In this document: positions 1 to 64,000 of the stretch, in pieces
How the letters are laid out: each line of letters starts with the position of its first letter
Position numbering within the stretch: position 1 is the first letter of the stretch
DNA from: Mobula hypostoma
Taxonomy: Eukaryota
Assembly: GCF_963921235.1 (NCBI RefSeq)
Contig: NC_086097.1
Span: 62,560,001 to 62,624,000 of the forward strand
Direction: 5' to 3'
DNA length: 64,000 nt
The notes under the pieces: generated by a model
Told to the model about the DNA's origin: nothing
The model's input: only the letters and a program-made list of their open reading frames with translations
Databases searched by the model: none
Program-made: the position numbers and the translations under genes

Positions 1-594
1 CTATGAAATGCACACATGGGAAGCACACTTTTAATATCCCACAACAGGATCCCTACAAGACAACTGTTATAAAATTGACTAGATAATTATCTTGAACATT
101 ACCTAAGAACCCATAGGAAGCATTTTTATAATCTGGAAAAGGAGAGAACAAGGGGAAAATTCTTAAAGTAGGCCACCTACTGATTTTATTAAAAGATGCA
201 TAGATGGTTGTTAAGGGAATAGAGTAATATTGAAAAAACTGCCAAGAGTATCACAGGGATATTTCCATCTATAGAAACTCAAGAGATGAGTCTGAAGCCT
301 ACTGCTACCATTAGTTGAACCACTATTTGTTTTAAAGAAAAGGAGAAATAACACTGAAATAGAAGTTTTACTGACTACAAGTGCTGATCATGATTCTTTT
401 ACAATATTTTTCATTCTGTAATATTAACTACATAGCGTGTATGGACTTGTTCAAGCCAAGGCAATGATCATATTGAGGGTGTAAGTAATATCAGAATGAA
501 GAATTTCTCCGAGGTTTACAATTAAATGTTTCATTTTATCCACTGAAAACATATAGGATTTCTAGATAATACCTAAATAGTACCTAAATATTTT

Positions 595-1105
595 ACTGAC
601 CTCTCATCTTAAACTCAAGTCCTACTGTTGTACCTCTGATATGGAAAGAAGTTACCTACATTCTACTAGATCTGTACCCCTCATAAGATTTTAATATATC
701 TACGCTCCTCAAAAACTATATGTTCCTCTTGACTTTCTCTGCTCCAGTGAAAGGAAATCTAGCCTCTCCAGACTCTACTCACACTTGAAATGCACAATCC
801 CAAGCAATATTTCCGAACTACTTATTTCAACTTAAATATTTAATAAACATATATATATACTTATTGTAATTCAGGTTTTTTTCTATATATTTATTTATCA
901 TGTATTTCATCGTACTGCCGACACAAAAACAACATATTTCATGGCATATGCCGGTGATATTACACCTAATTCTGATATCCTGGTCCATCTGTGACCTCTC
1001 CAGCAGTATCACATCCATCCAATAATGTAGTGATCAGAACCACGTGCACTACTTCAGCTGAGATCAGACCAATAGGTTATGAAGTGGGGGCACAATGACC
1101 CTGCT
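595..1105 (-). mobile_element. Old decayed CR1 LINE 3' fragments, interrupted by a short + strand Rex1-type 3' tail (~885-976)
   Basis: Diverged similarity to the minus-strand CR1 3' region at 9250-9550. The insert ends GCCGGTGATATTACACCTAATTCTGA, like the Rex1 tail at 43250-43287. Confidence 0.5.
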
Positions 1106-1689
1106 TTTGTTTTCAATGTTCTTTTTCAGAATGGTTGCATGTGACAAATGGCAACAAACAAGGCCGTTCCCCAATCTTATTCTGTACAGATGTGTGGAAT
1201 AGGTATTGTTATAGAAACTGCATTTGTCTGGTTCTAAACTAGTTTTAGAAACTCCAGTTGCACACCATTTTGATATGTCAAAGAAAAATAATAAGCAATA
1301 TCATATTATCACAGTATATGTGATGTTAGTAGAAACTTCCTCCAACTAAAGAAAAATGGATAAAGGCTTTTGTCAATAGATTCTTCTCAGAGCCACAGCT
1401 ATGCACTACATTTTAATCAACTAATTCATCAAAACTCAACTTTCTGGCATTATTTATACCACTTCTGATACACTTTGTATAAGATGAACCAAGCATTGGG
1501 ACAAATTTTTGCAGATAATTTAAAAGTGTAATTATATTTTCCATTTTTTTTGAAGGAAGTGATTTTAAAATGACAATATAAAAGAGTACAGAATATTTTG
1601 CATTAGAGTTGAACTCTTGACTGGAAATAAATATGGACCATAAATGGGACACCATAGCTTAGAAACTGGATAAATTTGCTTTAGTATCT

Positions 1690-2030
1690 ATCTATCTATT
1701 CATTTGTTTGTATATTTGTTTGTTTATTTATTCATTCATTCATTCAATTATTTAGAGAGACAGTGCAGAACAAGTTCTTCAGGCTCAATGAGCTGCACTA
1801 CTCAGCAACCCACCCATTTAACCCTTGATTAATCACAGGACAGTTTACAATGAACAACTAACCTACCAACTGGTATGTCTTTGGAATGTAAAAGGAAACC
1901 AGATCACCCTGAGGAAACCCATCTGTTCATGGGGAGGACGTACAAACTCGTTACAGATGGCGTCAGAATTGAAGTCTGAACTCTGACACCCTGAACTTTT
2001 AAGGCAGCGCATTAACTGCTATGCTGTTGA
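1690..2030 (-). mobile_element. V-SINE (HE1-like) tRNA-derived SINE
   Basis: Reverse V-domain core CTTTGGAATGTAAAAGGAAACCAGATCACCCTGAGGAAACCC...GGGGAGGACGTACAAACTC and a (TTTA/TTCA)n tail on the left. Related to copies at 21070 and 59135. Confidence 0.7.
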
Positions 2031-2514
2031 AGCAATTGGACCCAAATTACATTGCACTCATCAAGAAATTGGAGCGGGGCATACATGGACTAGTCCTGTA
2101 GTATATCTGGCATTTTTCTTTCTTTACACATGCATCTATTAAGCATGTTTTGTTGAACAGTTATGGTACAGCTCTGTCCACATTGTGCTACCTTGACGCA
2201 TATATTTAAAGGGGCTGTCTGCTAATATCAGGACCCCTGATATTAGGCGGCATCAGAACTGAACATGGACTGCTAAAACATCACCCACAGATCACATACT
2301 GAGCTACATCTAACAAACAGTATTTAATTTAACATATTCATTCAGTGGGTACCCCAGTGTTAGAATTCCATGAATGGAAGTATCATTTATGTTAATGACT
2401 GAACCTGCAGCATAAGTCAGGAAGCTCAAGACAATCATGTTCATCTGTGATGAGCCGAAGTTACATTTTACTCCATCTGGTCCAATTCATTGGGCACTGT
2501 GTTGGATTGTAATA

Positions 2515-4144
2515 CAGGTGTCCCCTGTTTTTCGAACGTTCGCTTTACGAAACCTCACTGTTACGAAAGACCTACATTAGTACCCTGTTTACACTTTCAG
2601 AAGGTGTTTTCACTGTTACGAAGAAAGGCAGCGTGCGATAAAAAATCAGCATGTGAAAAAATCAGCGTGCGATAAAATCAGCGTGCAATAAAAGGCAGCG
2701 TGCGCCCCGAGCAGCCGCTCCGCCCCGGATTCGGAACGGCGTTGCTGAAACACATTGCATTGAGCAGCCGTTAGCAAGATGAGTTCTAAGGTGTCGGAAA
2801 AGCCTGGAAGAGCTCATAAGGGTGTTACACTTAGCGTAAAACTAGACATAATTAAGTGTTTCAATCGTGGTGAACCAAGCAAGGACAAAGTGAGTTTGGC
2901 TTGTGGAAGTTGACGAAGATGATGTTGAAGAGGTTTTGGCATCCCATGACCAAGAACTGATAGATGAAGAGCTGATGCAATTGGAAGAGGAAAGGATAAC
3001 AATCGAAACCGAATGCAGAAGGTGAAGCAACTGCGTGAGATCTTCGCTGCAATGATGAAGTACGACTTTAATCTTGAAAGGGTACGTAGGTTTAGGGGAT
3101 ATTTGCAGGATGGTTTGAGTGCTTACAAACAACTGTATGATAGAAAAATGCGTGAGGTTCAGCAGTCAAGCAAGCCTTCCACATCAGCCACAGCAGACTA
3201 TGAAACTCGACCTTCGTCATCGAGACGGGCAGTCATAAGAGAAGATGAACTGCCTGCCCTGATCAATGATGATATGACACCCCCGTGTCCCACCACCCCA
3301 ACACGCGGGCCCCAGACAGATACTGTACTGATTCGCAAAGAACGCAGCAGTAGCTGGGAGGCACACAGCACATCTTTAAGAAAAAAATGGAATAAACATG
3401 CTAATTAATTAGGTGCCGCTGACACGTAATTGTCGACCCAGATCAGTGCCGATTTCTGATTGCATCGCCTCTGATCTGGGCCGACAATTACGTGTCAGTG
3501 GCACCTAATTAATTAGCATGTTTATTTCGGCTTTTTTCTTAACGATGTGCTGTGTGCCTCCCAGCTACTGCTACATTCTTCGCGGCAATGTATCGGGTCG
3601 GCGGCCCGGAGGGTGGGGGTCACTGCACCACCCAGCCTGCGATGACTCAGTCTAACATACCATCATCAGTGTGCTCGGCGCTGTTTTCCCAATTCCGGTA
3701 AGTGATACTACACTGTACATACATTATTTCTACTTTATATAGGCTGTGTATTTTTACGTGTTATTTGGTAGATTTGTGAGCTTCATAGTTTAAAGGTTAC
3801 TGGAGAGCGCGTTTATGTCAACAGCGCTTGCATGAGGTTTTCTGCTGAGAGCGCTTGCATGAGATTTTCGCTACGGAGATCTGTGCAGGCAATCATTGTA
3901 GAGAAGTATTTCTACTTTATATAGGCTGTGTATTTATCATATCATTCCTGCTTTTACTATATGTTACTGTTATTTTAGGTTTTATGTGTTATTTGGCATG
4001 ATTTGGTAGGTTATTTTTGGGTCTGCGAACGCTCACAAAATTTTCCTATGTAAGTAAATGGTAATTGCTTCTTTGCTTTACGACATTTCAGCTTACGAAC
4101 CATTTCATAGGAACGCTCTATCTTCGGATGGCGGGGGAAACCTG
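2515..4144 (+). mobile_element. Non-autonomous, internally deleted Tigger/pogo DNA transposon, copy 1 (1630 bp)
   Basis: TA at 2513-14 and 4145-46. Imperfect TIRs CAGGTGTCCCCTGTTTTTCGAA / reverse-complement CAGGTTTCCCCCGCCATCCGAA. ATG at 2779 gives an HTH-psq-like start (GVTLSVKLDIIKCFNRGE) joined to the acidic Tigger C-terminus (EVDEDDVEEVLASHDQELIDEELMQLEEE); no DDE core. Second copy at 16050-17689. Confidence 0.9.
3290..3620. repeat. Long inverted repeat (about 120-150 bp arms, about 24 nt loop) inside Tigger copy 1
   Basis: GTAGCTGGGAGGCACACAGCACATC...AATAAACATGCTAATTAATTAGGTGCC...CAGATCAG pairs with CTGATCTG...GGCACCTAATTAATTAGCATGTTTATT...GATGTGCTGTGTGCCTCCCAGCTAC. Confidence 0.9.
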
Positions 4145-4677
4145 TAACCCCAGCCTGTGACCTGTTCTTGCTGTTTGTACCATCCCTGCATCCACACAAA
4201 AATTTTGTACCTAGAATAAAATTGAAGGGCCTCAGTTCAACAAATTAGGGAACACCCGTGCATTAGTGGTCCGGGAAGAAGTGAAAGGTTAGGCATTTGT
4301 GAATCTGCTCTCCAGCATGGCCTTGAATTGTGTATTCACAGAAACCAGGGTAAGCCTGGTTGAAGGAGATTTCAAATGTCTCCTCTGGGTGTGAAGATCT
4401 CCTCTTAGTCAAGCAATGCAGAAATAAATTTCATGTTATCATACTCTGACCTGCCCATCACTGTAGGCAACTATGTTGAGCCATTTCCATGAATGCATCA
4501 GGAATTTATTCATTCATTTGTTACTAAAAGTTTGTAGAATCAGCTGATTTATGGTGAGCCGTACTAATGCTAAAAGCTGGCACTTAGAGAGTGCCATTTG
4601 TCAGATGAGGATCTTTGTTTTATCAGGCCTTTCACTTCCAGGTAGCCAATGATATTTCCCTTAGCGATTGTATAAGG

Positions 4678-5205
4678 CCATGAGACCCACAGACATTGGT
4701 GCAGAATTAGGTTATTCAGCCCATCGAGTCTGCTCTGCCTTCCCGGAATGGCCACTTTATTATCCCTCTCAACTCTATTCTCCTTCTTTCTTCCCATAAT
4801 CTTTGACACCCTTACTAATCAAAAACCTATCAACCTCCACTTTAAGTATACCCAACGACTTGGCCTCAACTGCCATTTATAGCAATGAATTCCATATATC
4901 CACAACCTTTTGGCTTAAGAAGTTCCACCTCATCTCTGTTCTAATGGGACATACTTCTATTCTGATGCTGTGCCCTCTGGTCTTAGAGTCTACCACTACA
5001 GGAAACTTCTACTCCACGTCCACTCTATCAAGGCCTTTCAACGTTCGATTAATTTCAGTGAGATCCTCCCATCATGCTTCTAATCTCCAGCAAGTACAGG
5101 CTCCTAACATGTTAGCCCTTGTATTCCTGGGATCATGCTTCTAAACATCTCTGATGCCAGCACATCCTTTCATAGATAAAGGGATCAATACTGCTCACAA
5201 TACTA
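4678..5205 (-). mobile_element. CR1 LINE 3' fragment
   Basis: GCAGAATTAGGTTATTCAGCCCATCGAGTCTGCTC 3'-UTR motif followed by antisense RT C-terminal sequence. Same family as 28258, 7315 and 58515. Confidence 0.8.
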
Positions 5206-5914
5206 CAGTTTTGACACTTCATATTTTTTTGTTTTATCAGCAATCGGGCTTTATGGTATGACTGTGAATTTTATTAGGAGCCAGGGAAGTAGAGAATGGC
5301 CCCCATCCAGCACGGTTTTCCTCCAAGTCATACTGGTGCAGAAAATCTCAGGCCATTTGGTCTCCCTGAGGATGAACATGAGTTTCCCAGAAACTTTGCT
5401 TTCACCACCAGAAAAACCTTTGATGACCTATACCCAACTGAAATTTGTGGAAGTAGAAATCCTTCCTATTGGGAAGAGCTTCTGGCTGTTAATGGTAACC
5501 ATTATGGAATTGTGGCAGGGCCTGAAGGGGAAACTGGAGTTCTGATCATCCACCATCCATCCATTCCCCTTTCCTGGTCTTCTCTATACTTCAAGATAAT
5601 GCATGAAGAGCTTGTGAAGTATAAATATACAATTAACTAAAGCGTGCAAATTATGTGTGCAAATGCTTTATTTTCCAATATATGTGTTGTTATTTGGTGT
5701 ACATACACAATCTATGAGACAATGCCTGTTTAGCTACTTCCCTTCATATACCATTACATTGAGGTTTCTGTCAGCATTTGCCAAGTTTGTAAATTGCCTT
5801 CTGTAAATATATCTTTTTGGAGTAATACTGATGATAAAGCAATCATTGTAGTAAATGTTTTTAGTTGTAACTGGATACCATACCAAACATTTGGCATAGT
5901 GTACACTTCTAGAA

Positions 5915-6750
5915 GCATTACAATCACAATCAAAGGACAGAAACTACAGGCAGTTGACGAGTTTACGGACCATGGCAGCACCCTCTCCCGAGCAGTGACT
6001 ATCGATACAGAATTTAACTGCAGGATAGCAAAGGCATGTTCTGCTTTCTGTAGACTGTGCTCCAATGTATGGGAATGCCGAGGAATCAGTCCAGCAACAA
6101 AACTGAATGTCTAAGAGCTGTGGTACTCACTACCCTCCTGTATGCCTGTGAAACGTGGACTGTGTATCGAAGGCATGCAAGACAGCTCAATCATTTCTAC
6201 ATGACTTGTCTTCACAGAATATTAGGCATCAGATGGCAGGACAAAGTACCAGTCACTGAAGTTCTCACTAGAGCAAGTCTACCATCAGTCCACACACTGC
6301 TGATGAGAGCACAGACCTGGTGGGCAGATCATGTCATCCGCATGCCGGACAAGCGCATACCCAAGCTGCTCCTTTTTGGGAACTCTCTGCTGGAAGCCAG
6401 AAGAAACATTACAAAGACACACTAAAGGCCTCCTGAAGTTGCTTGACATAGACTCAATCACCTGGGAAACGCTGGCACAAAACTGCCCTACCTGGCGCGG
6501 TCTTATCCACAAGGGCTGTCAAGCTTATAAAGCAAGGCGCATTGCTGAAGTACAACATTAGCGTGAGCTGCGCAAGTCCAGAGCCAGCAGCGCAACAACT
6601 GCAGTGCCTACACACGTCTGCCCAACATGTGCAGGACATTTCGTGCCCAAATTGGCCTGACCAGTCTTCGGACACACCGCAACCTGTCTCAAAGTGACTA
6701 ATGGTATCGAGGTCTTCATCGACGACGATGATGGACGAACAACAAGAAGC
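5915..6750 (+). mobile_element. RTE-clade LINE, 5'-truncated 3' portion
   Basis: Frameshifted RT C-terminus KLQAVDEFT.GSTLSRAVTID...RIAKACSAF...RAVVLTTLLYACETWTVYRRHARQLNHF...IRWQDKV, a terminal C-x2-C motif, and a short (ACA/AGA) tail. Confidence 0.9.
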
Positions 6751-7314
6751 ATTACACAACACCACCAATATTTCATAATCTATGGAAAATAAACTGGATT
6801 TTAAACTGTGTAACAATTAGACTGGCCTGATAAGGTTTTCTCTTTGGCTTCATTTCACCCTATAACACCACAGAAACAGTGAATTGTGACCTGAGATCCG
6901 TTCTACCAATTGCATTTTTCTCTGTTTCATTAATAACAGAGGAATTTCTTTGAAGAAATATAATTAAAATACATAACTGTGCAAGCTTAGCAATAAACTG
7001 GGAGACAGGGATTCAATTAATACATTAATTACCCATCTCACAGGATACGGCAATATAATCCTATATGAAATTGTTTAATAGTCAAATGTTATTATTCATT
7101 GAATAATAAAGGAGCCATTTTTTTTAATCTTAGGTAATCACTTTGTTTGCAATCTGTTTTGTACAGTATGGTTTAATAATTGCTATTTAGGAGTTTAAGT
7201 TATTTCGATGAATATACTGATAACAATCATTAAATATCTGTTTGGAAACACTGGGCCAAGTTCCAACTGATGTGTGCAGTTACAACATAAATCAATAGAG
7301 GGATACCTTCTCTA

Positions 7315-7895
7315 GTCTGTGTATCCTGGCCTCACTTGGAGAATTCTGAGCAGTTTTAAGCTCCTTATCTAAGAAAGGATATGCTGACCTTGGAGAGGGT
7401 GCAAAGGGAGTTCATGAAAATGTTGCCAGGATTGAAAGTTTTGTCATATGAAGAGCACTTCATAGCTCTGGGCTTCTACTCACTGGAATTCAGAAGAATA
7501 AGGGTGACCTCATTGAAACCTATTGAATGGTGAAACGCCTCGATAAAAGTGGAAGTGGAGAGGATGTTTCCTATGCTGGAGAGTCTAAGACCAGAGAACA
7601 CAGCTTCAGAGTAGAGGGGCATCCTTTCAGAATGGAAATGAGAAGGAATTTCTTTAGCCAGAGAATGCTGCATCTGTAGAATTTGTTGCAAACAGTGAGT
7701 GGAGGCCAGGTCATTGGGTATATTTAAGGCAGACGTTGGTAAGTTCTTAATTAGTCAGGGCATGAAATGATACGTTGAGAAGACAGGAGATTGGGGCTGA
7801 GAGGGAAAATGGATCAGCCATAATGAAATGCAGAAGTAGACTCGATGGACCAAATGGCCTAATTCTGCTCCTATGTCTCATGCTCTTACGTCTTA
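7315..7895 (+). mobile_element. Decayed CR1 LINE 3' fragment
   Basis: RPHLE...LERVQ.EF..MLPG...GFYSLEFRR remnants; ends AAATGGCCTAATTCTGCTCCTATGTCTCATG. Confidence 0.8.
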
Positions 7896-9002
7896 CAGAA
7901 TGATAAATAATTTGTATCTCGGTTCTGATAGAAATAGGAACCAGAAAAAAAAATCCTCTCCATAAATTAATATTTAATCAAATAATTAATATTTGATAAC
8001 AAGGTTTTGGTGAGCAGTTTGTACATCAGATTAAGACTAATAGATTTGTAAACTGTAAACATGAAGAAGATACAGAACATCCAAAAGTACAGCACAGGAA
8101 CGGGCCCTTTGGCCCATCATGTCTGTAACCGACCATGATACTGATCTGAACTGATTGTAGGATTCCAAGAGTTTTGATATCATGTGAACCCCACATATAA
8201 TACCAATAACACAAACAATGCCAAAATCAAGATTCAGGCTATGTCCACACTAGACCAGATAATCTTCAAAAAGCTGGTTTCGAGTAAAAACGGCAGGCGT
8301 CCACACCAAGTGTTTTTCAAAATATCTCCGTCCACATTAGAACGGGTATTTGGCCGAATCTCCTCCTACTGGGCATGCGCAGGACACACAGAAAACAAGC
8401 AAAAAGACAAGGGTATACTTGGTGCGCGTTTGTCTTTAAAGGAACTTTAAAGGAATTGCTGTTGGCTCTAGCGGAGGAGGACTTAAAACTAAAAAAAAAA
8501 CAAATATTGGACCATATGAAGGCAACCGACAGGGAGTTCACGGACAGTATGACCCAGCTGACGATGAACATTGAAAAACCGACTGTTGCATTAATAAAGC
8601 ACCTTATTAAATGTACAAAACATGTCTGCATCTGTGTTATCTTGTATTTCCACACAACGTTACATTAGGCTGTTACACATCTATTGTCAGAGAAGTACTT
8701 GCATAAATAGGTAAACCACCTTCATACAATCAAGGACAGAAAACAGGGCAAAGTGAGTATACTTATTTTTTCAGGAAGTTATGGGTCAAAGTATTTGGTG
8801 AGTACATTTCTAACTCTTCCGGCTTCAGTCTCGTTGCCGTCTGTTCTGAAATTGTTAGGTTGCGTGGGGGGTTGCGTTCATGAAGACAATGAAATGCCGC
8901 ACTGCCGCCATCTGTTCCGGCACGTCATGACAGCGTTTCTAAATAGTCAAAAAAGCTCACTTTATAATTTAACTCTCACGCCGTTCACACCGACTGCGCG
9001 TT

Positions 9003-12000
9003 ATAGAACATAGAACATAGAATAGTACAGCACAGTACAGGCCCTTCGGCCCACAATGTTGTGCCGACACTCAAACCCTGCCTCCCATATAACCCCCCAC
9101 CTTAAATTCCTCCATATACCTGTCTAGTAGTCTCTTAAACTTCACTAGTGTATCTGCCTGCACCACTGACTCAGGCAGTGTATTCCACGCACCAACCACT
9201 CTCTGAGTAAAAAACCTTCCTCTAATATCCCCCTTGAACTTCCCACCCCTTACCTTAAAGCCATGTCCTCTTGTATTGAACAGTGGTGCCGTGGGGAAGA
9301 GGCACTGGCTATCCACTCTATCTATTCCTCTTATTATCTTGTACACCTCTATCGTGTCTCCTCTCATCTTCCTTCTCTCCAAAGAGTAAAGCCCTAGCTC
9401 CCTTAATCTCTGATCATAATCCATACTCTCTAAACCAGGCAGCATCCTGGTAAATCCTTGTACCCTTTCCAATGTTTCCACATCCTTCTTATAGTGAGGC
9501 AACCAGAACTGGACACAGTACTCCAAGTGTGGCCTAACCAGAGTTTTATAGAGCTGCATCTTTACATCGTGACTCTTAAACTCTATCCCTCGACTTATGA
9601 AAGCTAACACCACATAAGCTTTCTTAACTACGCTATCCACCTGTGAGGCAACTGTCAGGGATCTGTGGACATGTACCTGCAGATCCCTCTGTTCCTCCAC
9701 ACTACCAAGTATCCTGCCATTTACTTTGTACACTGCCTTGGAGTTTGTCCTTCCAAAGTGTACCACCTCACACTTCTCCAGGTTGAACTCCATCTGCCAC
9801 TTCTCAGCACACTTCTGCAACCTATCAATGTCTCTCTGCAATCTTCGACAATCCTCTACACTATCTACAACACCACCAACCTTTGTGTCATCTGCAAACT
9901 TGCCAATCCACCCTTCTACCCCCACATCCAGGTCATTAATAAAAATCACAAAAAGTAGCGGTCGCGGAACAGATCCTTGTGGGACACCACTAGTCACTAT
10001 CCTCCAATCTGAATGTACTCCCTCCACCATGACCCTCTGCCTTCTGCAGGCAAACCAATTCTGAATCCACATGGCCAAACTTCCCTGGATCCCATGCCTT
10101 CTGACTTTCTGAATAAGGCTACGGTGTGGAACCTTGTCAAATGTCTTACTAAAATCCATATAGATCACATCGACTGCACTATCCTCATCTATATGTCTGG
10201 TCACCTCCTCAAAGAACTCTATCAGGCTTGTTAGACACGATCTACCCTTCACAAAGCCATGCTGACTGTCCCTGATCAGACCATGATTCTCTAAATGCCC
10301 ATAGATCCTATCTCTAAGAATCTTCTCCAACAGCTTTCCCACCACAGACGTAAGGCTCACTGGTCTATAATTATCTGGACTATCCCTACTACCTTTTTTG
10401 AACAAGGGGACAACATTCGCCTCCCTCCAATCTTCTGGTACCATTCCTGTGGACAATGAGGACATAAAGATCCTAGCCAGAGGCTCAACAATCTCTTCCC
10501 TTGCCTCATGGAGCAGCCTGGGGAATATTCCGTCAGGCCCCGGGGACTTATCCGTCCTAATGCATTTTCACAACTCCAATACCTCATCTCCCTTAATATG
10601 AACATGCTCCAGAACATCAACCTCACTCATATTGTCGTCACCAACATCAAGTTCCCTCTCATTGGTGAATACCGAAAAGAAGTATTCATTGAGGACCTCA
10701 CTCGCTTCCACAGCCTCCAGGCACATCTTCCCATCTTTATCTCTAATTGGTCCTACCTTCACTCCTGTCATCCTTTTTTTCTTCACATAATTGAAGAATG
10801 CCTTGGCGTTTTCCTTTATTCTACTCGCCAAGGCCTTCTCATGCCCCCTTCTTGCTCTTCTCAGCCCCTTCTTAAGCTCCTTTCTTTCTTCCCTATAATC
10901 CTCAATAGACCCATCTGATCCTTGCTTCCTAAACCTCATGTATGCTGCCTTCTTCCACCTGACCAGATTTTCCACCTCACTTGTCACCCATGGTTCCTTC
11001 ACCCTACCATTCTTTATCTTCCTCACCGGGACAAATTTATCCCTAACATCCTGCAAGAGATCGCTAAACATCGACCACATGTCCATAGTACATTTCCCTG
11101 CAAAAACATCATCCCAATTCACATCCGCAAGTTCTAGCCTTATAGCTTCATAATTTGCCCTTCCCCAATTAAAAACTTTCCTGTCCTCTCTGATTCTATC
11201 CTTTTCCATGATAATGCTGAAGGCCAGGGAGCGGTGGTCTCTGTCCCCCAGATGCTCACCCACTGAGAGATCTGTGACCTGACCCAGTTCATTACCTAGT
11301 ACTAGATCTAGTATGACATTCCCCCTGGTCGGTCTGTCCACGTACTGTAACAGGAATCCGTCCTGGACACACTTAACAAACTCTGCCCCATCTAAACCCT
11401 TGGAACTAATCAGGTGCCAATCAATATTAGTGAAGTTAAAATCACCCATGATAACAACCCTGTTATTTTTGCAGATTTCCAAAATCTGCCTCCCAATCTG
11501 CTCCTCTGTATCTCTGCTGCTACCAGGTGCCCTATAGAATACCCCCAATAGAATAACTGCTCCCTTCCTGTTCCTGACTTCCACCCATACTGAATCAAAA
11601 GAGGATCCTGCTACATTATCCACCCTTTCTGTAGCTGTAATAGTATCCCTGACCAGTAATGCCACCCCTCCTCCCGTTTTTCTGCCCTCTCTATCCCTTT
11701 TAAAGCACTGAAATCCAGGAATATTGAGAATCCATTCCTGCCCTGGTGCCAGCCAAGTCTCTGTGATGGCCACTACATCATAATTCCATGTATGTATCCA
11801 AGCTCTCAGTTCATCACCTTTGTTCCTGATGCTTCTTGCATTGAGGTACACACATTTCAGCCCTTCTGCCTTACTACCTTTTCACCGTTTATTCTGCTTC
11901 TCTTTCCTCAAAGCCTCTCTATATGTTAGATCTGGCTTTACTCCATGCACTTCTTTCACTGCTCTATCGCTCTGGGTCCCATCCCCCTTGCAAATTAGTT

Positions 12001-12014
12001 TAAACCCTCCCAAC
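9003..12014 (-). mobile_element. CR1 LINE with essentially complete ORF2 (APE endonuclease + RT), 5'-truncated at the end of ORF1
   Basis: [40 protein letters not shown] and FADD motifs; (TTCTATG)n-type 3' tail at 9003-9022. Confidence 0.95.
9071..12004 (-). pseudogene. CR1 ORF2 (EN-RT), disrupted by at least a TGA at 11884-11882 and a break near 10568
   Basis: ORF track segments 10568..11851 and 9071..10465; the upstream frame continues to 12004. Confidence 0.9.
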
Positions 12015-13538
12015 CATGCCTGCTGTCCGGCAGTGTTTGCACAGTAGCAAGCAGAAGCAGAAAAAGCATTGTTGTTGTGGTGTTGTCATGACAGCGTTTT
12101 TAAATCTCTCCGTTTACCCTGTCCGCACTACAACGCGCAACTATCGTTTTCAACTTTACACACTCTGGAGAGTGTTTTAGAAAAGTTCTGTTTTCAGGGG
12201 ATGAAAACACCGTTTCAATGTGGATGGAGGGTCAAAACGTAGAGAAGCTTTGTTTTCAAAATTATCCGGCATAGTGTGGATGTAGCCTAATAAAAATACT
12301 TTGACTTGTTACCCGAGGAATTCTACTTCTATACAATCAGAAATCAAATTAGCAGAAGAGAAATCTCAGGCTGTTGCCTAGGTAAAACCGATTTCATATA
12401 TACTGATTGATTGCCCATATTCAGCTCTACTTTTTCAATGCTTCAAGTATTGTGATTTGTTTTATTTAAGACCTAGATAGCAAAACATTAAATATAGCTT
12501 TTTTGGCATCACGCACCAGATAATCTGCCTGGATTAATTAGTATATTCCTGCTCCTACTTCAGTCCGCTCTTCAAGTAACTGGAAGCTTCCTCAGGGATG
12601 CTAGATTTCCTTCTTTAACACTTACTTCCCTGGTTAAGCCTTCAGTGATCTTCCTTAATATCTCCTTAGTGGCTTGGTGAAGAAAAATCTAATGACATTC
12701 TTCTGAAGCACCTTAGAAAGCTTCACTGAGTTGAAGGTGCTAAAAGGTTATAATGTTGTCATTGATGATAACTATAAGAGCAACTTCACTGATTCAATTT
12801 GCCACAGAACATTCCCATGAAAGTTAAAAAAAACAATATTATCAGATTCCCACAATCCCAGAGGTTCATTTTTAGGTTTGTTAAAGGCAAATAATGTTTG
12901 AATGCTTGAGGTCATTCACAAAATGCAGACCTTAAAATAATGGCAAACCACCCTTCCCTTTAAAGCATCTTATGCATTTTATTATGACTCTGAACCTTCC
13001 CACTTCTACTCTCATCATTTACTTTCTTGTGTAATGTCGGCTCATATTTTAACCTCCAGCCTTCACCAAAGAAAAATAGAAAATACTGGAAAGTTTCAAC
13101 ATGTCAGACAGCATCTCTGAAGAGAAAGACAAAATCTGCGTGAGCTGCTTGTGTAAGTCCTGGAAATAATTTGAACTGCTAAGCACAAAAAGCTGGATTG
13201 GAAAAGAAAGGTGCACTGAATGATAGAACTTACTCTAATATCCCTACAGAACGATAACTGAGAGGTTATCCCATTGGGAAACACAAACAATGCATTTGCC
13301 ATACATAAAAAGTGTCATCCTGTTGATGTATGTGAGATGCAGAAGAGAGAAATGTGTTCAACAAACCTCGACAGAAGGAGGAAAAGATTCAAACTGCCAA
13401 GTCAGCCAGCTGTTGCAATTATCAATCATTCAGTATCTTATACATGTTATATAAAACAACATTTGGCTTGGAAATTGTTCAGGCTGAAGCATAATCTCAG
13501 ACTTCTCAATACTGCAGGCTCATTTAATACACACTTAC

Positions 13539-13594
13539 TTTCCCACTCTCAGCACTCTTTCAGTTTGTCCTGGAAAGTGTTCTGTGCTGGTTGC
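13539..13594 (-). CDS. Candidate 56-nt internal coding exon (ATSTEHFPGQTERVLRVG), phase 0 to 2
   Basis: Acceptor TTTTCTGTTGTTCGTTTTCACAG| and donor AAA|GTAAGT. Only frame 0 is open, which is compatible with the phase-0 end of exon 27398-27552. Confidence 0.35.
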
Positions 13595-14167
13595 CTGTGA
13601 AAACGAACAACAGAAAATGGTGGAAATACTCAGCAGTTCAGACAGCATCTGTCACATGCCAATGGCCTTTCAATTTTTACTTCGGGTTTCTAGCATCATC
13701 TGTGATGCATTGTTTCTGAACATGTGCAGATATGTTGTACAGAATCAGACCTCCAGCTGTGTCTGTGTCTACATGAAGTAGTTACAAGGTATAGCCATTT
13801 TCACACTAAATTAAGTTGGTTGTTTATATATCAGGGTGTGGGGTGAGAGGTCACAGGAGACTACTGTGAAGGCTTTCAGCTCTGCGGGAAGCACAGAATG
13901 AAGATCTGGAGGTAATAAGGTCCTATTGCCATAATAACCTGTCTTGGTACCAGTGCTCATGTTATGAAAATGTCCATATGCAACTCTGATAATGTGTGGC
14001 AAAGGCCTGCACTTCTTGCACAGTGACAAGTCTGGAATCTAACAAGTTTTAACCTATTTCTGATGTAGTTATTCAATGGAATACTTGTTCTGATTGACAC
14101 TCCTAAAAATTTTAACTAACTTTATTCCATATCCAGACCACCACACAAATCATCTCCATTCTGTTGA

Positions 14168-14293
14168 GATGAGGAATTCTGCAGATGCTGGAAATTCAAG
14201 TAACACACATCAAAGTTGCTGGTGAACGCAGCAGGCCAGGCAACATCTCTAGGAAGAGGTACAGTCAACGTTTCAGGCCGAGACCCTTCACGA
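14168..14293 (-). mobile_element. Penelope-type short repeat with a partial hammerhead motif
   Basis: Reverse complement GAAGGGTCTCGGCCTGAAACGTTGACTGTACCTCTTCCTAGAGATG...CCAGCATCTGCAG, same family as 42627-43036. Confidence 0.75.
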
Positions 14294-14295
14294 AA

Positions 14296-14530
14296 AGTGT
14301 GTTGGCTGTGTGGGTCGAGTCCTTGATTATCCTGGCAGCACTGCTCCGACAGCGTGCGGTGTAAAGCGAGTCCAAGGATGGAAGATTGGTTTGTGTGATG
14401 TGCTGCGCCCTGTACACGATCTTCTGCAGCTTCTTCCGGACTTGGACAGGACAACTTCCATACCAAATTGTGATGCACCCTAGAAGAATGCTTTCTACAG
14501 TGCATCTATAAAAATTAGTGAAGGTTTTAG
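14296..14530 (-). mobile_element. Rex1/Babar LINE RT C-terminal fragment
   Basis: TNFYRCTVESILLGCITIWYGSC...RKKLQKIV...IIKDSTH. Confidence 0.8.
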
Positions 14531-14835
14531 CAAGAACATAGAAAATAAAATGTTTCCTAATAATTGAAAACAAATGGTGAGATAATTATTGATCATTATA
14601 GCCATAAAGACAATATAAAATTCAGGAATGTCATTGATAGTTTCAATGAGTATAAGCCTAGTCGATCCAGTCTTTCATCATATGAAAGTCCTGCCATCCC
14701 AGGAATCAATCTGGTGAACCTTCGTTGTACTCCCTCTGGTTACATAATGTATTTCTGGTTATATGTTAAAGTGCGTAAATGGCATACGTCATCACAGCTC
14801 CACATCGTATACATGCACACCTCACTTAAAGTAAA

Positions 14836-15070
14836 CATAGAAACATAGAAAACCTACAGCACAATACAAGCACTTCGGCCCATAAAGCTGTGCTGAAGAT
14901 GTCATTACCTTAGAAATTACCTAGGGTTACCCAAAGCCCTCTATTTTTCTGAGGTCCATGTACCTGTCCAGGAGTCTCTTAAAAGACCCTATCAGCCTCC
15001 ACCACCATCGCCAGCAGCCCGTTCCACGCACTCATCGCTCTTTGCACAAAAACTTACCCCTGACATCTCT
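14836..15070 (-). mobile_element. CR1 3' end inserted in the Gypsy 5' LTR
   Basis: AACATAGAAACATAGAAAACCTACAGCACAATAC tail; interrupts CACTTAAAGTAAA|ATTAAGACTC, which is continuous in the 3' LTR. Confidence 0.85.
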
Positions 15071-15566
15071 CACATTAAGACTCACATCCCTCAGTTCTCT
15101 TGCTTTCCTTTCAATTAGTTTTGTGTTTTGGAGTTACAAAGCATAACAGCAGCGATGGAGAAGTTTTAGATGTACCCAAAACAACAACCTACCTGTTGAA
15201 ATGCAGCGAGATGTTCAAGGTTAAAATAAGTGTAGCGAGAAGTAGTTGAGTAAAAAATACTTTAGCACGTGCTTCTTTTAGAAGTCACAGAGATTGCCAA
15301 GTTAAAAATATACAGAAAATGGAAGAATTCATGGGTTCATAAACAGTGAGCATCAGGTGATAATGATGACAAAAGAAGCAGCAGAAATTGCTGGCTACAT
15401 CAGAAAGATAGACACATTTGATTAGTGGATAACTGACTCATGTGTACTGAGCTATTGGAACAGTATTTTGAAGCAAATGAAATAGCCAATGAGAAGCAAG
15501 TACCAGGTTTGCTGAATGGGTTTAGAGGCATACATTTTGCTTCGACGTTTAACTGCTCCAACCAGA

Positions 15567-15969
15567 TGTGGAGCAAACTTAGGAATCAATATTAGAAATT
15601 AATGATGAAGATTTATTCAGAGAATAATACGGGGAATAATCAAACAAAGAGCTCACTGACTCAGGACTTGATCTCATGGAACAGTAATCCACACAGAACT
15701 CGAATCCAGGACTCGGCAATGAGCACTTGTCCAGAATAAACTTAAATAGAATATAAAAGACAGGAAACCCTTGCAGATCGAAATCAAAAACTAATCACTT
15801 AAGAAAGAGAAGCACAAGGAAACCATATTCACATAATGAGCATCACAAAAAACACAGTGACAGCCTAATGAAAACAAAGCAACTTTAATAAACTCAAATA
15901 AATGACGTTCAGGTGCATCAAGACCTGCCAGTACCAAGCACCCTTCGGTGGTCTGAAGGGTTCATGACA
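15567..15969 (-). mobile_element. Probable solo LTR inserted in the Gypsy remnant
   Basis: TG...CA termini (reverse complement starts TGTCATGAACC); AATAAA on the minus strand near its 3' end; no clear TSD. Confidence 0.55.
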
Positions 15970-16049
15970 AAATCCAAGCAGTGGTTGATGCCCAAGGCCA
16001 AAGGATATATCACAATTGTGGTGTTTTTCAGGATCTGTCAATCACTTTA

Positions 16050-17689
16050 CAGGTGTCCCCCGCTTTTTGAACGTTTGCTTTACGAAACCTCACTGTTATG
16101 AAAGACCTACATTAAAATCCTGTTTTCACTTTCAGAAGGTGTTTTCACTGTTACGAAGAAAGGCAGCGTGCGATAAAAAATAAGCGTGCAAAAAATCAGC
16201 GTGCGATAAAGGGCAGCGTGCACCCCGAGCAGCCACTCTCCCTCGGATTCGGAACGGCATTGCTTAAACATATTGCATTGAGCAGCCGTTAGCAAGATGA
16301 GTTATAAGGTGTCAGAAAAGCCTGAAAGAGCTTGTAAGGGTGTTACACTTAGCGTAAAACTAGACATAATTAAGCATTTCGATCATGGTGAACGAAGCAA
16401 GGACAAAGTGAGTTTGGCTTGTGGAAGCTGACAAAGATGATGTTGAAGAGGTTTTGGCATCCCATGATGAAGAACTGATAGATGAAGAGCTGATGCAATT
16501 GGAAGAGGAAAGGATAACAATCGAAACCGAATGCAGTAGCGGAAGTGAAGTCGTCCAGGAACTGAATGTGAAGCAACTGCATGAGATTTTCGCTGCAATG
16601 ATAAAGTACGACTTTAATTTTGAAAGGGTACGCAGGTTTAGGGGACTTTTGCAGGATGTTTTGAGTCCTTACAAAGAACTGTGTGATAGAAAAATGCTCG
16701 AGGCTCAGCAGTCAAGCAAGCTTTCCACATTAGCCACAGCAAACGATGAACCTCGACCTTTGACATCGAGGCAGGCAGTCATAGGAGAAGATGAACTGCC
16801 TGCCCTGATCGATGATGAGATGACACGCCCATGTCTCACCACCACAACCCCTGGGCCCCGGACAGATACTGTACTGATTCGCGGAGAATGCAGTGGTAGC
16901 CGGGAGGCACACAGCACATCTTTAAGAAAAAAGCCAAAATAAACATGTCAATTAATTAGGTGCCGCCTAGCACATAATTGTCGGCCCAGATCAGTGCCGA
17001 TGCAATCAGCAATCGCCTCTGATCTGCATCAAAATTTATGTGCCAGGCAGCACCTAATTAATTAGCATGTTTATTTCGGCATTTTTCTTAAAGATGTGCT
17101 GTGTGCCTCCCGGCTACCCCTGCGTGCTTCGCGGCAATGTATCGGTCGGCGGCCTGGAGGGTGGGGGCCACTGCACCATCCAACCTGCGACGACTCTATC
17201 TAACACACCATCATCAGTGTGCACGATGTCTTCCCAATTCCCGTAAGTGATACTACACTGTACAGACATTATTTCTCCTTTATATATGCTGTGTATTTTT
17301 ACGTGTTATTTGGTAGATTTGGCAGCTTCATAGTTTAAAGGTTACTGGAGAGCGCGTTTATGCCAACAGCGCTTACGTGAGATTTTCTGCTGAGAGCGCT
17401 TGCATGAGATTTTCGCTGCAGAGATCTGTGCAGGCAATCATTGTAGAGAAGTATTTCTACTTTATATAGGCTGTGTATTTATCATATCATTCCTGCTTTT
17501 ACTATATGTTACTGTTATTTTAGGTTTTATATGTTATTTGGCATGATTTGATAGGTTACTTTTGGGTCTGCGTACGCTCACAAAATTTTCCTATATAAAT
17601 AAATGGTAATTGCTTCTTCGCTTTACGACATTTCAGCTTACGAACCATTTCATAGGAATGCTCTACCTTCGGATGGCGGGGGAAACCTG
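16050..17689 (+). mobile_element. Non-autonomous Tigger/pogo element, copy 2 (1640 bp), with the same internal palindrome (~16840-17170)
   Basis: TA at 16048-49 and 17690-91; colinear with 2515-4144; inserted in Gypsy pol sequence. Confidence 0.9.
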
Positions 17690-19459
17690 TAATAGGTTCC
17701 TGCCAAACCTGGCTACTATGCTCCACACCTTGAACTCATCACTGCTGATCGGGCAGAAATGGCAATGGACTAAGCAAAGTGAGGTGGCTTTCCAAAAGGT
17801 AAGAGAGATGGTGATGTCAGACACTGTACTCACACATTATGATACATATCATCCAGTGAAGCTTGCCATGCATGACTTGGGAGGCCGAAACATCCAGACG
17901 AAAGGTGTTCAGAGCTGTCAGAACAACTTTCTGCAGTCCCAGACTCAACTCCCACAGCCACCACAGGGGAGGCACCAGAAACTGAGTTTCTTTCACTGGA
18001 CCCAGAACCTCGGATGGTTTTAGAGGCACAATTCTCTCCTGCTAAGTAGAATGCCCCCTAGTGAGGAAAGATGTTATCCTTCAAGATATTGTGTTTAATA
18101 TTTCAATAATATTTAATAAAATTGTAAGTATAATGTTTGATTAAGCATTCTTTGTTGTTTACATAATGCATTGTTGGTTTTCTGTAAAAGTACATAAATG
18201 GCATTTGTTCTCATGCACGTCTCACTTAAAGTAAAAACAAATTAAGACTCTCATCACTCAGATCCTTTGTTTCCCTTTAAATTAGTTTTACGTTTTGGAC
18301 TTTTGGTGGAAAGAGAAGGAGGGAGGCAGAGGCAATAAAGAGAGTTCAAGTGTTTAGTGTTTTTTCACAATCTAGAGACAAAACACCTTTTAGCAGAACA
18401 ATAATATTCCGGAATGGCAAAGAGGCCAGAACTGGAGGAGCACACATATAAATAGGAAATATAACCTTCATTTGCCTTTATTTTGTATATACATATTCAT
18501 AATAAGTGCTGAAAATATGTTTTACATCTTCTAATAAAACTACACAGTTACAATTATAGGGACAGGGAATATTCAATTCTTAGTGTGGCCTTTCGTTTAT
18601 TGAATGCCTTATTTAATGAAGAAGGGAGTTACATCTACTTCAGGATAAATTTCCTAGACACTTTGTGGGTTTCCAACTCCTGATGCCTATTAGTACGCTA
18701 TTTTCAGCTAGAACAGATGGTTCTTTTATGAGCTGAATCTGACTTTATTATGCATGCTGTGATCAAGGATTGCATGCCACATGACTAACAAGTACCCCTC
18801 AGTAACAGTGTTTTATTAAAAAACATAAGTGAATGCTCACCAAAATCACATCTCTCTGGCCACTACAAAAATTGGTAAATAATCACATCCTACCCATAAT
18901 CTATTGTAATCCTAAAGCAAATAGATTTATTGGAAAAATTATTTATTTTATATAAAAATAGATCTGTGCAGCCAAAAGCCAAAGCAGACATAATCAGAAA
19001 ACAATAACAAAAATAAGCATTCCAAATCAAAGGTTTGTTTCTCTCCATTCAACATTTTGAAAATCTTTTGCCCCTGAGATCTCTTATCCCTCAGCCTCCA
19101 GTATCTTTGAATTCTCAGTAATTTCAACCACCATCTCATTCATCCCCATATTTCACTCTCGTTTCTGAGTATGTATTGTTTCAGTCTTCTCTGTAAATTC
19201 ATCGAGTAGAATCTTTGATCCTGCCATCTTATTATGTCTCATGCTTTCTCCATCAACACCGTCCCTGGTCACTTCCATGTAAAGCTTTATTCTGAAAGTC
19301 TCTTCCTCCCTCTCACTTCGACTTCATCCCAAATCCAACCCTCAAAAAATTCTCATCAGTTATTTAGTCTCCACTTCACCATTCATCACAGCTTTTCAGT
19401 TGCTGCCAATATACTCGAACAAGCCCACACCCTATTAAAATCATAAGCTCCCATGGACA

Positions 19460-19657
19460 ATAAACACAAGGGATTCTGCAGATGCTGGAAATCCAGAGTA
19501 ACACAGATAAAATGCTGGAGGAACTCAGCAGCTCAAGCAACATGTCTGGAGTTGAATAAAGAGTCAATGTCTCAGGCCGAGGCCCTTCATCAGTACTCTT
19601 TATTCCTCGCCATAGGTGCTGCCTGACCTGCTGAGTTCCTCCAGCATTTTGTATGTG
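19460..19657. mobile_element. Penelope-type repeat pair in inverted (fold-back) arrangement around a decayed hammerhead
   Basis: AAAATGCTGGAGGAACTCAGCAG pairs with CTGCTGAGTTCCTCCAGCATTTT; minus-strand CTGATGAAGGGCCTCGGCCTGAGAC lies between them. Confidence 0.7.
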
Positions 19658-19789
19658 TATAGGTGACTCCATAAGCATGACCCTCCACCTTCCTCAAATC
19701 TGAGAGGCTTTACGTATAGCATAGAAAACTGGTTTATCCATTCACTGCCAGAACCATTCTGGACTCTGTCCAAAAACAGAAGTCTGGAA

Positions 19790-19925
19790 ATGGAGGCACA
19801 AGAGACTACAAATACTTGAATTTCGAGCAAAAATAAAACTGCTGGTGGAACTGTGCAGGTCAGGAAGCATTGTGGAGAAAAATGGGCAACCAAAGTTTCA
19901 GGTTGAGACCCTTCACCTAGACTGA
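19790..19925 (-). mobile_element. Decayed Penelope-type short repeat
   Basis: CTGCTGGTGGAACTGTGCAGGTCAGGAAGCAT...GTTTCAGGTTGAGACCCTTCA. Confidence 0.55.
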
Positions 19926-21069
19926 GCTTCCACCCAATTATTCACGTCTGAAGAAACAGCTACATGATACTTTTTGAGAGCTGGTGGATCAGCTGAGAAT
20001 GAGCTTCCCTGTGGAGAACTGTATGTGGAAGCAGGAAGCAGGAGCAGTGTGCTCTAATAGTCAGACAGTTCTTGACAATTCCCAAGGCAGTGTCAACTCT
20101 GAGTGGGCCATGATATGGTCAGATATTTATGGGCTTTACTGATCCTGTGCGCCACTAATTAATAAAGTACATCACTTGTTTAACAGTCTGATGCTCCATA
20201 TTATCATGTATCGCAAAGTGAGCCAGAACTTTCTTGGAATGATGGCAATCCCATGCTGAGCTGCTGCCATCTATCAGCTTTCGTCGTTAATGTTGGGTGT
20301 GCATTACTGGTCTTACTGATGCTTCCCCTTTGCACTCCAAAGTTAAATCCCCCATACTATCCAAGAGAAGATCAGAAACTTGCAGCAACAGACCACCCCA
20401 GGTTCAGTTCCCCTCACCAAATAACCTGTCTGCATGACATTCATCAGGTTAGAGTTGGTTCAGAAATGAGCCCTTTCTTTTGAATGGAACAAAATGGCTG
20501 CAAGGGATAATGGTAAGTAAAAGATAGTATACGTTCTTTGAATTGAATATGTTCATGTTTCAATTATTTAGTGGCATTAACTGATACATGTTTTTCACCT
20601 TTTTAATAATTCTTATTTAAATATTTATTTGATTTCTCACTGCATCTGAAATTCAATTAAAATCAAGAACGTTCAAAGGGATTTGACTGCTGGCAAAGCA
20701 TTACGGCATGGCCTAGCCAGTTGTCAATGAGTTGTTTTAAGTTGCTTTAGTGGCAGAGGTTCTTTGTTCCACCACATGACACCAGTACCTTCACCAAAGC
20801 CTTGCCATTGAATAATTATTCGTATAGATTGGAATGGTTTAGGGTAGGAAGCAGACATCAATGTAAATGTGAATGAAACCTTCAGAAGAGGGTAATGCCC
20901 AGTGAAAGAGACTCACAGCTAAAAGCAAGTCTGATCCAATAAGTTAAAGCTAAGTGCAGGTCCATCACTCCACTGCAAACAGAGCCACACTTTAAGGAAT
21001 CCTCATTATATCCTCTGTTGAATAGTTTCTGAAGGTCTCCAAGAAAATTAAACAACTTTGGAAATATTT

Positions 21070-21362
21070 GTTTATTTAGTGATACAGTGCAGTGTAGACC
21101 CCTCTGACTCTTTGAGCTGTGCAGCCCAGCAGCCCCTTCATTCTAATTAGCCCTAACCTGTTCATGGGACACTTTACCATGACCAGCCTGGTACATCTCT
21201 GGAGTGTGGGTGGAAACCAGAGCACCTGGGGAAAACACGTACATTCCATGGGGAGGACATGAAGAGACTCTGTACAGAACGGTGCCAGAACTGAACATCA
21301 GCCTCTGGAATGGCCTGAGCTGTGACAGTGTCATGCTAACCGCTACACTACCATGGCACCCG
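21070..21362 (-). mobile_element. V-SINE (HE1-like) with tRNA-derived head
   Basis: Minus-strand A box TAGTGTAGCGG and B-box-like GTTCAGTTC; V-domain GTGTGGGTGGAAACCAGAGCACCTGGGGAAAAC; (TTTA) tail. Confidence 0.75.
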
Positions 21363-22284
21363 TATGATGCTGCTTGATTACTTCTAAAGTTAGAGAACAG
21401 TTATCTAAATGTTTTCATATTCCCCACAGCAAAATGAGAAAATTGTCATAAATATAATAAAAACCTGAAACAATAATGAAAATAATTTATTCATACCAAT
21501 TCCTGTGCTCACAATTGCATTAGTAAAAGGTAGTTCCTCTTCCCTAAATGCCTTTATAACTCCCCTAAAACAACTTCACAGTGATCTTATTTTAGTGAAA
21601 TTTCATAGCTGTACTAAATTTTGCAGTTCGTGTGCCTATGCTGTTCCAAGGAGTGTGTGAAAATATTTAACTACAGTCAGCAACAGACAGTACTTGGATT
21701 CTTATCAAAAATAATCTTCTATGTGTCAGCTGAATGGGGTTAAGCCAAGTCTACTCAGCACCAACCTGGTACTGAAGATTAGAGCTGATTCAATGTGGGA
21801 GCGTGGTACAGAAACCAACAAAACATCTCATTACTGCACGAATCAACTGTTTGCTTAGCAGGAGCTTATCCTTGTGATAACATACTAATACTGAAACTCC
21901 TAATCAGAATTATCACATAGCATTGTTTACTCAAGCCCACTGTCAGCCATGTCTCTCTATTTTGGATCTCTCATTCTATCACTCTCAACCAAATGTAGGA
22001 GCACTAACTTTAAAATGACCCTGAACTTTGCGACTCCTATTCTGAATTTCTCACACTTCCTGTTGAAGGATCAGTACCCATGCAACCAAACGCCTTTAAT
22101 CTGAATTTTACCCCAAAACATTGCCATTTGGAACCTTCAAATCCACCCACCCTCAAACACATCTCCAATGTCACCCTATGCTGAATCAGAGAAGTTGCAG
22201 TGCCTCTCAATCTAAATTATTACATTAATCAATCAATAGCTCTGACCCAGGCTTCATGTCTACCATCAGCCAGCATTTTCAGTT

Positions 22285-23340
22285 CTCATCATCATCATCG
22301 TCATCATCACCATGTGCCATGTTGTATGATGTGAGTGAGCATGATCCTCCATCTGTCTCTAATCTGAGTTCTAATGAGCTCTTCAGAATCTTCGCCTGTC
22401 CATCCTTTGATGTAACTCATGATTCATGCATTGTTGATCATGAATTTTTCTTCCATCAGTTGTTTCCAGACCTGCAAAATGTTTGAGCTTCTCTTTCCTC
22501 AGTACATGTCCCAGAAAATCCAGCTGCTATTTCTTGATTGATGATATCAGCGCTCTCCTTATTCCAGCTTTTTGCAGCACTTCCTCATTTGTTACTCTGT
22601 CTTTCCAAGATATTTTCATCATTCTTCTCAAAAAACACATTTTTGCAGCTTCAAATCTTCCCTCATTTTGCTTTGATATTGTTCAACATTTGCTTCTATA
22701 TGTTAGTGAGGAATTAACATAGCACCACAACACTCTGGAGTTTCATACTCATAGAAATTATGTTATTCTTTTGTATTTTGCTCAAGTGCTTGAACTTACA
22801 TACACTTAGCAGCTCCAATCCTTCTTTGAATTTCAACATCAGCCATACTGTCAAATATTATCATGCTTGTTAAGCAATTGAACTTCCATTTTGTTTAATT
22901 CTTTCATGCCCACTTTCAGTTCGGATTTCTGCATTTCTTCTTTGTGACAACGAGACATGTGGTCTTCTAGTAGTTGATGGTTAACCCTTTCTTTGTACTT
23001 CCTTTGACAACTTTATCTCATATTTCTGGGAGCTTCACTTTAGAAGTAGCTATCAGTACTGTTTTGTTTGCATATTGTAGGTTGTTCAAACTGTATCCAC
23101 CAATGCCTGGAATACTGTTAATTTCTCTTAGAACCTTCTCACGAGAAAGAGTGGTTAGATCAGGCGAGAGAGCACAACCCTGTCTGACTCCCCAATTAAT
23201 CTGGACAAGATCACTTGTCTCATTTTCAGCTCTCATTCCTGATTTGGTTCCCAATAAAAATTTCTGATAATTCTGATACCTTTCCCATCAATGTCCAAGT
23301 GTTGAAGGATTTTTATAATCTCACTTTGGTATAACCAGTG
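22285..23340 (-). mobile_element. Decayed RTE-type LINE 3' portion
   Basis: Minus-strand GVRQGCALSP...NNLQYA(N)KTVLIA (RT YADD region) and a (TGA)n tail at ~22285-22310. Confidence 0.75.
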
Positions 23341-24219
23341 AAACACTTTCAGTTCTAGCCCGTTTTAGTTCCGTGGCCATGATCTAACCACCATAACAGC
23401 CAGTACTCACATTATCATAATGCCAGCTAGAACTCATTTTCAACCAAGATTCAAACTGTTCTTCAGTCAGCCTGGGATTAGTTGTTCATTTCCTACCAAG
23501 ACAATCAGCCAAGTACCCTAAAACCACCGTACATTTGAGATCATTATTCATTTTCCATGCTTTCTTTGATAAAGTATGCAATCATTATTTCAGCTCTCTT
23601 GCAAGGCCACCAGATGATTAGCTTCAACAAAGAAGGCATCGTTAAAATACTGACTTATATTCATTCTCATTGTAGATATTGCCTGACTTGCCGTGTGTTT
23701 CCAAACTGTGGCAGTTTCTGTTTGAGATTTCCAGGTATCATGATGTTTTGCCTTTTATTTAAAATCAATTTTCTCAGTCCAGTGGTCACTTTTGCAAATC
23801 ACACAGTAGTTATGTAATCAAAGCTGAATTGTGTTCCACTGTAGTAATTTCCATCTCCCTCAGCAGTGTGATTTTTCAGGCACCGTGACCAGCAGTAAGA
23901 ACTGAAAAAACTTCCAACATCACTCTCTTCTGGGAGGGGGGGGGGGAGTTATCAAATGCATTTAGGGAAGAGGAGCAATCTTTTACTAATGCAATTATGA
24001 GGACATGGATTGGTATGAATAAATTATATTCATTAATAATTTCAGGGTTGCATCATGCTTATTGCAAATTTCTCAAAAATAGGTACTCTACCTATTTTAA
24101 ATGTGTTGCTTAAAACAGTATACTCTTCATATTCCAAGACATTTTTGTGTTTAAAAATGGAAAGATTTGGTTTTGAAAACAAATACAATACAGCAATGTC
24201 AGAATTTATTGCCAGTATT

Positions 24220-27200
24220 TGTTAGTGCCATTGGGGAGGCTTTAAACTAGATTTGCAGGGGGAGGGAACCAGAGTGCCAGAATTGACAGTGTGGCTGGGG
24301 TGAAAATAAATGATGTTGAAAGTTTAAGCAAATCCGCTGATAGAAAGGTTGTGAGTGGTGGTAAAAATCTTCTGAGGTGTATATATTTCAATGCTAGGAG
24401 TATTGCAGGGAAGGCGGATGAGTTGAGGGCGTGGATTGACACGTGGAATTATGACGTTATAGCAATTAGTGAAACTTGGCTACAGGAGGGGCAGGACTGG
24501 CAGCTTAATATTCTAGGGTTCCGATGTTTCAGATGTGATCAAGGCAGAGGAATGAAAGGTGGGGGAGTAGCATTGCTTGTTAGGGAAAATATTACAGCAG
24601 TGCTCAGGCAGGACAGATTAGAGGGCTTGTCTACTGAGTCCTTATGGGTGGAGCTGAGAAACAGGAAAGGTATGGCCACATTAGTGGGATTGTATTACAG
24701 ACCACCCAATAGTCAACGAGACTTGGAAGAGAAAATCTGCAGAGAGATAGCAGGCAACTGCAGGAAACATAAAGTTGTGGTGGTAGGGGATTATAATTTT
24801 CCATACATTGATTGGGACTCCCATACTGTTAGGGGTCTAGATGGTTTAGAGTTTGTAAAATGTGTTCAGGAAAGTTTTCTAAATCAATACATAGAGGGAC
24901 CAACTAGAAGGGATGCAATATTGGATCTCCTGTTAGGTAACGAATTAGGGCAAGTGACAGAAGTCTGTGTCGGGGAGCACTTTAGTTCCAGTGATCATAA
25001 CACCATTAGTTTCAATTTGATCATGGACAAGGATAGATCTGGTCCTAGGGTTGAGGTTCTGAACTGGAAGAAGGCAAATTTGAAGAAATGAGAAAGGATC
25101 TAAAAAGCGTGGATTGGGACAGGTTGTTCTCTGGCAAAGATGTGATTCGTAGGTGGGAAGCCTTCAAAGGGGAAATTTTGAGAGTGCAGAGTTTGTATGT
25201 TCCTGTCAGGATTAAAGGCAAATTGAATAGGAATAAGGAACCTTGGTTCTCAAGGGATATTGCAACTCTGAAAAAGAAGAAGAGGGAGTTGTATGAAATG
25301 TATAGGAAACAGGGGGTAAATCAGGTGCTTGAGGAGTATAAGAAGTGCAAGGAAATACTTAAGAAAGAAATCAGGAGGGCTAAAAGAAAACATGAGGTTG
25401 CCTTGGCAGTCAAAGTGAAGGATAATCCAAAGAGCTTTTACAAGTATATTAAGAGCAAAAGGATTGTAAGGGATAAAATTGGTCCTCTTGAAGATCAGAG
25501 TGGTCGACTTTGTGCGGAACCAAAGGAAATGGGGGAGATCTTAAATAGGTTTTTTGCGTCTGTATTTACTAAGGAAGCTGGCATGAAATCCATGGAATTG
25601 AGGGAATCAAGTAGAGAGACCATGGAAACTGTACAGATTGAAAAGGAGGAGGTGCTTGCTGTCTTGAGGAAAATTAAAGTGGATAAATCCCCGGGACCTG
25701 ACAGAGTGTTCCCTCGGACCTTGAAGGAGACTAGTGTTGAAATTGCGGGGATCCTGGCAGAAATATTTAAAATGTCGCTGTCTACGGGTGAAGTGCCGGA
25801 GGATTGGAGAGTGGCTCATGTTGTTCCATAGTTTAAAAAAGGATCGAAAAGTAATCTGGGAAATTATAGGCCGGTGAGTTTAACGTCAGTAGTAGGTAAG
25901 TTATTGGAGGGAGTACTAAGAGACAGAATCTACAAGCATTTGGATAGACAGGGGCTTATTAGGGAGAGTCAACATGGCTTTGTGCATGGTAGGTCATGTT
26001 TGACCAATCTGTTGGAGTTTTTCGAGGAGGTTACCAGGAAAGTGGATGAAGGGAAGGCAGTGGATATTGTCTACATGGACTTCAGTAAGGCCTTTGACAA
26101 GGTCCCGCATGGGAGGTTAGTTAGGAAAATTCAGTCGCTAGGTATACATGGAGAGGTGGTAAATTGGATTAGACATTGGCTCGAGGGAAGAAGCCAGAGA
26201 GTGGTGGTAGAGAATTGCTTCTCTGAGTGGAGGCCTGTGACTAGTGGTGTGCCACAGGGATCAGTGCTGGGTCCATTGTTATTTGTCATCTATATCAATG
26301 ATCTGGATGATAATGTGGTAAATTGGATCAGCAAGTTTGCTGATGATACAAAGATTGGAGGTGTAGTAGACAGTGAGGAAGGTTTTCAGAGCCTGCAGAG
26401 GGAATTGGACCAACTGGAAAAATGGGCTGAAAAATGGCAGATGGAGTTTAATACTGACAAGTGTGAGATATTGCATGTTGGAAGGACAAACCAAGGTAGA
26501 ACATACAGGGTTAATGGTAAGACACTGAGGAGTGCAGTGGAACAGAGGGATCTGGGAATACAGATACAAAATTCCCTAAAAGTGTCGTCACAGGTAGATA
26601 GGGTTGTAAAGAGAGCTTTTGGTACATTGGCCTTTATTAATCGAAGTATTGAGTATAAGAGCTGGAATGTTATGATGAGGTTGTATAAGGCAGTGGTGAG
26701 GCCGAATCTGGAGTATTGTGTTCAGTTTTGGTCACCAAATTACAGGAAGGATATAAATAAGGTTGAAAGAGTGCAGAGAAGGTTTACAAGGATGTTGCCG
26801 GGACTTGAGAAACTCTGTTACAGAGAAAGGTTGAATAGGTTAGGACTTTATTCCCTGGAGCGTAGAAGAATGAGGGGAGATTGGATAGAGGTATATAAAA
26901 TTATGATGGGTACAGATAGAGTGAATGCAAGCAGGCTTTTTCCACTGAAGGCAAGGGGAGAAAAAAACCAGATGATATGGGTTAAGGGTGAGGGGGGAAA
27001 AGTTTAAAGGGAACATTAGGGGGGGCTTCTTCACACAGAGAGTGGTGGGAGTATGGAATGAGCTGCCAGACGAGGTGGTAAATGCGGGTTCTTTTTTAAC
27101 ACTTAAGAATAAATTGGACAGATACATGGATGGGAGGTGTATGGAGGGATATGGTCCGTGTGCAGGTCAGTGGGACTAGGCAGAAAATGGTACAGCACAG

Positions 27201-27252
27201 CCAAGAAGGGCCAAAAGGCCTGTTTCTGTGCTGTAGTTTCTATGGTTTCTAT
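24220..27252 (+). mobile_element. CR1 LINE with near-complete ORF2, 5'-truncated at the end of ORF1
   Basis: ORFs 24291-25091, 25088-25831, 25874-27007 and 26988-27179 (YFNARS, ISETWL, SDH, DFSKAFDKV, PQGS, FADD), broken by frameshifts and stops; TTTCTATGGTTTCTAT tail. Confidence 0.95.
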
Positions 27253-27397
27253 ATTTGGATTGTTACCTAATTTGAAGTAAACAACTTGAAGAAAAAGTAA
27301 TTTTACTTGTAATTGTTTTAGTACTGGACTTTTTCGTCTTAACCATTAACCTCTCTAACATTAGAAATAATTTCTTTTAATTTCTTAATTTGTTCAC

Positions 27398-27552
27398 CTG
27401 GTCATGTCCATAAAACCAAACTTTGATCTTTTTCTTTGGTAAAACTGGCTCTCTAAAGTGCCAGAAACAATAAAAGGTGATAAAATCTTTGAGATAATTT
27501 CTTGCTTGAAACTGGAATAAGTCTTTCAGTTCCTTTGTGTTTAACATTTCCT
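27398..27552 (-). CDS. Candidate 155-nt internal coding exon of an unidentified gene ((E)EMLNTKELKDLFQFQARNYLKDFITFYCFWHFREPVLPKKKIKVWFYGHDQ), phase 1 to 0
   Basis: Acceptor TTTTTTTTATCAG| and donor CAG|GTGAAC; a single open frame of 51 codons in AT-rich, non-repeat sequence; in phase with exon 27953-28019. Confidence 0.55.
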
Positions 27553-27952
27553 CTGATAAAAAAAAAGCAGAAAATGTTGCAAATATTCAGCAGGTCAAGA
27601 TCCTATTACAGAAAGTTGGCTCTATATAATCTGGGTTGGGTGTAAACACTGGCAATCTTGACAATGCCTTCAAGAAAACTGTCATTATGGAGATGCATCA
27701 AGAATGCTTGTAGACTAAATTGAAATACAGATTTTTTACCAAATCTTAACAAAAATATTTGCTCAAGGAAATGAACATTGTGGATGCTTCTCAAGGATGA
27801 AATCAAAGCACAGTCTGAAGTTTTTTGTGGCACATTGCAGCAATGAACAACCATACCTGCAGTAAGTACATGCTTTTCAGGAAACATCCCCTCAGATTTA
27901 TTAAGCTAGAAATTGAGGTATGCACAATGCTATATGCTAAAAGACGACTTAC

Positions 27953-28019
27953 CTGGATATTTTGCTGTGGTAATGTCTTTCTGTTCTTTCATCACTACCT
28001 GGCAGGCTGTAATTCTTGG
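27953..28019 (-). CDS. Candidate 67-nt internal coding exon (PRITACQVVMKEQKDITTAKYP), phase 0 to 1
   Basis: Acceptor CCTTTTGTACTCAG| and consensus donor CAG|GTAAGT; splices in frame to 27552 across a 400-bp intron. Confidence 0.5.
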
Positions 28020-28257
28020 CTGAGTACAAAAGGACTCAAGTGTAAGATAGTCACTACAGGAGAGGGGAAAGGTGTATGTATATATTTATATAACATGAAT
28101 GATCCTTAAATCAGTACAGAGTCTAGAATGTAAGGAGGACAGGGTACTTTCACCTGTTGTACTTTCAGTCCTATCCACTGTACATAATCTCAGCAATGAT
28201 AGCTCCAATGATGCCATGCACCATACTTTCTTTTGAGTTAATAACAACCTTTAAACC

Positions 28258-30200
28258 ACAAGACCATAAGACATAGGAGAAGAATAAGGCTATTTGGTTC
28301 ATTAGGTCTGCTCCACCATTCCATCATGTCTGATCTATTATCCCTCTCAATCCCATTCTCCTGCCTTTTCCACGTAACCTTTGACACCCTGACTAATCAA
28401 GAACCTGTCAACTTCCACTTTGAATATACTCAGTGGCTTGGCCTCCACAGCCAGCTGCGGAAATGAATTCCACAGATTCGCTACACTCCAGCTACAAAAA
28501 CCACCTTGGTTTCTGTTCCAGGTGAATATCCCTCTACTCTGAAGCTGTTCCCTTTGGTCCTACACTCACCCACTACAGAAAGCATCCTCTCCACTAGACC
28601 TTTTCATATTCAATAGGATTCAATGATATCCCCTCTCATTCTTCTAAACTCCAGTGAGTACAGGCCCGGAGCCATCAAACACTCGTCATACTGTATATTC
28701 ATCCTTTCATTCCCGGAATCATTCTTGTGATTCCATAGATTACATGGTTGGCATAACATTGTAGGCCAAAGGGCCTGTAATGTGCTGTAAATTTCTTTAA
28801 AAAAGTTCTCTGTTTGAACCTCGTCTGAACCCTATTCCAGCATATCTTTTCTTTGATAAGGAGTCCAAAACTGCACATAATACTCCAAGTGTGGTCTGAC
28901 CAATGTCTTCTAAGCCCTCAACATGACATATCCTGGCCCTTTCAAAATGAATGCTAACATTGGTTTGTCTTCCTAACACTGTCTCAACCTGCAAATTAAC
29001 CTTTAGGGAATCCTACACGAGAACTCCCAAGTCACTTTGCACCTCGGATTTTTGAATTTTCTACCCATTTAGAAAATAGTCTGTGCCTTTATTTCTTCTA
29101 CCTAAGTGCATGGCCATAAACATCCCAACTCTATATTCTACTTGCCACTTCTTTGCCCACACTCCCAATCTGTCTAGGTCCTTCTGCAGTGTCCCTACAC
29201 CCTCATCACTATCTGCTCTTACACCTATCTTTGCATTGTCCATAAACTTATTCATAAAGCCATCATTAATTCATCCAAATTATTAACATATAATGTGAAA
29301 AGACTCAGTCCCAACACCAAACCCTGTGGAATGCCATTAGTCACCAGCAGCCAACTAGAAAAGGTCCCTTTATTTCCAGTCTTTGTTTTCTGCCAGTCAG
29401 TCAATCTTCTATCGAAGCTGGTATCTTTCCTGTAAAACTAATGATTCTTAACTCGTTAAGCAGCCTCATATGCAGCACCTTGTCAAAGGCCTTCTTAAGA
29501 TCCATTCAAACATCCACTGACTCTCCAGTGTCTATCTTGCCTGTTATTTCCTCAAAGAATTCCAACAGATTTATCAGGTTAGGTTTTCCCTTGAGGAAAT
29601 CCTGCTGGCTTTGGCATGTTTTGTGACTCCAAGACCCTAAAACCTCATCCTTAAAAATGGAATCCAACTTCTTCCCAACCACTGAAGTCAGCCATACTGG
29701 CTTATAGTTTCCTTTCTGCTCTCTCCCTCTATTCTTAAAGAGTGGAGTGACTGTTGTAATTTTCCAGTTCTTCAGAACCATTCCAGAATCTGCTGATTCT
29801 TGAAAAATCATTTCAAACGCCTCCACAATCTCTTCAGCTATTTTTTTTCAGAACCCTGGGTATAATCGACCTGGTTCAGGTGAATTTATCTACCTTCAGA
29901 CCATTCAGTTTCCCAAGCACTTTCTCCTTAATAATAACAACTATACTTGCTTCTGTCCCCTGACATTCTCGAATTTCTGGCATACTGTCTTCTGTAGTGG
30001 ATATTGGTGGAAAACACTTATTCAATTCATTTGCTATTTCTTTGTCTCCCATTACTATCTCTCCTGCATTATTTTCCAGTGGTCTAATATTCATTCTCGC
30101 TTCTCTTTTACTCTCTATATATCTGAAAAATTTTTGGTGTCCTCGTCTATTTTATTGGCTGGCTCTCTTTCACATATTATGTTTTTGCTCCTTGTAGCTT
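28258..30200 (-). mobile_element. Older decayed CR1 LINE (RT region to 3' end) with a small nested + strand CR1 tail (~28735-28797)
   Basis: Fragmentary ORFs (PLENNAGEIVMGDKEIANELN; NYKPVWLTSVVGK; NLLEFFEEIT); CATAAGACATAGGAGAAGAAT tail. Confidence 0.85.
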
Positions 30201-30647
30201 TTTTTTTAGCAGAGAGGATTGTTCTCCAAGTCTGGGCTGTATAGCTCTCATGGTTGAAAATTAAGTGCACAGGATGTGGTTGTAAAGCATAATGAAAGGG
30301 AATTGACCTTAAATATTAACTAGCCTGCTAATTATGCATAAACTGCTGTGCACGTCCATATTTTCAATTTTCATCTGTTATTCTGTAGCAACTGACATCA
30401 GCAATGCAAAATAAGGGCTTTGCTAGATCTTCAAACATCTTTCTTTAAGGTCAATGTGAGATTCAATGCTAAATCTTGACAACAAAATCTATTTCCATGC
30501 CACTAAGTAGTGTCAGCATAGATTTATGGAAGGGAGGTTGTGTTTGGAAAATCTTTAGTGCTTTTGAGCTTGTGATTAGAAGGATAGATAAGGAGGTGGA
30601 TATAATGCACATAGAATTTCTGAACAAAAAGCACATCCTCCAGGGTG

Positions 30648-30762
30648 TAAACACGAGAGATTCTGCAGATGCTGGAAATCCAGAGCAGCGCACATATAAT
30701 GCTGGAAGAACTCAGCAGGTCAGGAAATAAATAAGCAGCTAATGTTTCAGGCCGAGACCTCT
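30648..30762 (-). mobile_element. Penelope-type short repeat
   Basis: AAACACGAGAGATTCTGCAGATGCTGGAAATCCAGAG...TGTTTCAGGCCGAGACC. Confidence 0.65.
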
Positions 30763-31629
30763 CATTCTCCAGGTTGTATCAGCCATAGCTTACTGGCTGG
30801 CCTCACCATTCATATTCCTCTGCCCATTCACGTCAACCTTTCAACCCAAGAGGAAACCAGACAGGCATAGTGGAAGCCAAGCAGAAAATAGGACTCATGT
30901 GGTATTTACTGAAGTCCTGATCCCACCTTGACCTGGCTGTCTTTAGTAGCTTGCACTATCAAAGTAATTTGAACATTTAAAAAAAAATCTCTGATGGCAT
31001 TACTTGGGTTGATGAATGTATGACATAAAACTCCAAGCACTTTTCACACAGCCCCTCTTCCCAGCACATCATTACTTCTTCACCAGACTCATTGGCATGC
31101 CAAGATCTAATCTCCAAACCATGTTCAGCTTCAGCCTTCAGTTAGGCAGCATGGAAGAATAAAACTGTGCTGAGGCACTACAGAGTCGCTTGTCTGATGT
31201 GCACCATTCAAGAAGGTGCAACAAACCAAGGCTCTGGGATAATAGAACAAAACAGAGTGAAGTCCACTTAAAGACAGGAACAAGAAAGTAAGAATTAAGA
31301 GGCCATTTCAGATTATAGACTATAGCTATGGGATGTTACTGAGCTTCAACTAATATCTTGAATAATTTATAGATAAATTGAGAAAAAAACCTTACAGTGG
31401 AATGAAATTGAATAATCAGCAAGTGGGGATATAATACAGAAAACGGTGATGTATTTACTTTGATTAGAAAAGTAGGAAAAAAGTGCAATTTCTCCACTGA
31501 GAGACTGGAAAAAGTTGATTTGCAGTAGGACCTGGCATGGTTATACATGAAGAATATGAAATTCATATCAAGGTTATACCTGTTAGTATGCTAGGTTGGG
31601 TGATATTCCAACCCTGATTTTTGAAAAAA

Positions 31630-32185
31630 GGTTGCTGCATTAAAACAAAGTTATATTGGAATTTATACTCTGTCTGCCAGAACAAGTGGGATCTACCTCT
31701 GGCCACCCATTTCCACTGTCCATTTCCATTTTGATATGTTCATTCATGGCTTCCTCTACTGTCATGATGAGACCACACATAGGCTGGAGGAACAACAGCT
31801 TATATTCCGTTTGGGTAGTCTCCAACCTGATGGCATGAATATCGATTTCTCAAACTTCCGGTGATTACCCCCACCACCGCTCCCCCCTTCTCTACTTCCC
31901 ATCCCCTTTTCCCCTCTCTCACCTCATCTCATCAATCATCTTCCCAGCTCTTTACTTCATCTCTCTCCCTCCCGGTTTCACCTATCACCTGGTGGTTCTC
32001 ACTCCCCTTCCCCCACCTTTTAAATCTACCCCTCAGCTTTCTTTTTCCTCTGTCCTGCAGACGGGTTTCGGATGAAACGTCGACTGTAGTTTTACCATAG
32101 AAGCTGCCTGGTCTGCTGAATTCCTCCTGCATTTTGTGTATGTTGTTCAGATTTCCAGCATCTGAAGATTTCCTTTTGTTTGTGG
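31630..32185 (+). mobile_element. Penelope-like element 3' end (GIY-YIG C-terminus, pyrimidine-rich UTR, decayed hammerhead)
   Basis: RLEEQQLIFRLGSLQPDGMNIDFS, then CTGCAGACGGGTTTCGGATGAAACGTCGACTG and the repeat tail shared with 42627-43036. This links the short repeats to Penelope. Confidence 0.8.
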
Positions 32186-33404
32186 GTTTTTTTTGATGGA
32201 AATTTGTTTTTTGTTTCCCTGCCTTTGGTAATATACGCTTACCTTAAGGAGAATCAAAATAAGGGTTTATTAGAATGATTGTTGGCATATGGAGTGAAGC
32301 CAGGAGTAGAAAATAGTGGCAGAATTATATAATGAGCCAAAACTGATAAAACAAATTCTATATTGCCCAGAAGTAAGAAAAATATGATATGACCCCATTG
32401 AAACATAGATATTTGTTGATATGGTAAAAGCCAGCAGCAAAGTGCTCTTGTTGACACAATCTAGTACTAGCAGTCACAATCACAATCAAGAGTCTGTTCT
32501 TTAGGATCTAAATGAGGAGAAAGAACTGTTTTCTTTCAAAAGTTTGTGAGTCTTTGAACACTGTAGCCTAGTTGCGAATGCCTAATTTGCTAAATAGGTT
32601 CAAGACAGGAGTAGATAGAACTTTGGATACCAAGCGAATTAAAATATTTGGCCTTTGTGTAGAAAGCTAACTTTGAGGTAGAAAATCAGCCTTGATCTTA
32701 CTGAATAGCACTTGTACTTGAAAAGCCTCACTGTGCTCCACATTTCATGCTCTTATTGTCTCACACAAGATCAAGAAGCAGGTTTTAGAATAAAATCCTT
32801 TCATCAATTGGACAGTGCAAACCAAATAGGCCAAGCAGCATTCAAATCTGAATGGAAGAATTCTGGCAATAATAGGAGTTTATTAATCTGGTCAATAGCA
32901 AACTAAACAGAAAGCTCATATAAGGAAAATGTAAATTGCTTTACCTGGGTCTGTTGCTTGTTGTGGCAATGATGTGTGTTTGTTTAGCTGCACGATCAGC
33001 GATAGTCTATGTCAGAGCAATGAGCTGTGAATAGCTGTGTGTTATCTTTTACAGCACTCAAAACCAATCTTACAAAGGAAGCAATTATCCATGTTTATTC
33101 AATGTAAGATGTGTCAAAAGCTAATGACCTTTCTGATTAAGAAGGATAATGATTGTCTTGGATCCATGTTTTAGTTGACTTCCATCACTGGCTTATCTTG
33201 ACTGTATCTATTTCTGCAAACTTGACTGGATAATCAATAAGTAAGGTCAATGTTCCGTCATTTCAGTCAGATACATGTTCTCCCATACCGAAGCAGCAAA
33301 ACAGAAGCCTCCAGAGGTATTGACATTATAATGAAACTGTTACCGTCCAGCACACTATCTGTCCTTTCATTGTGTTAATGATACATAAAGATGAATATAC
33401 TGTA

Positions 33405-33562
33405 CTTCTACCCCTTCTTTTCTCTTTCTTTACAGTCTGAAGAAGGGTCATGACCAAAAATGTCGACTGTTTATCCCTTCCATAGATGCTACTTGACTTG
33501 CTGCGTTCCTCCAGCATTTTGTGTGCGTTACTCTGAATTTCCAGTATCTGCAGAATCTCTTA
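33405..33562 (+). mobile_element. Penelope-type short repeat with a decayed hammerhead
   Basis: ACAGTCTGAAGAAGGGTCATGACCAAAAATGTCGACTGT...TTTCCAGTATCTGCAGAATC. Confidence 0.65.
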
Positions 33563-33734
33563 AGTTTATAGATTTACCTCTATTTTCTTGAACCCAACTA
33601 CAAAAACGTAGACAGCAAACCTTGTCCTTTAAAATAGATTCAGAATTAAATGATTTTAATAACTTTCTCATTATAGAAAGTTGATTTAAATTAGGAATTC
33701 CGCTGCACAAACATAAATATACATGAATTGAAGC

Positions 33735-34182
33735 TTTGCAAGGCATTGGTTAGACCACACTTCAGTATCTTGAGCAGTTTTGGGCACCTAATCTAAGGAA
33801 GGATGTGCTGACATTGGGAAGGGTGAAGAAATGATTCACAAAAATAATCCAGGGGATGAAAGAACACTTGATGGCTCTGGGCCTGTACTTGCTGGAGTTT
33901 AGAAGAATGGGGATGGGGGATCTCATTAAAACCTATCTAATATTGAAAGGATTAGATACAGTGGACGTGGAGAAGATGTTTCCAATAGCAGGGGAGTCTA
34001 GGACCAGAGGGCACTGCCTCAGAATAAAAAGATGTCCCTGAAGAACAGAGTTGTGCAGAAATTCTTTATCCAGAGGATGGAGAATCTGTGAAATTCATTG
34101 CTACAGATGTGGGCGTCATGTTATTGGGTATATCTAAAGTGGAATTTGATAGATTCTGGATTAGTAAAGGTGTTAAAGGTTA
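33735..34182 (+). mobile_element. Decayed CR1 3' fragment
   Basis: ALVRPH...ALGLYLLEFRRM...GESRTRGH. Confidence 0.8.
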
Positions 34183-34582
34183 TTAGATTAGATTAGATTA
34201 GATTCAATTTTATTGCCATTGTGCCGAGTACAGGTACAAAGCCAATGAAATGCAGTTAGCATCTGACCAGAAATGCAAAGAATAGTGTTACTTACAGAAT
34301 AACTGAAAATAAAAAGTGCTACAGCACACAAATATAAAAGTACTGAGACAGTACAATATGGGTGCAATACTGCTTAGCACTGTGATGTGAGGTTCAGCAG
34401 GGTCACAGCCTCAGGGAGGAAGCTCTTCCTGTGCCTGCTGGTGCGGGAGCGGAGGCTCCTGTAGTGCCTACCGGATGGGAGGAGAGTAAAAAGTCCATGG
34501 TTAGGGTGAGATGCATCCTTGATAATGCTTTTCACCCTGCCCAGGCAGTGTTTATGGTAAATGTTCTCAATGGTGGGCAATT
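34183..34582 (-). mobile_element. Rex1/Babar-type LINE 3' end with (TCTAA)n tail
   Basis: IYHKHCLGRVKSIIKDASHPNHGLFTLLPSGRHYRSLRSRTSRHRKSFLPEAV; (ATTAG)n at 34183-34204. Confidence 0.75.
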
Positions 34583-34594
34583 GGTGGCCTCATG

Positions 34595-35010
34595 TATGAT
34601 ACATTGTCAAAGTCCCTCTGCAAATCTAAGTGCACAACATGCATCTTTGTCTAATCTGTTTGTTATTTTCTCAAATAATTTCAACAGATCTGTCAGGTAG
34701 ATTTCCCCTTAAGGAAACCATGCTGACTTTGGCCTATTTTATTATTTACTTCCAGTATACTGAAACCTCATCTTTAATAATGGACTCTAATACCTTGCCA
34801 GCCACTGACGTCAGGCTAACTGGCCTATCTTTCCTATGTTTTGTCTCCCTCTCTTTTCAAAGTGTGAAGTGACATTTTCAAATATCCAGTCCTCCTGAAC
34901 CATTCACGAATTAAGTGATTATTTAAAGATCATGACTAATACCTCCATGATCTCTTCAACTATCTCTTTCAGAACCCTAGAGTATAGACCAGGTGAATGA
35001 TCTACCTTTA
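34595..35010 (-). mobile_element. Decayed CR1 RT internal fragment
   Basis: Similar to 29480-29900 (antisense [17 protein letters not shown]). Confidence 0.7.
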
Positions 35011-35289
35011 GATCAATTTACTGTGATTCACATTTTCTTTTTCTGTTATTATGTATTGCACTGTACTGCTGCCACAAAGTTAACAAATTTCACAACATAT
35101 GCCGATATTAACCCTGATTCTGAACAATAAAAATATAAACAAGTAAACCTCAGAGTCCATGAAGGTGAATCCAGAGTAGCGGTTCAGCGCTGATTCCTGT
35201 CTCTCTCGCATAGAAGCTTGAAGTTACAATATGGATACAGTCTGACTTTTTATGTTTCATTAAGCTTTTTAATCTATTTATTCAAGGGA

Positions 35290-37446
35290 CTCAGGGCTCC
35301 TTCACAGTGGATATGCAATGGCAAGCATTTAAAGGTTGCATGGATGAACTACAACAATTGTTCATCCCAGTTTGGCAAAAGAATAAATCAAGGAAGGTAG
35401 TGCACCCGTGGCTGACAAGAGAAATTAGGGATAGTATCAATTCCAAAGAAGAAGCATACAAATTAGCCAGAAAAAGTGGCTCACCTGAGGACTGGGAGAA
35501 ATTCAGAGTTCAGCAGAGGAGGACAAAGGGCTTAATTAGGAAGGGGAAAAAAGATTATGAGAGAAAACTGGCAGGGAACATAAAAACTGACTGTAAAAGC
35601 TTTTATAGATATGTAAAAAGGAAAAGACTGGTAAAGACAAATGTAGGACCCCTACAGACAGAAACAGGTGAATTGATTATGGGAGCAAGGACATGGCAGA
35701 CCAATTGAATAATTACTTTGGTTCTGTCTTCACTAAGGAGGACATAAATAATCTTCTGGAAATAGTAGGGGACAGAGGGTCCAGTGAGATGGAGGAACTG
35801 AGCGAAATACATGTTAGTAGGGAAGTGGTGTTAGGTAAATTGAAGGGATTGAAGGCAGATAAATCCCCAGGACCAGATGGTCTGCATCCCAGAGTGCTTA
35901 AGGAAGTAGCCCAAGAAATAGTGGATGCATTAGTGATAATTTTTCAAAACTTGTTAGATTCTGGACTAGTTCTTGAAGATTGGAGGGTGGCTAATGTAAA
36001 CCCACTTTTTAAAAAAGGAGGGAGAGAGAAACCGGGGAATTATAGACCGGTTAGCCTAACGTCGGTGGTGGGGAAACTGCTGGAGTCAGTTATCAAAGAT
36101 GTGATAACAGCACATTTGGAAAGCGGTGAAATCATCGGACAAAGTCAGCATAGATTTGTGAAAGGAAAATCATGTCTGACGAATCTCATAGAATTTTTTG
36201 AGGATGTAACTAGTAGAGTGGATAGGGGAGAACCAGTGGATGTGGTGTATTTGGATTTTCAAAAGGCTTTTGACAAGGTCCCACACAGGAGATTAGTGTG
36301 CAAACTTAAAGCACACGGTATTGGGGGTAAGGTATTGATGTGGATAGAGAATTGGTTAGCAGACAGGAAGCAAAGAGTGGGAATAAACGGGACATTTTCA
36401 GAATGGCAGGCGGTGACTAGTGGGGTACCACAAGGCTCAGTGCTGGGACCCCAGTTGTTTACAATATATATTAGTGACTTGGATGAGGGAATTAAATGCA
36501 GCATCTCCAAGTTTGCGGATGACACGAAGCTGGGTGGCAGTGTTAGCTGTGAGGAGGATGCTAAGAGGATGCAGAGTGACTTGGATAGGTTGGATGAGTG
36601 GGCAAATTCATGGCAGATGCAATTTAATGTGGATTAATGTGAAGTTATCCACTTTGGTGTCAAAAACAGGAAAGCAGATTATTATCTGAATTGTGGCCGA
36701 TTAGGAAAAGGGGAGGTGCAACGAGACCTGGGTGTCATTATACACCAGTCATTGAAAGTGGGCATGCAGGTACAGCAGGCAGTGAAAAAGGCGAATGGTA
36801 TGCTGGCATTTATAGCGAGAGGATTCGAGTACAGGAGCAGGGAGGTACTACTGCAGTTGTACAAGGCCTTGGTGAGACCACACCTGGAGTATTGTGTGCA
36901 GTTTTGGTCCCCTAATCTGAGGAAAGACATCCTTGCCATTGAGGGAGTTCAAAGAAGGTTCACCAGATTGATTCCTGGGATGGCAGGACTTTCATATGAA
37001 GAAAGACTGGATGAACTGGGCTTGTACTCGTTGGAATTTAGAAGATTGAGGGGGGATCTGATTGAAACGTATAAGATCCTAAAGGGATTGGACAGACTAG
37101 ATGCAGGAAGATTGTTCCCGATGTTGGGGAAGTCCAGAACGAGGGGTCACAGTTTGAGGATAAAGGGGAAGCCTTTTAGGACCGATATGAGGAAAAACTT
37201 CTTCACACAGAGAGTGGTGAATCTGTGGAATTCTCTGCCACAGGAAACAGTTGAGGCCAGTTCATTGGCTATATTTAAGAGGGAGTTAGATATGGCCCTT
37301 GTGGCTACGGGGATCGGGGGTATGGAGGGAAGGCTGGGGCAGGGTTCTGAGTTGGATGATCAGCCATGATCATAGTAAATGGCGGTGCAGGCTCGAAGGG
37401 CCGAATGGCCTACTCCTGCACCTACTTTCTATGTTTCTATGTTTCT
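35290..37446 (+). mobile_element. CR1 LINE, 5'-truncated (tether + RT + 3' UTR)
   Basis: ORFs 35307-35708, 35693-36637 and 36716-37369 with RT motifs; tail TTTCTATGTTTCTATGTTTCT. Confidence 0.95.
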
Positions 37447-37739
37447 CTTTGCACTATAGAACAGTACATCCAATGGGAAGCCATTGGATTGTGTTTAATC
37501 TGGCTCTTCTCAAGACCAATAAGGGCAAAGAGACAATGATGTTTCTTCTCAGACTCAACAGCACAATAGTGCCCGTACAAAGCCCAGGATAAAGGGTGAG
37601 CTAATGACCTTATCTGAAAATGTACTCATGGCTGTTGCTAGGTAAGAAGGAGGTGAGGGTCCAATATATATCACTGCTGACACAGCTACAGAAATCAAGA
37701 GAGTAGATTGTCATATTTTATTAAAATGCTAATCATTTT

Positions 37740-38375
37740 AGGGACAAACAGAGTGGATAGCCAGAGATCTTTTCTCAGGGCAGAAATGGCTAATACAAGG
37801 GGCATCATTTTGGAGATTGGAGGAAAGTATCAAAGGGAATATGAGGGCAGGTCTTTTACAGAGTAGTAGTTGTGCGGAATATGCTGCTGGGGTGGTGGGA
37901 GAGGCGGATACATTAGGGACATTTAATAGTTGCTTAGGTAGGCACATAGGTGATAGAAAAATGGAGGGCAATGTGGGAGGGAAGGGTTAGGCTGATTTTA
38001 GAGTAGATTAAAAGGTCAGCACAACATTGTGGGCTGAAGGGCCTGTATGTGCTGTAGTGTTTTAGACCTTTCAGTTTCCCAAGCACTTGCCCCTCAGGTG
38101 CAGTTGAATTTCGGATATGCAACTGCTGTCTTCCATAGTGATGACTAACGCAAAATAGTTAGGCACAATACCTGTTGTTTCTTTATTCCCTATTACTATC
38201 ATTCCAGCAATCCAAAGTCCACTTTTGACTCTCCTTTATTCTTTATATATCGGAAAATCTTTTTGGCATCCTCTTTCATACTATTGGCTGCTTACCGTCA
38301 TATTTCATCTTTGCTCTCCTTATTGCTTTTTTTAGTTGCGGCTGTTGGTTTTTTTCTAAAGCTTCCCATCCTTTA
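37740..38375. mobile_element. CR1 3' fragment (+, 37740-38060) abutting a CR1 internal fragment (-, 38060-38375)
   Basis: CACAACATTGTGGGCTGAAGGGCCTGTA 3' motif, followed by antisense VLGKLKGLK. Confidence 0.7.
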
Positions 38376-39054
38376 GCTTGGGTTTCTCACCGGGGTTCCA
38401 TGAGAGATCGTGATTTTAAAAAAACTTCGTTTTTTGATCTTTACTCAACAGGTGATTCCAGTACTCGCAGTGGTGGGCAGTGACCGAGCAGCCCCATTAG
38501 CAATCTCGGTAGAAGTCTCTCAGCCCAGTATGGCAGTGCACAGTAGGACCGTGTTTATTTGGTTGCGTCCAGTCTCAGTCTTTGATGCAAGGTAGGGGAG
38601 GCTGTTGATATTTGATGAGCGCTGTATTGCATGGAGGAGAGGACAGTAGGCTGATAATTAATGAGTGTTGGGTTGCACAAAGGAGAGGACGGTAGGCTGA
38701 TGAAGAGTGTGAAATGTGTTTTCCAAGCACTGAATGGACTCACCCAACTTGGGCTGTGACGTCAGCCTCCCCATCCTGAATTATCCTCAATTTCCCCTTA
38801 CATGCCATTGTCTGACTTATGGCAGTGAACAAAATCTACTGGTGTAGTAGAAAACTGGAGGAAAATTTTCATTCAAAAGACGGTCCAGTGTGGTGATTTT
38901 TGAAGAGGAGGAGTAAGATGGAATAGGTAGATTCTAGGCCTAGGCCTATGGACAATTCTGATATGATTAACGATGAAGAATTACCATCTTCTGAGTAATT
39001 TCACCGCACTAGTGCAAAAATGGACATAAAAAAGTCCATCTATTTTCTACAATA

Positions 39055-40240
39055 CTATAAAAGTTTATTTACACAACAAATACACAAAGTGCCAACATTA
39101 AGTATTTACAAGGCAGTGAGTAAATTAAAATATGATTACTATTGTCTATAAAACTGTCAATTTCCTGGGGAGCCCACTGCTTTCGGAAACCCCCCACTGT
39201 ACCCATTGTAACCGCCTGCTCCCTCTCCAAGGACAGCCGGGCATGGACGTATCCTCAGAAGAGGGACAGCCAGTCGGCCCTGGCAGAGCCCTCAACACTC
39301 CACCGCCAGACCCGTGAATGGCCATCTTGGCCAGGCTCAGGAGCAATCAAACGAGTAGATCCTCCTCGCGACCACCCCTTTCCGTACTGGGTGCCCCTGT
39401 ATAAGGAGCGTGGGGCTGAATTGCAACCAGAACCCGAGCAGCAGCCCCTTCAGATACTCAAACAGGGGGCTGCAACCTCTCACACTCCATATCAGTGGGG
39501 TACACTGACCCCTCCCGGTCACAGAATAGACAGGTGGACGTCGTGTCAGTGAACCTGCTTAAAGACCTATTGCACGGTTCTGCCTAATGCAGTGCCTTCC
39601 ACGCCACGTTCCCAATGTAGAGGGGAAAGACCCCTTAATAAAGAGATTTCCACTGGGGCCTTCTCCACTGCCAGATGGTAAAACAGACCACCGACGTCAT
39701 TCTGGTTGGCAGACGAACGCAAGGAAGTGAAAGGTGTGTAAGAGCAGCCGGTACAAGAAACGTTTGGAGCGTCATGGAAGAGCACTGTGTTGACATCTCT
39801 GCAAGACAGCTCACGTTGTGCGGGAGCTCTCCTTCATGGTATCCCAAGGCCTGGATCCAACAAGCACTTCTGGTCCATCAGGTGGTGATGAAGCCTGAAA
39901 CTCTCCTCTTCCTTGAGCCCCCTCGACGCCTACCATGATAGAATGGGGACCAGTCCTCCTTGCAGCTGGAGCACTGTACCCCACCGGCGTGGGAACACCC
40001 TGTCTGGATGAGGCTAGACTCCATACCCTCAACAGGTCTCGGTAAAGCCGAGGCAGTGCCCTCAAAACAGTGCAACTGATGCTGTCTGCTGGAAGCCGCA
40101 TGCCCTCCTGCAAGCAGTATCCCCAGCGGTGAAAGTGTGTCATCAGCACATGCCATCTCGGAGGGTGATTGCTATACAGGTATTTCTGCAGGGTTCTGAG
40201 GCAGAGAGCTGTCAGCTGAGTACACACACACACACACACT

Positions 40241-40283
<43 letters not shown>

Positions 40284-40440
40284 ACACACACACACAACAA
40301 TGACTGACTCCCCTCCATGATCAGAAGACTCAGGACTGCAGCAGAGTCCAAATGCCTTCTGTTGCCCCAGAAGAAGCCTACCAGCCTCCTCTGGGTCCTT
40401 GAGACACAGTGGGCAGGACTAAAGTAATCAGCCCGTACCA
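39055..40440 (-). mobile_element. Tx1-type (L1 clade) LINE 3' portion, decayed
   Basis: Antisense ORF2 C-terminus: QRRLVGFFW, GSQSL, LPRLYRDLLRVW, PLFEYLKGLLLGFWLQFSPTLLI, LLLSLAKMAI; AT-rich 3' UTR. Confidence 0.8.
40222..40296. repeat. (CA)n microsatellite
   Basis: About 75 bp of CA repeat with short CT interruptions. Confidence 0.97.
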
Positions 40441-40821
40441 TATCTTTTCAATGGAACATACTTATCAATGGGTTTTGCATGGACTGGTGATCCAGGTTGT
40501 CCTATTCCATTGTGCCTAGTCTGTGGCAAACAAATTACAAATGCAACAATGGCTCCAGCAAAACACTTAACTACAAATCACAGCCATATGACATGCAAAA
40601 GTGATGATTATTTTAAACAACCAGTGTAATCTCAAAACAAAGAGATTAAAGCTTTTGGAAATAAAGTCACAGTCAGTAAAAGGTTCAGGAAGCAAGTTAT
40701 TCAGTAGCTTTAGGTCCAGTTCACTCCAGAATGTTTTACCTCCCTCTGCAACCAAATCCTTGACTTTCTCATCAGGAGACTACAGTCAATGCAGTTCAGA
40801 AATAACATCTCCTCTTCACTG

Positions 40822-41310
40822 ACAATGAGCACCAGTGCACTGCAAGAATGTGTGCTTAGTTCTCTACACTCATGACTGTGTGACTAGCCACAGCTCAAAC
40901 AGCATCCAATGACACAGCTATTGTTGGCATAAACTCAGATAGTGACGAGAAGGTGCACAGGAGTGAGATAGATTGGATGGTTGAGCGGAGTCGCAGCAAC
41001 AACCTTGCACTCAAAGTCAGTAAGACCACAGAATTGATTATGGACTTCATGAAGAGGAAGCTGAAGAACCACGCACCAGTCCTTACTGAGGGATCAGCAG
41101 TGGAAAGGGTGAGCAGCTTTAAGTTTCTGAGTGTCAACATCTCTGCAGATTTATCCTGGGCCCAACATATTGACGCAATTACAAATAAGTCACAAAAGCA
41201 GCTATCTTTCATTCAGAGTTCAAAAAGACTGGGCATGACATTAAAGACCTTTGTAAATTTCAACAGTTGTACCATAGAGAGCATGTTAATTGAGCATGTC
41301 AAGTCTGGTA
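40822..41310 (+). mobile_element. Decayed Rex1/Babar RT fragment
   Basis: SNNLALKVSKTTELIMDF...VERVSSFKFL...CTIES. Confidence 0.8.
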
Positions 41311-42626
41311 TAGAGGAACTGATATAGCGATATATTAGACCAGCAGAAAAAAATCTATTCAGTTTCTAGGCGCAAGTCCTTCTTCACAATACCATTTCAA
41401 ACAAAGATCCCCAAACCATGTTGTTATATCTTACCTCAGAGTCTTGATTTTCTGCACATTTCCCTCCCCCATTCCTTGCACATAAGAATACAGACAGAAC
41501 AAAAACTATTCTGTTTTATAACATATCCCCCCTTTCCAATTTACCATGCAGTCCACAGGGTGGAGTGATGCCTCCCTATCAGTAGCTGTAGTACAATTCA
41601 TGGCATAAAGCACAGTATGTGCAAAAAACCAACAGTTAGTTATGTTGCAATTTGCCTATCGCCACAGTAGGTCAACGGCAGATGCAATCTCAATGGCTCT
41701 CCACGCAGTTTTCGACCACCTGGACAAGACAAACACCTATATCAGGATGCAGTTCATCAACTATAGCTCAGTATTTAATGTCATCATTCCCACAATCCTG
41801 ATTGAAAAGTTGCAGAACCTGGGTTTCTGTCCCTCCCTCTGCAATTGGATCCCCGACTTCCTAACCGGAAGACCACAATCTCTGCGGATTGGTGATAACA
41901 TATCCTCCTCACTGACGATCAATCCAGGCACATCTCAGGGGTGCGTGCATAGCCCACTGCTCTACTCTCTGCATACACATGACTGTGTAGCTAGGCATAG
42001 CTCAAGTACCATCTACAAATTTACTGATGATACAACCATTGTTGGTAGAATCTCAGGTGGTGACGAGAGGGCGTAAAGGAGTGAGATATGCCAACTAGTG
42101 GAATGGTGTCGCAGCAACAACCTGGCACTTAACATCAGTAAGATGAAAGAGCTGATTGCGGACTTCAGGAAGGGTAAGACGAAGGAACACAAACCAATCC
42201 CCATAGAGGGATCAGAAGTGGAAAGAGTGAGCAGCTTCAAGTTCCTGGGTGTCAAGATCTCTGAGGATCTAACCTGGTCCCAATATATCGACCTAGTTAT
42301 AAAGAAGACAAGACAGCGGCTATACTTTATTAGGCGTTTGAAGAGATTTGGCATGTCAACAAATACACTCAAAAACTTCTATAGTTGTACAGTGGAGAGC
42401 ATTCTGACAGGCTGCATCACTGGCTGGTATGGAGGGGCTACTGCACAGGACCGAAAGAAGCTGCAGGAAGTTGTATATCTAATCAGCTCCATCTTGGGCA
42501 CTAGCCTACAAAGTACCCAGGACATCTTTAGGGAGCGGTGTCTCAGAAAGGCAGCATCCATTATTAAGGACGTTCAGCACCCAGGGCATGCCCTTTCTCA
42601 CTGTTCCCCTCTGCCATCCAATTCCT

Positions 42627-43036
42627 AAACATCGACTGTACCTCTTCCTAGAGGTGCTGTCTGGCCTGCTGCGTTCACCAACAACTTTTATGTGTGTTGC
42701 ATCATTTCAGATCTCCCCCTCCCCCTCCCACTTTCAAGTCTCTTACTAGCTCTTCTTTCAGTTAGTCCTGACGAAGGGTCTTGGCCCGAAACATCGACTG
42801 TACCTCTTCCTAGAGATGCTGCCTGACCTGCTGCGTTCACCAGCAACGTTTATGTGTGTTGCTTGAAATTCCAGCATCTGCAAATTTTCCTCATGTTTGT
42901 GATTCCTAAATGGACTGGATTCCTAAATAATGTCGACTGTACCTCTTCCTATAGATGCTGCCTGGCCTTTTGCGTTCACCAGCATTTTTGTGTGTGTTGC
43001 TTGAATTTCCAGCATCTGCAGATTTCCTCATGTTTG
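42627..43036 (+). repeat. Three tandem partial Penelope-type units
   Basis: TCGACTGTACCTCTTCCTA...GCGTTCACCA...TGTGTGTTGC recurs at ~42632, ~42794 and ~42933. Confidence 0.85.
42764..42799 (+). ncRNA. Minimal type I hammerhead ribozyme motif (Penelope-associated)
   Basis: Stem I AGTC/GACT, core CTGACGA (42768-74), stem II GGGTC..GGCCC, GAAA (42788-91), cleavage triplet ATC (42793-95). Confidence 0.7.
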
Positions 43037-44198
43037 CCTAAATGGACATTGAAGCATTGGACACTACCTCACATTTTTAATACACAATTTTTCTGTTTTT
43101 GCACATTTTTAAAAATCTATTCAATATACATAATTGATTTACTTGTTCATTTATTATGTTTTATTTAATTTATTATTTTTTTCTTTCTCTCTTCTAAATT
43201 AGGTATTGCATTGAACCACTGCTGCTAAGTTAACAAATTTCACGTCACATGCCGGTGATAATAAACCTGATTCTGATTCTGATTCTGTTCTATATTTTCC
43301 TTAATTACTTTTAAATTTCCTTTACAAATTCATCAATCTGCTTAAAATACTGAAGACAACAGGGAACAAGGACAACAAAATTAATCAATACATAACTATT
43401 TATGCAATTCATACATTGTAACTTAAATATTTTATTTTAACTATTTGATTTGACTTATTTTTGGATTTAGTCTCAGTTTCCTAAGGTTAACTAATTTTAC
43501 CGAGAATGCAGACTGGAGTGACAAGGGTCATGACTTTAAAAGACTATTACTAATATGTCGACTCAGGCCTAGGGCATTAAAAGAAGCCAATGTTTAACCA
43601 TTTGACCATGTCTATAGGTTACATGGTCAGCACAACATTGTGGGCTGAAAGGTCTGTAACGTGCTGTAAATTTCTATGTATAATGAATTCCAGATAATGG
43701 TTTGCAAGCTTTGTTTGTTTGGCTTTTAGACAGTTGGCAATTTTAATGACTGCATTACAAAACTAGCACATCGCATGTGCACTACAATTTGTTTTTTAAT
43801 TCAATTAGGCAATGCTGATAGTGTTCTTGTTTAACATGCTGGCTTGCTTTATCCGTCCGAGTTCAGCAGATGATTAGCTGCACAATCAACAAGCAGTTTC
43901 CTGGGGATCTGGAGGAACCTCTGCCTCACAAAATCAACTCCAGCAGAGTTGCATCAGTGTACTGAGATCTGGCACCCTTTCTTATGTGCAGGCCTCAGTG
44001 ATGCAGCTATATGGAGTGCCAGTTGTTTACTTCTCTACACCGATTGGCATTATAATTAGCAGTGAGTACTTCCTTGTAACAACTATGGACTCGGCTGCAT
44101 GGTGAACATGGCCTCTGCAAGCTGGTTACAAAGCAGATTCGGCAATTGTGCTTGTGAATATGCACCTATCAGCTAATTACTATTTCATCATGATGGTA

Positions 44199-44528
44199 TG
44201 TAACCTCCTTCTTTTTGTTGTTGCACTTGTCAAGACTTGAGCAAAGCACAGCAATGATACGCTACCTGCTTGCATTCAGCCTTGCCTGAGAAAAGGGATT
44301 ATCGAGTTGGCTGATGCTGAAGACTAGCGGTATTTACTTTATATTGAGATATTCCTTTCAGCCATGGTGTTAACAACTAGTTTTCTGCTTGAGAGTTTAG
44401 CCAATGGCCTTGTTTTGCCGAGCATTTATTGTTTTCTTTTCCCTTAAAATCCTTTTTGCATTGGTCTGTGAACTATCGACCTGCTTCAGTGTCTCTCTCA
44501 TTCTCCTCACTTGGACCATATCTAAACA
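44199..44528 (+). mobile_element. Possible decayed solo LTR
   Basis: Starts TGTAACC and ends ...CCTGCTTCAGTGTCTCTC...TAAACA; no second copy in the window. Confidence 0.3.
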
Positions 44529-46307
44529 TAGCTGATATTTGTAGGTGGGTTTAAACCTTCAAAATTGCACCTTCCAACTTTTTACATCTTACAGTAAATT
44601 CTTTACAAGCCAAATTTACAATCTATTATTTTTAATGTAAATTGACACTGGCCAGTTCCCTCTCCACTCAGTGCCATATCTTGTGGCAAAATATTTCCAA
44701 CAATTGCAATAATAGGCCAATACACTAGCTAGGTCTATGGCAAGCAGAAACCACAGTCATTTCACAGCATAATTCAGGCAAGAATAGCTATATGGGCAAA
44801 ATGAATGGATGCAATAGACATGGGAAGGGAATTGAGTGACTATTAGTATAAACCTTTGGAAGGGATAATTGTTTTTTCAACATAACAATAGGAACATAAT
44901 TTCTCTTTCTAACTTTAAATTGTAAATATTAAAAACATCTAATATTAGCTTAAATGATCTGCATTAATGCAAACAATATTGTTGGGATATCTTATATCAA
45001 AACTATACTATGTTTTTCTTTTATTGGATTAAGACTGATTCTCAGTCCTGAACCAAGACAACACCTCACACTTTAAATATTATATGGTTTATTTTTATGT
45101 TTCAATTTGAAATCTTCTTAAGAATTTTGTCTTTGGAGCCATAGTGTCTGTACAGTTAGCTCAGATATTAACACAAATGAAAATTTGGTAGAAAGTAAAT
45201 ATTATTCTACTATTTCGTATGATACAAATTTCTGGTACTGCTGACTACAAGTTTTAAGTCATCAAATCAAAGCTTGTCTGTTCTCTCAGATTCAAGTATA
45301 ATATCCCACAATGTCACACACAATGTTGGAGGAACTCAGCAGAACAGGCAGCATCTATGGAGATGAATGAACAGTTGGCATTTCAGGCCAAGACACCTCA
45401 TTAGGACAAGACCTTTCATAAAAGATCTCACAATCCTATTGCAAAGTTCAAAGAAAATGTTATTAAAGTATGTATGTCACCATACACTACCCTAAGATTT
45501 ATTTTCTTGCAAACATATCTGAAATACAAGCAAGGGGATTTCCATCTGATTTTGACTGATATTTATCCCCCAACCGGCACTGTTTCATTTTTATTGTTTG
45601 AGCTTAAGCAATGCAGTTTCTGTGTTTCTGACTTTGCAACACACAGTTCAATTCAAAAAAAATACTTCTCAGGCTACAACGAGCACAGAGGTGTCCTGAG
45701 TTCGTGAGCAACAGCGTGCAAGTTCTTTCTTTTCACTTTTTATGTGGTGTGCAGCAGCCACTGAACAATGCACACATTTTCATGATTCTAAACGTTACTG
45801 GTGAAAAATTTATTAAGTTGTATCTTTCCTCTGAAGTGAAGGAGAAATATGTATTTTCTGGATCGTATTATCCTGAAAAGGGAAGCAATCTATGAAACCT
45901 AATTATTTATTGGAAATAACTGTGGCGTATGAAGTATTTCATAGCTTTTGGAAATGAAACTATAATGGATTTTTGGGCTGTAGCATAAATTCCATTTACT
46001 TTATGTTTTACTGATGTGTATCACAACTTCCACTCCAGCAAATCGAGATGGATTTTATAATGTGATTTCCTTTGTAAAAATCTGTGGGGAAATTCACTGT
46101 TTTATTCTAAAAAAAAACAAATATGTATAAAATGCAGTATCAATAATACACTTAATTATTTTCATCATATGCAAAGAAAAGAGTGCAACCAACAAAGTTC
46201 GAACTGTAATTTAATAAACAAAATTGTTTAAATGTTGTTGGTCATGGAGAATCGGTAACACTTGAAGCAGTAAAGTGGATGACTGACTCACAGTGGACCT
46301 AAAAGAC

Positions 46308-46535
46308 AGAATCAGAATTAATATCATGGACACCATGAAATCTGTTGGTTTGCAGCTTCAGTACAATGCAATACATACAAAACAACATAAATTACAATAA
46401 GACATATAAACAGTATATTAAAAAAATTAATGTAATAAGTATTTAAATAAACCAGCAAAAATAGTGAGGTAGTGTTCAAGGATTGGTTCACTGCTGTTCA
46501 GAAATCTGATGGCGAGGGGAAGAAAGTGTTCCTAA
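46308..46535 (-). mobile_element. Rex1-type 3' UTR/tail fragment (related copy at ~49070-49350)
   Basis: AGAATCAGAAT tail and similarity to the reverse complement of 43140-43287. Confidence 0.65.
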
Positions 46536-46734
46536 CTTTCCAAACTTCGTACATCCAACTACTATTTCGGTGTAACTGGGTGGAACAAGGAACAATTTCA
46601 GACATAAACTTTCTGTGCTTGACTTGATAGTTATTTTTCAGATATTGGAGCAGTCACCTGATAGAAGCATAAGATACTATCACCAAGTTTAACTTATCCA
46701 GAGGCTGGAGGAACTGTAGCTGTTCTATCATCAG

Positions 46735-48268
46735 AGAACATAGAACATAAAAAATGGAAAAATACAGCATAGATACAGGCATAATATTGTGCTGAGCTAA
46801 TTAAAATAGTAATCAAATGGACAACTAAACTAAATTCTTCTTTCTTTTACAATCTTTTTTATTGAGTTTCAAATTGATAAACATAATGATAATGATACAA
46901 AGAGATCGGGATTACAGTAATAATGATTAATGTATACAGACATAGATTCCGAGTAACATATTTAATTTAAACCTCCCAATCTCTTAATAACTGAACATGA
47001 AAAAGGTTTTTAAAAAAGTTTTTACCCCCTACACTAAAAAATAACAAAACAAAACAAAACAATACAAAGACTCGGCTGCCATATTTCATTGGTTAAGATC
47101 ATTATTTGTCATTAACTCTGCTCCTCTATACATAAGCAAAAAGTTATTAAAAAGGATTCGGAAAAGGTCAACTTACATCATATAAAAATGTTGAATTCTC
47201 CAACTAATTAACACTTCTTTAGTGTGAGCTAAACACGCTTTTATACAATTTAAGGTGGTTCATAGGGCCCGTATGTCTAAGGATAAGTTAGCTCATTTTT
47301 ATGGTCATATAAATCCTGTCTGTGACGGATGTAATTCTGAGGTAGCTTCCTTGACACATATGTTCTGGTCTTGCCCTCTTTTGGAAAAATATTGGGAAGA
47401 CATTTTTGATATTATTTCAGTAGTTTTGTGTATCGATTTACAACCTCATCCTATTCCTGAAATTTTTGGATTACCAGTGATAGACTTTAGTCATTTATCC
47501 CCTTCAGCTTGTCGTTTGATTGCATTTGTTACATTAATAGCCAGAAGATCCATTTTATTTAAATGGAAAGATTCTAATCCCCCTACTACATTTCAATAGT
47601 TTTCCCAAACTATAACAAGTTTAAATTTGGAAAAAAATTAGGAGTGGTACCATTGAACCTTCGGTTAAATTTGAAGAAACTTGGAGGCCATTTAAACTAA
47701 ACTCTTCTGCCTTCTAAATGTCTGCATCCTTCCATTTTCCAGGTGTCTATCTAAATGTCTCTTAAAAGCCCTTCATGTATCTGCCTCTACAAGCACTTCA
47801 GGCAGCACATTCCAGGCACCCAACACTACCCGTGTAAAAAAAACTTGACCCTCACATCTCCTTTGAAATTACCCCCCCTCACCTTAAATGCATGCCCTCC
47901 AGTTTTAGACATTACAACCCTGGGGAAATTATACAGTCTGTCCAATCTATCTATGCCTCTCACAATCTTACAATCCTTTATCAAAACTCCCCTCAGCCTC
48001 CACTGCTTCAGAGAAACAACCTAAGTCTGTCCAACCTCTCATTATTGTACATGACCTCTAATCCAGGCAGCATCCTAGTAAATCCATTCCCTCTCCAAAG
48101 CCTCGACGTCTTTCTGATAATGAGGCCACCAGAAGTGTATGCAAAACTCCAGATGCAATTAACTCGAGTTTTATAAAACTGCAACGTAACTTCCCGATTT
48201 TTGAACAGTGCCCTGACTAATGAAGGCAAGCATGCCATATGCCTTCTTAACCACCCTATCAACCTGTG
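46735..48268 (-). mobile_element. CR1 3' fragment interrupted by an L1 insertion
   Basis: AGAACATAGAACATA tail at 46735; CR1 sequence resumes after 47693 (antisense GFTRMLPGLE...ERLDRL). Confidence 0.8.
46842..47692 (-). mobile_element. L1 insertion with 5' inversion (3' UTR on - strand 46842-47196; inverted ORF2 C-terminus on + strand 47195-47692), 16-bp TSD
   Basis: + segment IQFKVVHR...CDGC...HMFWSCP...FEETWRPF; - segment continues IQHFYMM* then UTR, AATAAA and an A-rich tail. TSD TAAACTAAA(T/C)TCTTCT at 46826-41 and 47693-708. Confidence 0.85.
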
Positions 48269-49849
48269 CCAAGGCGTAAAACCAAGTATGATGTGGAACA
48301 GGGAGAACAGGAGCCCTGCATTTTCTGCTGTTCTCCAAAACTGTCCAGGGACTACTTCCAGCAAGTTACTTGACCCAAAGTTAATTAATTGGCAAGAAAC
48401 CCTCAACTGAATTATTGTGATGAGCACCAAGGTGTTGTAACTGGGACATGCTGCCTGCACAAATAACTCAGAAACCATTCCCTCTGTATACACATGGGGT
48501 TATTGAGAACTTTCGGTATTGTACATTGATTGGACAAAGGTCGGAACATGAGGCTGGCAGCTATGGTATTGAGATAACTTACAGTTATCAGTCACGCTTG
48601 CATCAGTCAGTTTGCAAACAGCTAGTCTAAATTTATCCCTAAGCTACAATGACAAGGATAAGGATAATAATAAAGGCTGATAAAGAATACTATGCATCAA
48701 AAGCAAATAGGGAGCATTAAAGGACCAGAATGGGAAAGAATGGCAATTATATCTGCAGCTCCAGACAGATGCTTCCTCAACAGCCATTGAAAAGTTACCT
48801 AGGAAAGATATTGCATTGTGCAAAATTGTTCCTGCCACCCATAAACCCCTGCCAAATAACCTAAATATTATTAATTATTATTATTAAATGCAGTATTTAA
48901 TATAAAATCTAAGAAATCAAGGCGGGTAAATTAGATCAAGAAACTTCTGTGTACTTTGCTGCTTTAAGCTTTAATAATTATTAGATCTAAAGTAGCTCCC
49001 TCAGACTTGTTTGGTCCTAATTTTATTTCATTTAAAATTGATACCAGTAGCTTCTCAGGGCTTTAAATTAGAATTAGAGTCAGGTTTATTATCACTGACA
49101 TTTGTCATGAAAGTTGTTCTGCAGCAGCAGTACAGTGCAAGACATAAAAATCACTGAAAATTACAATAAGAATATATAAAATATAAATAGTGTAATAAAA
49201 GAGCAAATAGTCAGGTAGTGTTTATGTGTTCATACACCATTCAGAGATCTGATGGTGGGGAGTGGGGGTGTGGTGGGTGGAAGAAGCTTTTGCTGAAACA
49301 TTGAATGAGCATCTTCAGGCTCCTGTACCTCCTTCTTGATGGTAGCTATGAGCTTTATCTAGACTAAATTCATTTAAAGTTTTAATGAAGTGTATCTATA
49401 ATTGTTCTGATAGGCAACAGGAAGCAATCGTGATATACTTCAAATCAATTTTAAAATTTAGTTAAACATTTCTGCATGAAACTTCATTCTCCATTTGAAG
49501 AAGTGCAGCATGTTGCATGTACCTCACAAATTCACTCCTGACAGGATGAAATTCCATACTTTGGGTTTTTAGCTAAGTGTACTATCATAATGCAGGTAAA
49601 TGATAGTCTGGAAATTTATAATACCAGGCAGGTGAATCAGTGTCTGCATTCTCTCCTTGGTCAACATTCCCAACCCTGGGTCTGTGACTATGATGAACCA
49701 GTTCTTCCACAAACCTAATACCGCAAGGTTCATGTGAACAGATTTTTAAGATATAGAGAAAATACTTCAACAATGTCCCAACCTTGCTTGAGGAATATAT
49801 ATCCTGGGCTTCTGAGCAAAGGGAAGCATCCAGAAGGACACAGTGCTCC

Positions 49850-50005
49850 TTAAGCTTTATAGTCTTCAGCCACTTTCTGAATTCACAAAAATGGAGAGGA
49901 GATGAGACATCCTCAAACATGTAGGACAGACTATGTAGGTAGATGCAGTATCTGGTGAAATGAGCAGCAGCTGTGACTCGAGGCTGTTACTGAAACACTC
50001 CTCTG
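49850..50005 (+). repeat. About 155-bp dispersed direct repeat (second copy 53763-53921), family uncertain
   Basis: TTCAC..AAATGGAGA.GAGATGAGACAT.CTCAA...GTAGGACAG...AGGCTGTTACTGAAACACT.CTCTG is shared by both copies. Confidence 0.75.
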
Positions 50006-50344
50006 CACTTTTCCTTATTCATGAAGGGAAATATGGTGTCTAGACTAAGGCTGACTGATGGGAGGAGCAGAGGAGAGGGGTAGGATGCCGGGTTGTGTGG
50101 GAGGCTAATAGTTAGAGCCAGGATGAGGATCTCAAGAGGGAAAGTGGATTCAAATATTTGAAGTCTAATCTATGATAGTTCTGACTGTGGAAATTAGGAT
50201 TTGAATAAGGCCCAATCAAAGATTCAAAGGTTCATTTATTACCAAAGTATATAATTCTGAAATCCTTCCTTTCCAGGTAGCCATGAAACCAAGAAAGAAA
50301 AGAAAGGCAGCATGATCGTCAACCCCCAAATCCCCCTTCCTATA

Positions 50345-51566
50345 TGTTGTGTTCTTTATATTCATATGTACCGTGGGTTACTAATAAAGAACCATCTTCT
50401 GGAAGAAATAGATCTTTTATTTAACAACAACCGCAACGTTTTTACAATACCATTTTTCCTGATCTTTCTATCATTCCTGTGCATGCTCAGAACTCTGTCC
50501 AATCACGTTCTTACACGTCCTATCACCACATCTTCCTTTCCTCAAAAAGAAAAACAATTAGCAATATTGACTAGAGAAAATGCATAATTTAACATGTCTC
50601 TGTCAATCTCTCGGGGGGTTTATGAACACGAGTAGACCTTCTCAGTGGTTCACACAGTTCTTGTGTTTCGTTGTTATTATTTTTTCTAATATGTTTGCAC
50701 TTCCTCACAGCGTCTGCATTGCAGTTCTCAATGAAAAGGTCTTTAGCCTGTGACTTCATGGTTTCTGAAGCTTTGCAGAGCATCAAAGCTTTTTCCAAGT
50801 CTAAGTCTTGTTCTCTTAACAGTCTTTCTCTCTGACTATTGTCCAGAATGCCACAAACAATTCTGTCCTCAATGAGAGAGTCTGTCAGTTCTCCAAACTC
50901 GCACGTTTTACTCCGGTGTCTCAACTCAGTCACATATTGATCAATAGTTTCACTAGCTCTCTGCATACATGTAAAAAAATCTATGCCGCTCGTACGTCAT
51001 ATTACGCTTCTGTGTACAAAATGCTTCAAATTTGTCCATTATCAATTTTAACTTTAAATTATCTCCATTTTCAAAAATAAAATGATTATATACCTCAATT
51101 GCGTCGTCACCTATTATGTGGAGTAGAAGCGCAGCTTTCGTTTTTTCTGGTTTTCAATCCACATCGATCGCCGATAAATACAATTCAAAACGTTGCTTAA
51201 ATTTTCTCTAATTCTCAGCTACATTCCCAGACAATTGAAGTGTCGATGGAGGCCGCAAACCTTCCATTTGTAAAACTGTAAGCAAACACCAAAACAGTTC
51301 AAACTCTTTTTTCAGAAAATTATCTTCGATTCTCCCGCGTTAAGAAATGTATTATTCTTCCAGACCGACTTCTGACACCATGTCGTGTTCTTTATATTCA
51401 TACGTTCCATGGGTTACTAATAAAGAACACTCTTCTATAAGAAACAAAAAATTTATTTAACAACAACCACAATGTTTTCACACTACCGTCTTTCTCGATC
51501 TTTCTATCATTCCTGCGCATGCTCAGAACTCTCTCCAATCATGTTCTTACACATCACATCACCACA
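50345..51566 (-). mobile_element. Short non-autonomous gag-only Gypsy LTR element (1222 bp)
   Basis: 186-bp LTRs at 50345-50530 and 51381-51566 (TG...CA); PBS TGGTGTCAGAAGT (51380-51368); PPT GGAAAGGAAGA; imperfect 5-bp TSD CTATA/CTGCA. Confidence 0.92.
50589..51267 (-). pseudogene. Gypsy gag (two stops, one frameshift) fused in frame to a pol/integrase-type tail
   Basis: MEGLRPPSTLQLSGNVAEN*RKFKQRFELYL...ERHRFF...CEFGELTDSLIEDRIVCGI...RERLLRE, then EPLRRSTRVHKPPERL. Confidence 0.85.
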
Positions 51567-52599
51567 CTGCACATAAAAAAATGAGAAAGATAGGGCGACA
51601 GACACAGAAAATAAAAATAAGACTGCAAATGTCTGTAGTCCAAGTCCATATTCGAAAGACAGAAAATCTGGGTAACCTTCTCCGGGCATAGTGGCAGGCT
51701 CTCCCCTTTCCAGTAGCAGAGCCATTCTCAGCAATCCAAAGGCAATCTGTGTCTATGTTTCATGTTTATGGATACAGGCCAAATGTGAGCAGAAAGGACT
51801 GACTTAAATTACCAGTTCCATGCTGTATTACTCTTTGACTCTTTGAACTCAGGATATGAAGTCAGGTGATCAGTTGGGTGGAGAGCAGCATCTCTGTTTA
51901 ATTGAGGATTGAAGATCGGGATCCTGATTAGGGGATTATGGCAGTTGGCCCAGAAGAATCTAGGCAATATTGGAGTGATGGAGCAGTGATTGTTGAGTTT
52001 TGGAACTAGAACCAGGAGCAACTAGAGATCAGGGAGGACTGAACGGATTGGATGATGACATTTCCCTACTTTGACAGGTTAGTTGAGTGGAAAGGGGTAC
52101 TTGGTTTGTGAAGGATAAACTCAGTTTAGAGCAATCACAATCCAAACTAGCATTCCTACAACTGAAGATGACCAACTGTAATCAGTCTTCGTTCAAAGTG
52201 GATTAATTTCCTTCACAGGACTCCAAATGAAGCATTGCATGCGTGGAGAATATCATCTGACAGGACAAATGCAACTCATGCCGGGAAGTGCCCAGGCAAA
52301 TATCTGAATTAATGTGACATGATTTGGAAATGACTCTGATTGTATTTCCTTTGGGAAAAGTGTGTTTTCAGTTGTGTTTGACATAAATAAGCAGAGACAC
52401 ATGATTCAGTACCTCCACTGTTGTTTTAAATACAATTGTCTTAGGGCTGTTTAATATGCTGATTAAGTGGCAGCATAGAAGGTTATCCCTGATTGATATT
52501 ACTACACAGCTTTTCAAATAGAATTAGCTCATTATACTACGCTTCTGAAATTCATTCCACTGAAAAAGGGTCTCATATTTTCCCCATGTATATGATGAA

Positions 52600-53412
52600 T
52601 ATGCTCCTCTCGGGCTTCCAGCTGGGTACAGGTATCAATTATAACCAACATTTCGATGACAAATGCCTGGGCATTTCTAGTTCGATGGTATTTATACCAC
52701 CATAGTCCATCCTTCCTGATGGTTAGTCCTTATCCAAACAGGTTTCCACTTTCCCACCTTGTTTGCAATCAAGTTCCAGTTCTTACTTAGAGCGAGACTT
52801 TTCGTCTTTGTTAAAATTCTTTTCCTCTAGTTTTATTTCAATAGCTTCCTTTACCAGGACTGTCTTCCCTATGTTTCTCCAGGATTCTGAAGAACTATCA
52901 GATTAGTACCATCCATAAACCCGTAAGGAAGCTCAAATCACAGCTTATGTAGGTCAAAAATGACTTGGGACTCCGATCAGCTGGCATTTCCAGGATTCCC
53001 TGTTAATGCAGAGCAGTGTTTATCAACTAGACAGAATGCATGGTGGAAACCCACATCGAGGAACACTTGAGGTGAATCCATTTGTGTTACCCAGAGAATT
53101 GGTGATAGCAGAATGCTGCAGTTGCAATGGCTGTAGGATTGACTACAACAGCATAAAAGTACTGTGCACACCAATGGCTTTACGGCTCGTCCTAGGTGAG
53201 AACTGGAATTTGATTGTGATCAAGGTGGGAGAGCAGAAACATGATTGGATGAGGACTAACCAATCGGGATGGACAGACAATAGTGGTATAGATACCACTG
53301 GACTGGACATGTCCAGGCATCATCCCTGATGAAGATGGTAGAGTTTGTCATTGAAATTTTCGGTTGTAACCGATTCTTGTACACGACTGGAAGCCTAAGA
53401 GGAGTTTATTTG
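52600..53412 (+). mobile_element. Penelope-like element 3' portion (GIY-YIG remnant, +, ~52860-53412) preceded by an inverted copy of its own 3' end (-, ~52600-52858)
   Basis: HKPVRKLKSQLM..K.DLGLRSAGISRIPC...ETHIEEH (decayed GIY-YIG). TGGTTAGTCCTTATCCAAAC pairs with GATTGGATGAGGACTAACCA. Confidence 0.8.
53320..53365 (+). ncRNA. Decayed hammerhead ribozyme motif of a second Penelope family
   Basis: CTGATGA (53326-32), stem II GATGGTAGA/TTTGTCATT, GAAA (53353-56); stem III is mutated. Confidence 0.5.
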
Positions 53413-54071
53413 TTCATTCTATTGACTTGAACATTACCTATCAGCAGCGAATTCCAGGGCTCATATTTATTACCCATCCTTTTGCTTGCTTAAACACACT
53501 CAGTAACCTTCACATTGAATTGAAATACTGTCATCAGTATTTCAACTGGCCATCAATAAAGCAATTATGATATACCTGTATGTTCTATTCAGGAGGGAGT
53601 CTAACTTGGAGGCAATGACTCACTTTTACTTGTGGTACATTCTGCCTTTGATATGTTGGAGCTGGGAAATGAAGCACGTGTATCCCTTTGCACTAAAGGG
53701 AGGTCTGTATTCCTTCCAATGCTTTGTGCTCACACTAGCAGCTGTTGTCTGAAAGGGAGCAATTAAGCATAGTCAACTCACTTCTAAGTTCACAGAAATG
53801 GAGAAGAGATGAGACATACTCAATCCTGTAGGACAGTCTACGTAGCTAGATAGAGTATCTGGTGGAATCACTGTCGTAAGCATCAGCTGTGCCTGGAGGC
53901 TGTTACTGAAACACTGCTCTGAACCACCTCATCTCCAGTCTGGAAGCAAACCGGTGCATGACCATGGCTCCTCCGAGTAACCAGCAAAACAATAAGTGCC
54001 ATGCTCTGGAAGGTATTTGTGACTGGAACAGGTGACAGCTTTCAGTAAGCAACTATTACTGATGTACTAAT

Positions 54072-54292
54072 TGTTGTGATTTAATATTTCAGTTATATTT
54101 GAGTAATCTTGCATATATATTGTTTGATTAATCATTCTTGATTAATAATTAATTACAGGTGATATGTAAAAATACATCAATTGCCACGCCTTGCAAACCT
54201 CGCTTAAAGTGAAGATGAAGCCAGACCCACATTCCTGAACTCCCGTGTTTTCATTGAATTAAGTTGATGTTTTGGAGCTACAAAACGTATCA
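54072..54292 (+). mobile_element. Solo LTR related to the LTRs of the Gypsy remnant at 14738-18300
   Basis: TGTTGTG.TTTAATATTTCA...TGTTTGATTAA.CATTCTT...CTTAAAGT...GTTTTGGAGCTACAAAACGTATCA. Confidence 0.75.
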
Positions 54293-54599
54293 CTAGCAGC
54301 TCTGAAAATTACTCCCTGTGGATTTAAAGTGGCTGTATCCACCAACTGAGATCATTGATTCTTCCTCTTTCTTCAAATATTTAGCCCACTTAGTAATCCC
54401 TGCTCTTCTGACACCTTAGCAGAGGCCCTCTAAGGAAATGTTTCTAAGGTGGATGAAAACTTGAGCTGACTTGATAGATTTATAGGCTTAGAATATTGCC
54501 AAGCCTGATGGCCTACTACTGAAATTTTGAAGGATCATCCCGTGTCACAAAACTACCAGGATTATTACACCCTGCAGGAAAATGTAAGTTCCACACTCT

Positions 54600-55600
54600 C
54601 ATAGCAACAAGACCAGCTGAACATAAACACTCAACACTGGCTTGCCACAGGGTCTGTGCTTGCATCAGCTGCTCTCAACAACTACACAGCAGATATGCCT
54701 TACAATAAATACTGAATGTTTATCTTTGTTAACAACATTTCCCTGCTAGCTCTAGAGGAAGCAAGGAAGGTGTTCAAAGAGCCATGCACATACTGGAATG
54801 GCTATTACCAAACCTGTTGCTTCTGGCCCACTTCAGACAAGTTATTGATGTCAACATTTCATCTGAAGAACAAGGATGCTGGGAAAGAACCAAAGGTCTC
54901 CTTCTGCAGAAGGCAGTTTATCTGTTAGCTTCATCCTAAATACCTCGCTGCCACCTTAGACAGGACTTTCACATAAATCGTCTGCATCTAACTAAAACTT
55001 CAATAAGAAGGGTGGACCTGTTTCGGCAAACTTGGTAGAATGTCACCAGGAAGGCTAGAATACTCTGCATTTCAGAATTGGCCAATGCATACCCTGCTGC
55101 CAAAACCTGGAGCTCCTCTTGATCCTGCACCATTGCATGTCAATCAGAGATGTGCTGATAAATGCCACCATGCAGATGACGACTCGGACAAGCAGCACCC
55201 AGCCTGATCCAAGCACCTCACCTGCCAGTGGGCTGCATTTCCAACAGCCTCTATGAAGTGGGAAGATTCATGAGTAGCAAACTTATCCCATTTACAAAGA
55301 TTTCCCAAAATGGCCGCACAAACATGCTGGGAAAGCAGTCAACATCTGTGCTGCAAAAACAAACCAACATTTGGAAGGAGCAGGGGAGAGAATGAAGAGA
55401 ACAAATGAAGATTACAAATATGTTATCCCAAACCCCATAGCAGAAGTACCTCACCTTACCCTTCCCAAAAGACAGTGAAAAGCTGTCAACAAAATCCATT
55501 CAGGCTGTGGATGGCATAGCCATCTGCTTCACAGATAAAAGATACTGAATCGTGCTAAGAGCACAAAGCCGTAATTCCCAGGGTATGGAATATCATATAA
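54600..55600 (+). mobile_element. Highly decayed I-group (Ingi/Vingi-like) LINE RT and C-terminal remnant
   Basis: GSVLA, MSTFHLKN, PKYLAATLDRTFT, LPKRQ*KAVNKIHSG remnants. Confidence 0.55.
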
Positions 55601-55629
55601 AGTGTCTTATTGTCCACTGAGTTCATTGA

Positions 55630-56325
55630 GTTACACAACACGGAAATAGGCCCTTCAGACTAAGTTTTCCATGCCGACTCAGGAGCCCCATCTAAGCTAG
55701 GTGCTTTTGCTGGTGTTTGGCTCATAACCCTCTTCCTCTTTCCAATCCATATACCCATCCAACTGTCTGTAATTTTACTTGCTTCCACCACTTCCTCTGG
55801 CTGCTTACTCCACATACATGCAAAATGTTGTCTCTCAAGCTCTGATTAAATCCCCTCTCACTGTAGTTTTTGATTTCCCTCCTCCGGAGAAATAAAGTGC
55901 ATTCACCCTATCCATGCCCCACATGATATAATATGTGTGTTGGTTGCCTGTTGTTTTCCAAAGATGACGTAAACCTGCGGGAGGAGTTTTATAGTGAAAA
56001 AGCCATTGCACTGGGCCAGTTCCACTCTCTCGGCTTCAAAAGTCTTGGCCCAATGGTACGAAAAATTTTCACGACTGGAGACTTCCTTGGCTACAGTGGA
56101 TTGCCATGATGCCTTTATGCCTTGTCATGCCCTTTTCACCATCACCCTCTACTTTCTGCCATCAAGCCAGTTGTATATCCACTTAACCAGCTCACCCTCG
56201 ATTCCATGTGATCTAACCTCCCAGAGCAGCCAACCACAGGAATCTTATCAAAGGCCTTAATGAAGTCCATATAGACCACATGTACTGCCCTAAACTCATC
56301 GACTTTCTTGGTCACATCATCAAAA
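55630..56325 (-). mobile_element. Decayed CR1 fragments (3' end ~55630-55930; RT ~56140-56325)
   Basis: ACAACACGGAAATAGGCCCTTC 3' motif; antisense VVYMDFIKAFDKIP. Confidence 0.7.
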
Positions 56326-57229
56326 TAAAAAAAAATCAATCAACACCTTGATATGTTAAATGATATTGACTTGTTTAAGAGAATTGATATTCAGTAAGTG
56401 ACCCTTGAGGTGCCATGTTTTGTAAAAAAAATAAGAACAGTCTTAAGTCATTCTATTAGAGTAGGAACATCTGCCAACATGTTTTGGGGCAACTAGTTTG
56501 TAAAAAAGATCTTCAATTTCTGCCATATTGCTCGTGGAGGTCATACAATCGCAGAGTTGCTATACAATGGAAGGAGTTTAGCATATCCAAGTGTGTCTTT
56601 CTGAAGTAGACCATCCAGTCCGTTCATACACTGTTTTCCTCCTATCTAATTCTGTTTTGAAAGCGCAGATTAATTATCACAGAAAGCAAGTTACTGATCA
56701 TGACCACTCTGCACAACGTTTGTACCTCATCCCCATCAATTCAAGCATATGTATCCACATCCTTGAAACATTCACTAGAACCTTGATTGGTCTAATACAC
56801 CCCTGTCAAGCCTTCTGTTGAGCTCTTATTCCTGGGAGAATTTGTCCAATCTAACTTTTAAATTATAATCCTTCAGCTCTTGTGCCATTCTGATAAATCT
56901 TTATGCACGCTCTCTAAGACCTTCAAATCCTCTTTACTGTCAGGTGACCAGAACTAGATGCAATTCATGAATTGTGGCTTAACCGGTGCTTTATCAAGAT
57001 TCAGTATTTAAACTCTGCTTTTCTACTGTACGACTTATAAAGCCCAGGAATCCAAATGCTTTACTTACCAGGTTGGAAATTTTAAAAGCTTTAGCTATAT
57101 CAGAAAAGTATTGTACAATCAAAATCATGAAGCAAATCACACAGAAATATTTAATAATCCCGTTAAGTGGCATTGGTGGGACATTCTTACTGTTGCTGTT
57201 GTGTTCAGCCATGACTTGGTGCAGCCTTA

Positions 57230-57660
57230 ACCATATAACCATATAATAATTACAGCACGGAAACAGGCCATCTCCGCCCTTCTAGTCCATGCCGAGCTCT
57301 TACTCTCACCTAGTCCCACCGACCTGCACTCAGCCCATAACCCTCCATTCCTTTCCTGTCCATATATCTGTCCAACTCAACTTTAAACGACAACATCGAA
57401 CCTGCCTCAACCACTTCTGCTGGAAGCTCGTTCCACACAGCCACCACTCTCTGAGTAAAGAAGTTCCCCTTCATGTTACCCCTAAACTTTTGCCCTTTAA
57501 CTCTTAACTCATGTCCTCTTGTTTGAATCTCCCCCAGTCTCAATGGAAAAAGCCTATCCACGTCAACTCTGTCAATCCCCCTCATAATTTTAAACATCTC
57601 TATCAAGTCCCCCCTCAACCTTCTACATTCCAAAGAATAAAGATCTAACTTGTTCAACCT
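57230..57660 (-). mobile_element. CR1 3' end, well preserved
   Basis: LNKLDLYSLECRRLRGDLIE...FFTQRVVAVWNELP; ACCATATAACCATATA tail. Confidence 0.9.
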
Positions 57661-57689
57661 CGTCTAATTTAAAACTTGAACCTGTGGAC

Positions 57690-58235
57690 CAACTCCTCCT
57701 CTTTTCGTAACCAGTTTACAATTACTAGAACTATGGAAGCTGGTCCCAACGTGCTCCCCCAATGCCCCATTACCCAAGGCTAGGTTAGGCTTTGCCCTCT
57801 CACTAGTAGGGCTCTTTATATATTGTCCAAGGAAGTTCACTTAACAAATTTCACCCTGTTTAAGCCCGTAACAGTATGGCAGGTTAGGCAAGTTAAAATC
57901 TCTTTCTATGACAACCATATTATTCTCATGTCTCACCACAATCTGCTTCCATATTTGTCCTCTAATTTGTATTTACTGTTTGGGACCCAATAGTAGAAAG
58001 CTTTTAAAGTGATTATCTCCTTTTTATTTCCCAATTCCACCCATAAAGCCTCACTGTATCATCTTTCAGCAATTTCACCTCCAACTACTACCGCGAAATT
58101 TCCCCTTAATCAGAAACGCAGCTCCCCATCCTCTCTTTTCTGCACCCACCTAAAGCACCTGTGCCCCAGAACATTAAACTGCGAGTCCTGTCCCTCCCTT
58201 AGCCATGTTCCTGCAGTGGCTATAATATCCCAAAC
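57690..58235 (-). mobile_element. Decayed CR1 endonuclease-region fragment
   Basis: Antisense WDIIATAGTWL (AITETWL-like), LWVELGNKKE. Confidence 0.6.
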
Positions 58236-58514
58236 ACACACAGCTAGCTATCCAATGATGCACTGGCAAAAATTCATTGCTGAAATTAAATATCATTGAA
58301 GATAGTGGTCAACTGACTTCTTGACTCACTGCAATATTTCTAGTGATGGTGCTCCTGTGATCTGTTGAGTATGGTTCTGTGATTTCAATTCAGTGACAAT
58401 GAAGGAGCGGCAAAATGTTCAGGATGGTGTGCAATTTACCTGTTCTTACCCTTGGTCGGTGAGGCTGCGGCTTGGGAAGCAGGATGAGTAGTTGGTGGTA
58501 CTTGCAAACCCATT

Positions 58515-59078
58515 TTCTAAGAAAGGATGTGCTGGCATTTTAGAGGGTCCAGAGGAGGTTCATGAGAATGATCCTTGGGAATGAAATGAAAGGGTTAACA
58601 GAAGAGGAGCATTTGATGGCTCTTGGGCCCGTACTTGCCAGAGTATAAAGAATAGCGGGGGGTGGGGTGGAATCTCATTGCAACATTCAGTATACAGTAT
58701 TGAATACTGAAAGGCCTAGATAGAGTGGACATAGTGAAAATGTTTCCTATTGTTGTGGAATATAGGACCGGAGGGCATAGCCTCAGAATAGAAGGATGTC
58801 CTTTTAGAACAGAGATGAGGAGGAATTTCTTTAGCCAGAGGGAGGTGAATCTGTGGAATTCGTTGCCACAGACAGCTGCATGGGCAAAGTCTTAAAGTGG
58901 AGATTACAGAATTTGAAGTGGAGATCGATATGTTCTTGATTAGTAAGGGTATCAAAGGTTAGAGAGAGAAGGCAGGAGAATAGGATTAAGAGGAATAATA
59001 AATCAGCTATGGTGGAATGGCAGAGCAGATTCGATGGTTCAAATGGCCGAATTCTGCTCCTATATCTTATAGTCTTAT
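58515..59078 (+). mobile_element. Decayed CR1 3' fragment
   Basis: Same family as 7315-7895; ends AATTCTGCTCCTATATCTTATAGTCTTAT. Confidence 0.8.
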
Positions 59079-59134
59079 AAATGATTACCAGTTTCCATTT
59101 CTCCTTTCTCTTTATCTACCCTGATAGTCACTGA

Positions 59135-59360
59135 ATTTATTTATTTATTGAGATACAGTGCAAAATATCCCCTTCCGCGGTGCAATCCCCCAATTTAACC
59201 CGAGCCTACTCACAAGATAATCTACAGTGACCAATTAACCTACCAACCAATGCATCTTTGGACTGTGGGAGGAAACTGGAGCACCAGGAGGAAACCCACA
59301 CGATCACTGGGACAACATATAAACTCCTTACAGGTAGCGGGGAGAATTGAACTATTGAAT
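59135..59360 (-). mobile_element. V-SINE (HE1-like), partial
   Basis: TCTTTGGACTGTGGGAGGAAACTGGAGCACCAGGAGGAAACCCAC V-domain core; (TTTA)n tail. Confidence 0.8.
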
Positions 59361-60654
59361 TGTTCACTACAAAACACCATGAACTCTCAAATCAAACAAT
59401 GCCTCCTCCCTCAGCTGATAAATCTTCCTCCTTTACACTGAACAATACTTGGAAAAAGCATTGAAAGTAGCAAGTACGGAGAAACTTCAATAAGAGTGGA
59501 CTGGTGGCATCACTCACTCTCAGCGATCCAGTTGTTGGAAGACACAGCTACGAAATTGCTAATGCATCTGTGTAATGTAATTGCTAATACATCACTGATA
59601 GAACTGACCATCTCATATCCTTGTGGAGACCAGCTTCAACTGGAGCAGGGGTTCCCAAATGGGGTCCACCGACTCCTTGGGTATGGTAAGGCTCCATGGC
59701 ATAAAGAAAGGTTGGGAACCCTGATCTACATCATGTTGGAAGGTGGATAGGTTAGTATCAGATCAAATATGGCAGCTCAAAGCTAAGTATCAATAAGTTG
59801 TGGTGGACCATCTGTAGTCGCAAAAAAGTGTACATCTCACCACAATTTGTAACTCATGGTCTGGCATATCAGATCATAAAACCTCAGTCAGCCATTCAAA
59901 CAAGTTAGAGGATCAACCCTGGTTTAATGAAGAATGCAAATATGCATGCTGAGAGCAACATGTGTAACTTCTAAAACTGAGATGCTAACCTGGTAAAGCT
60001 GGACTACCTGCACACTGAAGAGCAAGACGCATGTGATAGACAGCAATAGGCAATCTCACAAACATCCTTGTAGAACAAGACTCACAACGCTGCTACAGCC
60101 AGTCCTGAACAATGGTACACCACCAACCAGCTAACAGGCATAGAACAACTCAAGGACATATCCCAGTGGTGGCAAGGCTCAACATGTCGGGGCCATGGAC
60201 AAGATGAAGTATTGGCAACCTTGTCCAGCCAGAACTGTTGAGAATATGATATACCTTGCCTTCCTCATAAGATATCTACAATCACAGTCTTTGGCCAGTA
60301 TACATAAATACACATAAATGAATATTCAATCCTGATCTGATGAGTGTCAGATGCAGTTTGGGAGGACTAAAAGGGCAGATACTTACACCGAGAATGATAG
60401 GACCTTAGAGAAACAGAGGGACCTTGATCTACAAATTCAAAGATCCCTGAAAGTGGTAGAACAGGTAGATAAACATGTTCGAGATCAGTCCCTAAACTAA
60501 CAGTGACTGCACCAATTCAGCTGACTGTCATAGTAATCCTCCTGCTCTGCGCAGTGCTGTTAGGCCTTCACCAACATGAGACCCATCACAAATGCCACAG
60601 CTTTTGTAACTATATAGCATCTGATGCACCATAAAAATACACTTGGATGAGACT

Positions 60655-61330
60655 GAATTTCAAAGGTTTAAAGGTTCTTTTATTATCAAAGTATGTATGC
60701 AGTATGCATCTCTGAGATTCATCTTCTCCAGATAGCCATGAAACAAAGAAAAAATATGAAAGTTGTTCAGAGAGAAACATCACCCCACCCCACCCTTCCC
60801 CCCCACACACACACACACATTAAAAAAATTGTATCCCAATCATCAACCCACAAATCCCCTTCACCCGCACAAAATTGACCCCACCCCCCACTTTCCCCCT
60901 GCACAAAATGCAACAAGTACATCGACTCCCATATTCCCCTCTCCCGCACATACCACATCAAGAACATCCTTATCAACCCCTCCCCTGCACAAAAAAACTA
61001 ACAGAATATAGCAAGAACATCAAACCCCAAAATTCCTCCCCTTGCACAACAAAACGGAAAAGGAACGGACAAAAGGCACAGAAAATAAAAACTCTAAGTC
61101 TGAAAAAATCCACAGTCCATAACACAATAGTCCTATCCATAAACCCAGAATCACGGTAAGACCCACCAACGTCAAACACAGAGAGGCCCACCCACCTGCC
61201 ACAGTGAGCCGCACAGCGACAGGCTGCTCACCAACTCCTTCTCTGGCAGCAATCAAAGGGCAGGCAGTTGTCGATGAACTCTCGTTCTCCTTCCATATTC
61301 GTCCCAATTTCTCAATCTTCCTCGATGCTT
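60655..61330 (-). mobile_element. LINE/SINE-type 3' repeat with internal C-rich reiterations (related to the host of the Gypsy insertion at ~50220-50344 and 51567-51700)
   Basis: AAAGGTTC.TTTATTATCAAAGTAT...TAGCCATGAAAC.AAGAAA is shared with 50226-50300. Confidence 0.6.
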
Positions 61331-61391
61331 TAAACTGCAATTAATGGACACTTTAGCTGGCAAATTGGAGTTGAACATCGGCTCCATTTTA

Positions 61392-62828
61392 CGAGAGGTG
61401 ATTGGTAAGTTCATGGCCTAAGGTAGAAGGAGTTAATTTTAGAAAACCTACCACATTTATTTTTCCTACATTTACGGCATTTAGTCCAGCGGTCATGGAG
61501 CATATGGATCCCTGCTTTGTAGAAATCAGCATTTTGGACCTCCAGAAAGTGGTCCACAGCAGGGGTAATTGATAAGTTTGTGGCCTAAGGTAGAAGGAGA
61601 TGAGTTATACAGCTCTCGTTACATGCACATGCAGTTCATCTCTGGGTGATTATGCAGAAAGTTTGAAGTCATCTTGAGGAAATACTGTACGTCAGTGTGC
61701 TACAGGATGAAAAGGCGCTATTTCTTCAACTGCCCCTAGTTTCTCCTTTATCCCTACCCTATTATGTCTGCAGATAGCAGAACAAATATACTTTATACTT
61801 TATTGTCGCCAAACAATTGATACTAGAACGTACAATCATCACAATGATATACGGTGCGGCTCACTGTGGCAGGTAGGTGGGCCTCTCTGTGTTTGTGTGG
61901 TGTCCCTCTTTTTAGGTGACGTTGGTGGGTCTTACCGTGATTCTGGGTTTATGGATAGGACCATTGTGTTATGGACTGTGGATTTTTTCAGACTTAAGAG
62001 TTTTTATTTTCTGTGCCTTTTGTCCGTTCCTTTTCCGTTTTGTTGTGCAAGGGGAGGGATTTTGGGGTTTGATGTTCTTGCTGTATTCTGTTACATACAG
62101 CAATTTTTTGGTTTGTGAAGGATTGAATGTCAGTTTTAATCAGAGTTTTGTAGATATTAAACATTACAAATGAGAACCAGTGCAACAAGAAAAACTGTCG
62201 AGGGTTCTCAGCCTCAGGCAACATCTGTGAAGAGAGAAGGATAGTGAATATTTCAGATTGAGAGCTTGTGATTGAAATCCATCAAGTCCCAATGCTTTGA
62301 GTCCCTGACCTGCTTATTCCTCCACATCCAGGCATCTAACTGTCTTGTGTCTCCAAATGAGAATCAGAAGTGGTCCACAGCAGGGGTGATTGATAAGTTT
62401 GTGGTAGAAGGAGATGAGTTATTAATTTCAAACTTTCTGCATTTTTACTCAGAGAGTTGTACTGCACATGCATGTAACGAGAGCTGTATAACTCATGTCC
62501 TTCTACCTTAGGCCACAATCTTTTCAATCACCTCTGCTGTTGACACCTGGAGGTCCAAGACGCTCTCGTTACATGCACGTACAGTTCAACTCTTTGAGTA
62601 ATAATGCAGAAAGTTTGAAGTTAATAACTCATATCCTTCTACCTTAGGCCACAAACTTATCAATCACCCCTGCTGTGGACCGCTTCTACAAAGAAGGGAT
62701 CTGTATGCTCCGCGACCGCTGGACTAAGTGTGTACATGTAGAAGGGGACTATGTTGAAAAATAAACGTGCTAGGTTTTCTAAAATTGGCTCTTCTACCTT
62801 ATGCCACAAACTTATCAATCACCCCTCG
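61392..62828. mobile_element. Mariner-derived multi-TIR structure (two inverted parts, ~61392-61670 and ~62365-62828)
   Basis: Outer TA + CGAG(A/G)GGTGATTG(G/A)TAAGTT TIRs at both ends; mariner transposase C-terminus LRDRWTKCVHVEGDYVEK* at ~62708-62764, with a partial inverted counterpart at ~61455-61510; four more internal TIR copies. Confidence 0.8.
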
Positions 62829-62870
62829 TATACCTTTTGAATGATAAGAAACCCCTTTTTACTTGTCATC

Positions 62871-63573
62871 AGTAACAGGCACTGAACGCAGCGGTGAGAA
62901 AACCACCTTTCTCAAACTTCCTACATCGAGGGTCAGTATGACTTGAGTCTCACCAGACCGGAGTTCCAGGATGTCTTGAGCGCCTGAAAATACTGTCCAC
63001 ATGCAATTAGCTGTTGGCAAGAAATAGCAGATCATACACTGCATACAATTATAAAGAAAGTATATTTACAAATTTCTGCTTTATCGAACAGTTAGTAGGA
63101 AAAAGAAAAGAAAAAAATTTAAAAAGGCCCATTACAGTTAACCCAATCGAAATGTGCACTTAAGTTTGATCTAATCTTGAATTCTGCTGCTGGATTCACA
63201 GGCTGTGTGAAAGCATACACCACCTTCCAAATGTTACTCAAAATCCACGTCGAACCAACAGGCTCCCCAACTGGAGTATTGGTCCTTCCTCCTTGAAGAC
63301 ATTCATCTGCACCAAGTTCAACAGGGACAACATCCTCAGCCATCTTCCCTCCTGTCTTCTCCCAGCTCCCACCAAAAAGATCTCAACCCACATCAGTGTT
63401 AGTTACAGCGTTCTCTAAAAACTTCTTCTGATTCCTAAGTTGAACAACATCACCCCTTATCTTTAGCATGTTTCAAATCCAAACATGCTAAAAGTAAAAC
63501 AGGCTGCTCTTACAAAACTGCTAAAATGAAATGCCTATAGCATAGCAGTAAAAATCTTAACCAGGGTGTTACA
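62871..63573 (-). mobile_element. Probable solo LTR (about 700 bp)
   Basis: Right end reverse complement TGTAACACCCTGGTTAAG; left end (A)GTAACAGG forms a short terminal inverted repeat. Confidence 0.55.
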
Positions 63574-64000
63574 TTTCTATGGCGTAACATTAGTAATATA
63601 TAAACAGTATAATAAGCAATGCTGTATTAACACCTTTAATACATGTATGGAATGTGTGGATATTGTAAATGCATTCATGTGGGGTAGAAAAAGAGTTCAT
63701 AGGTAACAATGGAGAACAAAATACTGCCCTATGCATTTCACCTTTGCTCTGCCAATACCTGATCAAGCTGGTATTAGAGGGTATTAACTCTCTCATTTTC
63801 ACATACAGTACCTTTGCCAGAAGACATCTAATTGATATTCCTATATTTCAAAGGGAATTATATACTTGTATGAATATAATACTAAATGCATTATTTCACC
63901 ACACACTCCATGCTATTTGAGAGAGGAGCCTATTCATCCCCCGCTTTGTTATAATCCAAATATTCTCTTTGCTGAAGAGCCAGAACTGCTCTATATCTGA

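Follow-up and report, generated by a model that had tools for sequence, protein, structure and literature searches.

Background

How LINEs produce their ORF2 protein has been worked out for only a few elements, and reinitiation is the assumed route. CR1, a dominant repeat of sharks, reptiles and birds, is a LINE whose 3′ end carries short tandem repeats in place of poly(A). ORF1 types, type IVB among them, are described in PMC4120745. Precedents for frameshifting in non-LTR elements are found in Dictyostelium TRE5-A and in the Penelope elements. TRE5-A and TRE3-A are APE-type LINEs stated in PMC5911963 to need a −1 frameshift for ORF2; they are compared with CR1 by that statement, belong to another lineage and another host kingdom, and are described there with no esterase ORF1. 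In Penelope-like elements, which are likewise non-LTR, a frameshift lies between ORF1 and the reverse transcriptase (RT), as is proposed below for CR1, but their endonuclease is of the GIY-YIG class and a pseudoknot is indicated (PMC8557442), of which none was found in CR1. Some Penelope and RTEX elements carry an SGNH esterase, as CR1 ORF1 does (PMC3905857), and the word frameshift is absent from the part of that paper covered.

Among −1 shift sites, U_UUA_AAC (coronavirus IBV) and G_GGA_AAC rank with the shiftiest heptamers (PMC5009743), GUU is a tolerated deviation in the slippery site, and a canonical −1 signal requires a downstream structure (both PMC3542737). The 2016 review PMC5009743 states that no natural G-quadruplex stimulator is known and, in the part covered, mentions HeT-A and TART and leaves CR1 unmentioned. 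PMC11835228, PMC13708176, PMC3592465 and PMC1925062 held nothing relevant. Full-text searches, outside whose coverage the primary CR1 papers lay, turned up no paper dealing with a frameshift at the junction of the two CR1 ORFs, and an earlier printed proposal of CR1 frameshifting is quite possible.

Results

The window, that is, the whole stretch of 64,000 nucleotides that was analysed, carries on its minus strand a decayed, 5′-truncated CR1 LINE copy of the esterase-ORF1 type (9003..12019), here called family A, which ends in TTCTATG repeats (TTCTATG-type repeats lie at about 9003-9025, and likewise in element L106, described below). By their domains and 3′ repeats, the elements studied are assigned to CR1 LINEs with an esterase ORF1 (type IVB). 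The copy is nested in a DNA-transposon-like element with 36-nt inverted ends. Most alignments of sister copies begin at query base 22 (= 12019), and truncation at about this position has reduced ORF1 to ~15 nt 5′ of the heptamer, the remnant of its 3′ end lying at 11995..12019 on the minus strand, where sister copies read ...ASMVREGLN*; the window copy has one base fewer than its sisters just 5′ of the heptamer. The esterase is absent from this truncated copy. A sequence-only reading of this DNA had presumed that the upstream frame was ORF1, which was borne out by sister copies encoding a Cys-rich/SGNH-esterase protein ending in ...GLN*; in sister copy L005, ORF1 has a Cys-rich N-terminus and an SGNH esterase (Pfam PF13472, E 4.3e-14, above cut-off).

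The same reading had placed a candidate −1 frameshift site at this junction, and the positions it gave were confirmed. On the minus strand, the slippery heptamer U_UUA_AAC (TTTAAAC, 12004-11998) stands in the X_XXY_YYZ phase of ORF1 and is abutted by the ORF1 stop codon (TAA, 11997-11995), which is TAA or TAG depending on the lineage. The ORF2 frame is the frame starting at 12004, and VYLNARS follows 51 codons (153 nt) later with one TGA between (11884-11882), this 51-codon linker (11852..12004, minus strand) being without ATG. The APE endonuclease domain of ORF2 follows at 11255..11851 on the minus strand (Pfam PF03372, E 1.9e-16), and the rest of ORF2, the reverse-transcriptase region, occupies 9071..10570 on the same strand; the order of endonuclease and then RT, with the RT read from sequence motifs, is that of L106 as well. 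A second TGA (10570-10568), before the reverse-transcriptase region, is read as decay. The first in-frame Met comes late in the endonuclease, as had been noted, at codon 185 and 134 residues past the V of VYLNARS, its ATG (11449-11447) lying in the IMGDFN motif. Ten nucleotides past the heptamer, with its first base at 11987, begins the G-run that opens the G-rich motif GGGGGATGGGA (11977..11987, minus strand), a candidate stimulator. An overlapping G_GGU_UUA, also pointed out earlier, is present at 12007-12001 on the minus strand; as a second shift site it was rejected, since it occurs in only 5/10 lineages and the codon before TTA varies by lineage (GGT, GCT, ACT, TGT or AGT). The window copy is dead, and the mechanism considered here applies to those members of the family that are active.

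A second CR1 junction, of family B, is found on the plus strand at 24238..24272 (GCT TTA AAC TAG with a G-rich motif), this copy having a 1-nt deletion in the motif. Sites matching GGGTTTAAACTAR with at most one mismatch number two in the window versus 0.29 expected, and both are these CR1 junctions. Because the two copies in the window each end no more than ~30 nt from the heptamer, the junction was considered as a 5′-truncation hotspot; this is little favoured by the other loci, of which only ~3/29 (A) and 2/19 (B) end within 135 nt.

Family A was sampled as the 30 best-matching loci, self included, with a query that held the junction, so that the sample is biased. The heptamer is intact in 29/30 of these loci and heptamer plus stop in 28/30; the −1 frame is open from heptamer to endonuclease motif in 25/30, and a Met stands ahead of that motif in 2/30. 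A TAG five codons 5′ of the heptamer closes the −1 frame in 26 of the 29 other loci, making a start of ORF2 further upstream impossible. The intervening TGA of the window copy is present in 2/30 loci and is therefore decay, as had been supposed.

Further lineages were found in the 3.48-Gb genome assembly by using other ORF1 proteins as queries, the nearest named ORF1 relatives being from rays and sharks. The heptamer is intact in 19/20 aligned loci of lineage B (GCT TTA AAC TAG; 30 loci counted, 10 left out of the alignment), 11/11 oriented loci of lineage C (ACT TTA AAC TAG), 12/12 of lineage D (GGT TTA AAC TAA), 18/19 of lineage E (GGT TTA AAC TAG, with the stop intact in 15) and 13/14 of lineage F (TGT TTA AAC TAA), while lineage G is one locus reading GCT TTA AAT TAA. 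Rows L070, L096 (a duplicate of L092) and L107 were left out of the alignments. A junction-blind sample was drawn with a distant esterase lacking the LN end as query, and 28 of its 127 matches were aligned (8 given loci and the 20 plus-strand rows that came next). In this sample the heptamer is intact in 23/28 and G-T-T-T is invariant in 28/28, and three lineages were added: H (AGT before TTA), I and J (both GGT). All 10 lineages thus read NNT TTA AAY TAR, and the codon ahead of TTA takes five forms (GGT, GCT, ACT, TGT, AGT). Conservation and phase of the heptamer and stop, by which the sequence-only reading had proposed to judge its claim, held throughout the 10 CR1 lineages that were sampled from the genome, the lineages being mutually related and hence not independent trials.

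The −1 frame can be followed to the endonuclease motif in 10/10 lineages, interrupted in some copies by a single decay stop, and the linker from heptamer to motif ranges from 46 to about 107 codons; lineage E has two linker types whose main difference is a 51-nt block. Lineage C is young, its 127 scored ORF1 matches showing 98-100% identity without stops. Its member L106 is an intact copy, in which the ORF2 frame opens two codons 5′ of the heptamer, runs for 1006 codons and has its first Met at codon 207, within the IMGDFN motif. Two further copies of lineage C are broken.

Synonymous conservation of the heptamer is seen in both counts and alignments. Between lineages, the Gly codon of ILAG, ~10 codons 5′ of the junction, is GGT, GGG, GGA or GGC, and the Leu of ILAG in the lineage representatives is CTT, CTG or CTA; in the same representatives the terminal Leu codon is always TTA and the codon before it always ends in T. 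The spacer from stop to G-tract varies freely between lineages. Genome-wide, heptamer plus stop plus G-motif was counted 20,486 times versus 2 in the reversed control, variable gaps meaning that some places may be counted twice. The synonymous variants TTA>TTG (253, or 1.2% of the intact count) and first-base T>C (417, or 2.0%) outnumber the non-synonymous control AAC>GAC (140) by factors of 1.8 and 3, and slight tolerance of synonymous change, or mutational context, may operate at the heptamer. The variants listed are spread over many spacer types and lineages, as expected of post-insertion decay. Free synonymous destruction of the heptamer, which would have told against frameshifting, was not what was found, the heptamer being kept in 10/10 lineages. 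The alternative form G_GGA_AAC gave 17 matches in the genome versus 63 in the control and is accordingly absent from it.

A conserved AUG ahead of the endonuclease, the other observation that the earlier reading took to speak against its claim, was not found; where AUGs are present they share no position. Examined copies of 5/10 lineages, the intact element included, have no AUG before the endonuclease, and in lineages D, F, G, H and I in-frame AUGs occur at or before the endonuclease start in unrelated places, as they do in the metagenomic loci L125, L127 and L128 (3/3). No AUG overlaps or adjoins the ORF1 stop in the ORF2 frame in the 10 lineages. Near-cognate TTG or ATT codons lie at most 3 codons from the stop in A, B, C, D, E, H and I (7/10), and these codons together with the linker AUGs make reinitiation possible.

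Comparison was extended to distant relatives at the protein level. Of 47 ORF1 homologues, 40 were fetched, and 28 of them end in xLN*. A profile search gave 48 proteins reaching the C-terminus (28 xLN*, 7 QGN*, 1 SSN*, 12 other), and 26 more proteins, cluster members included, comprised 16 xLN*, 1 VSN* and 9 other. The xLN* total is 72/114 ORF1-like proteins fetched; these counts are not frequencies, because the search profile favours LN. The residue x has a codon able to end in T in 71/72; the one exception has K, E, Q, M or W, residues for which no codon ends in T. Named xLN* ORF1 proteins come from a snake, two lizards, a turtle, a bird and a frog, as protein sequence only, and no tetrapod DNA of the element was found in viral contigs or plasmids, GTDB giving one weak short match. 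Longer fused proteins gave 13 matches, and the 6 examined are gene models that skip the junction.

A metagenome scan gave five loci of unknown host (L125-L129), one of which, L126, ends short of the junction. The QGN* end had been predicted beforehand to correspond to CAG GGA AAC, and L125 reads CAG GGA AAC TAG with ORF2 in −1, a single DNA locus for the G_GGA_AAC form. L127 reads TGT TTA AAC TAA and L128 reads TCG TTA AAC TAG (G_UUA_AAC), each with ORF2 in −1 and a G-tract 7 nt on. L129 (21% identity) is without such a site; its ORF2 lies in the +1 frame and has AUGs, so that ORF2 is in −1 in 3/4 metagenomic loci with a junction. One and the same position is thus taken, across relatives, by three different shift sites that are already known.

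Downstream of the stop, a run of at least 4 G and a further GG(G) are kept. The G-motif starts 7-12 nt past the heptamer, and at 10 nt in 7/10 lineages. The residues it encodes are G-x-G in the ray lineages but differ in L127 and L128, which suggests a role of the motif as RNA. Folding revealed little structure: for a downstream stem-loop, z fell below −2 in only 1/16 folded windows, and the consensus fold of the alignment, at −1.17 kcal/mol, has two pairs and no compensatory pair or covariation. No conserved first stem of a pseudoknot was found, with folding tools that do not predict pseudoknots, and no C-rich partner for the G-motif was found along the sense strand of intact L106. An upstream-downstream pairing seen in family A was discarded, being lost in family B. 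Of the G-runs, only two are constant, and in most lineages a standard intramolecular quadruplex would need more. Because the downstream structure is missing, the junction is not classed as a canonical two-part −1 signal; by all other sequence tests it appears to work like one. Contigs of 4 sequencing runs (two with only 1-2 contigs) had no variants of at least 10% across L106:2006-2048; these contigs come from other organisms, their RNA status is a guess, and they cannot show expression.

Discussion

The recoding-type signal at the CR1 ORF1/ORF2 junction is, on the comparative evidence, real and deeply conserved. The heptamer, its phase, the abutting stop, the continuity of the −1 frame, the G-motif and the absence of any usable AUG from several lineages can all be read from the DNA itself, and they support the earlier proposal of an ORF1-ORF2 fusion. 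We consider it probable that ORF2 of esterase-type CR1 elements is made as such a fusion by programmed −1 frameshifting. Most ribosomes would terminate after ...Leu-Asn and release ORF1p, and a minority would slip one base back on U_UUA_AAC and continue with CUA, giving for the window's family the predicted junction peptide ...G-L-N-L-I-C-K-G-D-G.... Past the junction, a variable linker and then the endonuclease and reverse transcriptase would follow in an esterase-EN-RT fusion. More speculatively, slippage might be low-level, given that there is no downstream hairpin, and might be aided by the G-motif at the ribosome's mRNA entry, through a bound protein or a G-quadruplex, with pausing at the adjoining stop acting alongside the G-motif or instead of it. 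A hairpin is apparently not the stimulator.

The main rival to frameshifting is termination-reinitiation, in which ribosomes restart in the −1 frame at a UUG, an AUU or a linker AUG and make a separate ORF2p, with the conserved sequence serving as a signal for termination or tethering. Reinitiation is the model accepted for human L1 and for silkworm SART1 (PMC2881922), and calicivirus reinitiation can use non-AUG codons (PMC3542737); the TTG or ATT codons close to the stop in seven lineages and the linker AUGs of D, F, G, H and I and of L125, L127 and L128 would serve it. It leaves unexplained, however, both the constant X_XXY_YYZ heptamer before the stop and the switch to G_GGA_AAC. Lineages F, G and J have no near-cognate codon beside the stop. 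Known tethering motifs lie 40-90 nt 5′ of the stop (PMC3542737), whereas the conserved G-motif (GGGA) is downstream; a UGGGA motif in that upstream interval would be expected of TURBS-type reinitiation. We regard reinitiation as rather unlikely here. The wobble positions at the junction, fixed while neighbouring wobble is free, tell against a second reading, in which the constraint is on protein only, with the esterase needing a C-terminal Leu-Asn, the nucleotides being inherited, and ORF2 made by an unrelated route such as internal initiation. The frequency of LN* among the ORF1-like proteins fetched, the shared ancestry of the lineages and the somewhat greater abundance of synonymous variants over the non-synonymous control agree with such a constraint, but the C-terminus becomes GN* exactly where the heptamer becomes G_GGA_AAC, and many homologous esterases are without LN* (12/48 in the profile-search set), which makes this explanation very improbable.

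We give the least credence to a route at the RNA level, either splicing to an acceptor just past the stop or polymerase slippage on T/A or G runs, by which ORF2 would come to be in frame with an AUG further upstream. TTTGCAG|G in B, D and E resembles a 3′ splice site, and the G-run varies in length between copies, as slippage would have it. Against splicing, an AG is missing ahead of the G-run in lineage H and in the young lineage C, and spliced RNA would be copied into the genome too, where the aligned copies show the junction unspliced. The contigs from 4 runs, whose RNA status is a guess, add weakly to this, with no joint in L106:1975-2050 and none ending at the L106 junction among 15 of 81 joints.

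If −1 frameshifting is indeed how ORF2 is made, the CR1 enzyme would be a fusion carrying the esterase, which would change the picture of ribonucleoprotein assembly, and the ORF1p:ORF2p ratio would be set in a retrovirus-like way. The missing start codon of CR1 ORF2 would be explained, and annotators and genome engineers would learn where the ORF2 protein begins. A more far-reaching form of this proposal, under which one of the most abundant transposon families of vertebrates would have its enzyme under a regulatable switch, is tentative and, in our estimate, less likely than not: a Gag-Pol-like esterase-endonuclease-RT fusion in CR1 from invertebrate-type hosts to sharks, reptiles and birds, made by a new kind of −1 signal consisting of a slippery heptamer, an abutting stop and an unstructured G-rich stimulator that is read by a protein (a host G-run binder or ORF1p) or forms a natural G-quadruplex.

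Among the known systems closest to the CR1 junction are viral −1 sites. Those of IBV, the G_GGA_AAC sites and the G_UUA_AAC-type site of equine arteritis virus (PMC5009743, PMC3542737) have the same heptamers in the same phase, and likewise a polymerase-type ORF in the −1 frame after an abundant first protein. They carry a stem-loop or pseudoknot 5-9 nt downstream, where CR1 has a G-rich single-stranded motif instead, and CR1 is a LINE and not a virus, unlike IBV and equine arteritis virus. Human L1 and silkworm SART1 resemble CR1 in having a bicistronic LINE RNA whose ORF2 is made unconventionally and depends on ORF1 translation (PMC2881922), but there reinitiation yields a separate ORF2p, whereas the CR1 sequence points to a fusion. 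The C-rich motif of arteriviruses is spaced 10 nt from the shift site. It is C-rich where the CR1 motif is G-rich, and a protein binding the latter is only hypothetical. The arterivirus nsp2 frameshift, which is stimulated in trans by nsp1-beta and poly(C)-binding protein (PMC5009743), offers a possible model for how a structure-free motif about 10 nt past the shift site might act at the CR1 junction.

A young CR1 lineage with a possibly duplicated junction

Lineage C (L061-L072 and L105-L108) is a very young CR1 lineage; its 127 scored ORF1 copies are intact and near-identical, at least one element retains both ORF1 and ORF2 intact, and the 5′ UTR carries a tandem duplication of approximately 150 nt. 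In the linker of the lineage C copy L106 (L106:2075-2096), the G-motif is present again approximately 55 nt downstream of the first, the second copy reading AGAGGGATGGGAACCAG, and this second copy suggests that the lineage C linker grew through duplication of the junction.

Retroelement fragments and the host element in the window

The CR1 copy at window positions 9003..12019 (minus strand) is inserted into a DNA-transposon-like element, the termini of which are the 36-nt inverted ends at 8236-8271 and 12253-12288 (81% complementary). This element, with a 21-nt internal repeat at 8924 and 12085, is presumably a Harbinger-like candidate given its end motif. Further CR1 fragments, with identities to this copy in the 64-69% range, were located at 24215-27070 (plus), 35975-36657 (plus), 47757-48268 (minus), 37750-38064, and 57431-57650, the first being truncated immediately ahead of its own junction, as is the copy at 9003..12019. 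Putative fragments of other retroelements at 5734-6561 (plus) and 14265-14585 (minus) are taken, from their motifs, to be RTE-like and L2-like.

ORF1 protein ends

P0021, a shark-type CR1 ORF1 with 58% identity to the query, is entered as a Pseudomonas aeruginosa SGNH hydrolase, likely reflecting assembly contamination. In the stingray gene model P0025, the esterase runs directly into FKLNLQG and then the endonuclease; this is a copy or gene model whose ORF1 and ORF2 already share one frame. The invertebrate-type ORF1s P0103, P0128, P0093, and P0147 have C-termini of the form ...W(R/A)KN followed by approximately 10 residues, or xSN*, which, as read from the protein, may possibly represent A_AAA_AAC and U_UCA_AAC variants of the junction heptamer.

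Follow-up and report, generated by a model that had tools for sequence, protein, structure and literature searches.

5' inversions of L1 insertions are explained by the twin-priming model, which reportedly goes back to Ostertag and Kazazian in 2001. Among human L1 insertions the accessible text of one report gives a 5'-inverted share of 18-22%, with breakpoints within 20 bp in 132 of 287 inverted cases (PMC12016303). In tumours, the tail-primed part of inverted L1 copies is on average 2.6 times longer than the inverted part, according to the available portion of a second report (10.1101/2024.08.27.596794). Inverted L1 inserts carry target site duplications (TSDs) of 10-20 bp with a peak near 15, and the same source, as far as its accessible text goes, describes 5' inversions only for human L1 in human cells, bar one insert, and concludes that inversion depends on host and LINE (PMC4245944). 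The exception was a single insert of zebrafish Nimb-2_DR, 5'-inverted and obtained in chicken DT40 cells; with human L1 no inversions were seen in that line, and a long (10-20 nt) overhang was proposed as a requirement for inversion (PMC4245944, accessible text). The available portions of PMC5389967, PMC6007223, PMC9977147, PMC4255032 and PMC13174262 contain no non-mammalian 5' inversion. We found no report of a 5' inversion for an L1 of cartilaginous fish in the literature that we covered, but because that coverage is partial, notably for LINE work in zebrafish and yeast, 'not yet reported' is a weak claim.

Here we describe a 5'-inverted L1 copy within a 64-kb window of ray DNA, the window being the whole stretch that was analysed. 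We read the insert as the outcome of a single L1 retrotransposition that proceeded by twin priming, with a probability of about 0.85. Like twin-primed L1 copies of humans and other mammals, as the accessible parts of those reports describe them, the insert has a single TSD of about 15 bp, an inverted piece situated at the TSD, near-adjacent breakpoints close to the 3' end of the element, microhomology at both junctions and a 5' truncation. Unlike the mammalian cases in those texts, it lies in a cartilaginous fish (a ray), has a 7-nt A-rich tail and not poly(A), and shows a non-canonical nick site. Its inverted part (500 nt) also exceeds its non-inverted part (355 nt), the reverse of the tumour average in the available text (10.1101/2024.08.27.596794). 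With the Nimb-2_DR insert in DT40 cells, it shares a non-mammalian LINE, a setting outside mammalian cells and an element with a long TSD; that insert, in contrast, was engineered, sits in a foreign cell line and comes from a LINE treated as distinct from L1, whereas the window copy is a natural germline copy that we file under the L1 clade (PMC4245944, accessible text).

Layout of the insert and its CR1 host

The insert is an L1-clade LINE fragment of 851 bp (46842-47692, ~0.85 kb) lying between two copies of a 16-bp target sequence (Table 1). The original prediction had put the TSD at 16 bp with one mismatch, and this is what we find: the two copies are alike at 15 of 16 positions, and on neither strand does the 64-kb window contain a further site with at least 14 of 16 positions matching the left copy. 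From base composition, the chance of a 15/16 match is 5.5e-8 per site. A single TSD encloses both L1 parts, and its 16 bp fall within the 10-20 bp range.

Table 1 Features of the inverted L1 copy and of the CR1 element around it, in window coordinates
Feature	Position	Strand	Basis
Host CR1 LINE, remaining 3' UTR and terminus	46740..46825	-	83% over 41 nt to CR1 end 9003-9042; alignment to 37740-38031
Tail-side (3' end) TSD copy	46826..46841		15/16 against 47693-47708; sole such pair within the window
7-nt A-rich tail with 6 A	46842..46848	-	continues into the purine-rich TSD end
L1 3' UTR, non-inverted, putatively tail-primed cDNA	46849..47172	-	downstream of ORF2 stop; high-depth family contigs in 4/4 runs, save masked repeat 46999-47072
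AATAAA polyadenylation signal	46858..46863	-	sequence reading
ORF2 last seven codons and stop (IQHFYMM, stop), 5' end of non-inverted part	47173..47196	-	translation; matches loose ends of family contigs
Inversion junction	47193..47196		2 nt of microhomology certain (47195-47196), 4 nt at most
Inverted 500-nt piece from the ORF2 C-terminus, putatively internally primed cDNA	47195..47694	+	zf-RVT; tblastn; protein identity
5'-end TSD copy	47693..47708		first 2 nt common to L1 family sequence; joint at 47694
Host CR1 LINE, ORF2 end and start of 3' UTR	47709..48397	-	tblastn to in-window CR1 ORF, E 2e-27, 4e-10 and 6e-8; blastn 68% to 9100-9645

The minus segment had been described as IQHFYMM and a stop from 47196, followed by a 3' UTR, AATAAA and an A-rich tail. 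Indeed, 47196-47173 reads IQHFYMM plus stop, AATAAA stands at 46863-46858, and the tail is A-rich but not a poly(A) run, and only 7 nt long (46848-46842). Translation of the plus segment gives the C-terminus of ORF2, beginning with ILQL at 47195 and closing with WRPF, which ends at 47693; it contains two in-frame stops (47225-47227 and 47597-47599) and one frameshift near 47631-47637. An end in EETWRPF at 47692 had been proposed; the WRPF end stands, but the true reach is 1-2 nt further, in bases common to the TSD.

The insertion was also said to lie inside a CR1 tail. We find that the host is an older CR1 whose 3' UTR was split by the L1: the minus strand carries remnants of the CR1 ORF2 at 48397-47737, and near 46740-46780 there is a CR1-type 3' end. 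When the insert and one repeat were removed in silico, the resulting empty site aligned across the junction to the CR1-type 3' end at 37740-38031 (66%, E 6e-23). Furthermore, among the 12 of 63 rows listed, three CR1 contigs skip the insert, leaving 12, 32 and 39 letters in between; a single target predicts 12, 34 and 42. The worry that the 16-mer was already duplicated in the host CR1 is therefore not borne out, as the target region is single in CR1 relatives. The L1 copy has no known function and its sole effect is the splitting of a dead CR1.

Three long copies that we take to be of CR1 type are present in the window (9074-11881, minus strand; 24246-27130 and 35214-37366, plus strand), with endonuclease and RT frames that are largely open. 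Because the three copies are only 66-68% alike, the window appears to hold several CR1 families.

Family identity and adjacency of the two segments

The inverted piece contains a Pfam zf-RVT domain (E 1e-6, above the cut-off) and is 66-75% identical to five batoid-type L1 proteins. The nearest named relatives of the plus segment are four Hypanus sabinus gene models (66-74%); the L1-derived ends of Hypanus sabinus models P0002-P0005 are 67-72% identical to the window copy, and the closest protein overall is P0007 (77%). A distant relative, L002:90-5619, is an apparently intact fish-type L1 on a contig of a metagenome collection, with a Transposase_22 ORF1, an ORF2 of 1,270 codons and the domains Exo_endo_phos, RVT_1, zf-RVT and Transposase_22. 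The window copy is 45% identical to residues 1097-1239 of the L002 ORF2 (E 2e-29). The copy is 5'-truncated, and APE endonuclease, RT and L1-type ORF1 are absent from it; we file it under the L1 clade because of its 45% identity to the end of the L002 ORF2 and because L002 carries endonuclease, RT and L1-type ORF1 domains, an assignment by sequence likeness. Like L002 and the Hypanus sabinus L1-derived ends, the window copy has an ORF2 C-terminus with zf-RVT, but unlike these relatives it keeps only the last 0.85 kb of the element and is dead, rearranged and decayed. No second copy of this L1 family occurs elsewhere within the 64-kb window, and no family DNA was found among viral contigs or prokaryote genomes. 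In a metagenome scan, 2 of 232 pattern matches were confirmed, both of them distant L1 at 49%.

P0002-P0005, Hypanus sabinus models named BBS5, METTL21A and FAM185A, have C-terminal ends made of L1 ORF2 sequence, and P0015, a Thalassophryne amazonica serpin model, also terminates in such sequence. In P0004 and P0015 a non-L1 N-terminus is joined to the L1 ORF2 sequence. These L1-tailed models are either exonised L1 or gene-model artefacts.

A twin-primed copy was predicted to have two segments from one family with adjacent breakpoints. Family contigs from four public runs were aligned to 46400-48200 at 85% likeness. A joint that connects 47694 with 47195 on the other strand was present in all four runs (at least 2, 1, 2 and 1 contigs, among the 15 of 750 joints listed), and one letter at this joint fits both sides, which gives a 1-nt overlap of the breakpoints. 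Where family contigs continue past 47694 as loose ends, their sequence is that of the start of the minus segment (22 contigs in X1, 44 in X9). Because the joint recurs in 4/4 runs and the loose ends match, we conclude that intact family copies run straight through and that the breakpoints are adjacent. Proteins agree with this: 19 were retrieved, and of the 9 at 67% identity or more, 6 run from W-x-P/S-F into I-Q/R-x-F-H (P0008 reads KFEETWRPFIQHF across this stretch), the other 3 ending or changing frame earlier. The two segments are thus of one family and colinear in its other copies, as the original prediction supposed.

Junctions and the route of insertion

Short microhomologies had been claimed for both junctions, and both were recovered. 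The 5' junction has 2 nt (47693-47694) that belong to both TSD and family sequence. At the inversion junction, 47195-47196 fit either segment, so that 2 nt are certain; homologs with R or K before ILQ would add 1-2 nt, for up to 4 nt (47193-47196), a bound taken from proteins only. The inverted 5' part begins at the TSD edge with the base nearest the internal breakpoint, where the plus segment ends in WRPF. The insert therefore has the geometry of twin priming that had been proposed for it, with a single TSD, an inverted 5' part, adjacent breakpoints and microhomology at both junctions, and in addition its target is single-copy in relatives of the host.

The order of steps that we propose follows the twin-priming model as described in the accessible parts of PMC2912911 and 10.1101/2024.08.27.596794. 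The first nick, by ORF2p, would have fallen in the plus strand behind the pyrimidine run that ends at 47708, and the nicked 3' end would have primed on the RNA tail to give cDNA 1, from 46842 to 47196. While cDNA 1 was still incomplete, a second nick 16 nt away would have released a 3' overhang of 16 nt. This overhang may then have annealed to an internal site of the same RNA, ~350 nt from the RNA 3' end (2 terminal matches; 9-10 of 16 positions in all), and would there have primed cDNA 2, a copy of ~500 nt towards the 5' end. Given the 1-nt overlap, we infer that cDNA 1 stopped at the seat of the second primer. The two cDNA ends would finally have met by 2-4 nt of complementarity, followed by fill-in.

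We asked how well the overhang fits its putative priming site by scoring the complete 16-mer at each of the 839 positions of the 854-nt fragment, read in sense order. With the left TSD copy, the internal priming site matches at 10 of 16, tied for best and reached by 4 of the 839 positions; with the right copy instead, it matches at 9 of 16, reached by 14 positions. When G-U pairs are counted, 37-41 of the 839 positions do as well as the priming site. The same 2 terminal nucleotides begin 81 of the 839 positions, so a 2-nt microhomology is common by chance. The overhang match at the priming site thus lends modest support to pairing along the overhang. A comparable 'snap-velcro' tolerance in the tail priming of human L1, to which extended overhang pairing can be likened, appears in the accessible text of PMC3649969. 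The nick site itself is a pyrimidine run followed by G, TTCT/G, which lies outside the three canonical sites given in the available portion of PMC12016303 and is one base from TTTT/G.

A longer, hidden pairing between the cDNA ends was also considered, in which the antisense of the early 3' UTR (47111-47155) would resemble ORF2 residues that lie just upstream of the inverted part. The plus-strand translation of 47111-47155 matches P0002 and P0003 at 8 of 15 residues in exact register (shuffle p ~0.0007, best of 5 homologs), and this register is top or joint top of ~1,150-1,550 registers for these two proteins. The likeness has no counterpart in the closest protein, P0007 (77%), nor in P0004, P0005 or P0011, and over the 39 nt next to the inversion junction the identity cannot exceed 17/39. 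We judge it to be probably chance, and a real relationship of these sequences would seem improbable.

Could an ordinary 5'-truncated L1 have had its front 500 nt flipped later, by a micro-inversion at the DNA level? The copy differs from the family majority at 18 or more positions in its 851 nt (18 of the 20 rows listed; 232 further rows), a decay of at least 2%, and because of these private differences it is not fresh; together with the one TSD mismatch, this makes it old enough for later events. The flip would, however, need a breakpoint no more than 2 nt from the TSD edge with the TSD kept intact and every base retained, and among the 25 longest of 37 inverted repeat pairs none links the two ends of the flipped piece. 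We consider such a flip very improbable. We hold to the same low degree an inversion made during insertion by a route other than classical twin priming on one RNA, either through a second L1 RNA or through back-to-front joining of cDNA by host repair. The number of RNAs is not recorded in the final sequence, and both strand-switching variants of twin priming and events with two L1 RNAs have been described in tumours (10.1101/2024.08.27.596794, available portion). However, one RNA with a blocking primer predicts the 1-nt overlap whereas two RNAs explain no adjacency, and the overhang match at the priming site favours priming over ligation.

An assembly artefact is less probable still. No contig bridges the two junctions of the window's own insert, among the 32 of ~33,900 pieces listed, but a misjoin would account neither for the duplicated 16 bp, nor for adjacency exact to the base, nor for private decay in each of the two parts, and the X1 flank contigs differ from the window by 0, 1 and 0. 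X1 holds 0.54 of the words, close to the flank share of 0.50, and is without the letters of the window at 46943, 47242 and 47434; no absence of the insert from X1 or X5 follows, since rare variants within high-copy repeats are lost from contigs. Almost no weight falls on a pair of independent L1 insertions, whether nested or head to head: the window is rich in nested LINEs, but one TSD surrounds both parts, the plus part is without a 3' end of its own and the adjacency holds to 1 nt. Twin priming remains the reading that we prefer, and against it we count that there is one copy only, that the tail is 7 nt long and that the nick site is non-canonical, along with the chance frequency of 2-nt microhomologies, the weaker overhang match with the right TSD copy or with G-U pairs, the failure of human L1 to invert in DT40 cells and the want of a bridging contig among those listed.

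Implications and neighbouring repeats

On this reading, the ray copy shows that twin priming is not limited to mammals and is otherwise an expected kind of event. The mechanism is already known, and the copy is a clean example of it in a new host group (n=1). Since a natural ray L1 carries a 16-bp TSD and all the junction marks, it fits the long-overhang rule and argues against a host factor found only in mammals. The question of host versus element thereby becomes testable within one genome, by setting the inversions of each family against TSD length. We also entertain a broader hypothesis, which we think doubtful on present grounds: that twin priming is a regular and old pathway of vertebrate L1, running in the germ lines of cartilaginous fish at a near-mammalian rate, and that discontinuous pairing over all 16 nt of the overhang, beyond its last bases, selects the internal site. 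If this were true, human L1 would fail to invert in chicken cells either through a loss or because of the cell line, and thousands of natural events in ray genomes would be available to test what determines the inversion rate.

Several other repeats lie in the window. A 1.6-kb repeat pair (2513-4147 and 16048-17692) is 88% identical, and a 250-nt piece of it additionally aligns as an inverted match (3334-3584 with 17133-16880, 85%); its peptide looks to us like the end of a Tigger/pogo transposase. Two neighbouring RT-bearing fragments at 40739-41284 and 41609-42625 are 70% alike and belong to a LINE family that is neither CR1 nor this L1, presumably one of the Rex1/Babar type. An open frame of 135 residues at 50592-50996 on the minus strand resembles what we take to be a Gypsy gag fragment. 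Finally, short repeats in both orientations cluster at 60999-62830, including 60999-61214, which matches 62093-61854 inverted at 88%.
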